A stretch of DNA of 64,000 nt, taken from positions 2,395 to 66,394 of the forward strand of contig CAVIAA010000001.1 of the NCBI GenBank assembly GCA_963640685.1. The letters are read 5' to 3'. Below, piece after piece: positions 1 through 64,000 of this stretch (the first letter of the stretch is position 1; each line of letters begins with the position of its first letter). The position numbers and the translations under genes were made by a program. The DNA is from Acutalibacteraceae bacterium. GTDB lineage: Bacteria > Bacillota > Clostridia > Christensenellales > CAG-138. The notes below the pieces were generated by a model. The model did not search any database. It had not been told where the DNA came from and saw only the letters and a list, made by a program, of their open reading frames with translations.

Positions 1-1079
1 TGGTTATGAAGGAGCGCGGGCATCTGCTGCTGGCGCTGGCATTCATGATATATATGCTCTCCTCAAGGGTGACGCCCACCTATGCCGCCCTCGGTGCAAT
101 ACTGACGGCGCTCATGGCCTGCAGCATAAAATGGTTCTGCGTAATACCCGCGGCGGTGATGATATTATGCATGAACCTCAACGTACACTTTACGACCTAT
201 TCCATGATAGCGGTAGGCATATGGCTGGTCATGTGTCTGGTGCGCGGCTTCAGAATAAAGGAAAAGCTGACGGCTAAGGAATGGATATACACCGCGCTGG
301 GCTTTGACCCGTATGACATGATAGTTGACGCGCTGAAGAACGGCGCAAGGAGCGTGCTGTCGGTTGCTATCGCCTGCGCGATGGCGGGCATGATAGTCGG
401 CACCGTTACGCTGACCGGCCTCGGACTGAAGCTGGCCACCGGCCTTGCAAAGGTGGCCGGAAACAGCATTTATCTCTTGCTGTTCTTTACCATGCTTTCT
501 TCAATCGTGCTGGGCATGGGCGTTCCCACGACGGCGAACTACCTCATAACCTCAACGATATGCGCCCCGGCGATAATCAACATGGTCTGCCTTATGCGCG
601 GTGTGCCGGTTACCGAGCCGACAATGGCGATAGTGATGAGCGCTCATCTGTTCGTGTTCTATTTCGGCATAGTTGCCGATATAACGCCGCCTGTTGCGCT
701 TGCCGCGATGGCAGGAGCGGCGATCGCCAAGGGCGACCCGTTCAAGACCGGCGTTACCGCAACGCGGCTTGCGATAGGCGCCTTCATAGTGCCCTATATA
801 TTCGTTCTCAACCCCGCAATGCTCATGATCGACACGACGGTGTTTGCGGTAGTGCAAAATGTTGTTACGGCGCTTATAGGCATGTATGCCCTTTCCGGCG
901 GGCTTGCGGGCTTCCTGCAGGATAACTGCAAGTGGTATGAGCGGGTGCTACTCATAGGCGGCGGCCTGTGCATGATAATCCCCGGCACCGTGTCCGATAT
1001 CGTTGGCTTTGCGATACTGGCGGCGATATACGTAGTTCAGCGCAAGCGTTACAGCATCGCAAACAAGACCGCGGCGTAA
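1..1079 (+). CDS. TRAP-type transporter fused permease subunit, C-terminal part (5' end outside window)
   Basis: ORF 6..1079 stays open to the window edge in the same frame. It is a polytopic membrane protein, and the stretch SAHLFVFYFGIVADITPPVALAAMAGAAIAKGDPFKTG is typical of TAXI-TRAP fused permeases. Confidence 0.75.
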   Translation, partial: VMKERGHLLLALAFMIYMLSSRVTPTYAALGAILTALMACSIKWFCVIPAAVMILCMNLNVHFTTYSMIAVGIWLVMCLVRGFRIKEKLTAKEWIYTALGFDPYDMIVDALKNGARSVLSVAIACAMAGMIVGTVTLTGLGLKLATGLAKVAGNSIYLLLFFTMLSSIVLGMGVPTTANYLITSTICAPAIINMVCLMRGVPVTEPTMAIVMSAHLFVFYFGIVADITPPVALAAMAGAAIAKGDPFKTGVTATRLAIGAFIVPYIFVLNPAMLMIDTTVFAVVQNVVTALIGMYALSGGLAGFLQDNCKWYERVLLIGGGLCMIIPGTVSDIVGFAILAAIYVVQRKRYSIANKTAA

Positions 1080-1131
1080 AGCAAAAAAATCAGGGCGTCC
1101 CTATTGGGGCGCCCTTTTGGTATGCTGCGCT

Positions 1132-2496
1132 TTACTTTATGAAGCCGAACACGTTGAGTATTACTATCACCATGAACAGCGGGATAATGACGTATGCACT
1201 GAGCTTGTTCCAGAGGTTTATCTTACCGTCCCGCCCGTCGTGGGTGAGCTCCGCCCCGTATTTCTTCCAGCCCCAAACCTTGGATACGAACAGGCAGACA
1301 AGTATGCAGCCGAGAGGCATGAGCACATAGCCGCTGAAGCAATCCAGCCAGTCATACAGGCCGTAGAACTCGGTGCTGCCGTAGTACAGCCAGGGTATCT
1401 TGAAGCTGCTCATGGGGCCGAAGCCGAGGGATACGAATATGTTGGCTATGCCGATTATTATGGCGATGATGAGCGTTGCCTTCTTGCGCCCCATGTTGAG
1501 CTTTACTTCGGCTGTGCGTATGTTGGTTTCAAAGAAGCTGAACAGGGAGGAGATGACTGCGAATATCAGCGCAAGGAAGAAGCAAACGCCGATTATACGG
1601 CCGCCGGGCAGGTTAAGGAATATGCCGGACATTACCTCGAATACGAGGGCAGGTCCCTTTTGAACGTCTATACCCGCGCCAAAGGCGGAGGGGATTATAA
1701 CGAAGCCGGCGAGGACCGCGGCAAAGGTATCCGCAAAGCTCACGAACAGCGCATCGCTGCGGAGGTTGTTCTTTTTAGGTATATTCGCGCCGAGGGTTAT
1801 AAACAGGCTCCAGCCTATGCCGACGGAGAAGAGCACCTGAGTTACGGCGTCCGCAAATACCTTTACGCTGAACTTGCTGAAATCCGGAAGCAGGTAGTAT
1901 TTAAGACCCTCAACTGCGCCGTCGGTTATGGTGCAGGCATATACGCCGCAGATTATGAGCATAACTATCAGCGCGGGCATCATGTACTTGGACAGCTTTT
2001 CAACCTTGTCGGTTATGCCGAAGAGCAGCATTATGGATACAAATACCAGAAGTATCATCGACCAGATTATCGGCTGCACGGGATCTGTAATGAAGCTCTG
2101 GAAAAAGACAGAGGGGTCGCCGCCGAAATCGCCGACGAAGATGAACTGGCAGAGGTAGCGCAGCACCCAGCCGCCAACGACCACATAGTAGAAGTTGATC
2201 ATTATGGTGCACAGGTTGCCTATCCAGCCTATGAAGCCCCACTTGGGGTTGATACACTCAAAGGCCGTTACGGTGTCCAGCCCGCTGTGGCGGCCAATCG
2301 CGGTCTCCATCTCTACCATGGGCTTTGCAAGGGCCAGCACGACGAGAAGATACACTACGAGGAAAACGCCGCCGCCTCCGCGGTAGGCAAGGTAGGGAAA
2401 CTTCCAAATGTTTCCTAGGCCTATTGAAGCGCCTGCGGCCACCATCAGGTAACCAAAGCGGCTGCCCCATTGCTGCTGTTGATGTTTCTGTTCCAT
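1132..2496 (-). CDS. Sodium-dependent transporter, neurotransmitter:sodium symporter (SNF/NSS) family
   Basis: N-terminal signature WGSRFGYLMVAAGASIGLGNIWKFPYLAYRGGGG. I prefer the ATG at 2496 (MEQK...), which lies 9 nt after GAAGGAG. The TTG at 2514 used by the track overlaps that RBS. Confidence 0.9.
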   Translation of the reverse strand: MEQKHQQQQWGSRFGYLMVAAGASIGLGNIWKFPYLAYRGGGGVFLVVYLLVVLALAKPMVEMETAIGRHSGLDTVTAFECINPKWGFIGWIGNLCTIMINFYYVVVGGWVLRYLCQFIFVGDFGGDPSVFFQSFITDPVQPIIWSMILLVFVSIMLLFGITDKVEKLSKYMMPALIVMLIICGVYACTITDGAVEGLKYYLLPDFSKFSVKVFADAVTQVLFSVGIGWSLFITLGANIPKKNNLRSDALFVSFADTFAAVLAGFVIIPSAFGAGIDVQKGPALVFEVMSGIFLNLPGGRIIGVCFFLALIFAVISSLFSFFETNIRTAEVKLNMGRKKATLIIAIIIGIANIFVSLGFGPMSSFKIPWLYYGSTEFYGLYDWLDCFSGYVLMPLGCILVCLFVSKVWGWKKYGAELTHDGRDGKINLWNKLSAYVIIPLFMVIVILNVFGFIK

Positions 2497-2939
2497 GAGC
2501 TTACACTCCTTCAAAAAAATTATAAAGCGATAATGATTTCGCCTCTAAAGCGGCGCCTTAACAAAAATTAACACCGCTAAAAAGCATAACAAAGTTAAGA
2601 CTCGGACAATTCCGTGCCATAATACTTAAAACGCCTTTTAAAAGCTACGGTTCGCACATTTTGATTAGAAGAGATGCTGCAAAAAAACTATGCGAACGAG
2701 AACACGCTGGCGAAAACTGTTTCCAACCTTGAATTACATAGATTATAAACCCGTGAAGGAGATTATGCAAGGAATAGAATGATATTTGTTTAACTCAATA
2801 TTTGATGATAGTCATGAGAAATTCTCATGTTTATCATGCACGGTGTGTATGATGGAAATGCTTAAAACCGACCTGCACATTATAGGGAACGCATTCGGGC
2901 GGGGTTGAAAAAGGCGGCCGGCAAGGGTATCATATCGGT

Positions 2940-4145
2940 ATGAGAGGCTTTTTCAAAAAACTGAAGGATGCGGACGGCGGCGCCTTTTGTCTTGCGGCGC
3001 TGATGCTGCTCGGGTATGTGCTTATGCATTCGCTGCTGGGCGGAACACTACTTGCGCATAACCCTTGGGACAGCTATACGCTTCAGGCGATATCCTGGCT
3101 TTCGGGCAGGCTGGATATGGGGCAGAACTACGAATGGCTGGAGCTCGCGATATATAACGGTAAATACTATCTTTCCTTCCCGCCGCTGCCCTCCGTCGTG
3201 ATGCTGCCGCTGGCTCTGCTCTTCGGCGGCAACACACCGAGCAACCTTGTTTGCGCGCTGTATGGGATAATTACGGCGCTGCTTGCGTATAAGCTGCTCA
3301 GAAGGCAGGGAATGGAAAAGCGCCGCGCGGTGTTTTTCGGCATTGCCTATGTGTGGGGAAGTAATATGTGCTGGATGAGCACCTCCGGCGGGGTATGGTT
3401 CATGGCGCAGGGGCTTAATATGCTGCTGCTTACCGCCGCGGTGTATTTTGCCATTTCAGGCAGGCGGACTGCCGCGTTTGCCGTGACCGCCCTTGCGGTC
3501 GGGTGCAGGCCGTTTTCCGCCCTGATGTTTTTGCCGCTGGCCGTGTATTTTTATGCAGCGGACAGGGAGCGGGGCAAAGCCGGTACGGAGTGCATTATAG
3601 GGCAGCTGAGGCTGCTGATCATACCCTGCATTGTCGCCGCTTGCCTTATGCTCTACAATTACGCCCGCTTTGGCAGCGTGCTGGAGTTCGGCCACAACTA
3701 CCTGCCGGAGTTCACCCGAAGCGAGGAGGGGCAGTTCAGCCTGAGCTATGTTCCGCAGAACCTGTGTAACCTGCTGCTTCGCCCAATAACGCTTAATTCG
3801 AGGCTGAGCATCGAGTATCCGTTGTTTGACGGCTTTATGTTCTATATTGCTAATCCGATGTTCCTAATTTGGTTCGGGGCGGTGATATGGGATATACGCC
3901 GAAAAAGCATAGACGTTGTGCGAGGGTGCCTTATTGCCGCCGTGCTTGCGGAACTGCTGCTCCTCTGCGCCCATAAGACGCTTGGCGGCTGGCAGTTCGG
4001 CGCGAGGTATACGGTGGATATGCTGCCGATGGCGCTGATGTACCTTGCCCTCGGCAAAAGGGAGCCCGACTGGGCGGCGCCGATAATGACTGCAGGCGTT
4101 ATGCTCAACCTCTACGGGGCGGCTGCAATGAACCTGCTGCATTGA
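2940..4145 (+). CDS. Polytopic GT-C-fold membrane glycosyltransferase-like protein (PMT_2/ArnT-like)
   Basis: About 11 predicted TM segments. The first external loop, ...LELAIYNGKYYLSFPPLPS..., resembles ArnT/PMT-like families. The family assignment is tentative. Confidence 0.5.
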   Translation: MRGFFKKLKDADGGAFCLAALMLLGYVLMHSLLGGTLLAHNPWDSYTLQAISWLSGRLDMGQNYEWLELAIYNGKYYLSFPPLPSVVMLPLALLFGGNTPSNLVCALYGIITALLAYKLLRRQGMEKRRAVFFGIAYVWGSNMCWMSTSGGVWFMAQGLNMLLLTAAVYFAISGRRTAAFAVTALAVGCRPFSALMFLPLAVYFYAADRERGKAGTECIIGQLRLLIIPCIVAACLMLYNYARFGSVLEFGHNYLPEFTRSEEGQFSLSYVPQNLCNLLLRPITLNSRLSIEYPLFDGFMFYIANPMFLIWFGAVIWDIRRKSIDVVRGCLIAAVLAELLLLCAHKTLGGWQFGARYTVDMLPMALMYLALGKREPDWAAPIMTAGVMLNLYGAAAMNLLH

Positions 4146-4193
4146 TGGAGTATGCCGGTTGTGGTATAATAAACCAAAACAAAAAGGAGCAAA

Positions 4194-4700
4194 ATGCATA
4201 TGGTAATAATAGAAATGGAAGGCGGCGGCAGGATAAAGCTGGAGATGGACCGAGAGGCCGCGCCGAACACCGTAAAGAACTTCGTGAGCCTGGCGGACAA
4301 GGGGTACTATAATGGGCTGATATTCCATAGGGTCATACCCGGCTTTATGATACAGGGCGGCTGCCCCGATGGGACCGGCATGGGCGGCCCGGGTTACAGC
4401 ATAAAGGGTGAGTTCGCTGCAAACGGCTTTAAAAACCCGCTTAAGCATAAGCGCGGCGTTATATCCATGGCGCGCTCTATGCGCCCCGACAGCGCAGGCT
4501 CGCAGTTTTTCATAATGCATCAGGATGCGCCGCATCTTGACGGGCAGTACGCGGCGTTTGGCCGTGTGGTTGAGGGAATGGACATAGTAGACGAGATAGC
4601 CGCCGTTCCGACGGACTTTCGGGACAGACCCAAGGTGGATATGGTGATCAAATCCATAACGCTGGTAGACGAGCCGGTGGAAGAGCCGGAAAAGCTGTAA
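4194..4700 (+). CDS. ppiB: Peptidyl-prolyl cis-trans isomerase, cyclophilin type
   Basis: FHRVIPGFMIQGGCPDGTGMGGPGYSIKGEF and SMARSMRPDSAGSQFFI are cyclophilin signatures. An AAGGAG RBS lies upstream. Confidence 0.92.
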   Translation: MHMVIIEMEGGGRIKLEMDREAAPNTVKNFVSLADKGYYNGLIFHRVIPGFMIQGGCPDGTGMGGPGYSIKGEFAANGFKNPLKHKRGVISMARSMRPDSAGSQFFIMHQDAPHLDGQYAAFGRVVEGMDIVDEIAAVPTDFRDRPKVDMVIKSITLVDEPVEEPEKL

Positions 4701-4722
4701 AAACAAGCGGGGAGGCGGGATA

Positions 4723-5070
4723 ATGGAACCTCATGAGGAAAAAATAGCCGAGCTGCGCGGCCAAATAGACGAGATCGACCGCCAGCTCGTTGAGCTTTTT
4801 GAGCGGCGGATGGATGCTTCGCGCGAGATAGGCGCGCTGAAGCGGGAACATAACCTCGGCATACGCAACGAACGGCGCGAGCTTGAGGTCAAGGCAAATT
4901 GCAGAGCCTATTGCAAAAACGACAGGTATACTGACTACGCTCAGTCCATGATGAAGTGCATAATGGGCGCCTGCCGCGGCATACAGCGGGCAGACGACCC
5001 GGATTACGACGACCCGTGGCAGTATGCATATAAGGATTTGGACGTTGCAAAGGAATTAGGACTCAAATAA
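4723..5070 (+). CDS. Chorismate mutase (AroQ/CM_2 domain) protein
   Basis: IAELRGQIDEIDRQLVELFERRMDASREIGALKREHNLGIRNERRELEV matches the AroQ helical pattern. Confidence 0.7.
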   Translation: MEPHEEKIAELRGQIDEIDRQLVELFERRMDASREIGALKREHNLGIRNERRELEVKANCRAYCKNDRYTDYAQSMMKCIMGACRGIQRADDPDYDDPWQYAYKDLDVAKELGLK

Positions 5071-5087
5071 TTGGGCAAGCTTCTGCT

Positions 5088-6704
5088 ATGAGCAGGAGTG
5101 TGTATAGGGAAATACTGAATCGTGCGAAAGCGCTTCTGGGCAAAGAGCTCGGGGGCGCTTTTTTAAAGGACGAAGAGACGGAGGCATATCAGGAATATCT
5201 TGCGCTGAACGCGCCGCCCATAGAGCGGCTCGACGAGCAGCGCAGGGAGGACTTTTCGGGTATGCCGGTGATAGCCGTTATGATAGCCGACGGAGAGGAA
5301 AGACTGAGGCGAATTACCGAGAGCTCGATCAAGGCGCAGACCTACGGCAACGCGAGGCTTGTGAGCGACGTATCTGCCGGGGAGTTTGATTTTATAATGT
5401 ATATGTGGCCGGGGGATACCCTTTCGCCGGATGCGCTGTATGAGCTTGCAGGGGGCGCGGAGGGCTATGACCTTGTCTATTGCGACGAGGACAGGCTGAA
5501 TGCAGACGGGCAGCGGTGCGAGCCGCTCTTTAAGCCCTGCCTCGACAGGGTAACACAATACAGCTATGATATGCTGGGGCGCGGGGTAATGGCGAGCAGG
5601 GCACTTGTTTGCTCTGCCGGCGCGATGACGGGCTGCACCGGCTGCGACAGGTACGCCTATAACCTCAGACTTGCGGAAAAAAGCAGCAACGCAAGGCATA
5701 TGGGCCGCGTGCTGTATACCGCGCTGGACAGGCGGGATATAGGGACGGAGGGAAGAGAGACGCTTGAAAGACACCTCGAAGGCCAAGGCGGCCTCAGGGT
5801 ATTCCCCGGGGAATGGCGCGGCAGCTTCAAGGCCGAAAGGGCAAACGCCGGCAGCAGCGCGTCTATTATCATTTACAACAAAAACGCCTGCGAGCCGCTC
5901 ATGCGGCTGCTCGGCTCCATGGATGCGGAGCTGAGGGAATGCAGGCATACCGAGATAATAATAGCGGACGGCGGCAGCACGGACAGCCGTACACTCAAAT
6001 ACTACGACATACTTGAAAGAAACCGGGCGGCGAGGATATGCCGCGGCGAAGACAGTACGATGCCGGAGCTTTTGAACGCGGCGGCTGGCATGGCAAACCG
6101 GGAGCACTGCCTGTTTATGGAGAGCTGCATGGAGACGTGCGGCGTTAGCTGGCTCAAAGATATGGCGGCTCAGTCAGGGCGGCGAAGCTGTGGCGTGGTG
6201 GGCGCAAAGCTGGTCTGCGGCGGGCGGCTGGTGCATACCGGCTATACCATAGGCATTCGCGGCTGGCAGGACAGCCTGTATCGCGGTGAGCGGGACGACG
6301 GGGCAGACGGGCAAAAGAACCGGCTCGTAAACACCATTAGGGCTGTTTCGGCCACCGGCTGGGTCGGAATGATGACAAAAACCGACCTGTTTTATAACGT
6401 CGGCTGCTTTGACGAGAGCTTTGAGGAGACTGGCTTTGATACTGAATACTGCATAAGGCTGTTAAGGCGTGGGTACGACATAATATATGTGCCGCACGTC
6501 GTTATGAAGCACACTGGCGAGATAAAGAGCATTGCAAACGGCAGCGAGCAGGATAAAATGCGGAGCTATGATACCATAAGGGATATGCTTATAAGCGGCG
6601 ACCCGCGCTACGGCAGCGGCCTCAGCTATGCTTCGCCTGTGCCGCAAATAGCGGTGAGCCCTGAGCCTCCGGCTATGATGAACGATATGTTCAGAGCTCG
6701 ATGA
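5088..6704 (+). CDS. Glycosyltransferase family 2 protein (two GT-A-like halves)
   Basis: SIIIYNKNACEPLMRLLGSM...IIIADGGSTD is a GT2 nucleotide-binding/DxD-type region. A second degenerate GT-like N-terminal half is present (VIAVMIADGEE). Confidence 0.7.
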   Translation: MSRSVYREILNRAKALLGKELGGAFLKDEETEAYQEYLALNAPPIERLDEQRREDFSGMPVIAVMIADGEERLRRITESSIKAQTYGNARLVSDVSAGEFDFIMYMWPGDTLSPDALYELAGGAEGYDLVYCDEDRLNADGQRCEPLFKPCLDRVTQYSYDMLGRGVMASRALVCSAGAMTGCTGCDRYAYNLRLAEKSSNARHMGRVLYTALDRRDIGTEGRETLERHLEGQGGLRVFPGEWRGSFKAERANAGSSASIIIYNKNACEPLMRLLGSMDAELRECRHTEIIIADGGSTDSRTLKYYDILERNRAARICRGEDSTMPELLNAAAGMANREHCLFMESCMETCGVSWLKDMAAQSGRRSCGVVGAKLVCGGRLVHTGYTIGIRGWQDSLYRGERDDGADGQKNRLVNTIRAVSATGWVGMMTKTDLFYNVGCFDESFEETGFDTEYCIRLLRRGYDIIYVPHVVMKHTGEIKSIANGSEQDKMRSYDTIRDMLISGDPRYGSGLSYASPVPQIAVSPEPPAMMNDMFRAR

Positions 6705-7242
6705 GCAGATCCGCCCCCGCAGTCTCATCAGGGTCGTGCGTTACCATTATGAGGAGCTTGCCCTCGGTGCGGCGGCGTATGCAGCAGAGCGCTGCGGCCT
6801 TTGTGCCGGCATCCAGCCCCTTTAGCGGCTCGTCCATTATGTACACCTCCGCCTCCGCCGCGAGGGCGCGGGCAATGGCTGTGCGGCGGCTCATTCCGCC
6901 GGAAAGCTGGCGTGGGTACCTGTCAAGGTCGGCGCCCAGCCCAAGCTCGGTGAGTATAGCCGCCGCCATTTCCCTCGGCGCGGCTATTGAGGCGTTTTGC
7001 AGCGCCGTTTCCCAGGGGAGTAGCCTGTCCTCCTGAAATACCATGCTTATTCTTTCGCCGCTGCGGAGTACGCTGCCGCTGTCCGGCCTGCTGAGCCCCG
7101 CAATGAGGTACAGCAGTGTGGTCTTTCCGGAGCCGGAGCGGCCGGTAACGGCGCAAAAGCCCTTCTCGGGCAACGAAAGCGAAAGATCCACCAAAACGGC
7201 CTTTTTGCCGTAGCTCTTGCAAACGTGGTCAAGGCGTATCAT
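6691..7242 (-). CDS. ABC transporter ATP-binding protein (NitT/TauT-type importer), compact 183 aa
   Basis: Walker A GRSGSGKTT, Q-loop MVFQEDRLLPW, signature LSGGMSRR, Walker B VYIMDEP and H-loop MVTHD. The start overlaps the permease stop. Confidence 0.85.
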   Translation of the reverse strand: MIRLDHVCKSYGKKAVLVDLSLSLPEKGFCAVTGRSGSGKTTLLYLIAGLSRPDSGSVLRSGERISMVFQEDRLLPWETALQNASIAAPREMAAAILTELGLGADLDRYPRQLSGGMSRRTAIARALAAEAEVYIMDEPLKGLDAGTKAAALCCIRRRTEGKLLIMVTHDPDETAGADLLIEL

Positions 7243-7987
7243 ATACCCTCCTCATAAGGCGCAGAAACAGCCGCTCCAGCGCAACGCTGATAAGCACTAT
7301 GACCGCAGTCCATGCAAAAAGGTCGGCGGTTTCCAAATATATCTTTGCGTCGTACAGCTTTACCCCTATGCCGAGGGCGGGGGAGGCGAGTACCTCCGCC
7401 GCTATGCCGGCCTTCCACGCGAGACCCATGCCGGTTCTTGCCGCGGCCATAAAAAACGGCATTATCCCGGGGAAATATATGTGCCGCAGGGTCGCGGCGC
7501 GGCCTATTCGAAATATGCCGGCCATCTCCAGCAGCTTTATGTCCGTCTTTTTTATCCCCTCGTAAACGTTTGACCACACTACCGGCAGCACCATCAAAAA
7601 CGATATTACCGAGGGAATGCGCTCCTTTGAGAGAAAAAGAAACATGAGTATTATGAAGGAGGCGACGGGCGTCGCACGGACGATCCTGACCACCGGCGAA
7701 AGAAAAGCATCCAGCATGCCGAATCTCGCGGTGAGCGCGCCAAGTGCCGTGCCTATCGCAAGGGCGGAAAGGTAGCCGGAGAGTATCCTCAAAAGCGACG
7801 CTGCGATATCCTGCCAGAACGGCAGGCCGGAGGCAAGCGAGAGTATTCGCCCTGCTACGGAAAGGGGAGCAGGCAATATGAGCTCACTCCCCACGCACAT
7901 ATACAGTATTTGCCACAGCGCCAGCCATGCGGCGGCGACGGTGACGCTCCTTAACAGCCTCTTCATGCGGCTCCCTTCGGGCGGCAT
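7229..7987 (-). CDS. ABC transporter permease (NitT/TauT family)
   Basis: Six-TM BPD-type permease in operon order SBP-permease-ATPase. An alternative start is MKRLL at 7966. Confidence 0.85.
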   Translation of the reverse strand: MPPEGSRMKRLLRSVTVAAAWLALWQILYMCVGSELILPAPLSVAGRILSLASGLPFWQDIAASLLRILSGYLSALAIGTALGALTARFGMLDAFLSPVVRIVRATPVASFIILMFLFLSKERIPSVISFLMVLPVVWSNVYEGIKKTDIKLLEMAGIFRIGRAATLRHIYFPGIMPFFMAAARTGMGLAWKAGIAAEVLASPALGIGVKLYDAKIYLETADLFAWTAVIVLISVALERLFLRLMRRVYDTP

Positions 7988-8944
7988 TTAGCCGAGGTAA
8001 TACATGCTGTCATCCGGCAGCGCCCCGCCAACGGACTTCGGGTCGGCGTCAAAGAGCACGCCGAGCATTTCGGACATCATGTCCTTCATCTCGTCGCCTG
8101 TAATGCAGACGATGTTGCAGTTGGGTATTGCCTTTTCCGCAAGCGCTGCGCTTGCCATTATGCCGTACTTTTCAACCAGTGCGCCCGCCTCTGCGGGGGA
8201 GGAAACGGCGAAGCTCGCGGAGGCCGCATATTCTTCAAGGAAAGACTTGAGAACTTCCGGGTGCCCATCCGCAAACGCCTTGCGGACGACGAGGCAGCCC
8301 TGAACGAGGCTTGCATCGGATATCTTTTCCCACTCGGCAGTGAGGTCGAGCGCTATGCGCGCACCCTCGACCTTGCTGAGCGCGGTGGTCACAAACGGCT
8401 CTGGAACGGCGATTATGTCCGCCTCGCCGGAGGCGAGCTTTGTTACAGCCTCTGCGTGCTCCGCGGCGTATTCGACCTCGACAGCGCCGGAGAGCCCGTT
8501 TTTATCCAGTATGTAGTTGAGTATATACTCCGGGGTGCTGCCCTGGCCGGCGGCGAGTATCTTTTTGCCTGCAAGGTCGCCTATGGACTGGACGCTGTCG
8601 CCATTTTCCACGATGTACAGCACGCCGAGCGTGTTTACGGCGGCGGTGAGTATCTGTCCCTCGGTCTTGTTAAATAGCACGGCGGCGAGGTTGACGGGCA
8701 CGGCGGCGATATCCAGCTCGCCTGAAATGAGGCTGCCGGTGACCTCGTCCGGGCTGCCGGCGTATGTTACGTTATAGGCGTACTCGGCCTTGCCCTCCTC
8801 CGCGAGGGAGCTGAGCTGTGCCATGCCTATTCCGGTAGGCCCCTTCAGTGCGGCTACGTTTACCGTCAGCGGTTCCTTCGGCGCGCAGGCTGTGCACAGT
8901 GACAGCATCAGCAGCGCCATTGCGGCAGCGATTATCCTTTTCAT
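7988..8944 (-). CDS. ABC transporter substrate-binding lipoprotein (NMT1/THI5-like)
   Basis: Signal peptide with a Cys lipobox-like site (LMLSLCTAC). It sits immediately upstream of the permease and ATPase genes. Confidence 0.75.
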   Translation of the reverse strand: MKRIIAAAMALLMLSLCTACAPKEPLTVNVAALKGPTGIGMAQLSSLAEEGKAEYAYNVTYAGSPDEVTGSLISGELDIAAVPVNLAAVLFNKTEGQILTAAVNTLGVLYIVENGDSVQSIGDLAGKKILAAGQGSTPEYILNYILDKNGLSGAVEVEYAAEHAEAVTKLASGEADIIAVPEPFVTTALSKVEGARIALDLTAEWEKISDASLVQGCLVVRKAFADGHPEVLKSFLEEYAASASFAVSSPAEAGALVEKYGIMASAALAEKAIPNCNIVCITGDEMKDMMSEMLGVLFDADPKSVGGALPDDSMYYLG

Positions 8945-8970
8945 GTCGATACTTCCTCCTAAGATTGTTT

Positions 8971-9618
8971 TTATTGCTTGATTATTATGGTTCGTCCGTT
9001 TCGCTGTATCCTGCCCTCCGCCTCCATTGCGGTAAGGGTTCGGTAGAGCGAGGCGCGGCCGACGCCGAGCAGCTCCGCAAAATCCGTAAGGCTGCAGGGC
9101 AGCTCAAGCTGCTTTGTGCCGTCCTTCAGCGCGGCGTTGTCCTCAAGGTACATGGCAAGCCTGCTTCCGGCGGAATAACCCGCGAGGGAGGCGATTTTTT
9201 TATTGAGGAACAGCACTCTGCTCACCAGAAGCTCCGCAAGGCTCACGGAAAAGCTGCCGCCGCGCGATAGCCCCGCGCGTATAACGCTGCCGTCCATGCA
9301 GAGCACGCGACAGCCGCCTGAGGCAGTGAGCCGGCTTATGTCGCTGCCGGGGAAAAACGCCTCGGAAACGTTCAGCGCCTCGCCTGCGCCTGCCGTGCGC
9401 ATGAGCAGATACCTCCCGTCGGAGGTCAGCTTTTCAACGGTCACAACGCCGGAAAGCAGGACGAACATACAGCCGCTCGGCAGCTCCTCGCCATCTTTGA
9501 GCAGCCGTATTTCGCAGCCGGGCAAGGAAATAAGAGCCGCGAGCTCCTCATTGCCCACGCTGCAAAACAGCGGGCATTGGCGTAGACTCTGAATATCTGC
9601 TGCGCTTATATCAGTCAT
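8971..9618 (-). CDS. Crp/Fnr family transcriptional regulator
   Basis: cNMP-binding-like N-terminal region and a C-terminal HTH (CSLTDFAELLGVGRASLYRTLTAMEAEGRI). I chose the ATG at 9618 (MTDIS...), 7 nt after AGGAG. Confidence 0.8.
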   Translation of the reverse strand: MTDISAADIQSLRQCPLFCSVGNEELAALISLPGCEIRLLKDGEELPSGCMFVLLSGVVTVEKLTSDGRYLLMRTAGAGEALNVSEAFFPGSDISRLTASGGCRVLCMDGSVIRAGLSRGGSFSVSLAELLVSRVLFLNKKIASLAGYSAGSRLAMYLEDNAALKDGTKQLELPCSLTDFAELLGVGRASLYRTLTAMEAEGRIQRNGRTIIIKQ

Positions 9619-9701
9619 GCATTGACTCCTGCGAAAATAAATCTGTCTCACTTGAGACAAAAACACTATAACATGCCGTCTGCCTTTCGTCAACAGCAAA
9701 C

Positions 9702-9734
9702 AAAAAAAGACCTCACGGTCAATGCCGTAAGGTC
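9702..9734 (-). terminator. Intrinsic terminator after tRNA-Glu
   Basis: Minus strand: GACCTTACGG-cattga-CCGTGAGGTC, a 10-bp stem followed by TTTTTTT. Confidence 0.8.
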
Positions 9735-9739
9735 GATGT

Positions 9740-9815
9740 TGGTACCCGATAGGGGAGTCGAACCCCTGTTCCCGCCGTGAGAGGGCGGTGTCCTAGGCCA
9801 CTAGACGAATCGAGC
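9740..9815 (-). tRNA. tRNA-Glu (anticodon CUC), encoded CCA end
   Basis: The reverse complement is GCTCGATTCGTCTAGTGGCCTAGGACACCGCCCTCTCACGGCGGGAACAGGGGTTCGACTCCCCTATCGGGTACCA. It aligns position by position with E. coli tRNA-Glu. The anticodon loop is CUCUCAC, the T-loop is GGTTCGA, and the acceptor stem closes with two G-U pairs. Confidence 0.9.
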
Positions 9816-9826
9816 AAGCACAACTA

Positions 9827-9854
9827 ATTATACACAGTTTCCGCAGAATGTCAA
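9827..9854 (-). promoter_or_regulatory. Sigma-A-type promoter for tRNA-Glu
   Basis: On the minus strand: TTGACA (9854..9849), a 16-nt spacer, then TATAAT (9832..9827). This lies about 12 nt upstream of the tRNA 5' end. Confidence 0.65.
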
Positions 9855-10042
9855 TACATAAATTGAACTAAAATTTTCAAATGCCGTTTAAAGCAAAAAA
9901 ACGGCAAATTTCACTTGGATAATTCGGATTTTGAACATTTGTTCACAGCGCGGGGTATACTTTTTTGCAAGCAGGAAGTATTATATCTATTACCGACGGA
10001 GGACGGAATATTTTACCAAACCAAAAGAGAGGCATTATCCCT

Positions 10043-10816
10043 ATGGAAAATACGTATACGGTTCGCAAGGATGGCATTGCCGGACGGCTGAGGAGCTATG
10101 TGGCAAACAACAGGCATGTATGGCTGCTGCTGTATGTGCCGGCTTATCTTATAGTTTTCTGCCTGCTTCAGGCAAGGACGCTGCCGGAGAGAACGGTGCA
10201 TTTCGCCCTCGATTATCAAATACCCTTCTGCGAGTATTTCATAATACCCTACTGCGCGTGGTATTTCCTGCTCATAGGGGTGGGGCTGTATACCCTGATA
10301 AAGGATAAACAGAGCTTTATAAAGTATATGCTGTTCATGATAATCGGCTATTCTGTCTGCTTGTTTACATACTGGGTATACCCGATAGCGCAGGACCTAA
10401 GGCCGGAGGTATTCCCAAGGGAGAATATATGCACGCAGCTCACCGGGCTCATATACTCAATGGATCCGCCGTTTAACATATTGCCCAGCATGCACGTCGT
10501 GGGCAGCTTTATGTGTGCCGCCGCCGTTGCAAACTGCCCGACTGTGAAGCACATCGGCACAAAAATATGGGTGAGCCTGCTTGCGGCGCTGATATCGATA
10601 TCGACGGTGTTTGTAAAGCAGCACTCAGTGCTGGACACCGCAGCGGCTCTTGCGCTCTGCATAGTGATATTTTTGATACTCTATGTCCCCTGGAAAAGGG
10701 AAGAAAGGGAGCGGCTCTCACCCCTTGCCCGCCGAAGCTGGCGCATAGGCGGTGCGGCAGGGTTTGTGGTCAGCGCCCTGTGCATTAAGCTCGCCGTTGA
10801 AAACCTGCCAGCATAG
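10043..10816 (+). CDS. PAP2_3-like (lipid phosphatase/phosphotransferase superfamily) membrane protein
   Basis: Six TM segments, with PSMHVVGSF and KQHSVLDTAAA motifs resembling the PAP2 C2/C3 motifs. Start is the ATG at 10043 (MENTY) after AAAGAGAGG. Confidence 0.55.
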   Translation: MENTYTVRKDGIAGRLRSYVANNRHVWLLLYVPAYLIVFCLLQARTLPERTVHFALDYQIPFCEYFIIPYCAWYFLLIGVGLYTLIKDKQSFIKYMLFMIIGYSVCLFTYWVYPIAQDLRPEVFPRENICTQLTGLIYSMDPPFNILPSMHVVGSFMCAAAVANCPTVKHIGTKIWVSLLAALISISTVFVKQHSVLDTAAALALCIVIFLILYVPWKREERERLSPLARRSWRIGGAAGFVVSALCIKLAVENLPA

Positions 10817-10859
10817 GGTGTATCATTAGGCGAAAGAAGCAAGGGAAGGACGTTTAGTT

Positions 10860-11774
10860 ATGGTGAAATTCAGCCTCTATCAGCTCGTGTGGATGTTTTT
10901 CGTGTATGCCTTTATGGGCTGGTGCGCGGAGGTGGCCTTCGCGGGGCTGCGCCACGGCAGGTTCGTAAACAGGGGCTTTTTGAATGGGCCTATATGCCCG
11001 ATATACGGCTTTGGCCTCGTTGGGGTGATATATCTTCTTGTTGACCTGAAGGACAGCTTCTGGATATTGTTCTTGGGCTCGATAGTAGTTACGACGGCGC
11101 TGGAGTATGCTACCGGCTGGGTGCTGGAAAAGCTTTTCCACGCAAAGTGGTGGGATTATACAAATAACCGGTTCAATATCCGCGGCTATGTGTGCCTTGA
11201 GTTCTCGCTGATGTGGGGGCTTGCGGCGACCTTTGTGGTTCGAGTGATACACCCGATGGTGATGACCATGATAGACGGCATACCGCACGGCGCGGGCACC
11301 GTAATGGCCTATATAATGCTTGGGCTGACCGCCGTTGACCTCGGCGCAACGCTCGCTGCGATATGCAACATGCAGAAAAAGCTGCGGCTTATTACGGCGG
11401 CAGCAAAGGAAATGCACGAAATATCGGATATCATAGGCGAAAACGTATCCCGTGCCGCGGTTGGCGTGCGCAAGCGCACGGAGGAGGCAAAGGAGCTCTA
11501 CGGCGACCTTATAGAGCTGAGCGCCGCCCACAGGGCGGAGGAAAAGGCGCTCATAGAGAAAAACAGAGAGGAGGAGCGGCAGCTCTTTGAAAGCATACGC
11601 GAAAAGGAGCGGAGCCGCCGGGACGTAAAGGCGGCCATTGCTCAGGCGGACAGGCGGGAAAAGGCCAAGGAGCTGCGCGACAGTCTGCGCAAAAAGAGCT
11701 TCACTTACCGCCGAATTGCAAGGGCGTTCCCCGACCTTGGCCTTGACGATGGGGAAAACGAGAACGATAAATAA
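10860..11774 (+). CDS. Membrane protein of the 'putative ABC-transporter type IV' (PF06541-like) family with a charged coiled-coil tail
   Basis: The N-terminus, LVWMFFVYAFMGWCAEVAFAGLRHGRFVNRGFLNGPICPIYGFG, is characteristic of that family. The C-terminal ~120 aa are E/K/R-rich. Confidence 0.6.
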   Translation: MVKFSLYQLVWMFFVYAFMGWCAEVAFAGLRHGRFVNRGFLNGPICPIYGFGLVGVIYLLVDLKDSFWILFLGSIVVTTALEYATGWVLEKLFHAKWWDYTNNRFNIRGYVCLEFSLMWGLAATFVVRVIHPMVMTMIDGIPHGAGTVMAYIMLGLTAVDLGATLAAICNMQKKLRLITAAAKEMHEISDIIGENVSRAAVGVRKRTEEAKELYGDLIELSAAHRAEEKALIEKNREEERQLFESIREKERSRRDVKAAIAQADRREKAKELRDSLRKKSFTYRRIARAFPDLGLDDGENENDK

Positions 11775-11783
11775 ACACGGTCT

Positions 11784-11814
11784 CGCCGGAAAGAAGGTTT
11801 CCGGCGGATTTTTT
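11784..11814 (+). terminator. Intrinsic terminator
   Basis: CGCCGGAAA-gaagg-TTTCCGGCG followed by a T-run. Confidence 0.8.
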
Positions 11815-11859
11815 ATGTGATATAATCCAGATTAACACGACAAGGAGCGACACTTTTAT

Positions 11860-12450
11860 ATGAATTACGCCTCTCTTATCCTCTATATGCTGATAACCTG
11901 CTTTACGCCGGGGCCCAACAACATAATGTGCATGTATTTAGGTGCAAACGGCGGCCTTAGGGCATCGCGGCGGTTCATGACGGCGAGCATACTTTGCTTT
12001 GCCGCCAAGGCGCTGTTCTGTGGCTTTCTCAACGTTGCACTGGCGGATGTGCTGCCGGGCATTGTGCCGTATCTGAAGTGGCTGGGCGCAGCGTATATGC
12101 TCTACCTTGCGCTGCATATACTTATGGACGGCTTCCGCAAGGGGCAGAAGAGCGGCGAAGCGGGCGGCCGGGAGGCCGGCTACCGGGATGGTGCGCTTAT
12201 GCAGCTGCTCAACATAAAGAGCTGGATGGGCAGCCTCAGCGTGTTTTCGATATACGTTGTGCCGTATACCACGGCCGCAGGGGCGATATTGCTGGTTTCC
12301 GGGATAAATACGCTGCTTATGACCGCAGCGGGGCTGACATGGTGTCTTTTCGGCAGCGCAGTGAGAAGGATATATGCGGAGCACATAAAGATATTCAGTG
12401 TGGTAATGGCGGTATCGCTCGTATGGTGTGCCTATACGGCGCTGGTATAG
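11860..12450 (+). CDS. LysE/RhtB family amino-acid exporter
   Basis: N-terminal TPGPNN motif and a six-TM protein of about 195 aa. Confidence 0.8.
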   Translation: MNYASLILYMLITCFTPGPNNIMCMYLGANGGLRASRRFMTASILCFAAKALFCGFLNVALADVLPGIVPYLKWLGAAYMLYLALHILMDGFRKGQKSGEAGGREAGYRDGALMQLLNIKSWMGSLSVFSIYVVPYTTAAGAILLVSGINTLLMTAAGLTWCLFGSAVRRIYAEHIKIFSVVMAVSLVWCAYTALV

Positions 12451-12478
12451 CCTGCTAAAAAACGGAGGTATGGAAAAG

Positions 12479-13015
12479 ATGAAGGAGCTGCTCGTAGTTG
12501 TAGATTATCAGAACGACTTTGTAAACGGTGCGCTGGGCTTTGAGGGCGCTGAGAAGCTGGATAAGCCCATTGCCGAAAAGATCAAAGAGTATAGAAGCCG
12601 CGGCGGGGATGTGATATTCACGCGGGATACCCACGGCGAAAACTACCTCGACACTCAGGAGGGCAGAAAGCTGCCCGTGCCGCACTGCATTAAGGGAAGC
12701 GAGGGACACGCGCTGTTTGGCGAAACGGCAAAGCAGCTTCTTACGGGGGATATCGTAATAGACAAGCCCTCCTTCGGCAGCCTTGAGCTCGCAAAAACCG
12801 CAATACAGCGTGGCTATGACAGGATAGAGCTGGTCGGCCTCGTTTCGAATGTATGCGTGCTGACTAACGCTGCGGTGCTGAAAACCGCGCTGCCGGAGGC
12901 GGAGATAATCGTTGATGCCGCCTGTACATCGAGCTTTGACCGGAAGCTGAACACCGCCGCTCTGGACTGCATGGAGGGCATACAGATAAACGTCATAAAC
13001 AGAGGGGATAAGTAA
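12479..13015 (+). CDS. Isochorismatase-family cysteine hydrolase (nicotinamidase-like)
   Basis: LLVVVDYQNDF..., TRDTH and the catalytic Cys context LVGLVSNVCV. Start is the ATG at 12479, 10 nt after GGAGG. The ATG at 12470 abuts the RBS. Confidence 0.8.
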   Translation: MKELLVVVDYQNDFVNGALGFEGAEKLDKPIAEKIKEYRSRGGDVIFTRDTHGENYLDTQEGRKLPVPHCIKGSEGHALFGETAKQLLTGDIVIDKPSFGSLELAKTAIQRGYDRIELVGLVSNVCVLTNAAVLKTALPEAEIIVDAACTSSFDRKLNTAALDCMEGIQINVINRGDK

Positions 13016-13017
13016 AA

Positions 13018-14778
13018 ATGGCAGATGGAAGATGGAGCCTGGACGCACTGTATACCGGCTTTGAAAGCGAGGACTTTAAGGCGGATGTAGGGCGGCTCGG
13101 CGAGGTAAACGGCCTGCTTGCGGAGGCAGCACGCCGAACAGATGGCGATACGCCGAGGGACAACCTTCTGGCGATAATACCGCTGCTTGAGGAGCGCAGG
13201 CTGCTCTTTGGCTCATTGTCGGATTACTGCCTGTTCCGCCAGACGATGGACACGGAGGACGGCAAGGCCGCCTCTGCCGCAGGCAGGGTAAATATGCTCG
13301 CGGGGAATGCGGCGAGGGCGCTGTCGGAGATCACCCGCTATATAGCCTCGATAGACGATATCGAAGCTGCGATAGCCGGCGAGCCGCTTCTTGAGGCGTA
13401 CAGAGGTTATCTTCTAAGGGAAAAAGAGAAGGGAAAGCACCTGCTCTCGGGAGACGGCGAGGACGTCGCCGCACTGTATGACGTGAGCGGCGGCAAGGCA
13501 TGGGAGGAGCTGCACTCATACATTACCTCCTGCGCCGCGGCGGAGCTGAACGGCAAAAGCCTCAGCCTGACGGAGCTGAGGAACCTTGCGTACGACCCTG
13601 ACGGCGAGGTGCGCAGGGCGGCGTATGCGGCGGAGCTTTGCAGCTATGAAAGCATAAAGGCTCCCGCGGCCTTTGCGCTAAACAGCATAAAGCTGCAAAG
13701 CATAAGCGAGTGCAGGCTCAGGGGCTTTGAGAGCGTGCTGGATAAGTCGCTGTTTTCGGCGAACATGAAGCGCGGCACGCTGGAGGCACTTTGGGGTGCG
13801 GTCGAAGAATATCTGCCGGCGTTTCACCGCTATTACAGGGCAAAGGCAAGGGCGCTGGGCTATGAAAACGGCCTGCCCTGGCATGAGCTGTTTGCGCCAA
13901 TAGGCAAGAGCACGCGAAGCTTTACCATAGAGCAGGCGAGGGATTATATACTTACGGTATTCTCGAACGTTGATGCAGAGCTTGCAAACACCGCAAGCAG
14001 AGCGTTTGAGGAGGACTGGATAGACGTTTACCCGAGGAAGGGCAAGGTTGGCGGTGCATACTGCGAGCCGGCATTCGGGCGGGGGCAGTTCAGGATACTG
14101 ACAAACTTCGGCGGAACGTTCGGTGACGTCGTCACTCTTGCGCACGAGCTCGGCCACGGCTTCCATGAGATGTTGATAAGGGATAACGCCGTTCTCAACA
14201 GGGATTACTCCATGTCCATCGCCGAGACAGCCTCGACCTTCAACGAAAATCTCGTTACGAGCTATGCGATAGACCGCGCGGAAAACGACGGCGAAAGGCT
14301 GATGCTGCTTGAAAACAGGCTGCAGGACGCGGCACAGATAATATGCGACATATACTCGCGCTATCTCTTTGAAAAGGAGGTATGCGAAAGGAGAAGCGGC
14401 AGCTTTATGCTGCCGGAGGAGCTCTGCGAAATAATGCTCGGCGCGCAGAGCAGGGCGTATGGCTGTGGGCTGGAGCGGTCTACGCTGAACCCGTACATGT
14501 GGGTGTGCAAGAGCCACTATTACAGCTCGTCCCTCGGGTTTTATAATTACCCGTATGCCTTTGGCGGGCTGCTTGCAAGGGGTCTGTATGAAATGTACAG
14601 GCGGGAAGGAAGCGCCTTCCTGCCCAGGTATAAGCGAATGCTCAGGGAAACGCCGATGCTTTCGGTTGAGCAGAGCACAGAGCTCTGCGGCATAGATGTA
14701 TCCGGCCGCGAGTTCTGGCGGGCCTGCCTTGAGACGATAAAACAAGACATCGAGCTGTTTTGTGAGCTCGTGAAATAG
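13018..14778 (+). CDS. pepF: Oligoendopeptidase F family (M3B) metallopeptidase
   Basis: HELGHGFH zinc motif followed by the downstream E (ETASTFNE). Size is 586 aa. Confidence 0.85.
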   Translation: MADGRWSLDALYTGFESEDFKADVGRLGEVNGLLAEAARRTDGDTPRDNLLAIIPLLEERRLLFGSLSDYCLFRQTMDTEDGKAASAAGRVNMLAGNAARALSEITRYIASIDDIEAAIAGEPLLEAYRGYLLREKEKGKHLLSGDGEDVAALYDVSGGKAWEELHSYITSCAAAELNGKSLSLTELRNLAYDPDGEVRRAAYAAELCSYESIKAPAAFALNSIKLQSISECRLRGFESVLDKSLFSANMKRGTLEALWGAVEEYLPAFHRYYRAKARALGYENGLPWHELFAPIGKSTRSFTIEQARDYILTVFSNVDAELANTASRAFEEDWIDVYPRKGKVGGAYCEPAFGRGQFRILTNFGGTFGDVVTLAHELGHGFHEMLIRDNAVLNRDYSMSIAETASTFNENLVTSYAIDRAENDGERLMLLENRLQDAAQIICDIYSRYLFEKEVCERRSGSFMLPEELCEIMLGAQSRAYGCGLERSTLNPYMWVCKSHYYSSSLGFYNYPYAFGGLLARGLYEMYRREGSAFLPRYKRMLRETPMLSVEQSTELCGIDVSGREFWRACLETIKQDIELFCELVK

Positions 14779-14793
14779 AAGGAGGATGAAGAT

Positions 14794-15321
14794 ATGACAA
14801 ATCAGGTGATTGAAGCGCTGAAGGCGCGCCGCAGCATAAGGCAGTACAAGCCGGAGCAGATAAGCGAGGAGGAGCTTTGCGCCGTGCTGGAGGCGGGAGA
14901 ATATGCCCCGAGCGCCATGGGTACCCAGTCCCCGCTTATGGTGGTCGTACAAGATAAAACGCTGCTTTCAAAGCTGGAGCGCATGAACGCGGCCTTTACC
15001 CAGAACCCGGAGGGGAAGCCGTTTTACGGCGCACCCACGGCCGTTATAGTGCTTTTTGACAGCGAGAACAGCAACGGCTTTGCGGACGGCTGCCTTGCCA
15101 TGGGGAATATGCTCAATGCTGCATACAGTGTTGGTCTCGGCTCCTGCTGGGTAAACAGGGCAAAGGAGATGCTTGACACCGCCGAGGGGCGGGAGCTGCT
15201 GAAGGGCTGGGGCGTGCCGGATAAGTACCGCGGGGTAGCCATATGCATACTGGGCTATGCCGCATGCCCCCTGCCGGAGGCAAAGCCGCGCAAGGACGGA
15301 TACGTCATAAGGGCAAAATAA
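14794..15321 (+). CDS. Nitroreductase family protein
   Basis: The ALKARRSIRQYKPEQISEEEL...AGEYAPSAMGTQS pattern is typical of NfnB/FRP-like nitroreductases. Confidence 0.85.
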   Translation: MTNQVIEALKARRSIRQYKPEQISEEELCAVLEAGEYAPSAMGTQSPLMVVVQDKTLLSKLERMNAAFTQNPEGKPFYGAPTAVIVLFDSENSNGFADGCLAMGNMLNAAYSVGLGSCWVNRAKEMLDTAEGRELLKGWGVPDKYRGVAICILGYAACPLPEAKPRKDGYVIRAK

Positions 15322-15347
15322 AAAAGGGGGGGATGCCCCCTTTTTTT
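15321..15347. terminator. Bidirectional intrinsic terminator
   Basis: AAAAAGGGGGGGATGCCCCCTTTTTTT between convergent genes. Confidence 0.8.
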
Positions 15348-15783
15348 ATTCTATCGCAATGAGCTTTGAGCTGCGGACGCCGCGGAGCGCCATAAGCTGC
15401 GCCATTATGTCGTCCGGTGCCATGGTCATGTTGGTCATATCCACCGATACCACGACGTTTGCGTTGCCGTGTATCGGCAGGCTTTGGGTTATGGTGAGTA
15501 TGTTTGCGCCCATTTCGGAGAATTTATTCAGCACCTCGCTGAGCACTCCCTGCTGGTGCGAGAGCATGAACGCGAACACTGCCTTTTTGCAGGCCGTTTC
15601 GTTGCTTGGGGCAAAAATATAGTCCTTGTACTTGTAATATGTGCTGCGGGATATGCCGACGAGCTTGACGGCCTCGCTGACCTCCTTGACCCGCCCTTCG
15701 CGCAGCATATCACGCGCCTGAACCACCTTTTCGTAGTAGTCCGGCAGTATCCGCCTGTCAACGATGAGATAATTGCTCTGCAT
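15346..15783 (-). CDS. ACT domain protein (UPF0735-like) with an N-terminal HTH-like segment
   Basis: N-terminus LIVDRRILPDYYEKVVQARDML...VGISRSTYYKYKDYIF, then an ACT-like beta-alpha-beta-beta-alpha-beta region. It is the last gene of the thrC operon. Confidence 0.7.
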   Translation of the reverse strand: MQSNYLIVDRRILPDYYEKVVQARDMLREGRVKEVSEAVKLVGISRSTYYKYKDYIFAPSNETACKKAVFAFMLSHQQGVLSEVLNKFSEMGANILTITQSLPIHGNANVVVSVDMTNMTMAPDDIMAQLMALRGVRSSKLIAIE

Positions 15784-15792
15784 AAGCTCTCC

Positions 15793-17010
15793 TTAAAAAT
15801 CCAATGATATAAATTTCTTCATAAGGGTGTGCCCCTCCTTTATGTACAGCCCGGTGCTTTCGGCCTCGGATTCACAGTATGAGGAAACGGAGGGAGAGCA
15901 GCACTGCCTGCTGTCATACAGCACAAACGGCACCGGGTCTGAGCTGTGTGTGCGTATTTCGATAGGGGTCGGGTGATCCGGCAGCAGCATCACGGCAAAA
16001 TCCTCGCCGCGCACGCTCAGGCTGTCCATCAGGAAGCCAAGAATATCTCGGTCGATGTGCTCTATTGCCTCTATCTTGCATTCAACGTCGCCCGCGTGGC
16101 CGCTTTCGTCCGGCGCTTCAATGTGTATGTAAACGAGGTCTGTGCCGCTGCTCAGCAGCTCCAACGCCTTGCGCCCCTTTGCGGCGAAGTCAGTACGCTT
16201 TGCTCCCGTTGCCCCGGGCACTGCGGGGACCTCCATGCCGGTGCATATCCCAAGCCCCTTAAGCAGGTCAACGGCGCATACCATGCCGGCATGCACGCCG
16301 TACAGCCGCTCAAACGGCACAAGCTCCGGCCGCGTTCCTTCGCCCCAGAACCAGCAGGAGTTGGCGGGGCGCTCGCCGTTTGCGGCGCGCCGGCGGTTGA
16401 TAGGGTGCTCGCTCAACAGCTCGCTTGAGCGCACCATAAAATCAGACAGCAGCTCGCCATATCTGCCGCCGGGCAGGCGACCCCTGATGGGTATGCCGGT
16501 TATGTCGTGCGGCGGCGTCAGGTCTGTTCCGAGCTCGGCATGGTGTATAACAAGGCAGTGCCGGTAGCTCTTGCCGGCGTGCAGCTCAAGCTGCTCGGTA
16601 TTCATGCACTCGGCAAGGTACTCTATCAGCGCCGCACCCTCCTCGGTCGGTATCTCGCCTGCGGAATAGTCTATCATGGTCCTGTCGAGGTAGCCCGGCT
16701 CATCGGACAGCGTCACTATATTGCAGCGCATCGCGATGTCGTCCGGCGCAAGCTCAATGCCCATGCTGACCGCCTCCAGCGGAGAGCGCCCGCGGTAATA
16801 TATCTTTGGGTCGTAGCCCAGCACTGCTAAGTTGGCAGTATCGGATTGCGGCGGCATACCGTCTGGTACCATACTTGCCATTCCGCAGGCTCCGTGCGCG
16901 GCAATATAGTCCATATGCGGCTTATGTGCCGCTTGAAGCGGCGTTCTGCCCGAAAGCTGCGGCAGCGGCCTGTCCGCCATGCCGTCTCCGAGAACGACTA
17001 TATATTTCAT
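15793..17010 (-). CDS. Cofactor-independent phosphoglycerate mutase (ApgM) family protein; possible alternative homoserine kinase
   Basis: MKYIVVLGDGMADRP N-terminus and metal-binding ...IHIEAPDESGH..., LLPDHPTP motifs. Start is the ATG at 17010. It lies immediately downstream of thrC. Confidence 0.75.
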   Translation of the reverse strand: MKYIVVLGDGMADRPLPQLSGRTPLQAAHKPHMDYIAAHGACGMASMVPDGMPPQSDTANLAVLGYDPKIYYRGRSPLEAVSMGIELAPDDIAMRCNIVTLSDEPGYLDRTMIDYSAGEIPTEEGAALIEYLAECMNTEQLELHAGKSYRHCLVIHHAELGTDLTPPHDITGIPIRGRLPGGRYGELLSDFMVRSSELLSEHPINRRRAANGERPANSCWFWGEGTRPELVPFERLYGVHAGMVCAVDLLKGLGICTGMEVPAVPGATGAKRTDFAAKGRKALELLSSGTDLVYIHIEAPDESGHAGDVECKIEAIEHIDRDILGFLMDSLSVRGEDFAVMLLPDHPTPIEIRTHSSDPVPFVLYDSRQCCSPSVSSYCESEAESTGLYIKEGHTLMKKFISLDF

Positions 17011-17037
17011 AATCAAAGTGCCTTTCGTGAATAGTGA

Positions 17038-18522
17038 TTATTTTACAAAACCGGCGGATATAAAGCGCTTCATCTCCGAGGGAGCTATGCAGCCGGTAAA
17101 GCGCTCGTTTGCCCCATTAAGGCCGGAAAGCCCTGCCGGCGGGGTAAGGCCGGATATACCTGCAAGCCTGTCTATGAGCTCAAATTCGCCGCCTGAGGCG
17201 TTTGAACCGAGCGCCTTGAGCACACTGCCGGGGAACTTAAACGGGCTTGCGGTGGAAGCTATGAGCGCAGGGGTGGTGTCGCCGGTGCCGCGGCGGTACT
17301 TGTCGTATACCGATAACGCAACGGCGGTGTGCGGGTCTGCCAGGTAGCCGCAGTCGTCGAATACCCGCTTAATGGTGCACGAGGCTGCGCAGTCGTCCGC
17401 AAAGCCGGCGGAAAACTCCGCAGCTATCGCTTCGCGCAGCTCGCGGCTGACGGAGTATCGCCCCTCGGCTGCAAGGGAGGACATATACCCCTTTACCTCA
17501 ATGTCGTTACTGCCGGAGAGCAGGTACAGCAGCCTTTCAAGGTTTGAGGATACGAGTATATCCATAGACGGCGATGTGGTCAGGTAAAACGGCCGGTTAC
17601 GGTCGTATACGCCGGTATTTATGAAATCCGTGAGCACATTGTTTTTATTTGAGGCGCAGATAAAGCGCTTTACCGGCAGACCGCACAGCTTTGCTATGTA
17701 TGCAGCAAGTATATTGCCGAAGTTGCCCGTCGGTACCGCAATGTTTATGCTCTTGCCCGCAGATATGCTGCCGGAGGAGATCATGTTGCAGTATGCGGAG
17801 AAGTAGTACGCCACCTGCGGCGCAAGCCTGCCCCAGTTTATGGAGTTTGCGGAGGAGAGGCGTATGCCGGCCTTTTTAAGCTCCGCCGCATAGGCGCGGT
17901 CGGTAAATATCGCCTTAACGCCGGACTGCGCATCGTCAAAGCTGCCGCGAACCGCCGTTACGGATACGTTGGAGCCGCGCTGGGTGGTCATTTGCAGCCG
18001 CTGTATCTCGCTGGTTCCGCCGTATGGGTAAAACACGCATATGCCGGTGCCCGGGACATCTGCAAAGCCCTCAAGCGCCGCCTTGCCGGTGTCGCCGGAG
18101 GTTGCGGTAAGTATCACTATTTTGTCGTTAACGCCCTGCTTTTTTGCGGATGCGGTGAGCAGGTACGGCAGAATTTGCAGCGCAAAGTCCTTAAAGGCGG
18201 AGGTCGGCCCGTGGAAAAGCTCAAGCACGCTTGCTTCGCCGACGCTCACGACAGGCGCCGCGGTCTGGCCGAAGTGCGCCGCGGAATACGCCGCCTCGGT
18301 ATATTCTTTAAGCTCCTCCGCCGTAAAATCGGAAAGGAACAGGCCGAGTATTTTAGCTGCCCGCTCGGGGTAGCTCATGTGCTGCATGGCCTGTATATCG
18401 GCGATCGTCAGCCTTGGGAAGTCTTCCGGCAGATACAGCCCTCCGTTCGGCGAAATGCCGGATAATATCGCCTCAGATGCGGATATGCTTATTTTCTTGT
18501 CTCTGGTACAGGTATAATTCAT
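17038..18522 (-). CDS. thrC: Threonine synthase (long form)
   Basis: PLP-lysine motif FHGPTSAFKDFALQ. Size is 494 aa. Confidence 0.92.
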   Translation of the reverse strand: MNYTCTRDKKISISASEAILSGISPNGGLYLPEDFPRLTIADIQAMQHMSYPERAAKILGLFLSDFTAEELKEYTEAAYSAAHFGQTAAPVVSVGEASVLELFHGPTSAFKDFALQILPYLLTASAKKQGVNDKIVILTATSGDTGKAALEGFADVPGTGICVFYPYGGTSEIQRLQMTTQRGSNVSVTAVRGSFDDAQSGVKAIFTDRAYAAELKKAGIRLSSANSINWGRLAPQVAYYFSAYCNMISSGSISAGKSINIAVPTGNFGNILAAYIAKLCGLPVKRFICASNKNNVLTDFINTGVYDRNRPFYLTTSPSMDILVSSNLERLLYLLSGSNDIEVKGYMSSLAAEGRYSVSRELREAIAAEFSAGFADDCAASCTIKRVFDDCGYLADPHTAVALSVYDKYRRGTGDTTPALIASTASPFKFPGSVLKALGSNASGGEFELIDRLAGISGLTPPAGLSGLNGANERFTGCIAPSEMKRFISAGFVK

Positions 18523-18563
18523 ATTATTCCCTCCACTGTCCCCATGCGGGCAAAATCAAGGAT

Positions 18564-18592
18564 ATTATAAACTGTGTACAGAATAAATACAA
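18564..18592 (-). promoter_or_regulatory. Candidate promoter of the thrC operon
   Basis: Minus strand: TTGTAT, 17-nt spacer, TATAAT. Confidence 0.5.
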
Positions 18593-18644
18593 GTGTTTTT
18601 GCAGCAGCGACAAAAACGCGGCGCTCCGGCGGCGCTGTTGGCGG

Positions 18645-18673
18645 TTGAAAGAAGACACGGCAGAGGGTATAAT
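18645..18673 (+). promoter_or_regulatory. Candidate promoter of the GT4 gene
   Basis: TTGAAA, 17-nt spacer, TATAAT. It ends about 30 nt before the RBS GGAGGA. Confidence 0.55.
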
Positions 18674-18703
18674 TATAAAAAAATACAAGCGAATGGAGGA
18701 AAT

Positions 18704-20086
18704 ATGAGTAAGGATATAAACGTATGCCTGCTTAACGATTCCTTTCCGCCGGTAATAGACGGCGTTGCCAACGCCGTTGTGAATTATGGCGAGATAATCG
18801 CCGAAAAGGGCCTTGGAAAGGCTACCGTGGTTACGCCGGATTACCCGGGAGCGGAGGATAACTACCCCTTTGAGGTGGTGCGTTACCCCAGCCTCGGCAC
18901 AGAGCAGCTCATCGGCTACCGCGCCGGGCTGCCCTTTGATGCAAAGATATTCGGCAGGCTGGAGAAGGCGGGGTTCAACATAATACATACCCACTGCCCG
19001 GTGGTATCGACACTTATTGCAAGGACGCTCCGGGAAAAGCTGGATGTGCCGGTAGTATTCACCTACCATACCAAGTTTGATATTAACATCTCCGATATGG
19101 TGCGCTCCAAGCTGGTTCAGGAGGCGGCGCTCAAGAACCTCTGCGCCAATATACAGTCCTGTGACGAGGTGTGGGTCGTCAGCCGCGGCGCGGGGGAAAA
19201 CCTGCGCGGCATAGGCTACGAGGGGGATTATATAGTGATGGAGAACGGCGTAGACTTCCCAAAGGGCAGCGCGCCGGAGGCTGAGGCTGCTGAAATACGG
19301 GCAAAATACGGCATAGGCGCGGAGGAAACGGTGTTCATGTACGTCGGCCGTATGATGTGGTACAAGGGCATACGCATAACGCTGGACGGGCTAAAAAGGG
19401 CGGCGGAGCGCAGCTGTGCGTTCAAAATGATATTCGTTGGCGACGGGGCGGACAGGCCGCAGATGGAGCAATATGCCGCCGAGCTTGGGCTGGATAAGCA
19501 GTGCATATTTGCCGGAGCAATTCGGGACCGCGAGCTGCTCAGAAGGTACTTTTCGGCTGCCGATATGTTCCTCTTCCCATCGACCTTTGACACAAACGGC
19601 ATAGTCGTTCGTGAGGCGGCGGCCTGCGCATTGCCCAGCGTGCTTGTAAAGGGGAGCTGCGCTGCGGAGGGGACGGAGCACTTGAAAAACGCCTATCTTA
19701 TAGACGAAAACTCCGAGGCAATGGCTGAGGCCGTGGGCTTCGCCTGCCGCGAGCGAGAGGCTGTTAAGAACATGGGCAGCGCCGCGATGAACGACCTGTA
19801 TATATCCTGGGAGGAGAGCGTTCGCCGCGCGGTTGATCGCTACGGCATCGTTATCGACAATTACAAGCGCGGCAGCACCGAGCGGGATAAGCTGTGGACA
19901 GATCGCTTCTTTGCCGCGATGGCAGAGCTGCAGACGAGAATGAACGCGGCATATGAGCGGCGGATAGACCTTGGGAAAAGGGGAAGGGAGATATACGGCC
20001 GAGCGGAGGAAATGAGCCGCGAGGCCAGAGAAAAGAGCAGGGAGCTTTACGACAAAGCCTGGGAACGGCTGGAAAGGTATCTGTAA
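18704..20086 (+). CDS. Glycosyltransferase family 4 protein
   Basis: N-terminus VCLLNDSFPPVIDGVAN, and the C-terminal GT-B motif region FLFPSTFDTNGIVVREAAACALPSV (E-x7-E type). Start is the ATG at 18704 after GGAGGA. Confidence 0.8.
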   Translation: MSKDINVCLLNDSFPPVIDGVANAVVNYGEIIAEKGLGKATVVTPDYPGAEDNYPFEVVRYPSLGTEQLIGYRAGLPFDAKIFGRLEKAGFNIIHTHCPVVSTLIARTLREKLDVPVVFTYHTKFDINISDMVRSKLVQEAALKNLCANIQSCDEVWVVSRGAGENLRGIGYEGDYIVMENGVDFPKGSAPEAEAAEIRAKYGIGAEETVFMYVGRMMWYKGIRITLDGLKRAAERSCAFKMIFVGDGADRPQMEQYAAELGLDKQCIFAGAIRDRELLRRYFSAADMFLFPSTFDTNGIVVREAAACALPSVLVKGSCAAEGTEHLKNAYLIDENSEAMAEAVGFACREREAVKNMGSAAMNDLYISWEESVRRAVDRYGIVIDNYKRGSTERDKLWTDRFFAAMAELQTRMNAAYERRIDLGKRGREIYGRAEEMSREAREKSRELYDKAWERLERYL

Positions 20087-20092
20087 AGGGTC

Positions 20093-21391
20093 ATGAGGGA
20101 GCTTCCGCAAAAATTTACAGACCGTATGGCGGGGCTGCTCGGCAACGAGCTTGCGGACTTTTTGGATAGCTATGAGCAGCCGCCGGTCCGCGGCATACGG
20201 GCAAACCTGCTGAAGACCAGCCCAAGCGAGCTTAAGGGGCTTCTTTCGTGTGAGCTCGAGCCATCGAAAACGCTTGAGGAGGGCTTCGTGCTGCGGGGCG
20301 AGGCAGAGGGGCTGGGCAGCGATCCGTACCACATCGCGGGGCTTTTCTACATACAGGAGCCATCGGCTATGGCGCCCATAGCCGCAGCTGAGATACAGCC
20401 CGGGATGAGGGTGCTGGATCTATGCGCCGCCCCCGGCGGCAAAAGCGGCGGCATAGCGGCGCGGCTGGGCGGCAGCGGGCTGCTGGTCGCAAACGAGATA
20501 GTCCCAAACAGGGCAAAAACGCTGTGCTTTACCCTTGAGCGGCTGGGCGTTACAAACGCCGCCGTCACCTGCGCTCACCCAGAGGCCATTGCAGAGGCGC
20601 TGCCGGGCTATTTTGACAGGGTGATAGTGGATGCACCCTGCAGCGGCGAGGGAATGTTCCGCAAGGATGAGAACGCAATAGCCGAGTGGTCGGAGGAGCA
20701 TGTGATTTCCTGCGCCGCGCGGCAGAGGGCTATACTTTGCAGCGCATATAAGGCGCTTCGCCCCGGCGGGAAGCTGATATACTCCACCTGCACGTTTTCG
20801 CGTGAGGAAAACGAGGACAATGTCGAGTGGCTTACGCGGGAATTTCCGGATATGGAGGCTGAGCTCATGGAGCGGCTGTACCCGCACAGGTGCGCCGGAG
20901 AGGGGCATTTTGCCGCCCGGCTTAAAAAGACCGGCGAGGGAGAGGAGCCGCAGCGCGGCATGAAGCTGTTTCCATGCCGGGAGAAGGGGTATTCCAGCTT
21001 TTTGGAGAGCACATTTATCCTACCGCCGGCCGGTGAACCGTATATACTTAAGGACGGGCGGGTGCTGCTAATCGGCAATGAGCTGCCTGAGGGGCTTTCA
21101 AAGCTCAGGGTGCTGTCTGCCGGCGTTCACGCGGGTGATATGATAAAGGGGCGCCTTGAACCCTCACACAGCCTTTTTATGGCTGCCCACGGCGGAAAAT
21201 ACCGCGGCTGCATCAGCCTTATGCCGAATGACGCGGCGCTCGCTGCCTTTTTGCGCGGCAATACGATAGATGCCTCGAATGAGCTTTCGGGTTACCTGCC
21301 GGTGTGCGTAAACGGCTTCCCTGTGGGTTTTGGCAAGGCCGTCGGCGGTACGGTCAAGAACCATATCCCAAAGGGGCTCAGGATTATGTGA
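20093..21391 (+). CDS. rRNA cytosine-C5 methyltransferase, RsmB/RsmF (NOL1/NOP2/Sun) family
   Basis: SAM motif VLDLCAAPGGKS and catalytic motifs DAPCSGEGMFRK and YSTCT. Confidence 0.85.
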   Translation: MRELPQKFTDRMAGLLGNELADFLDSYEQPPVRGIRANLLKTSPSELKGLLSCELEPSKTLEEGFVLRGEAEGLGSDPYHIAGLFYIQEPSAMAPIAAAEIQPGMRVLDLCAAPGGKSGGIAARLGGSGLLVANEIVPNRAKTLCFTLERLGVTNAAVTCAHPEAIAEALPGYFDRVIVDAPCSGEGMFRKDENAIAEWSEEHVISCAARQRAILCSAYKALRPGGKLIYSTCTFSREENEDNVEWLTREFPDMEAELMERLYPHRCAGEGHFAARLKKTGEGEEPQRGMKLFPCREKGYSSFLESTFILPPAGEPYILKDGRVLLIGNELPEGLSKLRVLSAGVHAGDMIKGRLEPSHSLFMAAHGGKYRGCISLMPNDAALAAFLRGNTIDASNELSGYLPVCVNGFPVGFGKAVGGTVKNHIPKGLRIM

Positions 21392-21484
21392 TTAAGGTTT
21401 TATTAAATACGGCGATATACTATTGAATTTTAGCGAATATAGTAATAAAGTAATGCCGTAACGAAATGAACGGAGGATATTATC

Positions 21485-21814
21485 ATGGAAAATGCAAACC
21501 TCAATAACGATGTCGAAAAATACCGCAACATAGCGGCGCTGAGCTATGTTATAATGCCGCTCGCCGTTGTGATGCTGATACTGGATAAGGAGTCCAACTA
21601 CATCCGCCATCATGCAAATCAGGTGCTCTGCCTCTTTTTGTGGTTCGCGGCGGCTAGCGTAGTTGCGATAATACCCATACTCGGATGGATAGCCTGCGCG
21701 GTCGCAGTGGTTGCGGGCGTGGTGTTCATGGTAATGGCGGTCATTCGCACCTGCAAGCGGGAATACTACGAAATACCCTTGATAGGCAAGATAAGGTTCA
21801 TACCGGAAGCATAA
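21485..21814 (+). CDS. DUF4870-like small membrane protein
   Basis: 109 aa with 2-3 TM segments. The ...LDKESNYIRHHANQVLCLFLW... pattern is typical of that family. Confidence 0.6.
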   Translation: MENANLNNDVEKYRNIAALSYVIMPLAVVMLILDKESNYIRHHANQVLCLFLWFAAASVVAIIPILGWIACAVAVVAGVVFMVMAVIRTCKREYYEIPLIGKIRFIPEA

Positions 21815-21826
21815 CAGGTGTACTGT

Positions 21827-21856
21827 GCGGGGGCTTGACAAAGCCCCTGCTTTTTT
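21827..21856 (+). terminator. Intrinsic terminator
   Basis: GCGGGGGCTT-gaca-AAGCCCCTGC followed by TTTTTT. Confidence 0.8.
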
Positions 21857-21869
21857 ATACAATCAGAGA

Positions 21870-22110
21870 CAATATAGCGATGACGAAGAGGAGTATGCGC
21901 TTATTCCGCACAAGAGAGACGGCTCCGCCGGCTGAGAGGGCTGTTTGCATGAAAGGCGCAGAAGGTCGCTTCCGAGCTTCGGAGATGAACAAACAGTAGT
22001 TTCCGGCGGCCTCGCCACGTTACGGCGAAGGAGAGGGGCGCTCAGCGCCCAATAAAGGTGGTACCGCGGGTCCGCTCGTCCTTTAAAAAATGGGACGGAG
22101 CGGGCTTTTT
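21870..22110 (+). promoter_or_regulatory. T-box leader (tRNA-Val sensing) upstream of valS
   Basis: Stem I opening GCGATGACGAAGAGGAGTA (21877..). Specifier region GCGCAGAAG-GUC-G-CUUCCGAGC, with GUC at 21965..21967. T-box sequence AATAAAGGTGGTACCGCGG at 22051..22069. Terminator GTCCGCTCGTCC...GGACGGAGCGGGC plus TTTTT. Confidence 0.85.
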
Positions 22111-22149
22111 ATTGCAAATTATTTCATTGGTGATACAGGAGGAAAACAC

Positions 22150-24792
22150 ATGAGCAAAGAGCTGCCTAAGACCTACGACCATTCCGACGTGGAAAGCAGG
22201 CTTTATGAGGCATGGGAAAGCAAGGGCTACTTCCATGCCGAGGCGAACCCTAAGAAGGATCCGTACTGCATAGTTATGCCGCCGCCAAACATAACCGGCA
22301 AGCTGCATATGGGACATGCGCTGGACAATACCCTTCAGGATTCCATAATACGCTATAAGCGCATGAACGGCTTTGAAACGCTGTGGCTGCCGGGAACGGA
22401 CCACGCCTCCATAGCTACCGAGGTCAAGATAGTTACCGAGATGGCAAAGGAGGGCATCGACAAGCGGGATATAGGCCGCGAGGCGTTCCTTAAGAGGGCG
22501 TGGGAATGGCGGCGTGAATACGGCGGAACCATAGTTAAGCAGCTGCGCAAGATGGGCTCCTCGTGCGACTGGGAGCGTGAACGCTTTACGATGGACGAGG
22601 GCTGCAACAGAGCGGTAACCAAGGTGTTCGTCGACCTGTACAAAGAAGGACTCATATATCGCGACGACCGCATAATAAACTGGTGCCCGGTCTGCCAAAC
22701 CGCGCTTTCGGATGCGGAGGTGGAATACGAGGAGCAGGCCAGCCACCTTTGGCACGTTCGCTACGACGCGCCGGATGAGAGCTATTCGATAACCTGCGCG
22801 ACCACCCGCCCCGAGACGATACCCGGCGACACGGCCATAGCCGTGAACCCCGAGGATGAGCGGTATAAGGATCTCGTCGGCAAGACCGTCATAGTGCCGG
22901 TCGTCGGCCGCGAGATACCAATAGTCGCCGATGAATACGTTGAAAAGGAGTTCGGCTCCGGCGCGGTCAAGATCACCCCCTGCCACGACCCGAACGACTT
23001 TGAGGTGGGCGTAAGGCACGGCCTGCCCCGCATAAGGGTGTTTACCGACGACGGACACCTGAACGAGCTGGGCGCACCGTATACCGGCATGACCACTATG
23101 GAGTGCCGCAAGGCTATCGTTGCCGATATGGAAAAGAGCGGCAACCTCGTTAAAATAGAGGACTACACGCACAACGTCGGCGTTTGCTACCGCTGCCACA
23201 ACACCGTTGAGCCGCTGACCAGCCTGCAGTGGTTCGTGAGCATGAAGCCGCTTGCAAAGGAGGCGATAAGGGTCGTTGAGGAGGGCGAGGTCAAGTTCGT
23301 TCCGGAGCGGTTCAACAAGACCTACTTCAACTGGATGTATAACATCAGGGATTGGTGTATTTCGCGCCAGCTCTGGTGGGGACACAGAATACCGGCATAT
23401 TACTGCGAGAACCCGTCCTGCGGCCATATCGAGGTAACGCTGGACGAGCCCAAGACCTGCCCCGTATGCGGCGGAAGGGTGCATCAGGATGAGGACGTGC
23501 TGGATACATGGTTCAGCTCCGGAATGTGGCCGTTCTCGACCTTGGGCTGGCCGGATGAAACGCCGGAGCTCAAGTATTTCTACCCGACCAGCACGCTGGT
23601 CACCGGCTATGACATAATCTTCTTCTGGGTAGCCCGAATGATAGTTTTCGGCACCAAGGTAATGGGCAAAATACCATTTGATACCGTGTATGTGCACGGC
23701 ATAGTGAGGGATGAGCTGGGCAGGAAGATGTCCAAGTCGCTCGGCAACGGCATTGACCCGCTGGAGATAATCAAGGACTACGGCGCGGATTCACTCCGCT
23801 TCAGCCTTGTTACAGGCAACAGCGCGGGCAACGATATGCGCTTCTCCAATAAAAAGGTCGAGGCAGCGCGCAACTTCTGCAACAAGGTATACAATGCCTC
23901 CCGCTTCGTGCTGATGAACATCGGCGATGAGGGCGTTGGCGAAATAGACATGGATAAGCTGGATATAGCGGATAAGTGGATACTGCACCGGCTGAATACT
24001 GTTGCGGGCGAGGTCACGGCGAACATGGACGGCTTTGAGCTGAATGTTGCGGCGCAGAAGGTATACGACTTCATATGGACGGAGTTCTGTGACTGGTACA
24101 TCGAGATGGCCAAGCCGAGGCTCTACGGTGAGGACGAGGGCGCAAAGGCCAACGTTCGGGCGATACTCGTAAGGGTGCTGGGCGATGCAATGAAGCTGCT
24201 GCATCCCTTCATGCCGTTCATAACAGAGGAGCTGTATCAGAGCCTGCCCAATGCGGAGGAGACCATAATGCGGGCAAGCTGGCCCAAGTATACCGAGGCG
24301 TTTGAGTTCGCAGCGGAGGCAGCCGAGATGGAGGGCGTTATGGATGTGATACGCTCCATAAGGAACCTGCGGGCGGAGATGAACGTTCCCCCGGCAAGGC
24401 GTACAGCAGTTTATATGGTCACCCCCGCAGAAAACGCCGCTGCATTTGAAATGGCCAAGGCATACCTTATGAAGCTCGCGGGAGCGGAGAGCGTGACCGT
24501 TCAGCAGGATAAGAACGGCATACCCAAGGGCGCCGTGAACGCCGTGTGTGCTATGGGCGAGGCGTTCATACCGCTGGATCAGCTCATCGACATAGACAAG
24601 GAGATCGAGCGGGTAAGCAAGGAGATAGCCAAAATGCAGGGCGAGGTTGCAAGGGCAGAGGGCAAGCTCAATAACCCGGGCTTCGTTGCAAAGGCGCCGG
24701 AAAAGGTCATAAACGAGGAGAAGGAAAAGCTTGCCGTTGCAAGAGAAATGCTCTCAAAGCTCGAGCATCGCCTTGCGGAGCTGCAAAAATAA
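22150..24792 (+). CDS. valS: Valine--tRNA ligase
   Basis: HIGH-type motif PPPNITGKLHMGHAL, KMSKS present, and a C-terminal coiled coil. Start is the ATG at 22150 after AGGAGGA. The upstream part of the track ORF lies inside the T-box terminator. Confidence 0.97.
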   Translation: MSKELPKTYDHSDVESRLYEAWESKGYFHAEANPKKDPYCIVMPPPNITGKLHMGHALDNTLQDSIIRYKRMNGFETLWLPGTDHASIATEVKIVTEMAKEGIDKRDIGREAFLKRAWEWRREYGGTIVKQLRKMGSSCDWERERFTMDEGCNRAVTKVFVDLYKEGLIYRDDRIINWCPVCQTALSDAEVEYEEQASHLWHVRYDAPDESYSITCATTRPETIPGDTAIAVNPEDERYKDLVGKTVIVPVVGREIPIVADEYVEKEFGSGAVKITPCHDPNDFEVGVRHGLPRIRVFTDDGHLNELGAPYTGMTTMECRKAIVADMEKSGNLVKIEDYTHNVGVCYRCHNTVEPLTSLQWFVSMKPLAKEAIRVVEEGEVKFVPERFNKTYFNWMYNIRDWCISRQLWWGHRIPAYYCENPSCGHIEVTLDEPKTCPVCGGRVHQDEDVLDTWFSSGMWPFSTLGWPDETPELKYFYPTSTLVTGYDIIFFWVARMIVFGTKVMGKIPFDTVYVHGIVRDELGRKMSKSLGNGIDPLEIIKDYGADSLRFSLVTGNSAGNDMRFSNKKVEAARNFCNKVYNASRFVLMNIGDEGVGEIDMDKLDIADKWILHRLNTVAGEVTANMDGFELNVAAQKVYDFIWTEFCDWYIEMAKPRLYGEDEGAKANVRAILVRVLGDAMKLLHPFMPFITEELYQSLPNAEETIMRASWPKYTEAFEFAAEAAEMEGVMDVIRSIRNLRAEMNVPPARRTAVYMVTPAENAAAFEMAKAYLMKLAGAESVTVQQDKNGIPKGAVNAVCAMGEAFIPLDQLIDIDKEIERVSKEIAKMQGEVARAEGKLNNPGFVAKAPEKVINEEKEKLAVAREMLSKLEHRLAELQK

Positions 24793-24796
24793 ACAG

Positions 24797-25375
24797 ATGA
24801 GCGTACTTGAGATATTCATACTTGCGGTCGGCCTTTCAATGGATGCCTTTGCAGTGTCCGTGTGCAAGGGACTTGCAATGGAGCGCATTGACCTGAAAAA
24901 GGCGGGCATAGTCGGCTTGTGGTTCGGCGGCTTTCAGGCGCTGATGCCGATGATAGGCCATTTTATCGGCACGCGCTTCAGCAGCATGATACAGTCGGTG
25001 GATCACTGGGTGGCGTTTATACTGCTGGCGCTGATAGGTATAAACATGGTGCGGGAATCCTTTGCAAAGGACGACGAGGAGGCGGAGAGCGGCTCTCTGG
25101 CCTTTAAGACGATGCTCATGATGGCTGTTGCAACCAGCATAGATGCGCTTGCGGTGGGCATATCCTTTGCCTTTCTTTCGGTCAACATAGTAAGCGCCGC
25201 GCTCATGATAGGCTGTACGACCTGCGCCATATCGATGGCAGGCGTAAAGGTCGGCAGCGTGTTCGGAACGAGATATAAGGCCAAGGCAGAGCTTATAGGC
25301 GGCATAATACTTATACTGCTGGGGCTGAAAATACTGCTGGAGCACACGGGAGCGCTTTCTGCCATAATCGGCTGA
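24797..25375 (+). CDS. mntP: Manganese efflux pump MntP
   Basis: MSVLEIFILAVGLSMDAFAVS..., with the internal repeat ...VATSIDALAVGISF. Start is the ATG at 24797, 4 nt after the valS stop. Confidence 0.85.
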   Translation: MSVLEIFILAVGLSMDAFAVSVCKGLAMERIDLKKAGIVGLWFGGFQALMPMIGHFIGTRFSSMIQSVDHWVAFILLALIGINMVRESFAKDDEEAESGSLAFKTMLMMAVATSIDALAVGISFAFLSVNIVSAALMIGCTTCAISMAGVKVGSVFGTRYKAKAELIGGIILILLGLKILLEHTGALSAIIG

Positions 25376-25400
25376 CCTTATGACCCGAATGTTAACTTTT

Positions 25401-25436
25401 GCCTGTCAACAGCCCTATTTGTTGACAGGCTTTTTT
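25401..25436 (+). terminator. Intrinsic terminator after mntP
   Basis: GCCTGTCAAC-agccctattt-GTTGACAGGC followed by TTTTTT. Confidence 0.85.
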
Positions 25437-25450
25437 ATGGGAATTATAAT
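25422..25450 (+). promoter_or_regulatory. Consensus sigma-A promoter placed for a leaderless transcript
   Basis: TTGACA (25422..25427), 17-nt spacer, TATAAT (25445..25450). The ATG at 25457 is only 6 nt after the -10 box, and there is no RBS. Confidence 0.6.
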
Positions 25451-25456
25451 CAAGGC

Positions 25457-26365
25457 ATGAATCGCGAAGAGCTTGACCGTAAAGCGGCGAGGGCGAAGGA
25501 TCGCCGTATATATCATATTTGCTCGGCAAAGAGGGCTGCTGCGGCGCTTATGGCGGCGGGTCTTCTCTGCTCTGCTGGCTGCGCCAAAAAGCAGGCCGCA
25601 GAGGACGACACCTATGTAATGGTGGATATAGGCTACTTCAACGAGGAGAACTACGGCGACGACACAACGTTCGTTGCGATAACCGGCGGGTTTTCAACGC
25701 CGGAGCCTGCGGTAACGCCTGTTCCGACGCCGGAGCCAACGGCAAAGCCGCGCAGCACAAAAAAACCGAGCAGCACCGCAAAGGCGGACAAAAAAGAAGA
25801 GACAAAGAAGGAAGAAAAAAAGACCGAGGAGGAGAAGGCCGAGGCTACGCCAACGCCTGAGCCGAAGAAAAAGACCCCATATTACAGTAGCTACACCAGG
25901 CAGTCGCTTTCATATGAGAGCGGTTCGTCTGCTGTGAGCTTTGAGACGACCACATTTGACGGCAGCAGCGTCAGTGAGAGCATCTTCAGCAAGAGTTTTG
26001 TCACCATGATAAACATATGGACGACTACCTGAGCGTCCTGCATGCAAGAGATGGGTGATCTCTCAGAACTCGCAAAGGAATATAGCGGCAGCGGCTTCAG
26101 GATATATGGCCTTGCGGCGGATGTTACGCCGGATTCCTCAACGCTTATAGCCAGCGCAAAAGCCCTGTTTGAATCGGCAGGGGGCAGCCATACCAACCTT
26201 ACCTGCAGCACCAGCGCCCGCAGGGCGATGATGGACGGCGTGAGCGTCGTGCCCACGACCAAGTTTTATGACTCGGAGGGCAAGCTCATAACCGTCGTTC
26301 ACGGCGCAAAGAGCAAGCAAAAATGGATAGATATAATTGAGACGGTGATGAATGAAAAAGCGTAG
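25457..26365 (+). CDS. Exported TlpA/ResA-like thioredoxin-fold protein; candidate selenoprotein with a UxxC redox motif (UGA 26030..26032 read as Sec)
   Basis: Track ORFs 25457..26032 and 26042..26365 share one frame. Read-through gives MINIWTTT-U-ASC-MQEMGDLSELAKEY, in register with the NFWATWCxPCxxEMP consensus. The C-terminal half carries VVPTTKFYDSEGKLI. The N-terminus has a signal anchor (AAAALMAAGLLCSAGC) and a PT/KE-rich linker. Confidence 0.7.
26047..26063 (+). promoter_or_regulatory. SECIS-like hairpin downstream of UGA 26030
   Basis: AGAGAU-GGGUG-AUCUCU: a 6-bp stem starting 14 nt after the UGA, with a 5-nt loop starting with G. Confidence 0.6.
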
Positions 26366-26492
26366 TATTATTTCTCTTGCAATAGCAGCGGTGGGCTTGA
26401 CCTTTATCGTCATAGGCGCGGTAAGGGGCGAGGCTGGTGCCGTTATGCAGAAGGCTGTAATGATATGCATGGAGTGTATAGGCCTTGGATAA
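26352..26492 (+). CDS. 46-aa single-TM micro-protein with a C-terminal CxxC (resembles, from memory, the 'CD1871A-family CXXC' small proteins)
   Basis: Absent from the ORF track because it is under 60 aa. Translation: MKKRSIISLAIAAVGLTFIVIGAVRGEAGAVMQKAVMICMECIGLG. It overlaps the upstream stop by 14 nt and the downstream start by 8 nt. Confidence 0.65.
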   Translation: MKKRSIISLAIAAVGLTFIVIGAVRGEAGAVMQKAVMICMECIGLG

Positions 26493-27411
26493 GAAAAAGA
26501 GCAAAAAAAACAAAAATAACCACCCCTTTTTAAGGGCGAGGACCTACTTTCAGGCCTGCTGGACGCTGCTTACAAACAGCTATGCCTCAGGCTTTATAAA
26601 CGGAACGATATATCAGGGCGGAGTTAAAAGCGTGTGCGTGCCCGGGCTGAACTGCTATTCCTGCCCCGGCGCGTGGGGCGCCTGCCCGCTGGGCTCGCTG
26701 CAGAACGCACTTGCGGGCAGGGTGCAGGGCTTCCCGTTTTACGTCGTAGGGACGCTGATAACGATAGGCGCGCTGCTGGGCAGGATAGTCTGCGGCTGGC
26801 TGTGCCCGTTCGGCCTCGTGCAGGATCTTCTGTTCAAGCTGCCGCCAAAGCGGAAAATACGCGCGCTGCCCGGCGAAAGATATCTGCGCAAGCTGCGCTA
26901 TGTGATACTCGTAGTCATGTGCATACTGCTGCCGATGCTGGTAAAAACATCCTACGGCCTCGGTATGCCGTGGTTCTGCAAGTGGATATGCCCCTCAGGA
27001 ACGCTGCTGGGCGGCCTGCCGCTCTTTGCGCTGAACGAGAGCCTGCGCAGCGCTGTCGGCTGGCTGTTCAGCTGGAAGCTGTTCCTGCTGGTCGTGATAC
27101 TGCTATGCTCTGCGCTCATGTTTAGGCCGTTCTGCCGGTATCTGTGCCCTCTCGGCGCGATATACGGGCTTATGAACCCCGTGTCCCTCGTAAGGATGCG
27201 GGTGAGCAGGAGCCGCTGCACGCAGTGCGGCGCCTGCCAGCGTGCCTGTGGGCTGGATATACCGGTATACAAGGAGCCTAACTCGACCGACTGCATACGC
27301 TGTGGAAAGTGCGTCACGGTATGCCCGAGCAGCGCGCTGAAGCTGAACGTTGAGCTGAAGGGCAGGCGCAAGCGCAGGCGTACTGCCGAGGAGAGCGCGG
27401 ATGAGGTATGA
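26485..27411 (+). CDS. NapH/YccM-like membrane polyferredoxin (4Fe-4S binding protein)
   Basis: Four CxxCP/Cx3CP motifs (CYSCP, CGWLCP, CKWICP, CRYLCP) between TM segments. Two ferredoxin motifs follow: CTQCGACQRAC and CIRCGKCVTVCP. The TTG start is 8 nt after GGAGTG. Confidence 0.8.
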   Translation: MDKKKSKKNKNNHPFLRARTYFQACWTLLTNSYASGFINGTIYQGGVKSVCVPGLNCYSCPGAWGACPLGSLQNALAGRVQGFPFYVVGTLITIGALLGRIVCGWLCPFGLVQDLLFKLPPKRKIRALPGERYLRKLRYVILVVMCILLPMLVKTSYGLGMPWFCKWICPSGTLLGGLPLFALNESLRSAVGWLFSWKLFLLVVILLCSALMFRPFCRYLCPLGAIYGLMNPVSLVRMRVSRSRCTQCGACQRACGLDIPVYKEPNSTDCIRCGKCVTVCPSSALKLNVELKGRRKRRRTAEESADEV

Positions 27412-27952
27412 GCCGGAGCTGATACGCCTTAAGAACAGAAGCTACGGCGTGCTCCGCAGCCCGAGCCCGGCTGAGGGCGGCAGAGTGCTGGAGCTGATGC
27501 GGGCCTGCACCGCCGAAACCGAGTACCTTATAGAATATCCGGATGAGATAAGCCATAGCGACGAGAGCGAGGCTGCGCTTATATTTGCAGCCGGCGAATC
27601 AGCGGGCAGGCTGCTCATCGTTTGCGATATCGAGGGTGAGCTTGCAGGGCTCTGCTCGCTCAGCTGCGATGGGATCACGAAGTTCAAAATAAGGCACCGC
27701 GCCGCGGCCGGCATATGCATATTAAAAAAATACTGGGGCATAGGCATTGGCAGGGCGATGATGAGCGCAATAGAGGCGCAGGCCAAAGCGGCGGGGCTTA
27801 GCCAGCTCGAGCTGGAGCTTATAGAGGGCAACGAAAGGGCAATGGGGCTTTATTCCGCACTTGGCTACCACGAGACCGGAGCGCTGCCAAATGCGATACG
27901 CACAAGAGATGGCAGGAGCCTCAGCCTGTACACTATGATAAAGCAAATATAA
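27401..27952 (+). CDS. GNAT family N-acetyltransferase
   Basis: Acetyl-CoA motif ILKKYWGIGIGRAMM...NERAMGLYSALGY. It overlaps the upstream gene by 11 nt. Confidence 0.8.
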   Translation: MRYEPELIRLKNRSYGVLRSPSPAEGGRVLELMRACTAETEYLIEYPDEISHSDESEAALIFAAGESAGRLLIVCDIEGELAGLCSLSCDGITKFKIRHRAAAGICILKKYWGIGIGRAMMSAIEAQAKAAGLSQLELELIEGNERAMGLYSALGYHETGALPNAIRTRDGRSLSLYTMIKQI

Positions 27953-28006
27953 AAACCCCCGTTTGTCAGCCGGCAATGCATGTTGGCCGGTAAACGGGGG
28001 AGTTTT
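27951..28006. terminator. Bidirectional compound terminator
   Basis: AAAAACCCCCGTTT...CCGGC..GCCGG...AAACGGGGGAGTTTTT between convergent genes. Confidence 0.8.
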
Positions 28007-28022
28007 TATACCAGAGCGAGCC

Positions 28023-28946
28023 TTAGCGCGGCAGCTTGCTGTACTCTACGGCTATACGGGAGGCTGCGCGGGCGTTGTTGTAGGCGAGCTGCAGGTTGGA
28101 GGCGAGGGATTCGCCGCCGGTGAGATCCTTTATGCTGGCAAGCAGGAAAGGCGTCGTGTTCTTGCCGTGTATGCCCTGCTCCTTCGCCATTGCGAGCGCC
28201 TCGTTTATTACGGACTCCATCTTGTCAAAATCCAGCTCGTATTCCTCGGGTATCGGGTTTGCAATGAGCACACCGCCCGCAAGGCCAACGTCCCATTTTG
28301 TCTTTATTACCCTCGCAGCTTCGGCGGGGTTCTTAAGGCGGTAGTCTACCTTAAAGCCGCTTCTGCGGCAGTAGAAGGCGGGGAAGTCCTCGGTATCCAT
28401 GCCCAGCACCGGCACGCCCATGGTCTCGAGGTACTCAAGGGTAAGCCCGATATCCAGTATGGATTTTGCACCGGCACAAACCACCGCGACCGGCGTGTGC
28501 GCAAGCTCCTGAAGGTCTGCGCTGATGTCCATGGTCTCCGTTGCGCCGCGGTGCACGCCGCCTATGCCGCCTGTCGCAAACACACGGATGCCGGCCAGCG
28601 AGGCTATGAGCATAGTGGTTGCAACGGTGGTAGCGCCGGTCTTGCCGGTTGCGAGGTACACGGCAACGTCCCTGCGGCTGACCTTGCCAACGTCATTTGC
28701 GCGGCACATTATCTCAAGCTCGTCGGCGTTAAGGCCAACCTTGAGCTTGCCGCCGATGATGGCGGTAGTTGCGGGCACTGCGCCTGCGCCGCGGACTATT
28801 TCCTCGACCTTGTGCGCAAAGCCCAGATTCTCCGGGAATGGCATGCCGTGGCTGAGTATGGTGCTCTCGAGGGCAACCACCGGCCTGTTTTCGGCTATCG
28901 CCTGCTGAATCTCGGGTGTGATGCTGAGGTAATCCTTTGTAGTCAT
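28023..28946 (-). CDS. psuG: Pseudouridine-5'-phosphate glycosidase
   Basis: VVALESTILSHGMPFPENL and GGIGGVHRG (indigoidine synthase A-like family). Confidence 0.9.
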   Translation of the reverse strand: MTTKDYLSITPEIQQAIAENRPVVALESTILSHGMPFPENLGFAHKVEEIVRGAGAVPATTAIIGGKLKVGLNADELEIMCRANDVGKVSRRDVAVYLATGKTGATTVATTMLIASLAGIRVFATGGIGGVHRGATETMDISADLQELAHTPVAVVCAGAKSILDIGLTLEYLETMGVPVLGMDTEDFPAFYCRRSGFKVDYRLKNPAEAARVIKTKWDVGLAGGVLIANPIPEEYELDFDKMESVINEALAMAKEQGIHGKNTTPFLLASIKDLTGGESLASNLQLAYNNARAASRIAVEYSKLPR

Positions 28947-28952
28947 GTTCTT

Positions 28953-30050
28953 TTATCCTCTTTCGGTAATAATATTTTCTATGAGCTCCGGGCAGATATC
29001 GGGGTTTATCGTGGTTGCCGAGGACACAGCCGCGGCTCCCGCCGCAAGGGCATAATCCAACGTCCGGTCTATGTCAAAGCCGTTTATGTAGCAGTATACT
29101 ACCGCGGCGGTGAAGGCATCTCCCGCGCCGGAGGCGTTGACTATGCTGTCAGCGGGGTGCAGGGCGCGCTGTATGCACTGACCGCTTATGTCCATATACA
29201 GGCAGCCCTCCCGCCCAAGGGATACGAATATGCGCTTTACACCACGGTCGAGAAGTATACCGCAGGCGGCCTTTACACCCTCGAGCGTATCGGTGTTTCT
29301 ATCGGTAAGCACGGCAAGCTCCATTCGGTTTGGCTTCAAGGTATGCACGCAGCCGACATACGGCTTGAGCCGTCTCGCATAGGCCGAGGATACGGGGTCG
29401 CAGAAGAGCGGCAGGCTGCTGCCGTATCTTGAGGCAATGCCGTCGATGACCGCCTCCGGCAGCGCCGGATCAAAAATGAGCAGTCGCGCCCCTTTAATTA
29501 TGCTGTCCCTGCGCTTTATGAACTCCATGTCCATATGCTGAAGCACCGACATATCCGAGAGCGCAACGTACATTTCCCCACGCTCGTCAAGCAGAGACAT
29601 ATAGGTTGAGGAGGGGTGGCCGTCAACCGTCATGCACTGGCTCATGTCTATGCCTGCCGCGGCGGATTCTTCGCGTATCATCCTGCCGTAAAGGTCGGAG
29701 CCGAGCGCGGTCATCAGCTTGACGCTGCCGCCAAGGCGGGCGAGGTTTTCGCATATGTTGCGTGTAACGCCGCCCAGCGATACGCCCATGCTGCCCGGGT
29801 TGCTGTCCGCCATTATTATCGGGTTTTTGCTGCGCCCGCATATGTCTACGTTTGCTGCGCCTATGCCAACTGCGTAGTCGCAGTCCTTTACAAGGTATAT
29901 CCGCCCACTTATATAGCCCTTCTTTTGCAGGTTGGATATATGCACGGCGACCGAGGTGCGGGCTATGTTCAGCCGTGAGGCTATCTCGCTCTGCTCAATG
30001 TCCGGCTGCTTTTTGATTATTTCGAATATTTCCCGCTCTCGGTTTGTCAT
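28953..30050 (-). CDS. psuK: PfkB-family kinase (pseudouridine kinase-like) fused to an N-terminal winged-helix domain
   Basis: N-terminus REREIFEIIKKQPDIEQSEIASRLNIARTSVAVHISNLQKKGYI. The PfkB motifs are GIGAANVDI and NASGAGDAFTAA. It is adjacent to psuG. Confidence 0.8.
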   Translation of the reverse strand: MTNREREIFEIIKKQPDIEQSEIASRLNIARTSVAVHISNLQKKGYISGRIYLVKDCDYAVGIGAANVDICGRSKNPIIMADSNPGSMGVSLGGVTRNICENLARLGGSVKLMTALGSDLYGRMIREESAAAGIDMSQCMTVDGHPSSTYMSLLDERGEMYVALSDMSVLQHMDMEFIKRRDSIIKGARLLIFDPALPEAVIDGIASRYGSSLPLFCDPVSSAYARRLKPYVGCVHTLKPNRMELAVLTDRNTDTLEGVKAACGILLDRGVKRIFVSLGREGCLYMDISGQCIQRALHPADSIVNASGAGDAFTAAVVYCYINGFDIDRTLDYALAAGAAAVSSATTINPDICPELIENIITERG

Positions 30051-30206
30051 AGCAACCTCACAACTTTAGTTTAATATAATTCAACTTGTGTTTAGTATAT
30101 CGCCGGAGAAGGTCTGTGTCAATAACCGAAGCCGCATTTTCCGGTTGTTTGAATGGCGATATAATGGTATATTGTTTTTGAAAATAACTCTTGAGGAGAA
30201 GGGAAT

Positions 30207-31700
30207 ATGCTGAGAAACGGTAAGCTGCTCATAGGCAGGGGAGACAATGAAACGTATATCGAGCCTAAAATGGCAAACAGACACGGGCTTATTGCCGGCG
30301 CAACAGGCACGGGCAAGACCATTACGCTCAAGGTAATGGCGGAGTCCTTTTCGGATATGGGCGTGCCGGTATTCCTTGCGGACATAAAGGGCGACCTCGG
30401 CGGCTGCGCGAAGAAGGGCGAGGCCGGAGAAAACATAACAAAGCGACTGATAAAGCTCGGTATACCTGCAGAGGAGTTTGAGCTGAAGGGATACCCCGTA
30501 AGGTTCTGGGACGTGTTTGGCGAGGGAGGGCATCCCGTTCGAACGACGGTCAGCGAGATGGGCTCAACGCTGCTCTCAAGGCTGCTTGGACTTACAGACG
30601 TTCAGAGCGGTGTGATGGACATTGTGTTCAGGGTGGCGGACGACAAGGGCTGGCTGCTTATAGACTATAAGGATCTTCGGGCAATGGTCAGCTATGTTGC
30701 GGAGCACTCAAAGGAGCTGCTCAACGAATACGGCAACGTTACCAAGCAGTCCGTGGGCGCCATACAGCGCTCACTGCTGCGCCTTGAGGACGAGGGGGCG
30801 GAGAGCTTCTTCGGCGAGCCGGCAATAGACATAAACGACTGGATGCGGACCGACGAGAGCGGCTGCGGCTATATAAACATACTTCATTGCGTAAGGCTGT
30901 ACCATTCGCCGCTGCTCTATTCGACATTTATGCTGTGGCTGCTGAGCGAGCTTTTTGAAACGCTGCCGGAGGTCGGAGATCTCGAAAAGCCCAAGCTGGT
31001 GTTCTTCTTTGACGAGGCACACCTGCTCTTTAAGGGCGCGCCGGCGGCACTTGTGGATAAGATAGAGCAGGTGGTCAAGCTGATACGATCAAAGGGCGTT
31101 GGCGTGTACTTTATAACCCAGTCTCCATCGGACATTCCGGATGCGGTGCTGGCGCAGCTTGGCAACAGGGTACAGCACGCGCTGCGCGCATATACGCCAT
31201 CGGAGCAGCGCGCGGTGCGCTCCGCCGCGCAGACCTTCCGTGCGAACCCGGCCTTCAGCACCGAGCAGGCCATAACCGAGCTTGCAACGGGGCAGGCGCT
31301 GGTGAGCTTTTTGAATGAAAAGGGCGTGCCGGGCGTAGTAGAGAGGGCAATGATACTGCCGCCGCAGTCCGCAATGGGGCCGATAGATGACGAACGAAGG
31401 CGGGCGGAAATAGAGGCGGACGACCTGTTTGGCAAGTATGAGGAGGAAGTGGATAACGAATCCGCATATGAGCTAATAACAGCCGAAAGGGAGAAGACGG
31501 CCAAGGAGGAAATAGCCGCGGCCAAGGAGCAGCAGAAGGCCGCAGCCGAGAAGAAGACCGAAAAGAAGACGGCTTCCGGCGGGCGCAAAAAGAAGACGGC
31601 CGCGCAGAAAATGGCGGACAGCGCCGTAAATACTATCGGCCGCGAGCTCGGAAAATCGATAACAAGGGGGCTGCTCGGCTCGCTTAAAAAGTGGATGTAG
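30207..31700 (+). CDS. HerA-like / DUF853 (YjgR-type) P-loop ATPase
   Basis: Walker A GATGTGKT, Walker B-like [12 protein letters not shown], and a C-terminal K/E-rich tail. Confidence 0.75.
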
Positions 31701-31768
31701 TGCAGACGGCATAAATCGCCAAATTGCGGCATAGCCTTACATACCAGACGAATTTGGGGGGTAGGGCT

Positions 31769-32470
31769 ATGATAATGCAGGCGCTGATCGACCTTTTTGG
31801 CGGGATATTCGCCTTTGTCGGGCATATAAGCGGGGGAAACTCCTTTCCGGAGCCGCTCAGCCCGCAGGAGGAAAAGGACTGCATAGAACGGCTGGAAAAG
31901 GGCGACGAGGAGGCGCGGCGGCTGCTTATCGAGCATAATTTAAGGCTTGTAGCGCATATCGCAAAAAAATACTCAGCGCCGAGGCGAGATGCCGACGATG
32001 TGATATCCATAGGCATCGTAGGACTCATAAAGGCCGTATCCACCTTCAACTCGCAAAAGGGTAATACCCTTGCAACATACGCGGCAAGGTGTATAGAAAA
32101 TGAAATACTGATGTCCCTGCGCGCAGAGAAGAAGCAGGCGGGGGAGGTGTCGCTGTCTGAGCCGATAGGCGTAGACAAGGATGGGAACGAAATATCGCTG
32201 TCCGAGGTCTTGGGCTCGGATGGGGATGAGATACATAATATGGTCGAGCTTGCGGTGGCGGGCGAATATCTCCGGCAGGCGATGGATAAGGTGCTTACGC
32301 CGAGAGAACGACGGGTGATCGAGCTGCGTTACGGGCTTTATGGCACCAGAGCCGCGCCGCAGCGGGAGATAGCAAAAATGATGGGCATATCCCGCAGCTA
32401 TATTTCCCGCATCGAAAAAAAAGCGCTGCACAAGCTGAACAAGGAGCTTGGCGGCAGGGATAACGAGTAG
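31769..32470 (+). CDS. sigK: Sporulation sigma factor SigK (pro-sigma-K), uninterrupted
   Basis: Pro-sequence MIMQALIDLFGGIFAFVGHIS followed by GGNSFPEPLS...LLIEHNLRLVAHIAKKY...LATYAARCIENEILM. This matches B. subtilis SigK better than SigE. A G-rich RBS lies upstream. Confidence 0.85.
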   Translation: MIMQALIDLFGGIFAFVGHISGGNSFPEPLSPQEEKDCIERLEKGDEEARRLLIEHNLRLVAHIAKKYSAPRRDADDVISIGIVGLIKAVSTFNSQKGNTLATYAARCIENEILMSLRAEKKQAGEVSLSEPIGVDKDGNEISLSEVLGSDGDEIHNMVELAVAGEYLRQAMDKVLTPRERRVIELRYGLYGTRAAPQREIAKMMGISRSYISRIEKKALHKLNKELGGRDNE

Positions 32471-32488
32471 GAGAGGATATAAGGACAT

Positions 32489-33370
32489 ATGGAAGAAAAC
32501 AAAAGCAGCATAAAATTCGGCCCTGCGGGCAACAGCGACAGCTTTTATCAGGAGGGACATACCGCAACGGTCGAGATGCCGAAATGGATAAGCGAAAGAG
32601 GACTGGACTGCTTTGAGTATTCCTTCGGCAGAGGGGTTAGAATGGGTGCCGAGGGCGCAGCCGCCGTCAGGGCGGAGGCGGAGAAATACGGCATACAGCT
32701 GAGCGTGCATATGCCGTACTTTATCAACCTTGCGACCGAGGACGAGGAAAAGAAAAAGAAGAACATCGGCTATTTTGTGGATTCGCTCAAAATTGCTGAG
32801 GCACTTGGCGCAAAACGGGCGGTGTTTCACCCGGGCTCCGCAACCGGCGGGGACAGGGGAGAAATACTTGAGCGCGCCTGCGGTTTTTTCCGGGAAATAA
32901 TAGCCGTGCTGGATGAAATGAAGCTGATGAGCGTAACGCTCTGCCCCGAGACGATGGGCAAGATAAACCAGCTCGGGAGCTTGGATGAGGTAATAACCCT
33001 TTGCAACGTGGATGAGCGCATATGGCCGACGATAGACTTTGGGCACCTTCATTGCCGCGGCCTCGGCGCGATCAATTCAAGGCAGGACTATGCCGAGATA
33101 CTGGACAGGCTGGAAAACGGGGTGGGGTTTGAAAGGGCAAGGACAATGCACGTTCATTTTTCCCGCATAGAATATACAAAGGGCGGCGAAAAAATGCACC
33201 ATACCTTTGCGGATACCCAGTACGGCCCAGAGTTCATGCCGCTTGCGGAGCTGCTTGCCGAGCGGAAATATGCCCCGGTTTTGATATGCGAGAGCAAGGG
33301 AACCATGGCAGAGGACGCAAAAGCCATGAAAGATATGTATTTTTCCGCTGTAAAGGCCTTGTTGAAGTAG
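32489..33370 (+). CDS. Xylose-isomerase-like TIM-barrel protein (endonuclease IV family-like)
   Basis: FGPAGNSDSF...SVHMPYFINL...AVFHPG...CPETMGK...DFGH pattern of metal-binding His/Glu/Asp residues. Confidence 0.65.
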   Translation: MEENKSSIKFGPAGNSDSFYQEGHTATVEMPKWISERGLDCFEYSFGRGVRMGAEGAAAVRAEAEKYGIQLSVHMPYFINLATEDEEKKKKNIGYFVDSLKIAEALGAKRAVFHPGSATGGDRGEILERACGFFREIIAVLDEMKLMSVTLCPETMGKINQLGSLDEVITLCNVDERIWPTIDFGHLHCRGLGAINSRQDYAEILDRLENGVGFERARTMHVHFSRIEYTKGGEKMHHTFADTQYGPEFMPLAELLAERKYAPVLICESKGTMAEDAKAMKDMYFSAVKALLK

Positions 33371-33465
33371 CGTGACCTGTGATATAATACAAAATGGTTA
33401 TAATCTGCACATGACGCAGTGTAGGTGATATACATGATACTTTTTACTTTGGAGGTAATATCCTT

Positions 33466-34023
33466 ATGATCATGGCTGGCGATTTCAGGAAGGGCGTAAC
33501 CGTAGAAATAGACGGACAAGTTTGGTCCATCGCCGATTTTCAGCACGTTAAGCCCGGCAAGGGCGCCGCATTTGTCCGTACCCGCCTTAAGAACGTTATG
33601 ACGGGCGCGGTGCTGGAGCGCACCTTCAGCCCGACTGACAAGTACCCCACAGCGCTGATAGAGACCAAGGAGATGCAGTATCTCTATAATGACGGCGATC
33701 TGTATTACTTCATGGACACAGAAACCTACGAGCAGCTCCCCCTCAACCACGAGCAGGTAGAGGATGCTATCAGCTACATCGTTGAAAACGACAACGTTAC
33801 CGTGCGCTTCTTCAAGGGCAACCCTTTCTCCGTGCAGCCCGCCAATTTCGTGACCCTTACCGTTACCGAGTGTGAGCCCGGCGTCCGCGGCGACACCGCG
33901 ACCGGCGCGAACAAGCCCGCAACGGTTGAGACCGGCCTCAAGATAGTCGTTCCTCTCTTCGTAAACGAGGGCGATAAGGTACGTATCGACACCCGCACCG
34001 GCGAATACATGGAGCGCGTATAA
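33466..34023 (+). CDS. efp: Elongation factor P
   Basis: [17 protein letters not shown]...[20 protein letters not shown] signature. Confidence 0.96.
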
Positions 34024-34055
34024 CACATTCTAATAGAAAAATTAGGAGGTCAACT

Positions 34056-34436
34056 ATGGGCTATATGAAAGAAAAGGTCGCATACCTCAAAGGCATGGCA
34101 GAGGGTATGAACATCGGCAGCGAGGGCAAGGACAAACTCCTCAGTGCTATGATATCCACTATGGACGAGATGGCCGATGCTATCGACGAAAACGAGGCCG
34201 CGATGGCTGAGATAGACGAGTGCTTGGACGATATCTACGATGAGCTGGACAATATCGACGATTATCTTTCTGATGATGATTCCGAAGAGGATGACGACGA
34301 TTTCGTAGAGCTGCAGTGCCCCGAGTGCGGCGAGACCATATACTTTGATGAGGATATGCTGGAGAGCGGCGAGGAGCTGCTCTGCCCAAACTGCAACGCA
34401 CTGCTGGTTCCCACCCTCGAAGAGGATGAGGAATAA
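34056..34436 (+). CDS. Acidic zinc-ribbon protein (resembles, from memory, 'CD1247 N-terminal domain' proteins)
   Basis: KVAYLKGMAEGMN... helical N-terminus, a D/E-rich centre, and a C-terminal CPECG...CPNC ribbon. Confidence 0.6.
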   Translation: MGYMKEKVAYLKGMAEGMNIGSEGKDKLLSAMISTMDEMADAIDENEAAMAEIDECLDDIYDELDNIDDYLSDDDSEEDDDDFVELQCPECGETIYFDEDMLESGEELLCPNCNALLVPTLEEDEE

Positions 34437-34470
34437 CAGCCGCAAAAACGAAAACAGCTTTAAGAGCAGA

Positions 34471-34495
34471 GGCTCGCGCTTTGCGCGAGCCTTTT
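34471..34495 (+). terminator. Intrinsic terminator
   Basis: GGCTCGCGC-ttt-GCGCGAGCC followed by TTTT. Confidence 0.75.
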
Positions 34496-34549
34496 ACAAG
34501 GCTTCCTTAACGGAGCACATCAGCGTAATACGATCAAGAGAGGATTCAA

Positions 34550-35140
34550 ATGCTTGCGAATATTGAGGCTTTGGCCTTGGGATATTTGATAGGAAACATA
34601 CAGTTTGCCGTGATACTGAGCCACGTTATGCACAAGGACGATGTGCGCAACCACGGCAGCGGCAACGCAGGCAGCACGAACATGCTGCGCGTATACGGCA
34701 AGCTGGCGGGTATATTGACCTTCGCCGGGGATATTCTTAAGGGCGTGCTCGGCGTGGTGATAGGCAGGCTGCTGGGCGGCGAGGTGTGCGCATGCTTTGG
34801 CGCGCTCGGCGTCGTACTGGGGCATTGCTACCCGGCCTTTTTCGGCTTTCACGGCGGAAAGGGGGCAGCGTCCTCGTTGGGCGCGATAACCGCCCTCAAC
34901 CCGCTTTTCGGCGGTATAGTAACATTGATCGTCGTCATCGTTGCAGCAATAACAAAAACGGTTTCCGCCGCATCCCTCGCAGGAACGCTCGGCTACCTTA
35001 TAATGTGCCTTATATGGGGCAGTAAGGCAAACAAGCTGCTGGCCGTAGCCCTGTTTACGATAATATATCTGCGGCACAAGGAGAATATCATAAGGATAAT
35101 AAAGGGCAGCGAGGGAAAGCTGCTGGACAAGGACAAATAA
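34550..35140 (+). CDS. plsY: Glycerol-3-phosphate acyltransferase PlsY
   Basis: GSGNAGSTN and HCYPAFFGFHGGKG motifs. Confidence 0.92.
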   Translation: MLANIEALALGYLIGNIQFAVILSHVMHKDDVRNHGSGNAGSTNMLRVYGKLAGILTFAGDILKGVLGVVIGRLLGGEVCACFGALGVVLGHCYPAFFGFHGGKGAASSLGAITALNPLFGGIVTLIVVIVAAITKTVSAASLAGTLGYLIMCLIWGSKANKLLAVALFTIIYLRHKENIIRIIKGSEGKLLDKDK

Positions 35141-35195
35141 TGCCGACACAAGCAAGGGCGGGGACGGGCAAAAGCCTGCAACCCCGCCTTTCTTA

Positions 35196-36191
35196 CTATT
35201 TTGCCTCTGCAATGACCGCCTCGCCGAAGCTGTTGTCGACGAGCTCCTCGAGCGGCACCCTTGCGGAAAGCTCACCTGCGCCCTCGAGTATATCCTGAAG
35301 GCGGGTAAAGGAATCCTCCGTCATGGTCGGCACCTTGGCCCAGGAATCCGTTTCGCGGTAGCTCTTTGCAACGGCGGAAAGGGTGTTCAGGTCGGTATCC
35401 GGGAAATAAGGCTGCATCTCCTTCGCGACCTCGGCATCGGTGGCCGCCCATACCCACTGCTGCGCCCTGTATATTGCCCTCACAAAGGCGGCAACGAGCT
35501 CCGGCTCCTTCTCAATGGTATCCTTACGCATCATAAAGGCCGTGTACGGCACCTCGCCGCTCTCGGTTCCCATGTTCGCAACTATATGCCCCTTGCCTTC
35601 TGCGGCAAAAACGGATGCGGTCGGCTCAAAGAGCGTAACGTAGTCGCCCGTGCCGCTTTCAAAGGCGCCTCCCATGAGGTTGAACTGTATGTTGCTTATC
35701 ACCTCGACGTCTCTGCCCGGCTCAAGCCCGTGCTGACGAAGCACATACAGCAGCGTCGAAAAAGGCATCCCGCCGGGACGTCCGGCAATTATTGATTTGC
35801 CCCTGAGCTTGGAAAAGTCAAAGTCCGGGTCCTCCGTCCGGCCGAGGAGAAAGGAACCGTCCCGCTTGGTCAGCTGGGCAATTATCATGGGATGATCCTT
35901 CTTACCCTGATTTACGACGTATATTCCGGTTTCCGGCCCCAAGAGCGCCGCGTCCGCATCGCCGGAAAGCAGAGCGGTCATGCTGGCGTCGCTGCCGCCG
36001 CCGGTGACTATATCCACCTCAATGCCCTCATCCGCAAAGAATCCCTTTGAGCAGGCTACATAAAGCGGGGCATAGAAAACCGAGCGAGTCACCTCGTTCA
36101 GGGTGAGCTTCCTCAGGCCGCCGTCCTTGGCGCAGGCGCAAAGGGAGAGAGGCAGGATAAGACACAGCAGCAGAGCCACAAGTTTTTTCAT
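35196..36191 (-). CDS. ABC-type substrate-binding lipoprotein (NMT1/THI5-like), orphan
   Basis: Start is the ATG at 36191 (MKKLVALLLCLILPLSLCAC lipobox) after GGAGGA. The longer track ORF would overlap pgsA. Confidence 0.75.
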   Translation of the reverse strand: MKKLVALLLCLILPLSLCACAKDGGLRKLTLNEVTRSVFYAPLYVACSKGFFADEGIEVDIVTGGGSDASMTALLSGDADAALLGPETGIYVVNQGKKDHPMIIAQLTKRDGSFLLGRTEDPDFDFSKLRGKSIIAGRPGGMPFSTLLYVLRQHGLEPGRDVEVISNIQFNLMGGAFESGTGDYVTLFEPTASVFAAEGKGHIVANMGTESGEVPYTAFMMRKDTIEKEPELVAAFVRAIYRAQQWVWAATDAEVAKEMQPYFPDTDLNTLSAVAKSYRETDSWAKVPTMTEDSFTRLQDILEGAGELSARVPLEELVDNSFGEAVIAEAK

Positions 36192-36254
36192 ATAAAACGC
36201 ATCCTCCATATCAGTTTGCTGACATGATATGCTGCGGCTCGCGGCTCGGTGAAC

Positions 36255-36280
36255 AAAAAACCGCCCGGTGCGGGCGGCTG
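36255..36280 (-). terminator. Intrinsic terminator after pgsA
   Basis: Minus strand: CCGCCCG-cac-CGGGCGG followed by TTTTTT. Confidence 0.7.
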
Positions 36281-36292
36281 AAAAAAAGGCGG

Positions 36293-36835
36293 CTATGCCT
36301 TGCGGCGCAAAAACTGCGTTCGCGCATAGTGTATGAGCGCAATGAAGGAGCAGGCTATTGACATACAGAACAGCGCGGTGCTGAGGCCGCATACGGCGCT
36401 GAGAAGCGGAGGAAGGCTGAACCTGTCAAGCAGTGCCATGGTTATGCTTGCGCTAAAGAGCACCGTGGAGGCCTTGCCGAATATATCGGAATAGGCAACG
36501 ACCTTTGAGCGGAGCATTATGAGCCCGCCCATGAGCATCAGGCTTTCTTTTGTTATGACCGCTGCAAGCATGAGCGGGTGTATCCATCCCTCCATATAAA
36601 AGCACACGGACACCACCAGCAGCGTTATTTTGTCCGCGAGCGGGTCAAGTATCTTGCCAAGGTCGGATACACAGCTATATCTGCGCGCTATCGCCCCATC
36701 CAGCACGTCGCTGAGCATTGAAACGGCAAACACGGCGACGCAGGAGGCGTATTCGCGCAGCGCAAAGTAAAACGCAAACGCTCCGGCACAGGCTATACGA
36801 ACAATAGTAAGAAGGTTAGGAAGATTTTTAATCAT
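36293..36835 (-). CDS. pgsA: CDP-alcohol phosphatidyltransferase (phosphatidylglycerophosphate synthase-like)
   Basis: DVLDGAIARR...GKILDPLADK, the D-x2-DG-x2-AR...G-x3-D-x3-D motif. Confidence 0.85.
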   Translation of the reverse strand: MIKNLPNLLTIVRIACAGAFAFYFALREYASCVAVFAVSMLSDVLDGAIARRYSCVSDLGKILDPLADKITLLVVSVCFYMEGWIHPLMLAAVITKESLMLMGGLIMLRSKVVAYSDIFGKASTVLFSASITMALLDRFSLPPLLSAVCGLSTALFCMSIACSFIALIHYARTQFLRRKA

Positions 36836-36924
36836 GTTAATTGTCTCCTCTGAACGTTCCTTTACTAATCATATCCAATATCGAGGCAAAAATAAAGCAT
36901 TTTTTAAAACAAACGGTTATTTCG

Positions 36925-36953
36925 TTGACACGCTTGGTAGTTGAGTATAAAAT
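36925..36953 (+). promoter_or_regulatory. Candidate sigma-A promoter
   Basis: TTGACA, 17-nt spacer, TAAAAT. Confidence 0.55.
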
Positions 36954-37016
36954 AAGTGAGGTTTGTATACTTCCCGGGCTTTGCTCGGGCGATCACAAGA
37001 GATAAGGAGAATTTCA

Positions 37017-38189
37017 ATGTTCAAGAACAAACGTACCCTCCGCGTATTTGCGGCGGCGATGACCGCTATAATGGCTGCCTGCGCCTTTGCGGGCTGCAGC
37101 GCAGTTGTAGAGGATCCCGTTGTGGCCAAGGTCGGCGATGTGGAGATAAAGTACTCTACCTTCTACAATGCCTTCACCACATATGCACAGTATGGCCTCA
37201 TAGATACCAGCAACTCCGAGACCGCAAAGGACGGCCGCCAGATGATAATGGATACGCTGGTCAACTCCGTTATACCCGTTGCAGAGGCGTATAAGGAAGG
37301 CATAGAGCTCTCCGAGGAGGAGACGAATACCGCAAAGGAAAGCGCCCTCACCGCTGCGAACAGCTACCTCACGGATTATGAGGACGAAACGATAGAGGAC
37401 GAGACGGAGCGCAGGGAGGCCGCAATAAAGGGCTTTAACGATGCACTTAAGTCCAGCGGCTTCAACTTTGACGATGTGCTTGCGGATATGGAGAAGCAGT
37501 ACATTGAAGATGCGCTTACCCAGAAGATACTGAACGAAAACTATGCCAGCATTGCAGAGCCTACCGATGAGGAGATACAGGCACGTTACGATGACGAGCT
37601 GGAGGCCGATAAGAAGAAATACGAGGAGGATCCCTCTCAGTATAGCACCGATATGTCCTACTATACCTACTACGGGACGCTCAAGCCGCTCGTAGCGCCC
37701 GAGGGACTGTACTATGTAAAGCACATACTCATCAAGAACGCCGACAACGCGGACGAGGAGGACAAGGACCGCGACTACAAGGCACTTGCTCAGGAGGTGC
37801 TGGATAAGGTGAACGCGGGCGAGGACTTTGATGCGCTCATCACCGAGTACAACGAGGATCCCGGCATGGAAAGCAACCCCGACGGATACATCATCGGCGC
37901 TGATTTCGAGGGCGTATACGACGACGCATTCCAGAAGGCGGCGGCCGAGCTCAAGAAGGAAGGGGATGTATCCGGCCTCGTAGAAGGAACATACGGCATG
38001 CATATAATCAAGCGCTATAAGGACATCAGCACCGATCCTGTTCCTCTGGACGAGGTCAAGGATGCGATAAAGGACGAGATCATGACCGAAAAGAAGAACG
38101 ATATGTACGACGATCTGATCGAGCAATGGAGGTCCGGTCTGGAGATCGTGACCTACGACAAGAGAGTGCAGTATGTCGGCGTGAAGTAA
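37017..38189 (+). CDS. PrsA/SurA-like parvulin-type peptidyl-prolyl isomerase lipoprotein
   Basis: Lipobox MAACAFAGCS. Parvulin core YYVKHILIK...GYIIGADFEGVYDDAFQKAA...VEGTYGMHIIKR. Start is the ATG at 37017 after AAGGAGA. Confidence 0.75.
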   Translation: MFKNKRTLRVFAAAMTAIMAACAFAGCSAVVEDPVVAKVGDVEIKYSTFYNAFTTYAQYGLIDTSNSETAKDGRQMIMDTLVNSVIPVAEAYKEGIELSEEETNTAKESALTAANSYLTDYEDETIEDETERREAAIKGFNDALKSSGFNFDDVLADMEKQYIEDALTQKILNENYASIAEPTDEEIQARYDDELEADKKKYEEDPSQYSTDMSYYTYYGTLKPLVAPEGLYYVKHILIKNADNADEEDKDRDYKALAQEVLDKVNAGEDFDALITEYNEDPGMESNPDGYIIGADFEGVYDDAFQKAAAELKKEGDVSGLVEGTYGMHIIKRYKDISTDPVPLDEVKDAIKDEIMTEKKNDMYDDLIEQWRSGLEIVTYDKRVQYVGVK

Positions 38190-38205
38190 AGGGGTAATTC
38201 ATCAA

Positions 38206-38235
38206 GGCTGCCCGATAATATTCGGGCGGCCTTTT
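38206..38235 (+). terminator. Intrinsic terminator
   Basis: GGCTGCCCGA-taatat-TCGGGCGGCC followed by TTTT. Confidence 0.8.
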
Positions 38236-38301
38236 ATGATGTTGCAATTTCGAGCAGGTTTCTGTATGCTATAAGCATATTTGAAAGGACATTGGTGCTT
38301 T

Positions 38302-39516
38302 ATGACTAAGAGGGCTTATTATGAAAACGGTGCGCTGAGCTGCGAGGCTACGGTGCTGGATTGCCGGCCGGCAGAGGGCGGCTTTGAGATACTTACAGAC
38401 GTCACCTCGATCTTTCCGGAGAGCGGCGGCCAGCTTTCGGATACCGGCTTTATCGGGGATTCCAGAATATCCCACGCACGCGAGGAGGGCAGCGAGGTAT
38501 GGCACCTTGGCGATAAGCCGCTCGAGGCCGGCGCAAGGGTGAGCATAACGGCAGATGAGGAGCCGCGCAGAGATCACACGCAGCAGCACAGCGGCGAGCA
38601 TATACTCTCCGGCCTTGCGAGCAAGCTGCTCGGCGCAAAAAATGTCGGGTTTCACATGGCTGAGGACTACGCAACGATAGACCTCGATACCTCGCTTGAC
38701 GCCGAGCAGATAAAGCAGCTTCAGTGCGAGGCAAACAGGGCGGTTCAGCGCAATGTTCCCGTTACATATGAGATGGTTCAGGGGGAGGAGCTTGAGCATA
38801 TCACGCTTCGCAAGCAGGCCAAGGGGCTGAAGGGGGATATACGCATAGTGTATTTCGACGGCGGAGAGGTGGATTCCTGCACCTGCTGCGGAACTCATGT
38901 GGCATTTTCCGGCGAGGTTGGGTATATCAAGATAACCGCCCATATAAAATACAAGGGAGGCACCCGCATATGGTTCGCCTGCGGCATGAGGGCGGTCGAG
39001 GATTCGCTGCGGGACAAGGACACAGTGGATGCGCTTGCGGTGAGATTCAGCGCAAAGCAGGAGGACGTGCTCGGCGCCGTGCTCAGGCAGGGAGATGAGC
39101 TCACGGCAGCCCGGCACCAGCTCAAGGAGTGCACGGAAAGGCTGAACGGCTACATTGCATCGGAGCTCACGGCAAGGGCGGAGACCATCGGCAGCACAAA
39201 GCTCGTGATGGACGTTCAGCGGGGCAGCACGATGAACGAGCTAAAAAGCCTCGGCGATATGCTTGCAAACGACGGCGATGTGCTGGCGGTGCTCTTTGGC
39301 GCAAATGTCGACAGCCTCGTGTATCAGCTCGTTCGCGGTAAGAATGTAAGGCTCAGCATGAAAGAGCTTATTCAGGCTGTGAACGCGGCGACCGGCGGCA
39401 AGGGCGGCGGCAGGGATGAATACGCCCAGGGCAGCGCCAAGATAACTGCTTCAATGGATATCGAGGGCAGTGTGGAGAGCGTCAGAGGATACTGCCGCAG
39501 CCTGCTTAATAGCTGA
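38302..39516 (+). CDS. Alanyl-tRNA editing protein (AlaX-L type, with DHHA1 domain)
   Basis: Zinc motifs HTQQHSGEH and CCGTH. C-terminal GGKGGGRDEYAQG (DHHA1). Confidence 0.75.
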   Translation: MTKRAYYENGALSCEATVLDCRPAEGGFEILTDVTSIFPESGGQLSDTGFIGDSRISHAREEGSEVWHLGDKPLEAGARVSITADEEPRRDHTQQHSGEHILSGLASKLLGAKNVGFHMAEDYATIDLDTSLDAEQIKQLQCEANRAVQRNVPVTYEMVQGEELEHITLRKQAKGLKGDIRIVYFDGGEVDSCTCCGTHVAFSGEVGYIKITAHIKYKGGTRIWFACGMRAVEDSLRDKDTVDALAVRFSAKQEDVLGAVLRQGDELTAARHQLKECTERLNGYIASELTARAETIGSTKLVMDVQRGSTMNELKSLGDMLANDGDVLAVLFGANVDSLVYQLVRGKNVRLSMKELIQAVNAATGGKGGGRDEYAQGSAKITASMDIEGSVESVRGYCRSLLNS

Positions 39517-39547
39517 AAAAAACGCCGAAAAAACAGCGGAAACCCTG

Positions 39548-39575
39548 TTGACAAAAGCGGCGGATATGATATAAT
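39548..39575 (+). promoter_or_regulatory. Sigma-A promoter of the infC-rpmI-rplT operon
   Basis: TTGACA, 16-nt spacer, TGA-TATAAT (extended -10). Confidence 0.7.
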
Positions 39576-39579
39576 AACC

Positions 39580-39701
39580 AGTAGCAAAGCAGAGGCAGCC
39601 CGCTTCTCACCCGCCGGCGGTATTTAGCTAGGCGCGGTAAATATAGGCAACACGAGTGTGTGTTTATGTTCAGCGGGTGCTCTGGCTCGCTGAATTTTTT
39701 T
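39580..39701 (+). promoter_or_regulatory. L20-type ribosomal-protein leader with terminator/attenuator
   Basis: A structured ~120-nt leader between the promoter and infC. It ends in TTCAGCGGG-tgctctgg-CTCGCTGAA plus TTTTTTT (39669..39701), immediately before the infC RBS. Confidence 0.6.
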
Positions 39702-39721
39702 GTTATATGGAGGTGTCCACC

Positions 39722-40237
39722 ATAGCCAAGGAAGAACTTCAGATCAACGAGGAGATCCGCGATAAGGAAGTGCGCCTTATCGATGAGGAAGGCAACCAGC
39801 AGGGCGTCGTACATGTCGATGTCGCTCTCCGCATGGCAGAAGAGGCGGGGCTTGACCTCGTTAAGATAGCGCCTCAGGCTGCACCCCCGGTATGCAAAAT
39901 AATGGACTACGGCAAGTACAAGTTTGAGCAGGGCAAGCGGGAGAAGGAAGCCAAGAAGAACCAGAAGATTATTGAAATCAAGGAAGTACGGCTTTCCGCT
40001 ACAATCGATACCCACGATATGGAAGTTAAGGCCAAGGCAACCGAAAAGTTCCTCAAGAACGGGGACAAGGTAAAGGTGACTATCCGTTTCCGCGGCCGCC
40101 AGATAAAGCACGGCGACCTCGGGCTGGATGTTATGGACGCTTTCTACGATATGGTCAAGGACAGTGCTGCGATCGACCGCCCTGCAAAGCAGGAGGGACG
40201 CAATATGTTCATGATATTAACACCCAAAACCAATTAA
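39722..40237 (+). CDS. infC: Translation initiation factor IF-3, non-canonical AUA start
   Basis: [24 protein letters not shown]... is the conserved IF-3 N-terminus. GGAGGTG lies 6 nt before the ATA at 39722. The upstream ATG at 39707 overlaps the RBS. Confidence 0.88.
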
Positions 40238-40254
40238 CACAGGAGGAATACCCC

Positions 40255-40452
40255 ATGCCGAAAATCAAGACCCATAGGGGTGCCGCAAAACGCTTCAGCG
40301 TTACCAAGTCCGGCAAGATCAAGAGAGCAAAGGCTTACAAGAGCCACATTCTTACCAAAAAGACCACTAAGCGCGGGCGCAGACTGCGTAAGGGCGGCTT
40401 TATTGCTGAGTGCGAAGCCAAGAAGGTTCGCGAGCTGATACCTTATAAGTAG
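40255..40452 (+). CDS. rpmI: 50S ribosomal protein L35
   Basis: [14 protein letters not shown]... signature. Confidence 0.96.
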
Positions 40453-40465
40453 GAGGAAATGAAAA

Positions 40466-40822
40466 ATGGCAAGAATCAAGAGAGCAGTCAACGCCGTTAA
40501 AAAGCGCCGCAAGGTTTTTAAGCTGTCCAAGGGCTACTACGGAGCCAAGAGCAAGCAGTACCGCGCAGCCTCCCAGCAGGTAATGCGTTCCATGGCTTAC
40601 GCCTATGTCGGCCGTAAGCTCAAGAAGCGTGAATACCGCAAGCTGTGGATTGCCCGTATCAACGCAGGTGCACGCATCTGCGGAACCACCTACAGCCGCA
40701 TGATAGACGGCCTCAAGAAGGCCGGCGTGGATGTAAACCGCAAGGTACTGGCCGATCTCGCAGTAAACGATATGGCAGCCTTCAAGAAGCTGGCCGATAT
40801 CGCAGTTGAGGCAAGGGCGTAA
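40466..40822 (+). CDS. rplT: 50S ribosomal protein L20
   Basis: [17 protein letters not shown]...GYYGAKS signature. Confidence 0.96.
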
Positions 40823-40839
40823 TTAAACTTAAAAGAAAT

Positions 40840-40866
40840 GGCGCAGTCGATGGCTGCGCCGTTTTT
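40840..40866 (+). terminator. Intrinsic terminator after rplT
   Basis: GGCGCAG-tcgatgg-CTGCGCC-G-TTTTT. Confidence 0.8.
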
Positions 40867-40889
40867 GGCTTAATGAGGGGGGAGGCATA

Positions 40890-41639
40890 ATGCTCATACA
40901 AAGCACACAAAACCCGGCGGTAAAGCGTATGCGCTCGCTTTTGACCAAAAAAGGACGCAGGGAGAGGGGCTTGCACCTTATCGAGGGCGAAAGGCTGGTA
41001 AGCGAGGCGGCGGCCTCCGGCGCAAAAATAGAATGCGTGTTTACCGAGGAGGGGAGAATGCCTGTTTACTGCGGCTGCGGCAGCGTATACGAGGCGCCGC
41101 GGCATGTGATGGAGAGCATTTCGGATACCGAAACGCCGCAGGGAATATGTGCCGCGGTAAGGACACCCTCGCTGCAGCCGCCGGCGGAGTACCCGGAGGG
41201 CATGATAATTGCGCTGGACTGCGTTCAGGATCCGGGCAATATGGGTACCGTCATACGCACGGCGGACGCTATGGGTGCCGCAGGCATACTCTTGGGTGCG
41301 GGCTGTGCCGACCCGTTCAGCCCAAAGGCACTTCGCTCCACGATGGGCAGCATATACCACATACCGATATGGCAGGGCGAGCTTGTGACGGAGCTTGCGC
41401 GGCTCAGGGACTGCGGCTTTTGCCTGATATGCGGCCACCTCGAGGGCGGCGAAGAGCTGCCGAAGCCGGGCAAGCGCTGCGTGCTGATAATAGGCAACGA
41501 GGGCAACGGCGTATCGGACGAGGTCGCAGCGCTCTGCAATAAATACAGATTGCCGATGTTCGGCCGGGCGGAAAGCCTCAATGCCTCTGTTGCCGCAGGG
41601 ATAATCATGTACGAAATTGCCCGGGAAATGAGAAGATAA
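40890..41639 (+). CDS. TrmH/SpoU family RNA 2'-O-methyltransferase
   Basis: LDCVQDPGNMGTVIRTADAMG, IIGNEGNGVS and SLNASVAAGIIMYE motifs. Confidence 0.85.
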   Translation: MLIQSTQNPAVKRMRSLLTKKGRRERGLHLIEGERLVSEAAASGAKIECVFTEEGRMPVYCGCGSVYEAPRHVMESISDTETPQGICAAVRTPSLQPPAEYPEGMIIALDCVQDPGNMGTVIRTADAMGAAGILLGAGCADPFSPKALRSTMGSIYHIPIWQGELVTELARLRDCGFCLICGHLEGGEELPKPGKRCVLIIGNEGNGVSDEVAALCNKYRLPMFGRAESLNASVAAGIIMYEIAREMRR

Positions 41640-41674
41640 AGCGTATATACACAAATAAAAGGAGATGTATTTTC

Positions 41675-42088
41675 ATGTGGTTCGTTTGTGCTTTGCTAAG
41701 CGCCGTTTTTGCCGCTGCGACCTCTATTTTGGCGAAGATCGGCATAGACGGGGTGGACTCAAACCTGGCAACGGCTATACGAACGATAGTGGTCGTGGTG
41801 ATGGCCTGGATAATGGTGCTCATAACCGGCCAGCAGGGCGGAATAAACGAGATAACGCCCAAGAGCTGGCTGTTCCTCTGCCTTTCGGGTATAGCCACAG
41901 GCGCGTCGTGGCTCTGCTACTATAAGGCGATACAGATAGGCGAGGTGAGTAAGGTCGTGCCGGTGGACAAGCTGAGCGTAGTCATAACGCTGATACTTGC
42001 GTTTGTGTTCCTGCATGAAAAATTCACATTAAAAAGCGCCGTTGGCGCTGCACTGATAACCGCGGGGACACTTGTAATGGTGCTGTAA
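41675..42088 (+). CDS. Small EamA-domain (DMT superfamily) membrane protein
   Basis: 137 aa with four TM segments and a single EamA-like repeat. Confidence 0.7.
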   Translation: MWFVCALLSAVFAAATSILAKIGIDGVDSNLATAIRTIVVVVMAWIMVLITGQQGGINEITPKSWLFLCLSGIATGASWLCYYKAIQIGEVSKVVPVDKLSVVITLILAFVFLHEKFTLKSAVGAALITAGTLVMVL

Positions 42089-42093
42089 CGCCG

Positions 42094-42128
42094 AAAAAAA
42101 ACAAAGGCGGGGGAATGCCCCGCCTTTT
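42094..42128. terminator. Bidirectional terminator
   Basis: AAAAAAAACAAAGGCGGGGGAATGCCCCGCCTTTT. Confidence 0.8.
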
Positions 42129-42140
42129 GTGTACAGCGAT

Positions 42141-42725
42141 TTAAGTCCTTTTCGCCCTCTGCCAGTCCGGGCAGATGCCGACGTTTGCGAGCATATGGTA
42201 CAGCTTATGCATGGGCATGCCGATTATCGTAAAGTAGCAGCCCTCAACGCGCTTTACGAACACCGCGGCGGGGCCCTGTATGCCGTATGCTCCCGCCTTA
42301 TCCAGCGGCTCGCCGGAGGCGACATAGGCGCGTGTGTCCTCCTCGGGTATTTCCTCCATCGTTACCATTGTCGTGTCGTGGCATAGCTGCGTGCTGCCGT
42401 CTGTAAGCACGGCAACGCCGGTATATACCGTGTGCGTTCTGCCGGAGAGCTTTTTGAGTATGCGAACGGCGTCCTCCTCGTCGCGGGGCTTGCCGATTAT
42501 CTCTCCGTCCAGCCAAACTATCGTATCCGCGCCGACGATGCAGGCGCCAGGGTGAGCCTGCTTTACAGCCTCTGCCTTGCGGAGAGCAAGCTGCTCAACA
42601 AAGCTGCCGGGCTCGCCTAAGGGTATGTTTTCGTCGGCATCGCTGGTTACGGCGGTATAGTCGAGACCTACGAGCTTGAAAAGCTCCCTCCTCCTTGGGG
42701 ACTGGGAGGCAAGTATAAGTTCCAT
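42141..42725 (-). CDS. maf: Maf-family nucleoside triphosphate pyrophosphatase
   Basis: LILASQSPRRRELF...GADTIV...KAGAYGIQG motifs. Confidence 0.92.
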   Translation of the reverse strand: MELILASQSPRRRELFKLVGLDYTAVTSDADENIPLGEPGSFVEQLALRKAEAVKQAHPGACIVGADTIVWLDGEIIGKPRDEEDAVRILKKLSGRTHTVYTGVAVLTDGSTQLCHDTTMVTMEEIPEEDTRAYVASGEPLDKAGAYGIQGPAAVFVKRVEGCYFTIIGMPMHKLYHMLANVGICPDWQRAKRT

Positions 42726-42852
42726 ATATGTATCACCTCAAGATCATTGTCGAATAATCATATCACAGCGCGTACACAAACGCAAACCCGAACAGTATAC
42801 CCAAGGCAATATGTGGAAATACTCCTGATGAAGACAATACGGAGGTATTTTT

Positions 42853-43896
42853 ATGTTCGGAATAAAGCTCTTGAGGGATATATTCGGCGAGGCGCTGGCG
42901 CTGGATCTCGGCACGGTGAATACCCTTGCGGCGATACAGGGCAGGGGTATAGTGCTAAGGGAGCCCAGCGCGGTGGCGGTCTCGACCGGCGACGACAGGG
43001 AAATACTGGAGCTTGGCGGCAGGGCAATGCTCATGCTCGGCCGAACGCCGGGCCAAATGACGGTAAGCTACCCAATACGGGATGGAGTTATAGCGGATAT
43101 GACGCTTGCAGAGGCGATGATACGCTACTGCATAGCTGAGGCGCTGGGCAGGAAAGCGGGGCCGGTCGGCATACGGCTTGCGCTGTGCCTGCCGCTGTGC
43201 GTTAACGACATAGAGCGCCGGGCACTTATGGAGGCTGCGAAAAACGCTGGGGCGAGGGAGATAGCCGTGCTGAACGAGGCACTTGCCGCGGCGATAGGCG
43301 CAGGGCTGCCGGTCAGCGAACCGGTGGGCAGCATGGTCGTGGATATAGGCGGCGGCACGACGGACTCTGCGGTGGTCGCGCTCGGCGGCATAGCCTGCCA
43401 TAAATCGGTGCGCACCGGCGGCACGCATATCGACAGAGCCATAGCGGACTATTTGGCACACGAATACCGCCTCAGCATAGGCGAGAGAACGGCGGAGCAG
43501 ATAAAGCTGACGCTGGGCAGCGCCCTTATGGGCGGCGATGCGCGCATGGAGGTTCGGGGCAGAAGCATGGCGAGCGGCCTTCCGGAGAGCATAAGCGTGA
43601 ATCAGGGCGAGATAAGCTACGCGATAATGAAACCCATGCGCAGGATATTGAACGCCGTAAGGGAAACGCTTGCGGATACGCCGCCGGAGCTTGCGGGGGA
43701 CATATACTCAAACGGTATAACGCTGACGGGCGGCGGGGCGCTGCTGGATGGGCTGGACGAGCTTATGAGCCGGGAGACCGGCATGGAGGTGCGGGTCGCG
43801 GACTCGGCAGAGAGCTGCGTCGTGCTCGGCGCACTAAAGGCGCTGGATATGCGGGACAGGATAGACTGCATACACGACGGAGAGCTGACGGCGTAA
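42853..43896 (+). CDS. mreB: Rod-shape-determining protein MreB
   Basis: Actin-fold motifs LALDLGTVNT and VVDIGGGTTD. Confidence 0.92.
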   Translation: MFGIKLLRDIFGEALALDLGTVNTLAAIQGRGIVLREPSAVAVSTGDDREILELGGRAMLMLGRTPGQMTVSYPIRDGVIADMTLAEAMIRYCIAEALGRKAGPVGIRLALCLPLCVNDIERRALMEAAKNAGAREIAVLNEALAAAIGAGLPVSEPVGSMVVDIGGGTTDSAVVALGGIACHKSVRTGGTHIDRAIADYLAHEYRLSIGERTAEQIKLTLGSALMGGDARMEVRGRSMASGLPESISVNQGEISYAIMKPMRRILNAVRETLADTPPELAGDIYSNGITLTGGGALLDGLDELMSRETGMEVRVADSAESCVVLGALKALDMRDRIDCIHDGELTA

Positions 43897-44063
43897 CTAA
43901 ATAATGGCAGAAAGTGCCGCGTTTTTTAAACAAATGTAACGAATTGCCGCCATGCCTTGCACATGGCGGCGCTTACATTTATAATAACTATCGGAGTTTT
44001 ATAGCGAAACAGCCTTTTTCGCCCGGGAGAGATCTAACGGGCATTTTGATAAGGAGTAGATAG

Positions 44064-44930
44064 ATGAACGGTTTTTTCAGGAGCAGGGGCTTCATCGTGA
44101 TATTGGCAGTTGTAGCGGTGCTGTCCGTGCTCATAGCGGCTACATACCGAGACAGGGCGAAGGTGTCGTTTATTGAGGACGCCGTGAACTCTGTCGTGAA
44201 GCCGGTGCAGAGCTTTTCGGTGAGAGCATCCAACTCCATAGCCGGCTTTTTTGAGCGGGTGTTCAGCTCAACAGACCTCGACAAGGAAAACGAGCAGCTC
44301 AAGGTCAGGCTTGCACAGTATGAAATAATCGAGAGCGAGCTGGAGACGATACGCGAGGAAAACACAAGGCTCAAGGAGCTGCTGAACTATACTGACATCA
44401 CCGATAATTACAGTTATATAACCTCTACCGTAATAGGCAAGAGCCAGGGCATATGGTTCAGCGAGTTCACGCTGAATGCCGGCCGCAAGCACGGCGTTGA
44501 GGAAAATATGGCGGTGGTCAATTCTGAGGGGCTGGTCGGCAGGGTAAGCTCGGTCAGCGCAACCACATGCAAGGTCGTTGCCATAATAGACGGCACATCC
44601 GATATCAGCGTGATGGTTGAGCGCACAAGGGACTACGGCTTTGCGCGCGGCATACTGAGCACCAACAGCGATGAAACGCTGGAGCTTTATTACCTGCCCA
44701 GCGGCTATGATCTGGTTCCCGGGGATACCATAGTGACATCAGGCATAGGCGGAATCTTCCCAAAGGGCATAGCTGTAGGCACGGTAACTGAGGTTTCCCG
44801 CGCAAGCGATAACGCAACCGAGGAAAGGAACGCGATAATCGAGCCGGCAGTGGATTTCCTCAGGCTGGAGGAGGTAATGATAGTAAAGGTAGACGAACAA
44901 GAACAGAGCAAGGAGGAGACACCGGAATAA
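44064..44930 (+). CDS. mreC: Rod-shape-determining protein MreC
   Basis: N-terminal TM segment, a coiled coil (ENEQLKVRLAQYE...) and GDTIVTSGIGGIFPKGIAVG. Confidence 0.88.
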   Translation: MNGFFRSRGFIVILAVVAVLSVLIAATYRDRAKVSFIEDAVNSVVKPVQSFSVRASNSIAGFFERVFSSTDLDKENEQLKVRLAQYEIIESELETIREENTRLKELLNYTDITDNYSYITSTVIGKSQGIWFSEFTLNAGRKHGVEENMAVVNSEGLVGRVSSVSATTCKVVAIIDGTSDISVMVERTRDYGFARGILSTNSDETLELYYLPSGYDLVPGDTIVTSGIGGIFPKGIAVGTVTEVSRASDNATEERNAIIEPAVDFLRLEEVMIVKVDEQEQSKEETPE

Positions 44931-45448
44931 TGTACCGGCTGTATGCGGCAATAAGCATAGCTATAGGCATATATTTGGATTCCGTGCTGTTTGCAAGGGT
45001 GAACATATTCGGCGTTGTTCCGGATTGCGTGCTGGTCGTTATAGTGTGCATGGGCATACTGCTCGGAGCTAACGAAGCGGCGGCGGTAGGGTGCGTAACA
45101 GGGCTGTTGATAGATGTGATCTTCGGCAGGGCGGTAGGCATAAACGCCATAGCTTATATGGCCTCGGGCGCAGTCGGCGGTATATTCTACAAAAAGTACT
45201 TTGCGGATAACATCATAGTGCCGGTGCTGACGGTCGGCGTGTGCGCGCTGTTCAAGGAGAACCTTATGGCGGTGCTTACAAAGGCCGTTGGAGGCAGATT
45301 TTCATATTTTGAAATGCTTATAACCTATGTGATACCCTCTGCGCTTATGAGCGCAATACTGTGCGTGCCGGCGCACGCGCTGCTGAAGCCGAGGCTGCTG
45401 GTTTCCGCTAAAAAACGCTACGACAGGAGCGCCGGAGGTATAAAGTAA
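44930..45448 (+). CDS. mreD: Rod-shape-determining protein MreD
   Basis: 172-aa polytopic protein. Its start overlaps the mreC stop (ATGA-type junction), and its position is the conserved one. Confidence 0.7.
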   Translation: MYRLYAAISIAIGIYLDSVLFARVNIFGVVPDCVLVVIVCMGILLGANEAAAVGCVTGLLIDVIFGRAVGINAIAYMASGAVGGIFYKKYFADNIIVPVLTVGVCALFKENLMAVLTKAVGGRFSYFEMLITYVIPSALMSAILCVPAHALLKPRLLVSAKKRYDRSAGGIK

Positions 45449-48051
45449 TGAAGGACGGAACATCGAGATTTATTATAATATCGCTGGTGCTGCTCGGCCT
45501 GATGGGCGCGCTGATAGGTAAGCTGCGAGAGGTCACGATAGTCGAGGGAGCGCAGTACGCGGAGGCCGCGTCAAACACCAGCAAGAGCTCAATAGACATA
45601 AAGGGGACCCGTGGCAGGATACTCGACCGCAACGGCGTCGTTCTCGCTTACAGCAAGAACAGCTACAACGTTGAGTTTTTGCGTAACGCGGATAACAGAA
45701 CGGATTACGACTCCGCGACCTATACCGATTCAATAATCAAGGCGATAAAGATAATCGAGGACGGCGGCGGAAAGACGATAGATACCTCCTATATAAAGAA
45801 GGACGAGGAGGGAAACATAGTTTACGATTGGGGCGTTGAAAGCAGGGCGGCTCAGGTGGCGAGGTACAAGAACTTCTGTCAGGCCATGGGCTTTGATATA
45901 TCGACATCACTTACCAAAAACGAGAAGATATCCGACAAGGCACTATGGGATACCAGCACATGGCCGACGGCGGAGGAGGCGTATACAAAGCTGCGGGCGC
46001 TGTGGTTCATACCGGAAAATCTGTCCTTTGAGGAGGCAAACAAGGTAATATCCATACGGCAGGAGGTGCTGCTTAACAACTACCGTGCGTATGAGCCGAT
46101 AACCATAGCTTACGATGTGAGCATGGAGGTCGTTGCGGAAATAAAGATGCGTGCGGACGAGCTGACCGGCCTGCAGACCAGCCAGAGCACAACGAGGGTA
46201 TATCCGAGGGGCACGACCGCGGCGCATATACTCGGCTACCTCGGCAGAACGGCTACCGAGGAGATGGTAAAGGAGCAGGGGTATTCCTACGATGATTATA
46301 TCGGCGTATCCGGCATAGAGTACACAATGGAGCAATACCTGACAGGCTCAACAAACGAGCGCAAGGGCAAGCGTGAGCTTGAACGCAACAAAAACGGCAG
46401 CGAAATAAGGGAGCTTTCGTATACGCCCGCAAAAGACGGTGACGATGTTATGCTCACCATAGACATAAACTTCCAGAGCGTGGTGGAAAAGGCATTGGAG
46501 AATCTCATAGCCGAAATAGACGCGAAGGAAGAGCAGAAGCTGACCCAGAACCACGACGATTATGACAAAAAGACCAACGGTAAGGCGGATGACATAAAGA
46601 CGGCCAAGACCGGAGCGGCGGTCGTTATGAACGTAAACACCGGTCAGGTGCTGGCGATGGCATCTTATCCATCCTTTAACCCAAACTGGTTCATATCCGG
46701 CCTGAGCACCGAGCAGGCGGCGGAGCTTTTTAACAGCGACTACTCGGCGGAGACTACGCCCACACGAAACAAGGCGATATCTACAAAGCTGGCGCCGGGC
46801 TCGATATTCAAGATGGTCACGGGCATAGCCGCCGCAGCGGAGGGCGTGCTGGATATAGACGAGCGAATAAGCTGCCAGTGGGAGTATATAATCAAATACA
46901 CCGATGAAAACGGCGTTGAAAAGACAATCGAATCAAACGCGCCTAAATGCCACCTGACGAGCCGGAGCAAGATTGGCCAGCATGCCGACCAGACGCTGGC
47001 GGACGCCATAAAGAACTCCTGCAACTATTACTTCTGCGAGGCGGCATACAGGCTGGGTATCGATAAGCTGAATGAATGGGCAGGCAAGTTTGGCCTGACC
47101 AGCAAGACGGGGATAGAGCTTACCGGCGAAACGGAGGGCATAGTCGGCGGGCAGAAGGTGCTTTTTGACAACTCCCTCGTGGGCGAGGACGGTACACTGG
47201 ATATATCCAACCAGAAGACCAGCCTTCCGAGCCTTGTATACCGCAAGCTGAAGGAAACGCTGGTAAAGTTCGTTGAAAGCCGGAACACCGACGTTGACGA
47301 GGCGGCGGTCGAACGCTGTGCGAAGCGGCTCATGGAGCTACAGGACGGCGACATAACCAACAAGGGACCCGAGATAAGGCGCATAATCAGCGAGGAGATA
47401 GACATTCCCGAGGGCATAACGCAGATGCGCAAGGACTGGGTGAACAGCATATCCTCGTTGCTCAACGAGATACAGTGGAAATCCACCCAGACCATACGAG
47501 CGGGCTTCGGCCAGGGCACAACGCTGGTCACTCCTATCGCAGTAGCGCGCTATGTAAGCGCCCTTGCAAACCATGGAACGGTATATGACGTTCATATAGT
47601 GGATAAGGTTATCGACAGCAGCGGCGCAACGGTTAAAAACGTGACCCCGAGCATATACAATCAGATAAACATATCCGATGATATATGGGAAGCGGTGAGC
47701 ACCGGAATGAAGGGCGTTGTTTCGCCGGAGGACGGCGGCACGGCATCCAGCGCCTTTAAGGATTATTCGGAGTTCAAAAAGAAATACATCGATACAGAGA
47801 TGTTCGGCGGAAAGACCGGCTCCGCCCAGATAGGCCTTCGGTCGATCAACATAGACATAGAGAATACGTCCTGGTTCGTGGCCTTTGCGCCGCGTGAGCA
47901 GCCGGAAATAGCGATAGTTATATGCGTACCGTACGGGCTTTCGGGCTCCTCCAGCGTTCCGGCGATAGTGGACATACTAACGTATTACTTTGGCCAGACG
48001 GAGAACGCGGCGCCGGAGAACCTCGTGGCGATAAACGGCCTGACGGAATAA
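45448..48051 (+). CDS. mrdA: Penicillin-binding protein 2 (elongasome transpeptidase)
   Basis: SxxK (PGSIFK), SxN (NSCN) and KTG (GKTGSA) motifs. It follows mreD with overlapping stop and start. Confidence 0.88.
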   Translation: MKDGTSRFIIISLVLLGLMGALIGKLREVTIVEGAQYAEAASNTSKSSIDIKGTRGRILDRNGVVLAYSKNSYNVEFLRNADNRTDYDSATYTDSIIKAIKIIEDGGGKTIDTSYIKKDEEGNIVYDWGVESRAAQVARYKNFCQAMGFDISTSLTKNEKISDKALWDTSTWPTAEEAYTKLRALWFIPENLSFEEANKVISIRQEVLLNNYRAYEPITIAYDVSMEVVAEIKMRADELTGLQTSQSTTRVYPRGTTAAHILGYLGRTATEEMVKEQGYSYDDYIGVSGIEYTMEQYLTGSTNERKGKRELERNKNGSEIRELSYTPAKDGDDVMLTIDINFQSVVEKALENLIAEIDAKEEQKLTQNHDDYDKKTNGKADDIKTAKTGAAVVMNVNTGQVLAMASYPSFNPNWFISGLSTEQAAELFNSDYSAETTPTRNKAISTKLAPGSIFKMVTGIAAAAEGVLDIDERISCQWEYIIKYTDENGVEKTIESNAPKCHLTSRSKIGQHADQTLADAIKNSCNYYFCEAAYRLGIDKLNEWAGKFGLTSKTGIELTGETEGIVGGQKVLFDNSLVGEDGTLDISNQKTSLPSLVYRKLKETLVKFVESRNTDVDEAAVERCAKRLMELQDGDITNKGPEIRRIISEEIDIPEGITQMRKDWVNSISSLLNEIQWKSTQTIRAGFGQGTTLVTPIAVARYVSALANHGTVYDVHIVDKVIDSSGATVKNVTPSIYNQINISDDIWEAVSTGMKGVVSPEDGGTASSAFKDYSEFKKKYIDTEMFGGKTGSAQIGLRSINIDIENTSWFVAFAPREQPEIAIVICVPYGLSGSSSVPAIVDILTYYFGQTENAAPENLVAINGLTE

Positions 48052-48067
48052 ACAGAAAAGTACATAC

Positions 48068-48099
48068 AAAAACAGGGCAGCTCACGCTACCCTGTTTTT
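48068..48099. terminator. Bidirectional terminator
   Basis: AAAAACAGGGCAGC-tcac-GCTACCCTGTTTTT. Confidence 0.8.
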
Positions 48100-48112
48100 A
48101 TGCTCGGTTTTG

Positions 48113-48640
48113 TTACTTTATGTTGGCAACATAATCGAGGACAACGTTTACGCCGTCAACGATAGCGCCGGAGCTCACGGAGGCACCGCTTACGGAGTCG
48201 ATGTTGTCCTTGAGCTTGAGGGGGGCAGTCTTTCCTTTGAACTGCTCGGTAAAGGCGGGCTCCTTGGTCTTAGCACCGAGGCCTGCAGTTTCGGAGAAGT
48301 TCGCGCCGCCTACATTTATGCCGGTTATTACGCCATCTGCGTCTACACCGACGACGACCTCGATCTCTCCGCCGTAGCCCTTAACGGTGACCTGAGCGGT
48401 ATAGCCCACGGTTTCCCCGTTTGCGGTTCCCTTATAGCAGTAGTCGATAGCGTCGTTGTCGACAGCCATCTCTTCAAATTCGGTCGCAGTGGGGAGAACG
48501 GCGCGGCGAGCCTCGTCCGCAGCGGCAAGTGTCTGTTCCTTGATTACGGGAGCAGTAACTTCGTTCGTGAGCCCCAGCGCACAGCCGGCGATGAGTGCTA
48601 TAAGTCCGAGTACTATCCAAGCGGGCCACTTCTTATCCAT
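48113..48640 (-). CDS. FMN-binding domain lipoprotein (RnfG/NqrC-like), predicted ApbE substrate
   Basis: Lipobox LIAGC. Flavinylation-type motif DSVSGASVSS near the C-terminus. Confidence 0.8.
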   Translation of the reverse strand: MDKKWPAWIVLGLIALIAGCALGLTNEVTAPVIKEQTLAAADEARRAVLPTATEFEEMAVDNDAIDYCYKGTANGETVGYTAQVTVKGYGGEIEVVVGVDADGVITGINVGGANFSETAGLGAKTKEPAFTEQFKGKTAPLKLKDNIDSVSGASVSSGAIVDGVNVVLDYVANIK

Positions 48641-48834
48641 GACTAGAAAACCTCCTAAAGAAAAAGAGAATTAAGTTTATAAACCTCTGAAATTCAGCGT
48701 TTTCATTATAGCACAGCCGGCGGTGACTTTCCAGTAGAAATAATAGATATTATTTTCACGCACTTTCCGCCTGTGAAAACAGAAAAATGCCGTGCCTGCT
48801 GGAAAAAATAGCTCTGTAAAACGTGGAGCAACGG

Positions 48835-48843
48835 TGTTATAAT
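48835..48843 (+). promoter_or_regulatory. Extended -10 promoter element (TGTTATAAT) placed for a leaderless apbE mRNA
   Basis: TGT-TATAAT ends at 48843, and the ATG at 48850 follows after 6 nt. This geometry matches 25445..25459. Confidence 0.45.
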
Positions 48844-48849
48844 CATGGA

Positions 48850-49839
48850 ATGAAGAAATGTAAGGTAAAAATGTATGGACTCTTAGCGGCCGCATTTGCG
48901 CTGTGCATGAGCGGGTGCAGTGCCGCGCCGGCGTATAATTCTGCCGTTGGGTTCTATCTCGATACTGTGGTCACGGTCTCCGGCTATGCCGACGAGGCGG
49001 TGCTGCGCTCTGCCGTGGATAAGTGCGGCGAATACGAGGCGCTGCTCAGCAGGACGGTTGAGGGCAGCGATGTATGGCGCATAAACCACGCAAACGGCCA
49101 GCCGGTCGAGGTATCCGACGAGACGGCGGAGCTGCTTGAAACGGCGCTTGAGGTATGCGAAAAGAGCAGCGGCGCGCTGGATATAACCATTGCACCGTGC
49201 AGCAGCCTCTGGGACTTTAAGGCGGAATCGCCTGCGCTGCCGGATGAGAAGGCGATAGCGAAGGCGGCGAAGCTCGTTGACTACACAAAGCTGAAGCTCG
49301 ACGGTAATACCGTAACGCTCCCTGACGGCATGGGCATCGATCTCGGTGCGGTCGCAAAGGGTTACATTGCGGATAAGATAGTCGAATACCTGCGCACAGA
49401 GGGGGTAAAGAGCGCTATCGTGAACCTCGGCGGAAATGTTGCCCTGGTCGGCGGCAAGCCGGATGGCAGCGCATGGACGATAGGCATACAGGACCCAAAC
49501 AGGGAGGACGGGACGTCGGCATACAGCATAAGCGGGCAAGACGAAAGCATAGTTACGAGCGGCGTTTACCAGCGCGGCTTTGATTTGGGCGGCATAAGGT
49601 ATCACCACATACTGGACGCCGAAACGGGGTACCCGGTACAAAACGGTTTGTCCTCGGTAACGATAATAACCGAAAGCTCGGCAATTGCTGATGCAATGTC
49701 CACGGCCTGCTTCGTTATGGGGCTGCGGGAAGGGCTGAGCTTTGCCCAAAGCATGGGCGTTGATGCGGTATTTATAGACGCGGAGGGAAATATGCACTGT
49801 ACGCCCGCCATTGAGGGCAGGCTGGAAAGGGCAGAGTAA
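48850..49839 (+). CDS. apbE: FAD:protein FMN transferase ApbE (lipoprotein)
   Basis: Signal and lipobox MKKCKVKMYGLLAAAFALCMSGC. ApbE motifs DITIAP, GIDLGAVAKGY and HHILD. An alternative start is the ATG at 48871. Confidence 0.85.
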   Translation: MKKCKVKMYGLLAAAFALCMSGCSAAPAYNSAVGFYLDTVVTVSGYADEAVLRSAVDKCGEYEALLSRTVEGSDVWRINHANGQPVEVSDETAELLETALEVCEKSSGALDITIAPCSSLWDFKAESPALPDEKAIAKAAKLVDYTKLKLDGNTVTLPDGMGIDLGAVAKGYIADKIVEYLRTEGVKSAIVNLGGNVALVGGKPDGSAWTIGIQDPNREDGTSAYSISGQDESIVTSGVYQRGFDLGGIRYHHILDAETGYPVQNGLSSVTIITESSAIADAMSTACFVMGLREGLSFAQSMGVDAVFIDAEGNMHCTPAIEGRLERAE

Positions 49840-49840
49840 C

Positions 49841-51232
49841 ATGGATAACAAAAAGCTGGAAAAAAACGAAATGGACATGACCACAGGCCCCTTGTTCGGC
49901 AAGCTTGTGGCCTATGCCGTGCCGGTCATGCTGACCGGCATACTGCAGCTGCTCTTTAACGCGGCGGATCTTATAGTCGTTGGCCGCTATGCCGGCAGCA
50001 CGGCTCTCGCCGCGGTTGGCTCAACTACCCAGCTTACCAACCTTATCGTGAATGTATTCATGATGATATCCGTAGGCGTGAGCGTCGTCGTGGCGCAGCA
50101 CTACGGCGCGCATGAGCCTGTTGAGGTTGGGCAAACGGTATCCGCCGCAATGCTCATGAGCCTTATGTTGGGTGTCCTGGTTTGCGCAATAGGCATTACG
50201 GTGAGCAGACCCATGCTGGAGCTTATGGGGTCGCCGGAGGACGTAATAGATCAGTCTGCGCTGTATTTGAAGATATATTTTACGAGCATGCCTGCCTTTA
50301 TGGTCTACAACTTCGGCGCCTCGGCGCTCAGGGCTGTCGGCGACACGAGGCGGCCGATGATGTTCTTAAGCATTGCCGGCGTAATAAATATCATACTGAA
50401 CCTCGTTACGGTGATATGCTTTAACATGGGCGTTGCAGGTGTTGCAATAGCGACCTCGGTTTCTCAGTATATCTCTGCTGCGTGCGTTGTGCTCAGCCTG
50501 ATAAGGACGGAAAGCTGCCTGCACCTTGACATTGGGCATATGGCGCTGCATAAGGATAAGGTGCTGGCGATACTCAAGGTCGGCCTTCCTGCAGGGCTGC
50601 AGAGCTTTGTGTTTTCAATTTCAAACGTGCTCATACAGTCCTCGGTAAATTCCTTCGGCTCGGTGGTCATGGCGGGCAGCGCGGCCTCGGCAAATATAGA
50701 GGGGTTTATATACATATCCATGAGTGCCGTCGTTCAGGCCGCAATGGCGTTCACCGGCCAGAATATAGGTGCGCGAAGGTTTGAGAGGATAGGCGAGGTC
50801 GTAAGAAAGAGCATACTGCTGCAAATAGTCGTGTCAGGCATATTGGCCGTGGTGTGCTGCACATTTTCGGAGCAGCTTATAAGCATATACGCCAAGGAGG
50901 ACGCAGGTGTGATAGCTTCCGGCGTATCGAGGCTCAGGATAATCAGCAGCCTGTATTTTATAATGGGCATATCGGATATAGCGGTCGGCGCGATGCGCGG
51001 AATGGGCAATTCAACAGTGCCGATGATAATAAGCGTGCTCGGCATATGCGTATTGAGGATAGTATGGCTGTATACAGTGTTTAAAGCCGTAAGGACGTTT
51101 GAAATGCTTATAATAAGCTATCCCGTTTCCTGGCTGATAACCCTGATAATGCAGTATATATGCTACGGCATAGTAAAGCGCAGAACGATAGAGCGGCTGA
51201 AGACGGAGCCCGGGTGCGCCGTAGGAGATTAG
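49841..51232 (+). CDS. MATE family efflux transporter
   Basis: Twelve-TM protein with the TGPLFGKLVAYAVPVMLTGILQLLFNAADLIVVGR N-terminus typical of MATE/NorM. The ATG lies 1 nt after the apbE stop. Confidence 0.85.
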   Translation: MDNKKLEKNEMDMTTGPLFGKLVAYAVPVMLTGILQLLFNAADLIVVGRYAGSTALAAVGSTTQLTNLIVNVFMMISVGVSVVVAQHYGAHEPVEVGQTVSAAMLMSLMLGVLVCAIGITVSRPMLELMGSPEDVIDQSALYLKIYFTSMPAFMVYNFGASALRAVGDTRRPMMFLSIAGVINIILNLVTVICFNMGVAGVAIATSVSQYISAACVVLSLIRTESCLHLDIGHMALHKDKVLAILKVGLPAGLQSFVFSISNVLIQSSVNSFGSVVMAGSAASANIEGFIYISMSAVVQAAMAFTGQNIGARRFERIGEVVRKSILLQIVVSGILAVVCCTFSEQLISIYAKEDAGVIASGVSRLRIISSLYFIMGISDIAVGAMRGMGNSTVPMIISVLGICVLRIVWLYTVFKAVRTFEMLIISYPVSWLITLIMQYICYGIVKRRTIERLKTEPGCAVGD

Positions 51233-51996
51233 AAAAACAGCTGCGAAATCACCTTTATGAAGAGCAGTATGATCACTGCCGCCATTATCGGGCGGATAAA
51301 CCTTGCGCCGTTTTTTACGGCGAGGCTGCTGCCAACGTAGTTGCCGAGCATTGCACAGAGGGCGCAGGGTATGCCTACGGCGAACCACACCTTGCCTGCG
51401 AGCACGAAGGTCACAAGTGCGCCTATATTGGAGGCAAGGTTGACCACCTTTGCGTTGCCGCTGGCGGTGATGAGGTCATAGCCCATCAGCGAGCAGAAAA
51501 GCATTATATAAAACGTTCCGGAGCCCGGGCCGAAAAAACCATCGTACAGGCCGACACAGAGACCTATCAGCAGCGCGTATGCGGCGAATTTAAGCGGTGT
51601 GAGGCTCTTTTCCTGTCCCTCTGCCCCAAAGCCTCTGTTGAGGCTCAAAAACACCGCAGCAGCGGGCAACAGTACCATCAGCACCATATTGAGGTACCTT
51701 TCGCTCAGCAGTAGCGCGAGCCTTGCGCCAAAGGCGGAGCCTATCAGCGCACCTGCGGCTGCCGTCAGCGCCGCTTTCCATTTTATCGCGCCGCTCCTGC
51801 CGTATTTTACAACGCTTGTTGCGGTGCCAATGCTCATTGCGAATTTATTCGTTCCATATACCGTGTGTATGGGTATGCCGGCAAGCATGGCAACAGGCAG
51901 GGAAATCAGCCCGCCGCCGCCGGCTACGGCGTCGGTAAACCCGGCAAGAAAATACCCCGGACATACTATGAGCAGCTTTTGCAGAATATCGGTCAA
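51229..51996 (-). CDS. TauE/SafE (TSUP) family anion permease
   Basis: FTDAVAGGGGLISLP and the second-half repeat GFFGPGSGTF. I prefer the TTG at 51996, 9 nt after AGGAGG. Confidence 0.8.
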   Translation of the reverse strand: MTDILQKLLIVCPGYFLAGFTDAVAGGGGLISLPVAMLAGIPIHTVYGTNKFAMSIGTATSVVKYGRSGAIKWKAALTAAAGALIGSAFGARLALLLSERYLNMVLMVLLPAAAVFLSLNRGFGAEGQEKSLTPLKFAAYALLIGLCVGLYDGFFGPGSGTFYIMLFCSLMGYDLITASGNAKVVNLASNIGALVTFVLAGKVWFAVGIPCALCAMLGNYVGSSLAVKNGARFIRPIMAAVIILLFIKVISQLFF

Positions 51997-52091
51997 TCTA
52001 AGTTCCCTCCTTTGTGCGCTGTATATATGGATTATAACACGAACAGGAGGATTAAATACAGCCATACCGGTAAATAAGATGTGATACCCTT

Positions 52092-52979
52092 TTACAGCGG
52101 CGGATATGTGCCGAGCTCGCTTATTATGCGCTGAGAATACTCTATAAACGTGCGGGCAGCAAGCGAGGCATTCTGGAGCGATTTTACGATTATGCCCATA
52201 TGACGGTATTCGCAGGGCGAAAGCTCTTTTTTAATGACGTTTGCTTCAAGGCTGTCCAGCACCATCTCAGGCATGACCGTCACGCCCAGGCCGTGCTGTA
52301 TCATTGCGATTATTCCCCTGTTTTCCATGGTTGAGAAGGAAAGGCGGGGGGTTATTCCGCTGCCCTTTACGACCTCGGAAACGTCGTAGTCAAAGCCCTC
52401 GTATGAGAGTATGAACGGGTCCTCTGCAAGCTCGCTGAGGCTCACGCTTTCGCTGTTCACGAGCCGGTGCCCGGGGGGAAGCAGTGCAAGCATCCTGTCC
52501 GAGGCCAGGTGTATCCATTCATAGCTTGGCGGCGGGTTGCTCATTATTGCAAAGTCGATGACGGATTCGTCGAGCTGATTCAAGAGCGAATCGTTGCCGC
52601 CAACGATTATCTCTATTTGTATGCCGGGATAATCCCGACTAAATTCTTCGATTATTTTGGGCAGCCACAGCACCGAGGCACTGGCAAAGGTGCCGATGCG
52701 GAGCTTGCCGAAGCTCATGCCGCGTATATTTGCAACTATCTGGTCGAGGTGGTCGTTTGCGTTGAGTATTTCGCGCACGGCAGGCAGCAGCGCCTTTCCG
52801 TTTTCCGTCAGCCGAACGCCGCCCTTGCCGCGAATGAGCACCGGAAAGCCGAATTCATCCTCGATAGTCCGTATCAGGTGGCTTACGCCGGACTGGGTGA
52901 AGCCGAGCTGGTTGCCAGCGGCGGTAAGGCTCTGCGTTTCTATTACCTTTAGAAGCACCTCTAATTTTTTGATATCCAC
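52092..52979 (-). CDS. LysR family transcriptional regulator
   Basis: HTH LEVLLKVIETQSLTAAGNQLGFTQSGVSHLIRTIE. The GTG at 52979 lies 8 nt after AAGGAGG. Confidence 0.85.
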   Translation of the reverse strand: MDIKKLEVLLKVIETQSLTAAGNQLGFTQSGVSHLIRTIEDEFGFPVLIRGKGGVRLTENGKALLPAVREILNANDHLDQIVANIRGMSFGKLRIGTFASASVLWLPKIIEEFSRDYPGIQIEIIVGGNDSLLNQLDESVIDFAIMSNPPPSYEWIHLASDRMLALLPPGHRLVNSESVSLSELAEDPFILSYEGFDYDVSEVVKGSGITPRLSFSTMENRGIIAMIQHGLGVTVMPEMVLDSLEANVIKKELSPCEYRHMGIIVKSLQNASLAARTFIEYSQRIISELGTYPPL

Positions 52980-53076
52980 TATACACGCCTCCTTAACATG
53001 AGAAATGTTCATGAAGGTTCAATAAAACATTCATTTTACTTATGTTGTTTTTTATATTATAATAACAACAAGAAAA

Positions 53077-53095
53077 ATACAAGCTAAATTTGTAT
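53077..53095. promoter_or_regulatory. LysR-type box candidate (ATAC-N11-GTAT palindrome)
   Basis: ATACAAGCTAAATTTGTAT is a perfect 6-bp inverted repeat (ATACAA/TTGTAT). It lies in the divergent LysR/selD intergenic region. Confidence 0.45.
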
Positions 53096-53301
53096 TTGCA
53101 CGAAGAAGCAAGTGCCATTTAATGTTTCCCCCACAATGCTTGACAAAGCACCAGTTATCCCCGACTGCAACAAAAGGCTCCCGAATTTAAGGGGCTTTTT
53201 ATTGTTTTTGGGAAGACTTGGGTTTGTGATAATTATATCTGTTGGAAAGAGCGGAATTGGTGTATAATGGCGTTAGAACAGGAAAGGAACCGTGATTTGC
53301 A

Positions 53302-54342
53302 ATGAACAACGACGTTCGCCTGACCTCGATGACATCCTGCGGCGGCTGAGCTGCCAAAATAGGTCCGGGAGTGCTGGACGCAATGCTTTCGACTCTGCCG
53401 AAAAATTCCGACCCGAGGCTCATAGTGGGCTTTGACACGGCGGATGACGCGGCAGTATATAAAATAAACGACGACACGGCGATAATTCAAACCGTGGATT
53501 TTTTTCCGCCGATGGTGGACGACCCGTATACCTTCGGTCAGGTCGCGGCGGCCAATGCGCTCAGCGACATATATGCGATGGGCGGCGAGCCAAAGCTGGC
53601 GCTTAACCTCTTCTGCTTCCCCTCAAAAAAGCTGCCGGAGGAGGCCATAAAGGCCATCCTTGCAGGCGGGGCGGATAAGGTGCTTGAGGCGGGGGCGATA
53701 CTCTGCGGCGGGCACACTATCGAGGATCCGGAGCCGAAGTACGGCCTTGCCGTTACCGGCTTTGTGAACCCGGGCAGGGTGCTTTCGAATGCATCTGCAA
53801 GGGAGGGCGACCTGCTGATACTTACAAAGCCCATCGGCAGCGGCATACTGACGACCGCGGCAAAGGCGCAGCTTCTCTTTGGTGAGCAGGAAAAGCAACT
53901 GATAGCCACTATGACGGCGCTAAACGCAAAGGCGCAGCGCTCAATGATGAAATTCGATATCAACTCCTGCACCGACATAACCGGCTTCGGTCTTATGGGG
54001 CATGTGCGCGAAATGGCGGAGGGCAGCGGGCTCACGGCCGAGATAACGGCGGACGCGGTGCCGATGCTGGATGGTGCGCTGAGCTTCGCAAATATGGGCA
54101 TAATACCCGCCGGCGCGTACCGCAACAGGGAATTTATCGGGGAAAAGGTCAGCATACGGGAGGACGTGGACAGAGCCGTTGCCGATATACTCTTTGACCC
54201 GCAGACCTCCGGAGGGCTGCTCATTAGCCTGCCGGAAAAGCAGGCATACGCCCTTTTGGAGGATATACGGAGCCATACGCCTGCCGCCGCCATAATCGGC
54301 CGAATGAAGGCCAAGGGATGGTATGCGATAGAGGTAATATAA
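53302..54342 (+). CDS. selD: Selenide, water dikinase SelD, Sec-containing form (UGA 53347..53349)
   Basis: MNNDVRLTSMTSCGG-U-AAKIGPGVLDAML continues in frame into track ORF 53371..54342. The GxG[C/U]xxK active-site loop and the AIR-synthase-like body are present. Confidence 0.88.
53363..53379 (+). promoter_or_regulatory. SECIS-like hairpin downstream of the selD UGA
   Basis: GUCCGG-GAGUG-CUGGAC: a 6-bp stem (one G-U pair) starting 13 nt after the UGA, with a 5-nt loop. Confidence 0.55.
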
Positions 54343-54369
54343 AAAACACCGAACGGAGGAGAATGTCTT

Positions 54370-55167
54370 ATGAAGCTGGCGATAAGCGCGCCAAGGGGAA
54401 AAATGGGCAGGCTTGTAACGAGAGAGGCGCTCAAGCGCCCCGATGAGTTTGAAATCGTGGGCGGCATAGGCCCAAAGGGAAGGGATTACATCGGCAGGGA
54501 CATGGGCGAAGCCGCAAAGACGGATGTCGTTGGGGCAAATACCTATGACGACGTTGAAAGAGTAGTTGCAATGAGCGACGGCGTTGTCGATTTTTCCACG
54601 ACCGAATGTGCAATGGAGGTTGCCCGCGCCTGCGTAAAGTACAAAAAGCCGCTTATGATGGGCACGACCGGCTTTACGGAGGAGCAGATGGCCGAGCTTG
54701 AGGAATGTGCAAAGATAATACCGATACTCATTGCGCACAACACCTCAAAGGCGGTAAACCTTGTTTATGAGATCGCCAGAATGCTTACAGAGGCAATAGG
54801 CAGCGAATCCGATATAGAAATAATCGAAATGCACGACAGCAAAAAGCTGGATGCGCCGAGCGGCACCTCAAAGGAGCTTGGCGAGATAATCGCCGGCGTT
54901 CGCGGCGAGAGCCTTGCAGATGTTGCGGATTACGGCAGGAAGGGCAAGGGGCTTCGCCAAAAGGATCATATAGGCTACCATTCCGTGAGGGCGGGCAACA
55001 TTGCAAGCTCGCATACCCTGATGTTTGGAATGGAGGGCGAGCGCATAGAGATAACCCACCACGCATACGACTACGGGACATTTGCAAAGGGCGCGCTGGA
55101 CGGCATACTTTTCCTTCAGGGAAAAGAGCCGCGCGTATATGCGTATAAAGAGGTTCTCGGGCTTTGA
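54370..55167 (+). CDS. dapB: 4-hydroxy-tetrahydrodipicolinate reductase
   Basis: EIIEMHDSKKLDAPSGTS signature. A GGAGGAG RBS lies 27 nt after the selD stop. Confidence 0.92.
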   Translation: MKLAISAPRGKMGRLVTREALKRPDEFEIVGGIGPKGRDYIGRDMGEAAKTDVVGANTYDDVERVVAMSDGVVDFSTTECAMEVARACVKYKKPLMMGTTGFTEEQMAELEECAKIIPILIAHNTSKAVNLVYEIARMLTEAIGSESDIEIIEMHDSKKLDAPSGTSKELGEIIAGVRGESLADVADYGRKGKGLRQKDHIGYHSVRAGNIASSHTLMFGMEGERIEITHHAYDYGTFAKGALDGILFLQGKEPRVYAYKEVLGL

Positions 55168-55182
55168 TTGAATCATGAACAC

Positions 55183-55211
55183 GCCGGACGGAACGCCGCC
55201 CGGCTTTTTTT
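55183..55211 (+). terminator. Intrinsic terminator after dapB
   Basis: GCCGG-12 nt-CCGGC followed by TTTTTTT. Confidence 0.55.
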
Positions 55212-55223
55212 ATTTACACGCCT

Positions 55224-55490
55224 TTATACGCTCGCGCTGGTTTTATTATCCTTGAGCAGGATATACGGCGGAACATTGAGCACGCGGGCTATGTTGAAAA
55301 GCAGCTCAATGGAAAAAGGACGCGCCATGTTCGGCGCTTCTATAAAGCTGATATGCGTTCGGCTTACGCCGGCACGCTCTGCAAGCTGCGCCTGCGTAAG
55401 CCCCGCCATTCGCCTGTAATGTGCTATGTTCATGCCTATCATATAATAATAATCCACGTTTTCAAACGCTATTTTCATTGAGTGAGACAT
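55224..55490 (-). CDS. XRE-family helix-turn-helix regulator
   Basis: IAHYRRMAGLTQAQLAERAGVSRTHISFIE is an HTH_3 motif. Confidence 0.78.
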   Translation of the reverse strand: MSHSMKIAFENVDYYYMIGMNIAHYRRMAGLTQAQLAERAGVSRTHISFIEAPNMARPFSIELLFNIARVLNVPPYILLKDNKTSASV

Positions 55491-55583
55491 CACATACCTC
55501 CGTCTTGTCAGAATTTTAATCTAATTCTTCTATTTTCTTTTTGGAGTATCGTCAACACGTTGAGGCAAATTAACAGATTGCCA

Positions 55584-55612
55584 TTGCAAACTAACGGTTA
55601 GCGTGATAAAAT
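55584..55612 (+). promoter_or_regulatory. Promoter of the vWA gene with an embedded palindrome
   Basis: TTGCAA, 17-nt spacer, TGA-TAAAAT. The spacer contains CTAAC-G-GTTAG (55591..55601). Confidence 0.55.
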
Positions 55613-55648
55613 ATGCAACTATGAAGATTCGGAGGTGGACAGAAAATC

Positions 55649-57463
55649 GTGAAAAAACTTTTGAAAAAATTATTGTCTTGCGCAATGGCAATGACGATGA
55701 CGCTGGGTGTGCTTACGGCAACGGGCACGGCGTTTGCCGAGCAGACAGCAACAGAAGAGACAGCGAACAACGTTAAGCTGGACGTTTCAAAATCCAAGCA
55801 GGCAACCAATCTCGACAGCAGCTTTGAATCCCGCGTTACCCTGTCTCTGCCCTCGGCGGAGTATAAGGGCAATCTGGATGTGGTGTTCGTACTGGACGGC
55901 TCAACAAGCACTGACGAAGATAATCTTGCCCGCAACGCCGCTGTGTTGCTAAAAGAATTGAACGAGTTTGAAAATCTTAACGTAAAGGTCGCCTTGGTGA
56001 TTTTCGGCGGCAGTACCCCGATTCTATACAATGGAAGCGGTGAAGGGCTTGTCCCCCTCACTGGGGACAGTTTAAGCACGATAACAGGTGTGCTTACTGA
56101 TAAATCCTATGATGGCAAACCCGGTCGCAGCGGCAGCAACCTTCAGGCCGGCGTGAAAGAAGCGCAAAGAATACTGGATGCTGACACCGCCGTGGCAAGC
56201 AGCGATAAATATATGATACTCCTTACAGACGGCGGCGCCCGTATGTGGGTGAATGATAAGGGGGAGGCTCTGTTCCAGACGTATGCTCCGAACGGCAGTA
56301 TCCTTTGGAACTCCAACGAGGACTTCTACCAGCGTTACATAGAGCCTGGAAAAACGGAATTGCGTGGGTTCGATGCTGTTTGGAATGCCGGTAATACTGA
56401 TGCCGACTTTGCAAAGTACAAGATGACCGAGGAGCAGAGCAAGGAAGAAGACGCTGTTAGTAAGGCCGCTAATTGGGATACCGTTCTTAATGATGACGAT
56501 TATTACACGGCTCTTGAGGTCTCGACCTACTACGCCGCAACGTCTATTAAAGAGGCTGCTGAAAAATGCCACGTTATTTGGGTGGATTATCCCTACCACG
56601 ATGGTAAATATGCAGAGTATACCAATTCCTTCAAGTCCTGGCTGGCGACTAACGGATACATTACGCGGTACGACAGCACAGAGACGACGACAACGACAAC
56701 GGCGAGCAGCGCCATTCAGACCGCTTCGATAGAGCAGCCCGTAGCCGTTGCGTTAAAGGCGATGAGTACGAGCGTGACTTTTACGGCAAATAATATCGAT
56801 TCGACCGGCGGAACGGGCACGAGCAGCATTGGAATTTTTGAAAAGGTAAAAGATCAGCTCGTTCAGGTCGTTGCCGCGGGGTCTAAAGTGATTGACTACA
56901 TGGGCTATGTTGCGAATGATTACAACATGGACTTCATAAACGACATAAGCAAGCTGGAGCTGACGGTGAACGGTAGCGCGCTCAATAAGACTAAAATTAG
57001 TAATAACAGCTACGGCTTCGGGAAAAATGAAGATGGGTCTGATTCCTACCGCTATGTACTTACTTATACCCGGGACACTGCTGCCGACGATGAACACTTT
57101 ACTTGGGAAATAAACGAAGCAATCACCAAGGATATGAAGGTTCAGCTTACGTACAGCGTTAAGCTGACCAACCCCAAGAGCGCGAGCGGCACCTACGGCG
57201 AGTATGACGCATACGGAACGAATAACTTCAGTGGATTGTATACCAACAACCAATCCGTGCTTACACCGGTGGACAGCAACGGTAAAATAAGGCCGAATGA
57301 GGAGTTCGCAAAGCCGACGGTTTCATATACCGTAAGAAGCGGCAGCGACGGAAGATATTACCCGACGCCGACGCCGTCTCCCGTTCCGGTTGCGGTCGTT
57401 CTGCCCAAGACCGGCGATATGACGATATGGCAAAGCATACTCAGCTTCTTCGGGATAGAATAA
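55649..57463 (+). CDS. Secreted vWA-domain surface protein with an LPKTG sorting motif
   Basis: GTG start after GGAGGTG. Signal peptide ...GTAFA-EQ. MIDAS-type VVFVLDGSTSTD. A C-terminal beta-rich domain, a PTPTPSP linker and LPKTGD plus a short hydrophobic tail. Confidence 0.78.
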   Translation: MKKLLKKLLSCAMAMTMTLGVLTATGTAFAEQTATEETANNVKLDVSKSKQATNLDSSFESRVTLSLPSAEYKGNLDVVFVLDGSTSTDEDNLARNAAVLLKELNEFENLNVKVALVIFGGSTPILYNGSGEGLVPLTGDSLSTITGVLTDKSYDGKPGRSGSNLQAGVKEAQRILDADTAVASSDKYMILLTDGGARMWVNDKGEALFQTYAPNGSILWNSNEDFYQRYIEPGKTELRGFDAVWNAGNTDADFAKYKMTEEQSKEEDAVSKAANWDTVLNDDDYYTALEVSTYYAATSIKEAAEKCHVIWVDYPYHDGKYAEYTNSFKSWLATNGYITRYDSTETTTTTTASSAIQTASIEQPVAVALKAMSTSVTFTANNIDSTGGTGTSSIGIFEKVKDQLVQVVAAGSKVIDYMGYVANDYNMDFINDISKLELTVNGSALNKTKISNNSYGFGKNEDGSDSYRYVLTYTRDTAADDEHFTWEINEAITKDMKVQLTYSVKLTNPKSASGTYGEYDAYGTNNFSGLYTNNQSVLTPVDSNGKIRPNEEFAKPTVSYTVRSGSDGRYYPTPTPSPVPVAVVLPKTGDMTIWQSILSFFGIE

Positions 57464-57479
57464 AATAAACGCGCAAACG

Positions 57480-57516
57480 AAAAGGGGCGGCTCGCTGAGC
57501 CGCCCCAATGTTTTTT
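57480..57516. terminator. Bidirectional terminator
   Basis: AAAAGGGGCGGCTC-gct-GAGCCGCCCCAATGTTTTTT. Confidence 0.85.
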
Positions 57517-57530
57517 GCTTTGCTGCCGGT

Positions 57531-58985
57531 TTAACCCGTGTATCCAAGCTCGGCAAACCAGTCGCTTTCGGGCTTGCCGTCGATCTGCCATACGGAGTCG
57601 GCGTCATCGCCCTTGCTTATCTCGATCTTGGCGGTGCGCCCGTCCTCGGTCATGAGGTCAACGTAGCTCTGCATATCCGTTCCCATCAGGAGGAAACGGT
57701 CGCCCTTCTTGCCCTCGCCGGTGCTCTCATCGCCGTAGGTCAGCTTAAGGCCGCTCTTGCTGAGCTCAAGCGCCGCATCGTCCCATGCCTCGGAGAAGTT
57801 CTCGTAAACCACGCTGTAATCGCCGCTGCGAACGAAGCCAAACTCGTCTCCGTTTTCGCCTGTTGCGAGCATGAGGTTGCAGGAGGCGGTGTACTTGCCG
57901 AGCATGCTTATCTCGGTAAGGAGGCTTACGCTGCCGTTGCCGTGTACGCCGGTCACGACGCCGTCAATGGCGGCTTTCTTGAGCTGTCCGTCCTGAATCC
58001 TGTATACGTAGGTGATGTTGTTGCCGGAGTCTGCCTTGCCGTAGATGTAAAGCTCGGTGTACTCATCGCCTACCGTGGTGTTGCCGATATGTATGCTGTC
58101 GTTGCTGAGCACGAGGGACTCTATTTCGTCCTTTACCTCGCTGCCGTCGATATCAAAGCTGACGGTAACGCTGCTCTCGCCGCTCTGGGTAACGGTAAAG
58201 TCGACATAATCCGCGTTCTCGCCCGCGTGGAGTGAATCCTTGCTGCCGATGTCAACGCCCTTCCACTGGTATATACCAAGCTCATTTTCGTTAACTGCCG
58301 ATTTTACGCTGTATTTGAACTGACCGGCGTTGTCCGCATCCTGCAGTACAAATACCATTCCGCCCAGCCTTTCGCCGTTGCCGAGGTAAAGCCCGGTGTT
58401 TACGGTCACATAGTCGCCTTCCTTTACGATGCTCTCGATAACGGTCAGCGTATCGCCGCTGTCGGAAGGCGCCAGCTTAAGCGTCTCGGTCGCTTCGTCG
58501 TAGGTGATGTAGTCAGCGTAGAGCTCGGGAATCGAGCGCAGGTCGCGGCTGCCGAATGCCGCAGCGGCGTAGTCCTGCATCGTAGTCTCGGCCACGGTAA
58601 CATAACCCTGCTCGTCCTCGGTAACGGTGGGCTCTTCTGCCTCGGGCTGTATGCTCATGCCCCAGTTTACGCCGGTGAGGTAGAGGGCGGACCAGAAAAA
58701 CGTAAGGTCGCTCGGGTCATATTCGGAGTCGCTGTCTATCCCGATGGAGCGCAGTATGGAGTCCATTATGGGCAGCATGGCGTTTACGGCCTTTGTATCC
58801 TCGTCGCTCAGCGGGCTTTCGTCCAGAGAGACAGGCTCCTCGGGCCTGATCTGCCCGGCAGAGATTACCTCCTGCTCCTGCGCCGGCTGCTCGCTCTCGG
58901 CGGTTTTGTCGCTTGTAGTTTGGTTCGGTGTGCAGGCTGATACGCAGAGCATAACTGCTATGATCACAGCAAACAGCTTTTTCAT
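57531..58985 (-). CDS. Acidic lipoprotein of unknown function
   Basis: MKKLFAVIIAVMLCVSAC lipobox. 484 aa, D/E/G/S-rich, with no motif I recognise. Confidence 0.6.
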   Translation of the reverse strand: MKKLFAVIIAVMLCVSACTPNQTTSDKTAESEQPAQEQEVISAGQIRPEEPVSLDESPLSDEDTKAVNAMLPIMDSILRSIGIDSDSEYDPSDLTFFWSALYLTGVNWGMSIQPEAEEPTVTEDEQGYVTVAETTMQDYAAAAFGSRDLRSIPELYADYITYDEATETLKLAPSDSGDTLTVIESIVKEGDYVTVNTGLYLGNGERLGGMVFVLQDADNAGQFKYSVKSAVNENELGIYQWKGVDIGSKDSLHAGENADYVDFTVTQSGESSVTVSFDIDGSEVKDEIESLVLSNDSIHIGNTTVGDEYTELYIYGKADSGNNITYVYRIQDGQLKKAAIDGVVTGVHGNGSVSLLTEISMLGKYTASCNLMLATGENGDEFGFVRSGDYSVVYENFSEAWDDAALELSKSGLKLTYGDESTGEGKKGDRFLLMGTDMQSYVDLMTEDGRTAKIEISKGDDADSVWQIDGKPESDWFAELGYTG

Positions 58986-59317
58986 GTTTTTCCTCCTTAA
59001 AAATTAAAAAAGGTGAAAGCAATGCTTCCGCAAGCTATTATAACACCTGCCGTGGCTTTTGTGTTTTAATAATTCGTTAAAAGTTACAACATTAGTTTTT
59101 TGAACCGCACCGAAAACGACATGATATACTCGCGGCTGTCAAATTCAGTACAATTTTGCAATAACCGAAAAAAGGCCGGAATGCGGCGGCTTTTCGCAGA
59201 ACAGATTGAGCCGTGCCACATGCCTTTTACATTTCATTATTTGTTAATTTGCTTTGTTGGTGGTTATGTATTAAAATCCAGTGTGAGTCATAAGGTTCGT
59301 TAAAGGAGCGGTGATAG

Positions 59318-60067
59318 ATGGACAGCATACCCAAGGTCAGGGCAGAGGCGAAGCAGAAGCCGATAATCGACCTGAGGAACGTTAAAAAGATATACCGCGT
59401 TGGCAGCGTTGACGTGCACGCGCTAAGGGGGGTAGACCTCCAGATAATGCCCGGGGAGTTTTGCTGCATGATCGGTCGAAGCGGCAGCGGCAAATCCACC
59501 CTGCTGAACATGCTTGCGGGGCTGGAGCCCGTTACCTCCGGCGAGGTGGTCATAAACGGCAAGCACCTTGAGCGGATGACGCAGGCGGAGCTGATACTCT
59601 TTAGGCAGAAGTACGTCGGGTTTATATTTCAGTCTTTTAACCTGATGCCGTACTACACAGCCCTTGAAAACGTTGCGTTTCCGCTCTCGTTCAGGGGCGT
59701 TCCGTATGAAAAGCGCATGAGCCTTGCAAAAAAGGCGCTTAAGGACGTTGGCCTGGAGAGCCACATGCAGCACATGCCGGGGCAAATGTCCGGTGGTCAG
59801 CAGCAGCGCGTCGGCATCGCCCGCGCCTTGGTGACAGATCCGGAAATAATCTTTGCGGATGAGCCGACGGGCAACCTGGATTCCAAGACGTCGGACGAGG
59901 TGATGCGGAGCATGTGCGAAACGGTCAAGAGCCACGGCAAGACCTTCATAATGGTAACACACGATCCGAACATGGCGGCTTATGCCGACAAGGTCATAAA
60001 CATACTGGATGGGCGCATAACCGATACCTACTACAACGAGCACAAAAACGGCGGAGGAAAAGAATGA
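59318..60067 (+). CDS. ABC transporter ATP-binding protein (MacB/LolD/FtsE-type)
   Basis: [25 protein letters not shown]-type [27 protein letters not shown] and VTHD. Confidence 0.92.
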
Positions 60068-61815
60068 AACGGGTTATTACTGTAATTCTGGCGATAATGA
60101 TGGTGCTTTCTGTAAGCAGCTTTGCATATGCGGAGAATGTCACCATCAGCGGTGCAAAAGAGAACAGCTATGTTGAAAACAACGGCAGCGTCAGCATGAA
60201 CATCCAAATAAATAACCAGACCGGCAAATCGCTGCAGTTGGTGTCCATTCAACCGAACGGCGGATATCTTACCAGTGTTTCTTTTCCGACAGATAAGGAC
60301 AGCTCGAGGGCGACTATTCCGTTCGGAAGTAGCATACTGAATATCACGGCGAACACCGGCGGTTCAGGAGAGACTCCGGGTACCCTGACATTTTATTTTT
60401 ACTATGTCGACGATGGAGGCGAAAGCCACCCGGAAACGGCTACATATAGCGGATTTACGGTGGCGGAGCATATCGAACCTTCAACGACTCCGACAAGCAG
60501 CGCTTCGCCGCAGGCAACTGCTTCGCCGGAGAAAAAGGAAGATTCCGAGTTCAGAATAAAGACCACCAACATCGACTCCTACGGTCAGCTGGTGCCTACT
60601 CCTTCCGGCGACTACGGCGAGACGATAGGCGTTCGCCTGCCGCTCACCTGCACAAAGGGCATGGTATACGACATAAAGGTCTCTCCCGTGCTGAGCACGG
60701 ATATTGAAAAGTTTCCCTTTGATATAGACCTCGTGGACTATAACCTGAGCTACCCGAACAGCCTTTACGCAGGGGCGGTCGTCGAGTTCAACTATACTTG
60801 GCGGCTGAGCAAAAAGGCAACGGTCGGCGTAAAGCAGGTTGACTTTAACGTGACCTACCGAAACGAGGACGGCGACCTTAAGACCGGCACGGTAAGCCTG
60901 TTTGTAAACGTTCGCAAGGGGCTTTCCGCAAGCACCGACAAGGACGCTACCGCCTCAGTGCCGAAGCTGATTATCGAAAGCTATAAGTTGAGCTCGGATA
61001 AGATATACGCGGGCGAGACCTTTAACCTTGAGTTTACAGTAAAGAATACCTCAAGCGAGACCGGCCTGCAGAACATTCAGATACACATTAAGGACGCCGC
61101 GGAGACCGCGACCATAGTTCCCGCAAGCGGCGGCAGCAATACCCTCTACATAAGCAAAATAGCAAAGGGGGAGAGCAGCGCGCAGAAGGTCGCCCTTCAA
61201 ACCGCGCCCGATGCCGCGGCAAAGGCGTATACCCTGAGCGTGGATTTCAGCTATGAATCCGCAGACACAAACGCCGCGCACACCGCAAATGAGACCATAG
61301 CGGTGCCGATACTGCAAAAAATACGCCTCAAGTGCGATGAGCCGACGGTATACGACGAGGTATCCTACATCGATTCCAGCACGAGTATGTCGGTCAAGAT
61401 GTACAATATGGGTCGCTCCAGCGTGTACAACTGCGCGGTTGACGTTGAGGGCGAGGGGCTGAAGCTCGAAGAAAGCTACTTTGGCGGTACCCTTACGGCG
61501 GGCTCTACTCTTGCCGCTGATATATCCGTTATACCCTCTGTTGCGGGGGATATAAGCGGCAATATCGTGATATCCTACGAGGACGTATACGGCGAGCCGG
61601 GGGAGGAGATGCTGCCCTTTACGCTGCATGTTGAGGATCCCAACGCCGGGATGGAGGAGGACATGGTGAGCGTTGTTGAGCCGGAGCCGGAGCCGAGCAA
61701 GGGCTTGCCCTGGTGGGGCTGGGCGCTTGGCACGGGCGCACTGGGCGGCGGTGGCTTCTTTGGCTGGAAAAAGCTGAAAAAGCGCAGGGAGCGCAGCTTG
61801 GAGGACGAGGTATAA
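60064..61815 (+). CDS. Multi-beta-sandwich (CARDB/COG1361-like) surface protein with a C-terminal TM anchor
   Basis: The ATG overlaps the upstream stop (ATGA). Signal peptide ...SSFAYA-EN. About four ~100-aa beta-rich repeats (e.g. IYAGETFNLEFTVKNTS). C-terminal GLPWWGWALGTGALGGGGFFGW-KKLKKRRER. Confidence 0.6.
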   Translation: MKRVITVILAIMMVLSVSSFAYAENVTISGAKENSYVENNGSVSMNIQINNQTGKSLQLVSIQPNGGYLTSVSFPTDKDSSRATIPFGSSILNITANTGGSGETPGTLTFYFYYVDDGGESHPETATYSGFTVAEHIEPSTTPTSSASPQATASPEKKEDSEFRIKTTNIDSYGQLVPTPSGDYGETIGVRLPLTCTKGMVYDIKVSPVLSTDIEKFPFDIDLVDYNLSYPNSLYAGAVVEFNYTWRLSKKATVGVKQVDFNVTYRNEDGDLKTGTVSLFVNVRKGLSASTDKDATASVPKLIIESYKLSSDKIYAGETFNLEFTVKNTSSETGLQNIQIHIKDAAETATIVPASGGSNTLYISKIAKGESSAQKVALQTAPDAAAKAYTLSVDFSYESADTNAAHTANETIAVPILQKIRLKCDEPTVYDEVSYIDSSTSMSVKMYNMGRSSVYNCAVDVEGEGLKLEESYFGGTLTAGSTLAADISVIPSVAGDISGNIVISYEDVYGEPGEEMLPFTLHVEDPNAGMEEDMVSVVEPEPEPSKGLPWWGWALGTGALGGGGFFGWKKLKKRRERSLEDEV

Positions 61816-63111
61816 ATGCGCCTTTCGGATATACTCAGGACGGCCTTTTTGAACCTTTGGCGGCGAAAGCTGCGCGCCGTGCTCACCGTGCTCGGAATGG
61901 TCATAGGTGTAGCCTCGATAGTCGTTATGATGAGCCTTGGCATCGGAATCAAGCAATCCACGGTGGAGAGCTATGCCCAAATGGGCAGCCTTACCAACAT
62001 CACAGTAATGCGCTGGAGCTACCGCGAAACCGAGACCGGCGGAACCAGCACCGAGAAAAGGCTGGACAAAAAGGCGGTTGAAACAATTAAAAAAATACCC
62101 GGCGTTAAGGCTGTTATGCCGCGGATACAAGCATACGGAATGCTAAAGAGCGGAAAGTGGGTAGCGGATTGCAGCATTATGGCCATCGACAGCACGGCGG
62201 CGGAGGAGTTTGGCATTGAGCTTTCCGAGGGACGGTACCCGAAGTATAAGCGGGGCAGCTCAAGCTATGAAATAGTTCTCAGCCAAGATGTTTTAAACTG
62301 GTTTTACGACCCGAACAGCGGCAAGCAGGCCGTTGACAGGGACGGCAACCCAAAGGTCACGATGGATTCAAAATTCCAGCTCACCTTTGACTATAGCAAC
62401 GTATACAACAACATGAATACCACAGAGGGCGAGGAGCAGCAAAAGGGGCAGATGTACCGCATCGAGCCTGTCGGCATGATTTCGCCGAATAACAACGACT
62501 TTTCGTGGTATTGCCTCATGGATATCGAGGCAGTTCAAAAGCTCGCGAGGGAAAACAGCAGCTTTATGCAGCTGGATACAAAGAACTACAATCAGGTTCT
62601 CGTAAAGTGCGAAAGCACCGATGACGTTTCCTCCGTTAAGGCCGCGATAGACGAGATGGGTTACGGAACAAGCTCGCTTCAGGATGCGCTTGAGCAGGCG
62701 GAAAAGCAGATGCAGCAGATACAGTATCTGCTCGGCGCGATAGGCGGCGTTTCGCTGCTCGTTGCCGCGATAGGCATAATGAACACCATGATGATGAGCA
62801 TATACGAGCGGACAAAGGAGATAGGCATAATTAAGGTTCTCGGCTGCCGTATGGATAACATTGCGGCGCTGTTCCTGACCGAGGCTGCGTATATCGGCCT
62901 GTTTGGCGGGGCGGCGGGCTTAGGCATAAGCTACGGCATTTCCGCCGTTATAAATCACTTTGTATCCTCAAGCGGCTTTAAGAGCGTTATCCCGTTTTAC
63001 CTCGCAGCGGGTGCCGTGGTCTTTTCGGTCACGGTTGCGCTGCTTTCCGGCCTTTACCCCGCCTTCAGGGCAATGCGCCTCAGCCCGCTAAATGCGATAA
63101 GAAACGAATAG
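61816..63111 (+). CDS. ABC transporter permease, FtsX/MacB type
   Basis: The start abuts the upstream stop. MacB-like extracytoplasmic domain between TM1 and TM2, and a C-terminal FtsX domain (...IGIMNTMMMSIYERTKEIGIIKVLG...). Confidence 0.88.
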   Translation: MRLSDILRTAFLNLWRRKLRAVLTVLGMVIGVASIVVMMSLGIGIKQSTVESYAQMGSLTNITVMRWSYRETETGGTSTEKRLDKKAVETIKKIPGVKAVMPRIQAYGMLKSGKWVADCSIMAIDSTAAEEFGIELSEGRYPKYKRGSSSYEIVLSQDVLNWFYDPNSGKQAVDRDGNPKVTMDSKFQLTFDYSNVYNNMNTTEGEEQQKGQMYRIEPVGMISPNNNDFSWYCLMDIEAVQKLARENSSFMQLDTKNYNQVLVKCESTDDVSSVKAAIDEMGYGTSSLQDALEQAEKQMQQIQYLLGAIGGVSLLVAAIGIMNTMMMSIYERTKEIGIIKVLGCRMDNIAALFLTEAAYIGLFGGAAGLGISYGISAVINHFVSSSGFKSVIPFYLAAGAVVFSVTVALLSGLYPAFRAMRLSPLNAIRNE

Positions 63112-63143
63112 AGAACCAAATAAAAGAGCAAAGGAGGGATATT

Positions 63144-63533
63144 ATGAAAAGCGTAAAACCAGGGCGCGGCCCGTCGGGGCTTGGCGCAATAGGCTCGATA
63201 ATAGGGGTGCTGTTCGGAATATTCTGGACAATAAATGCGGTTCAGATGGGCGCACCTGCGGCGTTTGCGGCCTTCGGTGTGCTGTTTGTGATAATGGGCA
63301 TCGTCAACGCCGTGTATAATTACAAAAACGCAACGGGCAAGAACAGATATTCCTCATTTGACATAACCGACGAGGGCGAGGAGACTGACCCTCTTCAGGC
63401 TCGCTTTGGCGGGCAGAGCAGCGGCGAAGGGAACACCGCCACATCCGCTGCGGCTTATTGCCCATACTGCGGCTGCGGGGTCGACGGCGATTACGAATAT
63501 TGCCCCAAATGCGGCAAAAAGCTACCAAAATAA
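63144..63533 (+). CDS. Two-TM membrane protein with a C-terminal zinc ribbon
   Basis: AAGGAGGG RBS. Two hydrophobic segments, and CPYCG...CPKCG at the C-terminus. Confidence 0.55.
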   Translation: MKSVKPGRGPSGLGAIGSIIGVLFGIFWTINAVQMGAPAAFAAFGVLFVIMGIVNAVYNYKNATGKNRYSSFDITDEGEETDPLQARFGGQSSGEGNTATSAAAYCPYCGCGVDGDYEYCPKCGKKLPK

Positions 63534-63596
63534 ATCGCCGATAAGGCTCAATACAACGGCATATCGAGCATACCTGAGATAGAAAGGACCTCAGCC

Positions 63597-64000
63597 ATGA
63601 CGGAGAACAGCAGGGTGATGCGAAAGAAATTCAAAGATGCGGAAATATCCGCACTGGGCTTTGGCGGCTTTCGCTGGCCGATGGATCCGGCTGAGCCAAA
63701 GCACATCGACAGAGCCAAGGGGCATGCGCTCGTTGACGAGTGCTTTTCTTGCGGCATAAACTACTTTGACACCGCCTATACCTATCAGCAGGGCGATTCC
63801 GAGCGCTTCTTTGGCGAAAGCCTGACTCGCTACCCGAGGGACAGCTATTTTCTTGCAACTAAGTTTTACGTTGTCGCGAACCCAAACATTGAGAAGGTGT
63901 TTGAGGAGCAGCTTCGCCGATGCAGGGCAGAGTATTTTGACTTTTACCTGATACACTGCATGGACGAAAACAATATGCCAGCATATATGAACCCGGCAAA
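63597..64000 (+). CDS. Aldo/keto reductase (3' end outside window)
   Basis: Not in the track because no stop lies in the window. My translation from the ATG at 63597 gives ...ISALGFGGFRW...GINYFDTAYTYQQGDSERFFGESL...FLATKF...DFYLIHC, which are AKR signatures. Confidence 0.8.
   Translation, partial: MTENSRVMRKKFKDAEISALGFGGFRWPMDPAEPKHIDRAKGHALVDECFSCGINYFDTAYTYQQGDSERFFGESLTRYPRDSYFLATKFYVVANPNIEKVFEEQLRRCRAEYFDFYLIHCMDENNMPAYMNPA

What the first reader, a model, noticed from the sequence alone, without database searches (positions are those of the whole stretch)
25422..28006. Candidate undescribed transmembrane redox system: Sec-thioredoxin-fold lipoprotein + 46-aa CxxC micro-protein + NapH-like polyferredoxin + GNAT in one tightly coupled operon
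Four genes lie between a consensus promoter (25422..25450) and a bidirectional terminator (27951..28006). Successive genes overlap by 14, 8 and 11 nt, which suggests translational coupling and fixed stoichiometry.

Predicted topology fits an electron relay:
- The polyferredoxin has 2x[4Fe-4S] motifs plus four membrane-proximal CxxCP/Cx3CP motifs, as in NapH-type electron conduits.
- The micro-protein is N-in with a single TM segment, which puts its C-terminal CMEC motif outside.
- The first gene product is an anchored, exported TlpA/ResA-type domain whose nucleophile is a UGA-encoded residue.

I read this as an alternative to CcdA/DsbD-ResA type extracytoplasmic reductant delivery, ending in a selenol. 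I know of no functional description of such a trio. The role of the GNAT is unexplained.
Basis: partly seen in the sequence, partly recalled or inferred. Interest (0 to 1): 0.86.

Follow-up and report, generated by a model that had tools for sequence, protein, structure and literature searches.

The report
Membrane redox trio with selenocysteine thioredoxin
A conserved, so far uncharacterised three-gene module of anaerobic bacteria (an exported thioredoxin-like protein, a 46-residue CxxC membrane peptide and a NapH-like iron-sulfur membrane protein) probably carries reducing power to the cell surface; in this organism the thioredoxin's catalytic cysteine is replaced by selenocysteine.

Summary
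A 12/12 promoter, four genes overlapping by 14, 8 and 11 nt, and a strong bidirectional terminator lie at the stated coordinates.

Gene 1 is a lipoprotein with a TlpA/ResA-like thioredoxin fold. Its in-frame TGA (26030) is very likely selenocysteine:
- It aligns with the first Cys of CxxC in 59 of 59 syntenic orthologs.
- It is kept in six distinct related loci.
- A hairpin follows it, matching the one behind the TGA of a selenoprotein selD in the same window.

The trio is a real module. The 46-aa protein belongs to NCBIfam NF040920 (CD1871A family). In 80 species it is followed directly by the polyferredoxin in 78 and accompanied by an exported thioredoxin in about 65. No other gene recurs. 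The GNAT is a lineage-specific passenger (0 of 80).

The polyferredoxin is a NapH relative with six extra invariant cysteines, predicted on the outer face and absent from E. coli NapH.

The best reading is a ferredoxin/Fe-S-driven transmembrane reductant relay to an exported thiol or selenol reductase, analogous to CcdA/DsbD. The mechanism is inferred, not shown. Sec is a clade-specific variant, and UxxC TlpA-like selenoproteins are already catalogued. I found no functional description of the trio.

The parts
25401..25430 (+). Intrinsic terminator hairpin of the upstream mntP gene. Its 3' arm contains the -35 hexamer of the operon promoter.
   Evidence: 12-bp stem with 6 GC pairs, followed by TTTTTT
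25422..25450 (+). Sigma-70-type promoter, TTGACA-17 nt-TATAAT
   Evidence: 12 of 12 matches
25457..26365 (+). Gene 1: a 302-residue exported lipoprotein. It has a signal peptide with lipobox SAGC (Cys42, 25580..25582), a Pro/Thr/Lys/Glu-rich tether, and a TlpA/ResA-like thioredoxin-fold domain with active site U192-A-S-C195.
   Evidence: (PF00578 31.6 bits against a cut-off of 26; ResA/DsbE/TlpA models below their cut-offs)
26030..26032 (+). In-frame UGA read as selenocysteine, at the position of the nucleophilic first Cys of CxxC
   Evidence: aligns with Cys in 59 of 59 distant syntenic orthologs.: TGA kept in 6 distinct loci with diverged flanking residues.: all 16 close homologs of the post-TGA part are ~91-109-aa fragments that begin after the TGA.
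26047..26063 (+). SECIS-like hairpin AGAGAU-GGGUG-AUCUCU. The loop begins 24 nt from the U of UGA.
   Evidence: same hairpin and position in all 6 distinct Sec loci, including wobble positions, with no consistent hairpin in 58 Cys orthologs.: the selD UGA in this window is followed by a 6-bp/5-nt hairpin with loop GAGUG, 1 nt closer.
26352..26492 (+). Gene 2: a 46-aa single-pass membrane micro-protein of the CD1871A family, with the conserved C-terminus KAxxIC(M/L/T)ECIG(L/I)G
   Evidence: NF040920, 55.4 bits against a cut-off of 32
26485..27411 (+). Gene 3: a 308-aa NapH-superfamily membrane polyferredoxin. It has 4 predicted TM helices and a C-terminal 2x[4Fe-4S] domain. Two CX3CP motifs are shared with NapH (C103/C107, C217/C221). 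Six further invariant Cys (C51, C57, C60, C67, C165, C169) lie in the two loops on the opposite face.
27401..27952 (+). Gene 4: GNAT acetyltransferase, a co-transcribed lineage-specific passenger that is not part of the conserved module
   Evidence: PF00583; 0 of 80 distant loci; absent in L004 and L007
27951..28006 (.). Bidirectional intrinsic terminator shared with the convergent psuG-like gene
   Evidence: -32.2 kcal/mol, z = -4.6
53302..54342 (+). selD (selenophosphate synthetase). It is itself a selenoprotein, with an in-frame TGA at 53347..53349 (TSCGG-U-AAKIGPG). This supports Sec decoding in this organism.
   Evidence: TIGR00476, 379 bits against a cut-off of 125

Best explanation
The operon encodes a self-contained, widely conserved three-component envelope redox module plus an unrelated GNAT.

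The NapH-like membrane polyferredoxin is proposed to take electrons on the cytoplasmic side, through its 2x[4Fe-4S] ferredoxin domain and the two inner CX3CP cysteine pairs. It would pass them across the membrane to its outward-facing cysteine motifs. From there, with the CxEC tail of the 46-aa partner peptide, a thiol-disulfide relay would keep the lipid-anchored TlpA/ResA-like thioredoxin reduced. That thioredoxin would in turn reduce oxidised targets at the cell surface. In function this is an Fe-S-driven counterpart of CcdA/DsbD-ResA/TlpA/Etrx.

In this organism's clade the attacking cysteine of the thioredoxin is a UGA-encoded selenocysteine.

Shown: the gene structure, the Sec-type UGA, synteny of the trio, the invariant cysteines, and export signals on the thioredoxin.

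Inferred: topology of the micro-protein and of the first polyferredoxin loop, direction of electron flow, a thiol relay rather than a metal cluster at the CX3CP sites, the electron donor, and the substrates.
For: Sec:
- The TGA aligns with the first Cys of W-x-T-x-C-x-x-C in 59 of 59 syntenic orthologs.
- It is conserved in 6 distinct loci with diverged neighbours, TTT/TQT/TRT and AS/VS/PS.
- All 16 close homologs of the post-TGA part are post-TGA fragments.
- A hairpin sits at the same place in all Sec loci and resembles the one after the selD UGA.
- selD is in the window and is itself a selenoprotein.
- TGA is an ordinary stop for mntP and gene 3, so this is not a changed genetic code.

Module:
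- At least 544 genome hits to the micro-protein motif.
- The polyferredoxin lies directly downstream in 78 of 80 loci. A thioredoxin lies adjacent in about 65 of 80. No other gene family is found in more than 7 loci.
- Junction overlaps of 8 or 14 nt and of 4 nt recur.

Sidedness:
- Thioredoxin orthologs carry lipoboxes or signal peptides.
- The AF2 model gives 4 TM helices (pLDDT 78.6).
- E. coli NapH is homologous (E = 1e-16) but lacks all six outer-loop cysteines. These cysteines are invariant wherever the micro-protein is present.

Reductive direction: the active-site context C-x-P-C-x-x-E-M-P matches TlpA/ResA-type reductases, from my own knowledge of those families.

Literature:
- NapH-like proteins are regarded as modular transmembrane conduits (PMC8238504).
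- CX3CP motifs are thought more likely to form disulfides than clusters, because NosR holds only 8 Fe (PMC5928378).
Against: - No experiment and no complex model supports the relay.
- The first predicted TM helix (residues 14-38) is weakly hydrophobic (mean KD 0.41), and the loop assigned to the outside carries net positive charge. Placement of C51-C67 is therefore uncertain.
- The AF2 model is poor at residues 50-65.
- About 15 of 80 loci have no adjacent thioredoxin, so the core pair may serve other acceptors.
- No solved structure covers the membrane domain.
- The SECIS evidence is conservation, not covariation. Rfam gives no match, and folding energy is not better than shuffles.
- SelA, SelB and tRNA-Sec are not in the window.
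Confidence: 0.55

Rival explanations
1. Same module, but the thioredoxin-fold (seleno)protein is the terminal enzyme. It would be an extracytoplasmic peroxidase or oxidant scavenger (Prx-like), fed directly by the polyferredoxin, rather than a disulfide reductase for other proteins.
For: The only Pfam model passed is AhpC/TSA (PF00578, 31.6 bits against a cut-off of 26). UxxC 'Prx-like thiol:disulfide oxidoreductase' selenoproteins are a listed family (PMC13188914). Sec favours fast reaction with peroxides (general knowledge). No conserved substrate gene lies in the neighbourhood.
Against: The active site is a Trx-type W-x-x-x-C-x-x-C with a TlpA-like E-M-P context, not the Prx T-x-x-C peroxidatic motif. 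The best NCBIfam hits are ResA, DsbE and TlpA.
Confidence: 0.15
2. The module runs in the opposite direction as a disulfide-forming (DsbA/DsbB-like) system. The exported thioredoxin would oxidise substrates and pass electrons inward through the micro-protein and polyferredoxin to cytoplasmic acceptors.
For: The gene content alone does not fix direction. Cysteine pairs on both membrane faces could work either way.
Against: The TlpA/ResA-type active-site context is typical of reductants (own knowledge). The hosts are strict anaerobes with low-potential ferredoxins. A low-potential 2x[4Fe-4S] domain is a poor sink for electrons from disulfide formation.
Confidence: 0.08
3. The cysteine-rich outer loops, the CxEC peptide and the thioredoxin handle a metal or metalloid (for example Cu, or selenium or sulfur species). 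This would resemble CcoG cupric reductase or TlpA-ScoI copper delivery, rather than general protein disulfide reduction.
For: The outer face would present up to 8 cysteines, six from the polyferredoxin and two from the micro-protein. CcoG and NosR models give weak hits. The operon follows mntP in this clade.
Against: No metal transporter, chaperone or metalloenzyme recurs next to the trio in 80 loci. The mntP adjacency is limited to the window's clade and is separated by a terminator. The hosts lack an obvious cuproenzyme context.
Confidence: 0.1
4. Gene 1 is a pseudogene, or the adjacency of the genes is coincidental.
For: Gene callers split gene 1 into two ORFs in every public assembly.
Against: The TGA and the downstream frame are conserved at 58-72% amino-acid identity across diverged loci. 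The TGA aligns with Cys in orthologs. selD carries the same kind of TGA. Synteny holds in dozens of species.
Confidence: 0.02

Closest known systems
CcdA/DsbD with ResA, TlpA, CcmG or Etrx (extracytoplasmic reductant delivery)
   Same: A membrane component keeps an exported or lipid-anchored TlpA/ResA-type thioredoxin reduced. The thioredoxin active-site context (WxxxCxPCxxEMP) and the lipoprotein anchoring match (PMC3914529 for the Etrx lipoproteins).
   Different: The membrane component is unrelated to CcdA/DsbD. It is a NapH-superfamily Fe-S protein with a cytoplasmic 2x[4Fe-4S] domain, which implies ferredoxin/Fe-S input rather than cytoplasmic thioredoxin. There is also an obligatory 46-aa CxxC partner.
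NapH (NapGH), NosR, RdhC/PceC and the 'NapH-like' conduits of Meheust et al. 2021 (PMC8238504)
   Same: Homologous membrane core (28% identity to E. coli NapH, E = 1e-16) with two cytoplasmic-side CX3CP motifs and 2x[4Fe-4S]. The concept of a modular transmembrane electron conduit serving an extracytosolic redox partner is the same.
   Different: Scores fall below the NapH/MauN cut-offs (82.6 against 213). There is no NapG, FMN-binding domain or respiratory reductase. Six extra invariant cysteines sit in the two opposite-face loops. The partners are a CxxC micro-protein and a thioredoxin rather than a flavinylated domain.
Catalogued UxxC selenoproteins of the TlpA / redoxin / Prx-like thiol:disulfide oxidoreductase type (PMC13188914)
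   Same: A thioredoxin-fold protein with Sec replacing the first Cys of CxxC, plus Cys-containing orthologs.
   Different: This one is a lipoprotein embedded in the conserved trio. Whether this exact clade is already in those catalogues could not be checked.
Ferredoxin:thioredoxin reductase and heterodisulfide reductase (Fe-S-driven disulfide reduction). This comparison comes from my own knowledge and was not tested.
   Same: One-electron Fe-S centres are coupled to two-electron disulfide reduction next to a cysteine pair. That is the chemistry the proposed mechanism needs.
   Different: No sequence relationship was detected. Those enzymes are soluble or peripheral and do not span the membrane.
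SAO (selenocysteine-assisted organometallic) system of Haft and Gwadz (bioRxiv 10.1101/2022.07.06.499078)
   Same: A selenoprotein-rich gene cluster of Clostridia that includes a thioredoxin-like UxxC protein.
   Different: The families differ. SaoT is about 85 aa and cytosolic-type, and SaoC is about 158 aa ending in CC. No Sao model hit any of the four proteins, and there are no ABC transporter or MerB-like genes here.

Membership tests
Bacterial selenoprotein gene (SelB/SECIS-dependent UGA decoding) | In-frame UGA aligned with Cys in homologs, with conserved coding sequence downstream | tested here: met
   Cys in 59 of 59 orthologs; TGA in 6 distinct loci; 58-72% identity across the domain
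Bacterial selenoprotein gene (SelB/SECIS-dependent UGA decoding) | SECIS stem-loop a short fixed distance 3' of the UGA, with G in the apical loop | tested here: inconclusive
   A 6-bp stem with loop GGGUG starts 18 nt from the U of UGA. It is conserved in position and sequence and parallels the selD hairpin. There are no compensatory changes, no Rfam match, and the folding z-score is not significant.
Bacterial selenoprotein gene (SelB/SECIS-dependent UGA decoding) | Genome encodes SelD, SelA, SelB and tRNA-Sec | tested here: inconclusive
   SelD is present and is itself UGA-containing. tRNA-Sec is not in the window. SelA and SelB were not found among the ORFs scanned, and the rest of the genome is not available.
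TlpA/ResA/DsbE thiol:disulfide oxidoreductases | Exported thioredoxin fold with a WCxxC active site and cis-Pro loop | tested here: met
   W-T-T-T-U-A-S-C, VPTT loop, lipobox; PF00578 above its cut-off
TlpA/ResA/DsbE thiol:disulfide oxidoreductases | Score above the curated NCBIfam cut-offs for ResA, DsbE or TlpA | tested here: not met
   41 against 170 (ResA), 27.8 against 123 (DsbE), 25.1 against 230 (TlpA). This is a superfamily member, not an ortholog of the named proteins.
CD1871A family CXXC motif-containing protein (NF040920) | Score above the curated cut-off; TM segment plus C-terminal CxxC | tested here: met
   55.4 bits against a cut-off of 32; invariant K-A-x-x-x-C-x-E-C-x-G-x-G C-terminus
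NapH/MauN family ferredoxin-type protein (TIGR02163, NF007013) | Score above the curated cut-off | tested here: not met
   82.6 against 213.05, and 78.4 against 234
NapH/MauN family ferredoxin-type protein (TIGR02163, NF007013) | Four TM helices, two CX3CP motifs and a C-terminal 2x[4Fe-4S] | tested here: met
NapH/MauN family ferredoxin-type protein (TIGR02163, NF007013) | Genomic association with NapG/NapA (or the mau or nos genes) | tested here: not met
   none in the window neighbourhood or in the 80 related loci
CcdA/DsbD family | DsbD_2/CcdA transmembrane domain (PF02683) | tested here: not met
   no such hit in any of the four proteins. The relation is a functional analogy only.
SAO system (SaoT/SaoC and others) | Hits to the Sao family models and the nine-gene neighbourhood | tested here: not met
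   no Sao model among the hits; different sizes and motifs

The most novel reading that the evidence does not exclude
The trio is a third, so far unrecognised class of transmembrane disulfide-reductant conduit, alongside DsbD/CcdA. It would be driven by ferredoxin/Fe-S centres and would work through alternating inner and outer CX3CP cysteine pairs plus a dedicated CxxC micro-protein. It is present in at least several hundred anaerobe species, including gut Clostridia, Treponema and Negativicutes. If so, it would also assign a thiol-relay function to the long-unexplained CX3CP motifs of NapH, NosR and RdhC. The selenocysteine clade would provide a natural high-reactivity variant for trapping partners.
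Probability: 0.4. Interest if true: 0.8.

Novelty: new variant of a known kind. Interest (0 to 1): 0.66.

Why it matters
How strict anaerobes supply reducing power to their cell surface is poorly understood outside the CcdA/DsbD paradigm. The function of the CX3CP motifs in the NapH/NosR/RdhC superfamily is explicitly unassigned (PMC5928378).

This module links that superfamily to an exported thioredoxin and a CxxC peptide in hundreds of species. Many of these are abundant gut bacteria. The link yields a concrete, testable hypothesis.

The practical by-product is an annotation fix. Gene 1 and selD are split or truncated at their Sec codons in every public assembly examined.

Tried and rejected
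- SAO system. From memory I suspected the trio was Haft's SAO system. Reading the preprint and the NCBIfam scan showed different families.
- Rfam. Neither gathering nor permissive thresholds gave a SECIS match.
- Solved structures. The PDB sequence search and the Foldseek search matched only the generic 2x[4Fe-4S] domain, with nothing for the membrane core.
- Possible fusions. Longer polyferredoxin homologs (P0206, P0207, P0220) were checked as micro-protein or thioredoxin fusions that could fix the topology. They are internal-duplication assembly artefacts.
- Internal repeat. An hhalign test of the two halves supported only the TM+CX3CP segment (E = 1.4e-4, probability 52%), not the outer loops.
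- C. difficile literature. Searches for 'CD1871A' and neighbouring locus tags gave no functional information. CD1871/CD18710 is mentioned only as an ABC transporter permease or as conjugative-transposon cargo.
- Clostridial disulfide enzymes. The 2025 survey does not mention ferredoxin or TlpA-type partners.
- Sec genes in the window. A first guess that the ORFs at 48823 and 49811 were selD and selA was wrong. They are ApbE and a MATE transporter. selD is at 53302.
- Sec machinery. SelA, SelB and tRNA-Sec could not be sought because only the window is available.
Full report
**Observation**

The region is as described.
- A perfect sigma-70 promoter (TTGACA-17-TATAAT, 12 of 12) lies at 25422..25450. 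Its -35 hexamer is embedded in the terminator hairpin of the upstream mntP gene (25401..25430).
- Four genes follow: g1 25457..26365, g2 26352..26492, g3 26485..27411 and g4 27401..27952. They overlap by 14, 8 and 11 nt.
- A hairpin at 27951..28006 folds at -32.2 kcal/mol (z = -4.6; 0 of 200 shuffles as stable). It is flanked by A- and U-runs and shared with a convergent psuG-like gene.

**Gene 1 and the UGA**

Read through its single in-frame TGA (26030..26032), gene 1 encodes 302 residues. These comprise a signal peptide with lipobox S-A-G-C42, a Pro/Thr/Lys/Glu-rich tether, and a thioredoxin-fold domain with W-T-T-T-U-A-S-C.

The domain passes Pfam AhpC/TSA (31.6 bits against a cut-off of 26). 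Its best NCBIfam hits are ResA, DsbE and TlpA, all far below their ortholog cut-offs.

The TGA is not a lesion.
- Six distinct related loci keep it although the flanking residues differ (TTT/TQT/TRT before it; AS/VS/PS after it). The frame continues at 58-72% identity.
- All 16 database homologs of the C-terminal part (59-99% identity) are ~91-109-aa fragments that start just after the TGA.
- In 59 of 59 more distant syntenic orthologs, the TGA column holds the first Cys of W-x-T-x-C-x-x-C-I-x-E-M-P.
- TGA serves as an ordinary stop for mntP and for gene 3, so the genetic code is standard.

A hairpin follows the TGA.
- A 6-bp stem with a 5-nt loop (AGAGAU-GGGUG-AUCUCU, 26047..26063) starts 18 nt from the U of UGA.
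- It is conserved in place in every Sec locus, including wobble positions.
- The 58 Cys orthologs show no consistent structure there.
- The otherwise conserved E-M-P is E-M-G in the Sec clade. The Gly codon GGU supplies part of the loop.

The window also holds selD (TIGR00476, 379 bits).
- selD carries its own in-frame TGA at 53347, at the canonical Cys/Sec site (TSCGG-U-AAKIGPG).
- That TGA is followed by a 6-bp/5-nt hairpin with loop GAGUG, one nucleotide closer.

Weaknesses:
- There is no covariation.
- Rfam gives no match.
- The folding energy is not significant.
- SelA, SelB and tRNA-Sec are not in the window.

I consider selenocysteine very likely (about 0.9).

**Genes 2 and 3**

The 46-aa product of gene 2 matches NCBIfam NF040920, 'CD1871A family CXXC motif-containing protein' (55.4 bits against a cut-off of 32).
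- A profile search found 1493 representative clusters at 50% identity.
- Members share a short basic N-terminus, one TM segment, and an almost invariant C-terminus K-A-x-x-I-C-(L/M/T)-E-C-I-G-(I/L)-G.
- Some members are fused behind multi-TM domains, with a basic stretch before the last TM. This is consistent with an N-in, C-out orientation.

Gene 3 is a NapH-superfamily protein.
- It scores 82.6 bits on TIGR02163 against a cut-off of 213.
- It is 28% identical to E. coli NapH, E = 1e-16.
- Across 74 orthologs, 18 motif cysteines are conserved in 98-100% of sequences (15 in 100%): C51, C57, C60, C67; C103/C107; C165/C169; C217/C221; and the eight of 2x[4Fe-4S].
- An AF2 model (pLDDT 78.6, pTM 0.77) gives four TM helices at 14-38, 85-98, 131-152 and 193-211.

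The ferredoxin domain has no Tat signal and so must be cytoplasmic. That places the 153-192 loop (C165/C169) outside. If helix 14-38 spans the membrane, as in the four-helix NapH architecture, the 39-84 loop (C51-C67) is outside too.

E. coli NapH keeps only the two inner CX3CP pairs and the clusters. It has none of the six opposite-face cysteines.

Caveats:
- Helix 14-38 is weakly hydrophobic.
- The 39-84 loop is net positive.
- The model is poor at residues 50-65.
- No solved structure covers the membrane core.

**Synteny**

A scan of one genome per species found at least 544 loci encoding the micro-protein motif. The best 80 come from Clostridia of many families, Treponema, Negativicutes and one Acidobacteriota MAG.
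- The polyferredoxin ortholog lies immediately downstream in 78 of 80 loci. Of the two exceptions, one contig ends there.
- A thioredoxin-fold gene is adjacent in about 65 of 80. It is usually upstream, and downstream in three.
- Most thioredoxins carry a lipobox, or in Treponema a signal peptide.
- Clustering all neighbours found no other family in more than 7 loci: an Rrf2-like regulator in 7 and a response regulator in 6.
- Gene junctions typically overlap by 8 or 14 nt (micro-protein to polyferredoxin) and by 4 nt (thioredoxin to micro-protein).
- In the reverse direction, three polyferredoxin homologs picked only for long contigs all show Redoxin, then a 48- or 56-aa ORF, then the polyferredoxin.
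- The GNAT occurs in 0 of 80 of these loci and is missing from L004 and L007 inside the Sec clade. It is a passenger.

**Interpretation**

The three genes form a self-contained module whose parts all carry conserved redox cysteines. The thioredoxin is certainly exported. The micro-protein tail and six polyferredoxin cysteines are predicted to be on the same side.

The active-site context resembles TlpA/ResA reductants (my own knowledge). The hosts are anaerobes with low-potential ferredoxins.

I therefore favour an Fe-S-driven transmembrane reductant relay that keeps a surface thioredoxin reduced, an analogue of CcdA/DsbD. In this clade the thioredoxin is a selenol enzyme.

The published view that NapH-like proteins are modular conduits to extracytosolic partners (PMC8238504) fits this reading. 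So does the suggestion that CX3CP motifs form disulfides rather than clusters (PMC5928378).

Direction, donor, the role of the micro-protein and the substrates are all inferred. Rivals are a terminal peroxidase role, an oxidative direction, and metal handling. The pseudogene and chance-adjacency readings are effectively excluded.

**Novelty**
- UxxC TlpA/redoxin/Prx-like selenoproteins are already catalogued (PMC13188914).
- The micro-protein has a curated family model.
- NapH-like conduits are a known concept.
- No paper in the searchable library mentions CD1871A.
- No paper describes a NapH-like protein coupled to a thioredoxin and a CxxC peptide. The library covers open-access papers only.
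- I rate the finding a new variant of a known kind, of good but not exceptional interest. The Sec substitution is a clade-specific feature, not the defining one.

Noticed in passing
window 53302..54342 (+), TGA at 53347..53349: selD (selenophosphate synthetase) is itself a selenoprotein here (MNNDVRLTSMTSCGG-U-AAKIGPG). ORF finders start it at the GTG at 53371, after the UGA. A hairpin GUCCGG-GAGUG-CUGGAC follows the UGA.
   Followed up: yes
window 25401..25450: The -35 hexamer of the operon promoter lies inside the 3' arm of the mntP terminator hairpin, so termination of the upstream gene and initiation of this operon share sequence.
   Followed up: partly
window 48823..49839 (+): An ApbE-type FAD:protein FMN transferase (126.6 bits, below the equivalog cut-off) sits next to a MATE transporter. 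ApbE flavinylates extracytosolic partners of other NapH-like systems, but it lies 21 kb away and no FMN-binding domain is in the trio.
   Followed up: no
window 21871..22086 (+): A T-box leader (118.7 bits) lies upstream of valS (22090..24792).
   Followed up: no
proteins P0085, P0109, P0148, P0185: Some CD1871A-family members are the C-terminal segment of 240-275-aa proteins with about four additional TM helices. The function of that N-terminal domain is unknown.
   Followed up: partly
C. difficile 630 locus tag CD1871A (the family name): By locus-tag order, the name-giving gene lies within conjugative transposon CTn5 (CD1845-CD1878a; PMC3158075). The module may therefore be mobile in some lineages. 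Its neighbours there were not examined.
   Followed up: no
loci L001-L008, gene 1 orthologs: Every public assembly splits gene 1 into a 160-194-aa and a ~100-109-aa ORF at the Sec codon. L005 (ERZ28761118) is additionally riddled with frameshifts in the micro-protein, polyferredoxin and GNAT genes, probably from long-read errors.
   Followed up: partly
window 27963..29432 (+): A 489-aa ORF lies antisense to the psuG-like (28023..28946) and PfkB-kinase (28953..30050) genes. It is almost certainly spurious, since the public gene calls show only the minus-strand genes.
   Followed up: no
loci L031 6315..6884 and L051 6186..6878: A second, distant NapH-like paralog (23-25% identity) lies just downstream of the polyferredoxin in two Clostridia/Christensenellaceae MAGs.
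   Followed up: no

Follow-up and report, generated by a model that had tools for sequence, protein, structure and literature searches.

A membrane-tethered, ResA/TlpA-like lipoprotein with a UxxC active site is very probably encoded by two apparently split open reading frames of a gut Clostridia genome

The two open reading frames (ORFs) at 25457..26032 and 26042..26365 of the window, i.e. of the whole stretch of 64,000 nucleotides that was analysed, form a single gene of 302 codons in which the TGA at 26030-26032 is the sole interruption, and the evidence supports the assignment of this gene to a membrane-tethered ResA/TlpA-like redox protein in which an active site cysteine is replaced by selenocysteine (Sec). 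The proposal in the earlier note, made from the letters alone, that the two ORFs lie in one frame with only the TGA and the codons GCG TCC TGC between them was borne out on re-reading. The upstream ORF closes at the TGA, beyond which the frame runs on, as GCG TCC TGC ATG, up to the TAG at 26363-26365, and the read-through that had been predicted, FVTMINIWTTT-U-ASC-MQEMGDLSELAKEYSGSGFRIYGLAAD, is that found. The gene very probably encodes a 302-residue selenoprotein, produced by decoding of UGA with the aid of a bacterial SECIS (bSECIS) element and constituting the Sec variant of the lipoprotein of a three-gene module. It is unannotated as a selenoprotein gene in databases, where its homologues are half-length fragments in 17 of 17 cases (the downstream half being a 'hypothetical protein' according to PGAP in one of them), yet the class of bacterial selenoproteins to which it belongs is a familiar one. 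The features of the locus are collected in Table 1.

Table 1. Positions of the selenoprotein gene, its elements and its neighbours in the window
Feature	Position	Strand	Remarks
Intrinsic terminator of upstream mntP-like gene	25401..25430	+	12-bp stem, then TTTTTT; 5' boundary of the unit
Sigma-70-type promoter, TTGACA-17-TATAAT	25422..25450	+	12/12 match; function inferred
Selenoprotein gene, whole	25457..26365	+	302 codons plus TAG; Sec is codon 192; ResA/TlpA-like thioredoxin-fold lipoprotein
Signal peptide with lipobox-like ...LLCSAG-C42	25457..25582	+	Cys42 codon at 25580-25582; predicted lipidation site
Low-complexity tether from lipid anchor to catalytic domain	25583..25882	+	Pro/Thr- and Lys/Glu/Asp-rich; length and composition vary among loci
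Thioredoxin-fold (ResA/TlpA-like) domain	25883..26347	+	Residues 143-297, across the TGA; profiles and PDB sequence matches
Sec codon UGA, residue 192	26030..26032	+	Nucleophilic residue, N-terminal in the redox motif
U-A-S-C active-site motif	26030..26041	+	Ux[S/T]C clade-wide; CxPC or CxYC in Cys-type orthologues
bSECIS element	26037..26073	+	Upper stem, apical loop, 2-nt bulge CA, lower stem
cis-Pro (Pro266), thioredoxin-fold active-site loop VPTT	26252..26254	+	Matches IPTS/LPTS; invariant in two homologue alignments
CD1871A-family small membrane protein, 46 aa	26352..26492	+	NF040920, E=4e-15, 55.4 bits vs cutoff 32
NapH-like polytopic Fe-S membrane protein, 308 aa	26485..27411	+	Pfam Fer4_5, E=3e-19
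GNAT acetyltransferase	27401..27952	+	Overlaps NapH-like gene by 11 nt
Sec-type selD	53302..54342	+	Sec16, TGA at 53347-53349; own SECIS hairpin; TIGR00476, E=1.4e-113

The conservation of the TGA is striking. All close relatives examined have it, over a range of 53-99% identity, namely 8 Clostridia MAGs (GTDB species representatives, at 53-71% identity), 5 other contigs, all syntenic, and 31 metagenome loci. By contrast, 49 more distant loci, at no more than 41% identity, have TGC or TGT in the same column, and none of the relatives at 53% identity or above has a Cys codon there. When unique sequences are counted, the column has TGA in 15 of 15 from the Sec clade and TGC or TGT in 43 of 43 from the Cys clade, with 30-36% identity between Sec and Cys forms in the full-length alignment. 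The pattern anticipated in the earlier note for homologues, i.e. either TGA or Cys in this column with conservation continuing beyond it, is thus what is seen: both up- and downstream of the TGA amino acids are kept while synonymous sites are free to change, and the downstream frame, for which conservation had likewise been anticipated, is strongly conserved, with 24 invariant columns in an alignment of the downstream halves. The 15 unique Sec sequences derive from independent assemblies and hosts; the occurrence of the TGA in the same column in all of them, together with protein conservation on both sides, places the site far beyond chance. As judged from the sequences available, the Sec variant has gone to fixation in a single clade of uncultured gut Clostridia.

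These comparative data bear directly on whether the TGA might be disabling, as in a pseudogene, or miscalled, as in an assembly or sequencing error, in an otherwise ordinary CxxC TlpA-like gene. Such a proposal could draw on the splitting of the gene by gene callers in every database entry, and on obvious frame disruptions in one related contig (L003). However, L003 looks indel-ridden all along, and in the other 12 of the 13 independent loci there are no further frame disruptions, a point on which the earlier note had asked for a check. Recurrence of the TGA in sequences diverged to 53% identity and under purifying selection on both sides of it, the lack of Cys codons there among the same relatives, and the SECIS hairpin that accompanies the TGA effectively refute a pseudogene or error, which is to be considered extremely unlikely.

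Profile searches with the read-through protein, in which U was replaced by C, locate a thioredoxin fold that extends across the TGA. The match to the NCBIfam ResA profile covers residues 143-297 (profile positions 26-172 of 176, E=1.8e-10), and that to Pfam AhpC-TSA covers residues 156-276 with 31.6 bits, compared with a gathering score of 26. Because both matches span residue 192, neither half on its own is a complete domain, in agreement with the earlier note. In phmmer alignments with PDB sequences, which also took in 2l5o, the segment NIWTTTCASC..EM is aligned with NFFATWCPPCRSEI (3or5) and NFWGTWCKPCEKEM (ResA, 4nmu), such that U occupies the position of the first Cys of the CxxC in ResA/TlpA structures, as the proposed TlpA/ResA register had implied, and VPTT is aligned with the cis-Pro loop, IPTS/LPTS, of 3or5 and ResA. 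A structure model of a Cys-type orthologue, standing in for the Sec protein, has a domain pLDDT above 90 and a TM-score of 0.82 to ResA. Helix 90-104 of this model begins at the CxxC, and the model matches ResA, Etrx1/2, StoA, CcmG and TlpA. The fold class is common to these enzymes; orthologue status with ResA, TlpA or DsbE proper is nonetheless ruled out by scores far under the equivalog cut-offs (41 vs 170 bits for ResA, 25 vs 230 for TlpA and 28 vs 123 for DsbE; NF002854, NF047696, TIGR00385).

By comparison with ResA, TlpA, CcmG and StoA (cd02966; PDB 1su9, 1st9, 4nmu, 1jfu, 2b1k, 3erw), the selenoprotein is similar with respect to the thioredoxin fold, including its N-terminal β-hairpin and central insert, the W-x-x-x-[C/U]-x-x-C register, the cis-Pro loop and membrane anchorage at the outer face. 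It differs in having Sec for the nucleophilic Cys, Ux[S/T]C for CxPC, and a lipid anchor followed by a low-complexity tether of ~100 residues, and in its location beside NapH-like and CD1871A genes, with no CcdA/DsbD or cytochrome c maturation genes. Etrx1 and Etrx2 of Streptococcus pneumoniae (4hqs, 4hqz, 2yp6), which are surface-exposed Firmicute lipoprotein thioredoxins and TlpA-like reductases, rank with the best matches in both sequence and structure. Etrx1/Etrx2 depend on CcdA for recycling and have a link to MsrAB2; by contrast with the selenoprotein, they are Cys-based, and the selenoprotein locus is without an Msr or CcdA gene.

A hairpin of the bSECIS type, for which the earlier note had recommended a search, is found at the proper distance from the TGA and only in TGA-containing genes. 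Its upper stem, AGAGAU/AUCUCU (26047-26052 / 26058-26063, 6 bp), closes a 5-nt apical loop, GGGUG (26053-26057), with 20 nt from the UGA to the loop. This geometry falls inside the published bSECIS model, which has a loop of 3-9 nt with G in its first two positions, an upper stem of 4-16 bp and a UGA-loop distance of 16-37 nt (PMC13188914, Fig. 2). In a fixed-register test, used in place of a generic best-hairpin finder that was misled by alternative G-U helices, 5/5 Watson-Crick pairs were counted for the stem in 15 of the 15 unique Sec sequences, compared with 0 of the 43 Cys sequences. The Sec clade also has frozen synonymous codons, with Leu as CTC, Ser as TCA and Glu as GAG, each in 15/15, and the Pro that is invariant in the Cys forms (43/43) is replaced by Gly or Ser in the Sec forms, the codon concerned being that which makes the loop; a partial hairpin is present in the Cys forms. 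RNAalifold found 0 compensatory pairs in the Sec-clade hairpin because the stem is invariant; the support for the SECIS comes from the frozen synonymous sites and the absence of the element from the Cys forms, not from covariation. The active-site dipeptide also changes in the Sec clade, from CxPC to Ux[S/T]C, and it may be that this shift is due to constraints imposed by the lower stem of the SECIS.

In terms of folding energy, the lower stem of the window copy is weakened by a CUG to AUG change, and folding of nt 8-44 gives -6.7 kcal/mol, compared with a published threshold of -7.5; most clade members give -10 to -11 kcal/mol for the same segment, with L009 at -6.0 and L012 at -7.3. Longer segments of the window in which the same hairpin forms give -15.4 and -25 kcal/mol. 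Single-sequence folding z-scores are near 0, so thermodynamics alone cannot tell the hairpin apart and comparative tests, as above, are required. Rfam searches of the whole window at the gathering threshold, and of 25980-26130 at E<=10, returned no SECIS or other family at the site. The SECIS of selD in the same window shares the geometry of this hairpin and has a 6-bp stem and the loop GAGUG, with the stem starting from nt 17, compared with nt 18 in the lipoprotein gene.

The Sec-type selD, which the earlier note had cited in support of Sec usage, is real, with the read-through ...TSCGGUAAKIGPG... around its Sec codon, and is, at the level of sequence, independent evidence that the organism decodes UGA as Sec. 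Within the 64-kb window, including the ORFs around selD, which were scanned for selA and selB, none of selA, selB and selC was found, and ARAGORN and Rfam returned only a tRNA-Glu. Their absence from the window, the ATG after the UxxC motif and the marginal stability of the window SECIS (-6.7 kcal/mol) might be taken to favour the UGA being a real stop, giving a truncated lipoprotein stub with or without a separate C-terminal fragment, or being read through by a standard tRNA, giving a Trp- or Cys-containing protein. However, in every other member of the clade a Leu codon (CTG, TTG or CTT) takes the place of the ATG at 26042, so there is no conserved start codon at this position, and the Met chosen by gene callers elsewhere is that of the family-wide E-M-(P/G), without a spaced Shine-Dalgarno sequence. 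A thioredoxin domain could not fold from either half; plain termination leaves the frozen synonymous sites and the TGA-gene-specific hairpin unexplained; and the organism's selD itself requires Sec decoding. Termination or standard-tRNA read-through is consequently considered very unlikely.

Reassignment of UGA to Trp or Gly as an ordinary sense codon is the generic alternative for any in-frame TGA, with nothing specific to favour it here, and its probability is negligible. It is refuted by stop-codon usage in the window, where TGA is the ordinary stop of the family-matched mntP, NapH-like and dapB genes and ends 12 of 45 long open frames. In addition, in-frame TGAs are found only at Sec/Cys catalytic positions, i.e. 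residue 16 of selD and the CxxC column, and at the latter homologues have Cys, neither Trp nor Gly. Decoding of the TGA as Sec is the preferred interpretation.

The gene follows an mntP-like gene (NF008546, E=3e-38), the 3' arm of whose terminator overlaps the -35 box of the promoter. The promoter, with a gap of 6 nt to the in-frame ATG, is conserved in L001, L003, L004, L006, L007 and L008; as the -10 box ends 6 nt ahead of the ATG, the mRNA may be leaderless. With respect to the product, the motif ...LC[ST]xGC-AKK is kept in all Sec-clade loci, and inspection of the lipobox suggests that the selenoprotein is lipidated at Cys42 and exported. The lipobox of the Sec clade has Ser or Thr at -3, where Leu is usual, and the Cys-type orthologues have canonical lipoboxes of the form L-x-[SATG]-G-C. 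The combination of a lipoprotein with a UxxC active site implies that the protein is probably an extracytoplasmic thiol-disulfide reductase.

The selenoprotein gene overlaps the CD1871A-family gene by 14 nt, and the latter is in turn overlapped by the NapH-like gene by 8 nt. Of the Sec and Cys loci, 31/32 and 32/36, respectively, have the CD1871A-family gene downstream, and 32/32 and 30/36 have the NapH-like gene. The CD1871A-family protein has one transmembrane helix, predicted to be N-in/C-out, and a C-terminal C-M-E-C motif. The NapH-like protein resembles the NapH/MauN/NosR/CcoG-type (Fer4_5) proteins in its four-helix membrane core, CX3CP and two C-terminal ferredoxin-type 4Fe-4S motifs, but differs in having an extra, invariant CX5CX2CX6CP and a third CX3CP, both of which are predicted to be at the outer face; it has 18 invariant Cys residues. 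It also differs in being without nearby nap, nos or cco genes and in that a TlpA-like lipoprotein and a peptide of the CD1871A family are always paired with it. With 82.6 bits against the NapH/MauN profile TIGR02163 (cutoff 213) and 78.4 against NF007013 (cutoff 234), and no nap genes nearby, an assignment as NapH proper is rejected and the protein is NapH-like in architecture only; the AF2 model had a pLDDT of 55 and was left out of fold matching. According to the predicted topology, each of the three proteins has Cys motifs at the outer side of the membrane.

The module is widespread, occurring in Lachnospiraceae, Blautia and related Clostridia, with more than 3,000 homologues of the lipoprotein and more than 8,000 of the NapH-like protein. 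Literature searches returned nothing on 'CD1871A', and nothing relevant on NapH in combination with thiol-disulfide oxidoreductase and lipoprotein. There is no CcdA/DsbD gene at the locus or in 17 related loci, and no Msr gene at the locus. The GNAT gene, which is downstream in Sec-clade loci, upstream in L017 and absent from L014-L016, is possibly co-transcribed with the module, and its membership of the system is uncertain.

Sec-containing enzymes of related types have been catalogued. The UxxC thioredoxin-fold selenoproteins include the 'Prx-like thiol:disulfide oxidoreductase' (PF00578), 'Thiol:disulfide interchange protein' (PF13098), 'Thiol-disulfide isomerase-like' (cd02966), 'Redoxin family protein' (PF08534) and 'UGC-containing TlpA family' groups, predicted by Sec/Cys pairing together with a bSECIS element and mainly from Deltaproteobacteria and marine or groundwater metagenomes (PMC13188914; PMC1794560). 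They likewise have Sec as the first residue of a CxxC-type motif on a TlpA-, redoxin- or AhpC-TSA-type fold; by contrast, the clade studied here comprises a lipoprotein of gut Clostridia within a CD1871A/NapH-like module. The AhpC-TSA match (31.6 bits) and the UASC motif correspond to the definition of the 'Prx-like thiol:disulfide oxidoreductase' (PF00578, UxxC) in PMC13188914, the comparison being with that definition rather than with the representative WP_010940744.1. SaoT (NF040730), of the SAO system of C. difficile and other anaerobes, is also a Clostridia thioredoxin-like protein with UxxC variants. However, SaoT is a cytosolic, MJ0307-like protein of ~85 aa encoded in a nine-gene organometallic system, whereas the selenoprotein has 302 aa, and the NF040730 profile gave no match to it at E<=0.1; size, architecture, context and this lack of a match rule out its identification as SaoT.

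With regard to mechanism, the hairpin 13-37 nt downstream of UGA192 would recruit SelB/Sec-tRNA(Sec), such that Sec would be inserted in place of termination. The product would comprise a lipobox signal peptide (Cys42), a flexible tether of ~100 residues and a ResA/TlpA-type fold with the active site U192-A-S-C195, and so would be a membrane-tethered, extracytoplasmic thiol-disulfide oxidoreductase, most likely a reductase by analogy with ResA, TlpA and Etrx. The exposed selenolate would attack a substrate disulfide (or sulfenate/persulfide), Cys195 would resolve the mixed selenenylsulfide, and the Se-S bond would then be re-reduced. From the sequences, we infer Sec insertion itself, the direction of the redox reaction, the type of substrate and the route of electrons through the partners. 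The module may supply electrons to the selenoprotein, with the CD1871A-family and NapH-like proteins probably acting as carriers of cytoplasmic reducing equivalents to the outer side of the membrane, in place of CcdA/DsbD. A broader proposal, which we advance tentatively and consider possible rather than probable, is that the three genes constitute an uncharacterised Fe-S-dependent system which, in gut Clostridia, supplies an extracytoplasmic thiol/selenol reductase with reducing power from across the membrane, as a functional alternative to CcdA/DsbD, and in which the terminal reductase changed from Cys to Sec in one clade, with the SECIS arising from a latent E-M-P-D-L hairpin.

A true selenoprotein might instead have a more specific role, i.e. 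the handling at the cell surface of persulfide, polysulfide, thiosulfate, a metal such as Cu, or Se, with the U-x-x-C serving to bind or transfer such a species. CcoG acts as a cupric reductase, and TlpA proper in copper-site maturation (ScoI/CoxB); a partner from among the NapH/NosR/CcoG-type Fer4_5 membrane Fe-S proteins, the fusion of a rhodanese domain to the N terminus of one Cys-type orthologue (L016) and the changed active-site dipeptide are consistent with a role of this type. However, the closest structures are those of generic extracytoplasmic disulfide reductases (ResA, Etrx, StoA), the rhodanese fusion is limited to a single locus, the neighbourhood lacks a conserved metal-binding or Msr gene, and the dipeptide shift may stem from the SECIS constraints discussed above. 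A specific-species role is thus regarded as rather unlikely, and a reductase role is preferred.

The gene is mis-annotated wherever it was found, and its assignment here puts this right across an entire clade of gut Clostridia. The Sec/Cys split provides an unusually clear natural example of a bacterial SECIS carved from coding sequence, in that an invariant Pro gives way to Gly for the G-rich loop, the codons for Leu and Ser become frozen, and the Cys forms already contain a partial hairpin. Attention is also drawn to a widespread, uncharacterised module, the topology of which suggests Fe-S-based electron delivery to the cell surface. The gut-microbial selenoproteome gains a surface-exposed lipoprotein, which bears on competition for selenium among gut bacteria; if the proposal of an Fe-S-dependent system is correct, an exported, lipid-anchored selenoprotein would act at the gut bacterial cell surface.

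The TGA at 26030-26032 closes the ORF 25457-26032, and the same frame runs on as GCG TCC TGC ATG until the TAG at 26363-26365, confirming the earlier note's observation of two ORFs in one frame; read-through gives a 302-residue product including ...FVTMINIWTTT-U-ASC-MQEMGDLSELAKEY.... Public annotation still splits the gene in two. The homologues matched in a word-indexed search of 5.8 billion proteins are all half-length (16 downstream halves and one upstream half), so gene callers break all of them at one and the same point. TGA occupies the same column in 5/5 contigs fetched around these fragments, which share the order valS - mntP - upstream ORF - TGA - downstream ORF - 46-aa ORF - Fe-S membrane protein - GNAT. 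Scanning a single genome for each GTDB species added eight loci (53-71% identity), every one with TGA at the column, within UPSC, UVSC, UTSC or ULSC motifs; they come from MAGs of uncultured Clostridia sampled from the gut of humans (Hadza included), buffalo cecum and the like. Among 80 loci retrieved from metagenomes, 31 have TGA, all at least 59% identical to the window protein, and 49 have TGC/TGT, all at most 41% identical. Thus, as the earlier note anticipated, all loci have TGA or TGC/TGT at the column, with residues kept on both sides of it. On both flanks codons vary synonymously with the amino acids kept, so this frame is translated before and after the TGA. A reassigned genetic code is excluded, since TGA is the ordinary terminator of mntP, the NapH-like gene and dapB in the window. 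In one related contig (L003, ENA contig_6740), apparent frameshifts break mntP, the selenoprotein 3' end, and the CD1871A and NapH-like genes; these are probably indel errors of long-read assembly, not biology, and the TGA and SECIS are intact despite the fragmented genes.

The published bacterial SECIS model has a loop of 3-9 nt, an upper stem of 4-16 bp, G in the first two loop positions and a spacing of 16-37 nt (PMC13188914, Fig. 2). The hairpin downstream of the UGA lies within these geometric limits, with a spacing of 20 nt; in fixed register, the bSECIS check finds 5/5 Watson-Crick pairs in 15/15 unique Sec-type sequences and in 0/43 unique Cys-type sequences (maximum 4). Against an energy criterion of -7.5 kcal/mol or lower, most clade members pass at -10 to -11, and the window copy falls short at -6.7 kcal/mol, because a Leu-to-Met change takes away a lower-stem pair. 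No covariation was found in the stem, because it is invariant. In its place, support for the element comes from the full pairing confined to Sec forms, from synonymous sites frozen exactly across the hairpin (Glu GAG, Leu CTC and Ser TCA, each 15/15; across the rest of the analysed stretch, only 2/25 invariant degenerate codons are monomorphic) and from the residue following E-M, which is Pro in 43/43 Cys forms and Gly (14) or Ser (1) in Sec forms, where the G-rich loop comes from its GGU or AGU codon.

Features and their positions (window coordinates unless a locus is named)
Feature	Position	Description
SECIS upper stem	26047-26052 / 26058-26063	AGAGAU/AUCUCU; hairpin directly downstream of UGA
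SECIS apical loop	26053-26057	GGGUG; same hairpin
SECIS lower stem		CUG/CAG (AUG/CAG in window) plus 2-nt bulge; same hairpin
Sigma-70 promoter	25422-25459, including ATG	TTGACA-17-TATAAT; 12/12 consensus match; -10 ends 6 nt before selenoprotein ATG
Selenoprotein/CD1871A overlap	26352-26365	14 nt
CD1871A/NapH-like overlap	26485-26492	8 nt
NapH-like/GNAT overlap	27401-27411	11 nt
LysR regulator and PRK10621/YfcA-like membrane protein	51229-52065 (-) and 52092-53012 (-)	Divergent, upstream of selD
selD	53302-54342	TIGR00476, E=1.4e-113; TGA 53347-53349 is codon 16, the canonical ...GGUAAK position
L011 extra segment	~150-200 nt to ~650 nt upstream of TGA at 1607	In L011, a Sec-clade locus
T-box leader	21871-22086	RF00230, 118.7 bits; upstream of valS (22090-24792)

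A partial hairpin, GAGAU-GCCNG-AUCU, is already present in Cys-type genes, formed by the E-M-P-D-L codons (L014-L017, L049-L097; nt +18 to +34 after TGY), with up to 4/5 pairs at the SECIS register, and L088 has a 6-bp version with a G-U pair; it is plausibly the precursor of the Sec-clade SECIS, via Pro-to-Gly change and codon fixation. The active-site dipeptide also shifts: Cys forms carry CxPC or CxYC, Sec forms Ux[S/T]C (26033-26041 in the window, and Sec-clade loci). Because the AGC-UGY codons of the latter belong to the lower stem predicted for the SECIS, this shift could be driven by RNA, not catalysis.

The selD of the window has a hairpin of near-identical geometry (GUCCGG/CUGGAC, loop GAGUG), its stem starting at nt 17 versus nt 18 in the selenoprotein gene; the L011 SECIS loop is likewise GAGUG. 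This selD itself needs Sec, so the organism must decode Sec; selA, selB and tRNA-Sec were not found within the 64-kb window. The nearby LysR protein has a weak likeness to the 'selenium metabolism-associated LysR' model (115 bits versus a cutoff of 250), and it and the PRK10621/YfcA-like protein are possible selenium-related neighbours of selD. The TGA/Cys column, conservation on both sides, SECIS and Sec-type selD support the proposal of a UxxC selenoprotein, and the locus is very likely a genuine Sec-decoded gene.

The 6-nt promoter-ATG gap implies, as judged from sequence, a putatively leaderless selenoprotein mRNA. An identical promoter and 6-nt gap to an in-frame ATG are kept in L001, L003, L004, L006, L007 and L008; in L009, L010, L012 and L013, Sec-clade loci at greater distance, no such promoter was found.

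In profile searches with the read-through protein, its stop changed to Cys, the NCBIfam ResA profile matches residues 143-297 (profile positions 26-172 of 176, E=1.8e-10) and Pfam AhpC-TSA residues 156-276 (31.6 bits versus a gathering score of 26); both matches cross residue 192, so neither ORF by itself is a domain. With phmmer against all PDB sequences, TlpA/ResA-class entries are matched, i.e. 3or5, ResA (4nmu, 1st9), Etrx1/2 and TlpA (1jfu), with U192 aligned to the first Cys of W-C-x-x-C and V-P266-T-T to the cis-Pro loop. The structure model of a Cys-type orthologue from Blautia ('TlpA family protein disulfide reductase'), standing in for the Sec protein, has a domain pLDDT >90 and its CxxC at the start of helix alpha-1; its Foldseek matches in the PDB are ResA, 4nmu, 3or5, Etrx1/2, StoA, SdbA, CcmG and TlpA, the highest TM-score being 0.83. 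The selenoprotein begins with a conserved signal peptide that has a lipobox-like end (...LC[ST]xG-C42-AKK; Cys-type orthologues have canonical lipoboxes, e.g. LSGC, LTGC, EGC), followed by a Pro/Thr- and Lys/Glu/Asp-rich tether of ~100 residues before the Trx domain. Lipobox-type signal peptide, tether and Trx domain, with the Foldseek matches of the orthologue, would place the selenoprotein among membrane-tethered extracytoplasmic thiol-disulfide oxidoreductases, a class whose members are mostly reductases. Orthology with ResA, TlpA or DsbE proper is rejected, since scores are far below all the curated cut-offs. In L011, an extra ~110 residues are inserted between lipobox and linker, by eye resembling a cell-wall-binding or SH3b-type domain.

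The gene for the 46-aa CD1871A-family protein (NF040920, E=4e-15) overlaps the selenoprotein gene and is itself overlapped by that for a 308-aa NapH-like membrane Fe-S protein (Pfam Fer4_5), which starts with TTG; the successive overlaps suggest that translation may be coupled. This three-gene order is also kept in distant relatives whose lipoprotein is Cys-type, and, where flanking sequence suffices, the module genes are present at 31-32/32 Sec and 30-32/36 Cys loci. A GNAT acetyltransferase gene (27401-27952) lies directly downstream in Sec-clade loci and directly upstream in Cys-type L017 (L017:1588-2211), and is absent from L014-L016, so that its association is recurrent, not universal.

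The NapH-like protein has 18 invariant Cys, in two ferredoxin-type 4Fe-4S motifs, three CX3CP and one CX5CX2CX6CP. Hydropathy and the positive-inside rule predict the ferredoxin domain and two CX3CP to be cytoplasmic, and the 4-Cys motif and the remaining CX3CP to face outward; for CD1871A the prediction is N-in/C-out, which puts its C-terminal CMEC motif outside as well. It may be, tentatively, that the module is an electron relay to the tethered selenoprotein, in which electrons would pass from cytoplasmic Fe-S clusters to outer-face Cys of the NapH-like protein, then to the CD1871A CxxC, to U192-x-x-C195 and to an extracellular disulfide or persulfide substrate as final acceptor. Selenolates have a low pKa and are strong nucleophiles; that of U192 would speed both substrate attack and re-reduction of the Se-S bond. 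In one Cys-type orthologue (L016:1885-2865) an N-terminal rhodanese domain is fused to the Trx domain, a hint that the module's chemistry may involve sulfur, persulfide or thiosulfate. Among the papers open to searching, none was found to mention CD1871A or the module.

Thioredoxin-type UxxC selenoproteins are well catalogued, including Prx-like thiol:disulfide oxidoreductase (PF00578), thiol:disulfide interchange protein (PF13098), thiol-disulfide isomerase-like (cd02966), redoxin family (PF08534) and UGC-type TlpA family proteins (PMC13188914, PMC1794560). The present protein fits the first group by its operational definition (PF00578 plus UxxC), a placement by definition rather than orthology. 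It matched no selenoprotein-specific NCBIfam model, and SaoT was rejected as its identity; it is probably a new clade among known UxxC Trx-fold selenoproteins. A further member of this kind will not surprise specialists; the added value lies in a selenoprotein that is a surface lipoprotein, in a clean Sec/Cys natural experiment on SECIS evolution, and in the tie to a large uncharacterised Fe-S/CxxC membrane module.

Follow-up and report, generated by a model that had tools for sequence, protein, structure and literature searches.

Results

The window carries two genes with an in-frame UGA followed by a hairpin

In the window, the 64,000-nucleotide stretch of DNA analyzed here, an in-frame UGA followed by a short hairpin is found both in a thioredoxin-like gene and in selD (Table 1). 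When the UGA is read through, the thioredoxin-like gene codes for a protein with a lipoprotein-like N-terminus (…LLCSAGC), a low-complexity linker rich in Pro, Thr, Lys, and Glu, and a Trx domain. The redox motif of this domain is W-T-T-T-U-A-S-C with the predicted Sec at U192. Gene callers cut the gene at the TGA into two open reading frames, 25457..26032 and 26042..26365, which share one frame with TGA GCG TCC TGC in between. The read-through product matched the Pfam families AhpC-TSA (1.7e-07, 31.6 bits with a cut-off of 26 bits) and Redoxin (1.4e-05), and the NCBIfam families ResA (1.8e-10), DsbE, and TlpA. SaoT was rejected as its identity, NF040730 being absent from its NCBIfam matches. 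Searching a protein database with the read-through product gave no more than two weak matches, likely because gene callers truncate the Sec forms.

Table 1. Genes, Sec codons, and hairpins discussed in the text. Positions are those of the window unless preceded by a C label.
Feature	Position	Strand	Description
Exported TlpA/ResA-like thioredoxin-fold gene, predicted selenoprotein	25457..26365	+	302 aa after read-through
UGA of thioredoxin-like gene	26030-26032	+	in-frame, very likely read as Sec; first Cys position of CxxC
Spacer, thioredoxin-like gene	26033-26046	+	14 nt between UGA and stem
Putative bSECIS upper stem-loop, thioredoxin-like gene	26047-26063	+	AGAGAU/GGGUG/AUCUCU, 14 nt after UGA; AGAGAT 26047-26052, GGGTG 26053-26057, ATCTCT 26058-26063
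selD, selenide water dikinase, Sec-containing (U16)	53302..54342	+	TIGR00476 3.9e-123 (410.6 bits), NF002098 1.9e-109
Sec-UGA of selD	53347-53349	+	in-frame; Cys here in Cys-type selD of the order
Putative bSECIS upper stem-loop, selD	53363-53379	+	GUCCGG/GAGUG/CUGGAC, 13 nt after UGA; GTCCGG 53363-53368, GAGTG 53369-53373, CTGGAC 53374-53379
GrdB	C18:1766		TIGR01917 5e-208; 11-nt spacer, 7-bp stem, loop GGC
GrdB/GrdF-like gene	C13:51012		11-nt spacer, 7-bp stem, loop GGC
PrdB	C22:12125		TIGR04483 2.1e-123; 14-nt spacer, 7-bp stem, loop GUUCUUG
SaoP, Sec-containing ABC permease	C18:27476-28342, TGA 27646	-	NF040733 2.9e-99

SelD is a classical selenoprotein. The first-pass annotation, made from the letters of the window, had taken the selD of the window for one as well, and this was borne out both by its TIGR00476 match and by the Cys that Cys-type selD genes from this order have at the Sec position. 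The window is part of a draft genome of 1.86 Mb (49 contigs, 92% complete), in which tRNA-Sec (C22), selA (2.1e-182), selB (2.2e-109), and selD (3.9e-123) are encoded. As TGA closes 394 of the 1226 long open frames in this genome, it is an ordinary stop codon in this bacterium and is recoded only locally.

Upstream of the thioredoxin-like gene is mntP (24794-25372). Immediately downstream, the region 26352-27411, which overlaps the 3' end of the gene, encodes a 46-aa CxxC membrane protein of the CD1871A family (NF040920, 4.1e-15) and a NapH/MauN-like polyferredoxin (TIGR02163, 3.2e-23). Together with the thioredoxin-like gene, these neighbors look like an extracytoplasmic redox module. Elsewhere in the window, a T-box leader (RF00230, 118.7 bits) is found at 21871-22086 upstream of valS.

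UGA takes the place of the catalytic Cys in three clades

We searched 401 genomes from the same order and recovered Trx-domain homologs in 92. A stop codon inside a strong Trx-domain match was found in only two of the 401, the genome of the window and one from the same genus (G021), the latter with two such genes. At the aligned place, C-x-x-C-x-x-E-[ML]-P is present in all 28 Cys-form TlpA-like loci recovered in the order. Cys is also at the Sec position in two homologs, L013 and L046; L046 is a Cys paralog, the nearest further one encoded in the same genome as the window (C4:20644-21096), and reads C-S-P-C followed by E-M-P. G021 has a second Sec-form TlpA-like paralog (L045, G021:C41:2626-3075), which reads …W-S-T-T-U-G-I-C-V-D-E-M-G-R-L. 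Given this paralog and the Cys form in the genome of the window, the Sec and Cys forms coexist and turn over within the genus.

Three orthologs from MAGs, with about 70% amino acid identity, have a TGA at the same codon. A DNA pattern scan for W-x3-TGA-x2-C-x2-E-M-G across 185,579 species genomes added two orthologs, three members of the paralog clade, and two Peptostreptococcaceae genes, all in open thioredoxin-like frames. The Peptostreptococcaceae forms read …F-W-A-S-W-U-[GH]-Y-C…E-M-G-D-F. Altogether, 13 distinct Sec-form sequences retain the TGA while their flanking codons diverge. They represent three clades (the orthologs, the GICV[DS]EMGRL paralogs, and the Peptostreptococcaceae with WASWU[GH]YC), and the Sec forms of these clades share U-x-x-C-x-x-E-M-G. 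A TGA kept at a catalytic Cys across clades with diverging flanks is the classical signature of a selenoprotein. The same retention in three clades rules out an assembly error at TGA 26030.

A TlpA-like gene from another genome of the order (L047, G082:C7:47800-48800, minus strand) reads …N-F-W-A-S-TGA-C-G-P-C…, with the TGA at the Trp position of the family (WCGPC) and not at a Cys. Directly after it is an 8-bp stem, AUGCGGA…UCCGCAU. This TGA could be a nonsense mutation, an unusual position for Sec, or a case of local TGA-to-Trp reading.

Base pairing in the 26047 hairpin is conserved among the Sec forms

The hairpin at 26047-26063 is encoded by the codons for Q-E-M-G-D-L-S. A 24-nt segment, CAAGAGATGGGTGATCTCTCAGAA, is identical in three close orthologs, down to all seven of its degenerate codons. 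Over the remainder of the gene, close orthologs differ at about half of the codons that specify identical amino acids. A synonymous-site test on a pre-set range of 12 codons in four close orthologs gave 7 identical to 2 variable as compared to 46 to 44 elsewhere, which is not significant (p = 0.12); that all seven codons within the hairpin are identical is thus no more than suggestive.

Covariation in a broader set was more informative. For this, the 13 distinct Sec-form sequences were aligned and the six-pair stem was scored cell by cell. The alignment represents about three independent clades, two of which were found with a pattern that fixed the 5' arm and first loop letters (GARATGGG) and left only the 3' arm free. 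Standard pairs occupy 97.4% of the stem cells; displacing the 3' partner by one to three columns lowers this to 11-54%. None of 500 column shuffles matched the observed paired fraction or the covariation score. Pair 18-34 is A-U, C-G, or G-C, pair 21-31 is G-C or A-U, and pair 23-29 is U-A or U-G. Several of the compensatory changes alter amino acids (Q/S to D/A, and E(GAG)/L(CUC) to E(GAA)/F(UUC)). As pairing is retained through such changes, it is the pairing that is preserved and not the amino acids.

We used matches to the same DNA pattern in non-thioredoxin frames as controls. In these 109 matches all six pairs formed in none and five of the six in three. We also examined Cys-form homologs with the shared E-M context for a comparable hairpin; their best stem at this distance was 4-5 bp, and 15 of the 28 had none. 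The hairpin at 26047-26063 is therefore very likely the SECIS of UGA 26030, a structure SelB would be expected to bind. Likewise, UGA 26030 is very likely decoded as Sec, given the Sec/Cys pair at the CxxC motif, the TGA in three clades, the covariation of the stem, and the complete Sec machinery. The first-pass annotation had reached the same decoding from the likeness of the hairpin to that of selD; the evidence here is stronger than that likeness.

The residue after E-[ML] is Pro in all 28 Cys forms and Gly in the Sec forms of this clade, and the Gly codon (GGN) of E-M-G supplies nucleotides 2-4 of the loop in the thioredoxin-type hairpin. Many Sec forms with U-x-x-C-x-x-E-M-P were recovered in a second pattern scan, from the Burkholderiales, the Planctomycetota, Tepidibacter, Marinisporobacter, and others. 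Sec decoding in the wider TlpA-like family accordingly does not require Gly. In these E-M-P forms the hairpin begins at AUGCC, and its loop is several nucleotides further downstream than in the clade of the window. The Burkholderiales form, for example, reads R-F-W-A-[TS]-W-U-x-x-C-x-x-E-M-P-S-V-Q. Across many phyla (L178-L288), E-M-P Sec forms have a well-conserved 7-bp hairpin, UGCCCUC-CGUGCA-GAGGGCA.

Both hairpins fit the general bacterial SECIS model

The first-pass annotation had described the two hairpins of the window as sharing a 6-bp stem, a GNGUG loop, and a spacing of 13-14 nt, and had proposed them as a SECIS form specific to the lineage. On re-reading, the coordinates, the letters of both hairpins, and the spacing were all exact. 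The stem at 26047 has six Watson-Crick pairs; in selD the fifth pair is a G.U wobble and so the stem is not six Watson-Crick pairs. In the minimum free energy (MFE) fold of the 46 nt starting at the TGA, the hairpin is present at both sites (-9.9 kcal/mol for the thioredoxin-like gene and -12.2 kcal/mol for selD). The isolated hairpins have energies of -5.4 kcal/mol (26047) and -7.9 kcal/mol (selD). Folding had been put forward as a check on the proposal. Although both hairpins form, neither was more stable than its dinucleotide shuffles (z = +0.42 for 26047 and -0.50 for selD), so folding energy can neither support nor refute reading either one as a SECIS. Rfam gave no match at the site of either hairpin.

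In the bSECIS model used by bSECISearch, the loop is 3-9 nt, the upper stem is 4-16 bp, a G is within the first two loop positions, the UGA-to-loop distance is 16-37 nt, and the MFE is <= -7.5 kcal/mol (PMC13188914). Both hairpins agree with the model in every respect: they are within the coding sequence after the UGA, with a 5-nt loop that starts with G on a 6-bp stem, and the loop is 20 nt from the UGA in the thioredoxin-like gene and 19 nt in selD. The first loop nucleotide is G in both and the second is G in one of them. No feature of either hairpin falls outside the model, in which G-N-G-U-G is one of many allowed loops.

The minimal SECIS of Escherichia coli fdhF is a 17-nt upper stem-loop separated from the UGA by 11 nt, with a bulged U17 and, in the loop, G23/U24 (PMC8659212). 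Counting from the U of the UGA, the loops in the window are at nucleotides 23-27 (selD) and 24-28 (thioredoxin-like gene), the position also of the G23/U24 contacted by SelB in fdhF. Like fdhF, both loops contain a G-U dinucleotide, though at positions 3-4 of a pentaloop. Unlike fdhF, neither hairpin has a bulged U in its 5' arm, and the stems start 13-14 nt after the UGA instead of 11 nt.

Known UxxC selenoproteins include a Prx-like thiol:disulfide oxidoreductase (PF00578) and a thiol-disulfide isomerase-like/TlpA-like protein (cd02966) (Table 1 of PMC13188914). Similar to these Sec thioredoxin-fold oxidoreductases, the protein encoded in the window has an AhpC-TSA/Redoxin/TlpA fold, a UxxC motif with Sec first, and Cys-form homologs. 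The clostridial clade differs from that family in having E-M-G and not E-[ML]-P after the redox motif. SelD of the window is like other SelD selenoproteins in having Sec at the N-terminal catalytic position (CGGU-AAK) and a SECIS directly downstream.

The shared motif is rare in its strict form and does not identify other selenoprotein genes

To see how often the shared motif occurs, we scanned both strands of the 1.86 Mb genome (50,846 TGAs) for a strict version, defined post hoc from the two sites: TGA, 13-14 nt, 6 bp with G.U allowed, and the loop GNGUG. This gave three sites, where Markov-1 simulated genomes led us to expect about one. The Sec codons at 26030 and 53347 account for two of these sites, and at the third the frame is closed by a stop six codons on. 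With two of three sites being Sec codons, the placement of a hairpin behind both UGAs is not chance, bearing in mind that the motif was defined post hoc. A relaxed version (5 bp, spacer of 10-18) gave 11 sites, and apart from the two known Sec codons none of these was in an open coding frame. For a 6-bp stem with a G.G.. loop the count was 59 sites, and 44-68 in simulated genomes. The excess over background on which the first-pass annotation had staked its motif is therefore found with the strict version and lost with the relaxed ones, and being at background frequency they have no power to list the selenoproteome.

A scan of the genome with a covariance model had also been suggested. Our model of the thioredoxin-type hairpin (R1) scored 60.2 bits at its own site and found nothing else significant in the genome. 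With filters off, the selD hairpin was absent among the 17 matches in the window with E <= 10. The expectation that a UGA-plus-hairpin scan would enumerate the selenoproteome did not hold, as no further selenoproteins came from the motif.

We looked for further selenoproteins with a dicodon coding-potential screen for in-frame TGAs combined with NCBIfam. This recovered SelD, the thioredoxin-like gene, GrdB, a GrdB/GrdF-like gene, PrdB, and SaoP. Other high scorers look like adjacent genes in the same frame and were set aside. The motif is in none of the four genes beyond the original two (Table 1), contrary to what a form general to the lineage would have led one to expect. SaoP has the weakest SECIS of the six, a weak 4-bp stem with the loop GCUU about 25 nt downstream. 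The loops of these four genes also carry a G within their first two positions, and common to all six genes is a loop starting with G 18-25 nt after the UGA. The GNGUG pentaloop is thus in two of the six selenoprotein genes found in a 92% complete draft, a count that could change. The list of selenoproteins from this draft is probably incomplete. GrdA (PF04723) was not found in the 92% complete draft; control genomes also were without GrdA.

SaoP adjoins genes for a substrate-binding protein and a 2-hydroxyacyl-CoA-dehydratase-like protein, outside of the window. Also outside the window, the frame of a MerR-type regulator (G000:C32:2974, minus strand) runs through a TGA, …L-K-Y-K-C-TGA-Y-Y-S-Q-A…, and continues for 36 codons past it with a good coding score. 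Either premature termination or recoding may account for this TGA.

The two hairpins differ in their distribution among relatives

The selD from G021 keeps the stem and has the loop GGGUA. This loop and GAGUG differ at positions 2 and 5, each the third letter of its codon (Gly and Val, respectively). The constant letters G1, G3, and U4 are at first or second codon positions of Gly-Val and so are fixed by coding. We also compared the Sec-type selD genes from two other genera of the order (G008 and G073). Unlike in the window, their hairpins, GGGC-CGGGU-GCCC and AUAGGAC-CGGGC-GUCCUAU, are 3 nt closer to the UGA, with the same encoded peptide, U-A-A-K-I-G-P-G. Only one close relative, G021, has the selD hairpin in the register seen in the window.

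Peptostreptococcaceae and other Clostridia MAGs have the thioredoxin-type hairpin in unchanged geometry, and its loops there read GGGCG, GGGCC, GGGAC, and GGGUC. Its presence in distant Clostridia implies that this hairpin predates the lineage, and that it does not keep GNGUG.

Discussion

Each of the two hairpins is most probably an ordinary bacterial SECIS element that belongs with its gene and not to a class particular to the lineage. Each would have been inherited within its own gene family. During translation, the stem-loop 13-14 nt after the UGA is predicted to bind SelB with GTP and Sec-tRNASec. The SelB complex would then place the tRNA at the A site such that UGA 26030 (in U-A-S-C) and UGA 53347 (in SelD) are read as Sec. 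The likeness between the hairpins can be attributed to shared demands of SelB and of distance: a short stem capped, some 20 nt from the UGA, by a small loop starting with G. The likeness in loop letters can be attributed to a Gly codon (GGN) followed by a codon starting with G in both genes (Gly-Asp and Gly-Val).

Under the alternative of a lineage-specific SECIS class, the SelB of this genus would instead prefer a 6-bp stem with a GNGUG (or GNGUR) pentaloop 19-20 nt after the UGA, with the genes converging on that form. In such a scenario SelB has narrowed to the GNGUR pentaloop, the selD hairpin has moved by 3 nt to fit, and GrdB, PrdB, and SaoP are read less efficiently or through another contact. 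The strict motif is consistent with this, two of its three sites genome-wide being Sec codons, as are the retention of the stem and the G-N-G-U of the loop in the G021 selD, and the 3-nt downstream position of the selD hairpin relative to G008 and G073, which puts it in register with the thioredoxin-like hairpin. However, four of the six selenoprotein genes in the genome use other stems and loops, and the covariance model built on one hairpin fails to recognize the other. In selD, G1, G3, and U4 are set by coding, and the variation is at 2 and 5, the third positions left free, giving GGGUA in G021. The thioredoxin-type hairpin is moreover found without GNGUG in Peptostreptococcaceae and other Clostridia MAGs. 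We therefore regard both the distinct class and the narrowed SelB as improbable.

Were UGA 26030 a genuine stop, or a lesion in a pseudogene, the hairpin would be a by-product of encoding Q-E-M-G-D-L-S and its likeness to that of selD a coincidence. This reading is very improbable. In its favor, gene callers do split the gene, an ATG is present 9 nt past the TGA, the 26047 hairpin is thermodynamically unremarkable, and the family-wide E-M fixes part of its 5' arm by coding. Against it, the gene is split within the Trx fold, precisely where the catalytic Cys would be, the TGA recurs in 13 distinct sequences from three clades with diverged flanking codons, stem pairing survives changes that alter amino acids, the hairpin is missing from Cys forms that share the E-M context, and the 6-bp stem forms in none of the 109 controls that have identical 5' letters.

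With the hairpins read as ordinary SECIS elements, the result itself is an ordinary one, with no new recoding mechanism and no new SECIS class. Its value is for annotation: a redox protein that gene callers cut in two at its catalytic residue would be one exported UxxC selenoprotein. For this clade it also provides a SECIS descriptor backed by covariation, U-x-x-C-x-x-E-M-G with the stem at +18..+23 and +29..+34. As a minor evolutionary point, the change from E-[ML]-P to E-M-G, with the Gly codon feeding the G-rich loop, would be a case of coding sequence adapted to carry a recoding signal.

Follow-up and report, generated by a model that had tools for sequence, protein, structure and literature searches.

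The reduction of thiols at the cell surface of strict anaerobes that lack cytochromes or quinones is poorly understood. Among the described systems, DsbD, CcdA and ScsB serve exported thioredoxins (TlpA, ResA, CcmG, StoA and Etrx), and this would be, by analogy, the same job that we propose here for a three-gene module with a 46-aa micro-protein in its middle. Another group of membrane proteins, NapH, NosR and RdhC (PceC), contains a four-helix membrane module in which CX3CP motifs follow helices 2 and 4, and NapH and NosR carry in addition two C-terminal 4Fe-4S motifs. To our knowledge, no NapH, NosR or RdhC family has been described with a CxxC micro-protein as its partner. For the CX3CP motifs of NapH, NosR and RdhC, both disulfide formation and the binding of a cluster are possible (PMC5928378). 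Micro-proteins of the present type are catalogued in NCBIfam as NF040920 ('CD1871A family CXXC motif-containing protein'), a family named without an assigned function. A literature search for CD1871A returned no paper on the NF040920 family, its function or its partner, and searches on NapH, TlpA, CcdA, thioredoxin, selenocysteine and CX3CP returned nothing on a module of micro-protein, polyferredoxin and thioredoxin. Haft's selenoprotein preprint concerns another system.

The locus was analysed within the window, that is, the whole stretch of 64,000 nucleotides under study, and its features are as follows:

25422..25450, + strand: promoter-like TTGACA-17-TATAAT, 12 of 12 positions, a consensus match only (sigma-70-type), just upstream of the thioredoxin gene
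25457..26365, + strand: gene for a lipoprotein of the thioredoxin fold, TlpA/ResA-like; a TGA in frame at 26030-26032 takes the place of the first active-site residue, WTTT-U-ASC
26352..26492, + strand: gene for the CD1871A-family micro-protein, 46 aa, predicted to be single-pass with N-in/C-out orientation
26367..26423, + strand: transmembrane helix SIISLAIAAVGLTFIVIGA of the micro-protein, codons 6-24, hydropathy peak 2.65
26466..26477, + strand: C39-M40-E41-C42 of the micro-protein (conserved C-x-E-C in alignments A2 and A5), then I-G-L-G and the stop
26485..27411, + strand: gene for a NapH-like membrane polyferredoxin, 308 aa, four helices, with three Fer4_5 matches and one Fer4 match
27401..27952, + strand: gene for a GNAT acetyltransferase (Acetyltransf_1, 49 bits), overlapping the polyferredoxin gene by 11 nt

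An earlier note had described a 46-aa ORF at this position, with a basic N-terminus, a single transmembrane helix and a C-terminal CxxC, which bridges the Sec-thioredoxin and polyferredoxin genes by overlaps on both sides. The sequence and its hydropathy bore out this description in each part. The ORF runs on the + strand from ATG 26352 to TAA 26490-26492 and translates into MKKRSIISLAIAAVGLTFIVIGAVRGEAGAVMQKAVMICMECIGLG (46 aa). The thioredoxin frame stops at TAG 26363-26365, giving a 14-nt overlap with the ORF, and the polyferredoxin gene starts at TTG 26485, giving an 8-nt overlap within CTTGGATAA. The codons of the two cysteines are 26466-26468 (C39, TGC) and 26475-26477 (C42, the fifth residue from the C-terminus), and the C, E, C, G and G of the tail are invariant in both alignments. 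The statement that such an ORF is easily missed by gene callers held with a qualification, for it is already called in several public assemblies. In two NCBI MAG records the micro-protein carries the name 'thioredoxin'.

The likeness to the CD1871A family, which the note had pointed out, turned out to be true membership. In the profile search that the note had proposed, NF040920 matched with 55.4 bits (E 4.1e-15, cutoff 32), aligning residues 10-46 of the micro-protein with model positions 2-38 of 38. The features agree as well: 46 aa, one hydrophobic helix (peak at residues 6-24) and then a C-terminal CxxC. NF040920 members have the same size, the N-terminal helix and the C-x-E-C-I-G-[IL]-G end, and we found no sequence difference that would set the micro-protein apart from them; by this profile match, the gene is a further member of the family. 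No Pfam model matched the micro-protein. A word-indexed search yielded 28 close homologues with 61-100% identity and the same C-terminus, two of which are N-terminally extended (61-63% identity). A HMMER search of 1.84 billion representatives returned 1,495 clusters (50% identity) at E<=1e-3; the best 150 of these were mostly 43-100 aa long, and the tail C-x-E-C-[IV]-G-[IL]-G was present in all of the ~65 sequences read among them.

The note had also asked whether conservation of the ORF might be explained by the overlapping frames alone, and the pattern of synonymous sites answers this. Against the nearest relatives, pN/pS was 0.24-0.29 in the frame of the micro-protein and 1.05-4.6 in the other two frames, with substitutions chiefly at third codon positions. 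The last 13 residues were nearly invariant, also at loci where the micro-protein and polyferredoxin genes do not overlap. We conclude from these results that the ORF 26352..26492 is a genuine gene, conserved and subject to purifying selection in no frame but its own.

To survey the gene neighbourhood, one genome per species was scanned. At least 544 relatives of the micro-protein were confirmed, and 80 loci were kept, from Clostridia of many families, at least seven Treponema, two Negativicutes and one Acidobacteriota; for the polyferredoxin count one duplicate was dropped, leaving 79 distant loci. A polyferredoxin (40-59% identical) lay directly downstream of the micro-protein gene on the same strand at 77 of the 79, and it was found beside the micro-protein gene in all 4 close relatives too. 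The two exceptions are L010, where the contig ends, and L079, where a radical-SAM gene takes the position. The coupling is tight: in 72 of the 77 loci the projected polyferredoxin start lies within 60 nt of the micro-protein stop, with overlaps commonly of 8 or 14 nt. By tblastn, a TlpA-like thioredoxin gene, usually upstream, adjoins this pair at 58 of 79 loci, and clustering placed one there at 66 of 80; 13-21 of ~80 loci have none adjacent. Clustering of the 4.5 kb around the micro-protein gene in the 80 loci gave no further neighbour family present in more than 15 of them, so that the tightly coupled, conserved unit is a trio.

In the window, no convincing terminator was found on the + strand between the promoter-like site (25422..25450) and position 28100, and co-transcription is therefore likely. 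The GNAT gene is absent from all 84 related loci, and the close relatives have in its position a radical-SAM gene on the opposite strand; it is a lineage-specific passenger outside the conserved module.

The polyferredoxin resembles NapH, NosR and RdhC in the four-helix module with CX3CP past helices 2 and 4, and NapH and NosR in the two C-terminal ferredoxin-type 4Fe-4S motifs. It is unlike them in having a third CX3CP, a four-Cys loop (C-x5-C-x2-CP-x5-CP) on the predicted outer face, and scores far below the NapH cutoffs (82.6 vs 213.05 bits for TIGR02163 and 78.4 vs 234 for NF007013). No napG, napA or other nitrate reductase genes and no nos or rdh genes recurred within 4.5 kb at the 80 loci. 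All 18 Cys of the polyferredoxin are kept in 99-100% of 75 sequences: C51, C57, C60 and C67 in the first loop, C103/C107 past helix 2, C165/C169 between helices 3 and 4, C217/C221 past helix 4, and the eight ferredoxin Cys. Hydropathy showed three strong helices and a weak first helix with invariant Q23 and N31. The four-Cys loop and C165/C169 are predicted to face outward and the other two CX3CP motifs inward, because the N-terminus and the 108-136 loop are rich in K/R and the Fe-S domain must be cytoplasmic.

At two loci a second NapH-like paralogue was present, which has only the two standard CX3CP motifs, lacks the loop Cys and has no micro-protein of its own. Several candidate relationships were rejected. 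Three longer polyferredoxin homologues considered as micro-protein fusions (P0190, P0191 and P0204) are internal duplications instead, and the long polyferredoxin ORFs at L028, L063, L070 and L016 have N- or C-terminal extensions with no thioredoxin domain. MAFFT had aligned the micro-proteins to the polyferredoxin at its N-terminal helix and CYSCP loop, but the paralogy that this suggested proved to be an artefact of the alignment, with a profile-profile probability below 1%.

The orientation of the micro-protein was assessed from charge and from fused forms. Across the family, the net charge averages +2.3 at the N-terminus and -0.4 in the tail. Some long family members (240-290 aa) have four extra helices before the shared helix and tail; they pass NF040920 on the tail, and above cutoff no other NCBIfam model matched them and no Pfam family matched their N-terminal domain. 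One of them (P0340, locus L094) has five helices with K/R-rich even-numbered loops, which places the tail outside. In all three look-ups, the gene for the five-helix form was followed by one for a 521-586-aa fusion protein, in which the polyferredoxin continues through one extra transmembrane helix into a Redoxin/AhpC-TSA domain with WYTTCGPC. Such a fusion points to a functional link between polyferredoxin and thioredoxin, and its extra helix would put the two parts on opposite sides of the membrane. Taken with the charge bias, the fusions suggest that the CxEC tail of the micro-protein is outside the cell.

Structure prediction was carried out with AF2 on a Treponema pair (L032), with the stop codon of the micro-protein read as Gly so that it continued into the polyferredoxin (alignment A4, 68 polyferredoxin sequences). 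At some loci the two genes are in one frame with a single stop codon between them. The L032 fusion, with its artificial read-through link, was modelled with pLDDT 88.6 and pTM 0.86. In this fusion the micro-protein forms a helix at 2-22, a turn, and a helix at 25-40 that ends at the second Cys; helix 2-22, which aligns with the transmembrane helix in the window, was modelled both in the fusion and alone. Confidence for the helix and hinge was 93/97/92 in the artificial fusion vs 85/85/72 for the micro-protein alone, and for the CxEC end 75 vs 89; the lower value of the CxEC end in the fusion is probably due to the artificial linker. Foldseek against the PDB, together with PDB sequence searches, matched only the ferredoxin domain and gave no match for the membrane part or the micro-protein.

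In the upstream gene, the ORFs 25457..26032 and 26042..26365 form one frame broken solely by the TGA. The read-through product has a lipoprotein-like N-terminus and weak matches to ResA, DsbE, TlpA and StoA. At the position of the TGA, 52 of 53 scored orthologues have Cys-x-x-Cys; the TGA-split form is retained in close relatives, and distant orthologues have Cys at this site, in W[AG]T[FWY]-C-x-x-C. Across the loci, the TlpA-like neighbours have the active site W-x-T-x-C-[GSNP]-P-C, with CGPC commonest, and 40 of 68 of these proteins have a lipobox-like motif. The region 3' of the UGA was no more stable than its shuffles (z 0.16), and no Rfam family matched in the SECIS check. Selenocysteine in the thioredoxin of this lineage would fit thiol/selenol chemistry across the module.

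A second exchange of this kind was found in the micro-protein itself. Metagenomes were scanned for the pattern K-A-x-x-[IV]-TGA-x-E-C-I-G-[IL]-G-stop, and TGA at the C39 codon was found at nine loci, representing six distinct sequences. The pattern holds ~47 bits, for which we estimate well under one chance match (with an assumed collection size); since the downstream motif was a requirement of the pattern, the search itself accounts for part of the conservation of the tail in these TGA forms. The homologue encoded ahead of the TGA is full-length at each locus and includes the helix as well as the R-x-E...V-L-x-K-A region. The seven codons past it ([LV]-E-C-I-G-[IL]-G) stay in frame to the stop and show synonymous differences, and the relatives thus have the in-frame TGA aligned with Cys and the continued frame that mark a selenoprotein gene. 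The polyferredoxin was on the same contig for 5 of the 6 distinct sequences. The polyferredoxin and thioredoxin genes beside the TGA forms have no in-frame stops, and TGA is therefore no general sense codon in those organisms.

All six TGA forms have a short-stemmed hairpin of 5-7 bp, built from the I-G-[IL] codons and the bases past the stop codon; its loop is GG(G/U)U and lies about 21-24 nt past the UGA. At exactly this register, six or seven contiguous pairs were formed in 4 of 6 TGA forms vs 0 of 80 Cys forms, the latter having at most 5 pairs and mostly 3 or fewer. Minimum free energies past the Cys/Sec codon did not separate Sec from Cys forms over the whole set (p 0.32), but in the low-GC subset the hairpin energies did (p 0.004). 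The TGA at the C39 position probably encodes selenocysteine in these relatives. Because of this Sec/Cys exchange at C39, we consider it more likely that the CxEC motif acts as a thiol/selenol relay than that it is a metal ligand of structural use alone.

The conserved gene order, the Sec/Cys exchange at the first Cys and the fusion architectures are the grounds on which we propose a function. With moderate confidence, we regard the micro-protein as belonging to a transmembrane disulfide reductase driven by Fe-S clusters, in which it would be the small subunit on the outer face, itself redox-active; the complex would feed the putative Sec thioredoxin encoded upstream. The loci that have no thioredoxin gene next to the pair speak against this reading. 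As to topology, the direction in which electrons flow and the order of the Cys in the relay, we infer the following. The reductase would have three parts, namely the NapH-like polyferredoxin, the micro-protein and the exported TlpA-like lipoprotein. The polyferredoxin would take up electrons on its two cytoplasmic [4Fe-4S] clusters and pass them through its membrane Cys, which comprise the CX3CP pairs of the inner face and six invariant Cys in the outer pair of loops. The micro-protein would begin in the cytoplasm and expose its C-terminal helix and the C39-x-E-C42 tail on the outer face, where its dithiol would join in thiol-disulfide exchange. The final acceptor would be the exported TlpA-like lipoprotein, here a putative U-x-x-C selenoprotein, which may in turn reduce targets on the cell surface.

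The main alternative, which we consider unlikely, gives the micro-protein a structural role in metal binding, so that it would serve as a wire or clamp and not relay electrons by thiol-disulfide exchange. Its two Cys would then join C51, C57, C60, C67, C165 and C169 of the polyferredoxin as eight ligands of one or two extra Fe-S or metal centres. The count of Cys fits (6 + 2 = 8), and the C-x-x-C-x-G at the helix end resembles a metal-binding knuckle, as far as AF2 models and general knowledge allow such a comparison. The polyferredoxin is moreover the steadier partner of the micro-protein (77 of 79 loci, vs 58-66 of ~80 for the thioredoxin), the NapH-like paralogue that lacks the loop Cys also lacks the micro-protein, and there is the precedent of Nqr and Rnf, in which Fe-S clusters are shared between two membrane subunits. 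Against this, the motif is predicted on the outer face, which cofactor-bearing domains normally reach via Tat, and the sequences of micro-protein and polyferredoxin contain no twin-arginine motif. Sec in place of the first Cys also speaks for a relay: exchange of Sec and Cys is an accepted sign of cysteines with a catalytic redox role, and we know of no Sec substitution for Fe-S ligands. A further point against extra centres is that in NosR no iron was reported beyond the eight Fe of the two ferredoxin clusters (PMC5928378).

Less probable still is a reversed flow, in which the module would do the work of DsbB/VKOR without quinones: the exported thioredoxin-fold protein would be oxidised so as to make disulfide bonds, and electrons would be sent inward to the Fe-S clusters. 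The architecture by itself fixes no direction, and most of these anaerobes are thought to have no respiratory quinones, a circumstance that would suit such an oxidase. However, the partner has an active site of the reducing TlpA/ResA type (here U-x-x-C), and with thiols at about -200 to -270 mV and ferredoxin-type clusters at about -400 mV, such an electron transfer would be uphill.

That no stable membrane subunit is made, and that the ORF is a signal peptide releasing a ~16-residue CxxC peptide, a RiPP precursor or an ORF that serves only to couple translation of the polyferredoxin gene, is very improbable: an A-G-A motif does stand ahead of V31 in the window sequence and the overlaps at both gene ends suggest translational coupling, but the -3/-1 positions are not conserved small residues (E-F-R, N-R-E, G-D-T), the same domain forms the fifth helix and tail of polytopic proteins, no maturase gene family recurs nearby in the 80 loci (apart from L079, a radical-SAM gene was near the micro-protein gene in none but the closest relatives, where it is on the opposite strand), and selection acts on the peptide even where the genes do not overlap, so that all three forms of this explanation were rejected.

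The transmembrane disulfide reductase that we prefer can be set beside described enzymes. Ferredoxin:thioredoxin reductase and heterodisulfide reductase carry out the chemistry that would be needed, the reduction of a disulfide with two electrons from one-electron Fe-S centres; no homology to them was detected, and they are soluble or peripheral and perform no transmembrane transfer. Gene order and fusions suggest that the module may transfer electrons from the cytoplasm to the exported thioredoxin. DsbD, CcdA and ScsB have no sequence relationship to it, the Pfam matches being only of Fer4 type in the polyferredoxin and none in the micro-protein. It would differ from DsbD/CcdA in its likely electron source, at the Fe-S/ferredoxin level rather than cytoplasmic thioredoxin, and in that the work is split between the polyferredoxin and a separate 46-aa subunit.

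The gene set is very common, with ~1,500 representative clusters and at least 544 scanned species genomes among gut Clostridia, Treponema and Negativicutes. For annotation, the ORF should be given as a CD1871A-family protein, neither left uncalled nor named 'thioredoxin'. If the model is true, it describes a new way to export reducing power, gives a clear role to a protein of 46 residues and accounts for the fact that Sec turns up in one member of the set or another depending on the lineage. More tentatively, the trio may stand as a class of its own among transmembrane thiol-redox conduits, the third after DsbD/CcdA and DsbB/VKOR, a possibility to which we give less credence than to the reductase itself. 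Such a conduit would use Fe-S clusters at the ferredoxin level, and no quinone, to reduce a thioredoxin at the cell surface; C39 (Sec in some lineages) would act on the outer face as its attacking nucleophile, and it could stand in for CcdA in many strict gut anaerobes.

The first gene of the module, upstream of the 46-aa CD1871A-family micro-protein, likely encodes a selenoprotein.

25457-26365, + strand: thioredoxin-fold lipoprotein, with an in-frame TGA at 26030-26032 and the active site WTTT-U-ASC

The split of the thioredoxin frame by TGA was retained in the close relatives (loci L001-L004), and C-x-x-C was found at the active site in 52 of the 53 distant orthologues scored. The 51 nt 3' of the UGA folded no better than shuffled sequences (z 0.16). 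Visual inspection nonetheless allows a 6-bp stem (AGAGAU/AUCUCU) closed by a GGGUG loop.

A promoter-like element, recognized by consensus match only, precedes this gene.

within 25422-25459, + strand: perfect TTGACA-17-TATAAT match

Because the match ends only 6 nt before the ATG at 25457, the first module gene may be leaderless. The TTGACA (-35) hexamer falls inside the 3' arm of the terminator (25401-25430) of the preceding mntP-like gene.

At L079 (4280-6847), the thioredoxin and micro-protein genes were present, and a 579-aa radical-SAM-like protein was encoded in the usual place of the polyferredoxin, overlapping the end of the micro-protein gene. Downstream of the module in this genome lies a further gene.

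27401-27952, + strand: GNAT acetyltransferase, overlapping the polyferredoxin gene by 11 nt

This acetyltransferase was missing in all related loci; a radical-SAM gene, encoded on the opposite strand, stands in its place in the closest relatives. Two loci carried an additional NapH-like gene after the module.

L027:6003-6887 and L047:6042-6884: second NapH-like paralogue of the standard type, with two CX3CP motifs and without the loop cysteines

A 136-aa secreted-looking protein follows this paralogue in both loci. Among database polyferredoxin homologues, the helix 3-4 / CX3CP segment was internally duplicated in P0190, P0191 and P0204; these duplications could be assembly artefacts or real. 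Two 46-aa micro-protein relatives, P0016 and P0018, are called 'thioredoxin' in NCBI MAG records, probably a misannotation transferred from the adjacent gene.

In L016 (5001-6290) and L070 (5001-6626), the micro-protein and polyferredoxin genes shared one frame, with a single stop codon between them (TAA in L016, TGA in L070). The polyferredoxin of L070 had several additional N-terminal transmembrane helices, a DUF5684 domain among them, and that of L016 had one; the latter corresponds to the single helix that a fused protein would need to link the outside tail with the inside N-terminus. The in-frame arrangement may be the trace of a fusion or fission event.
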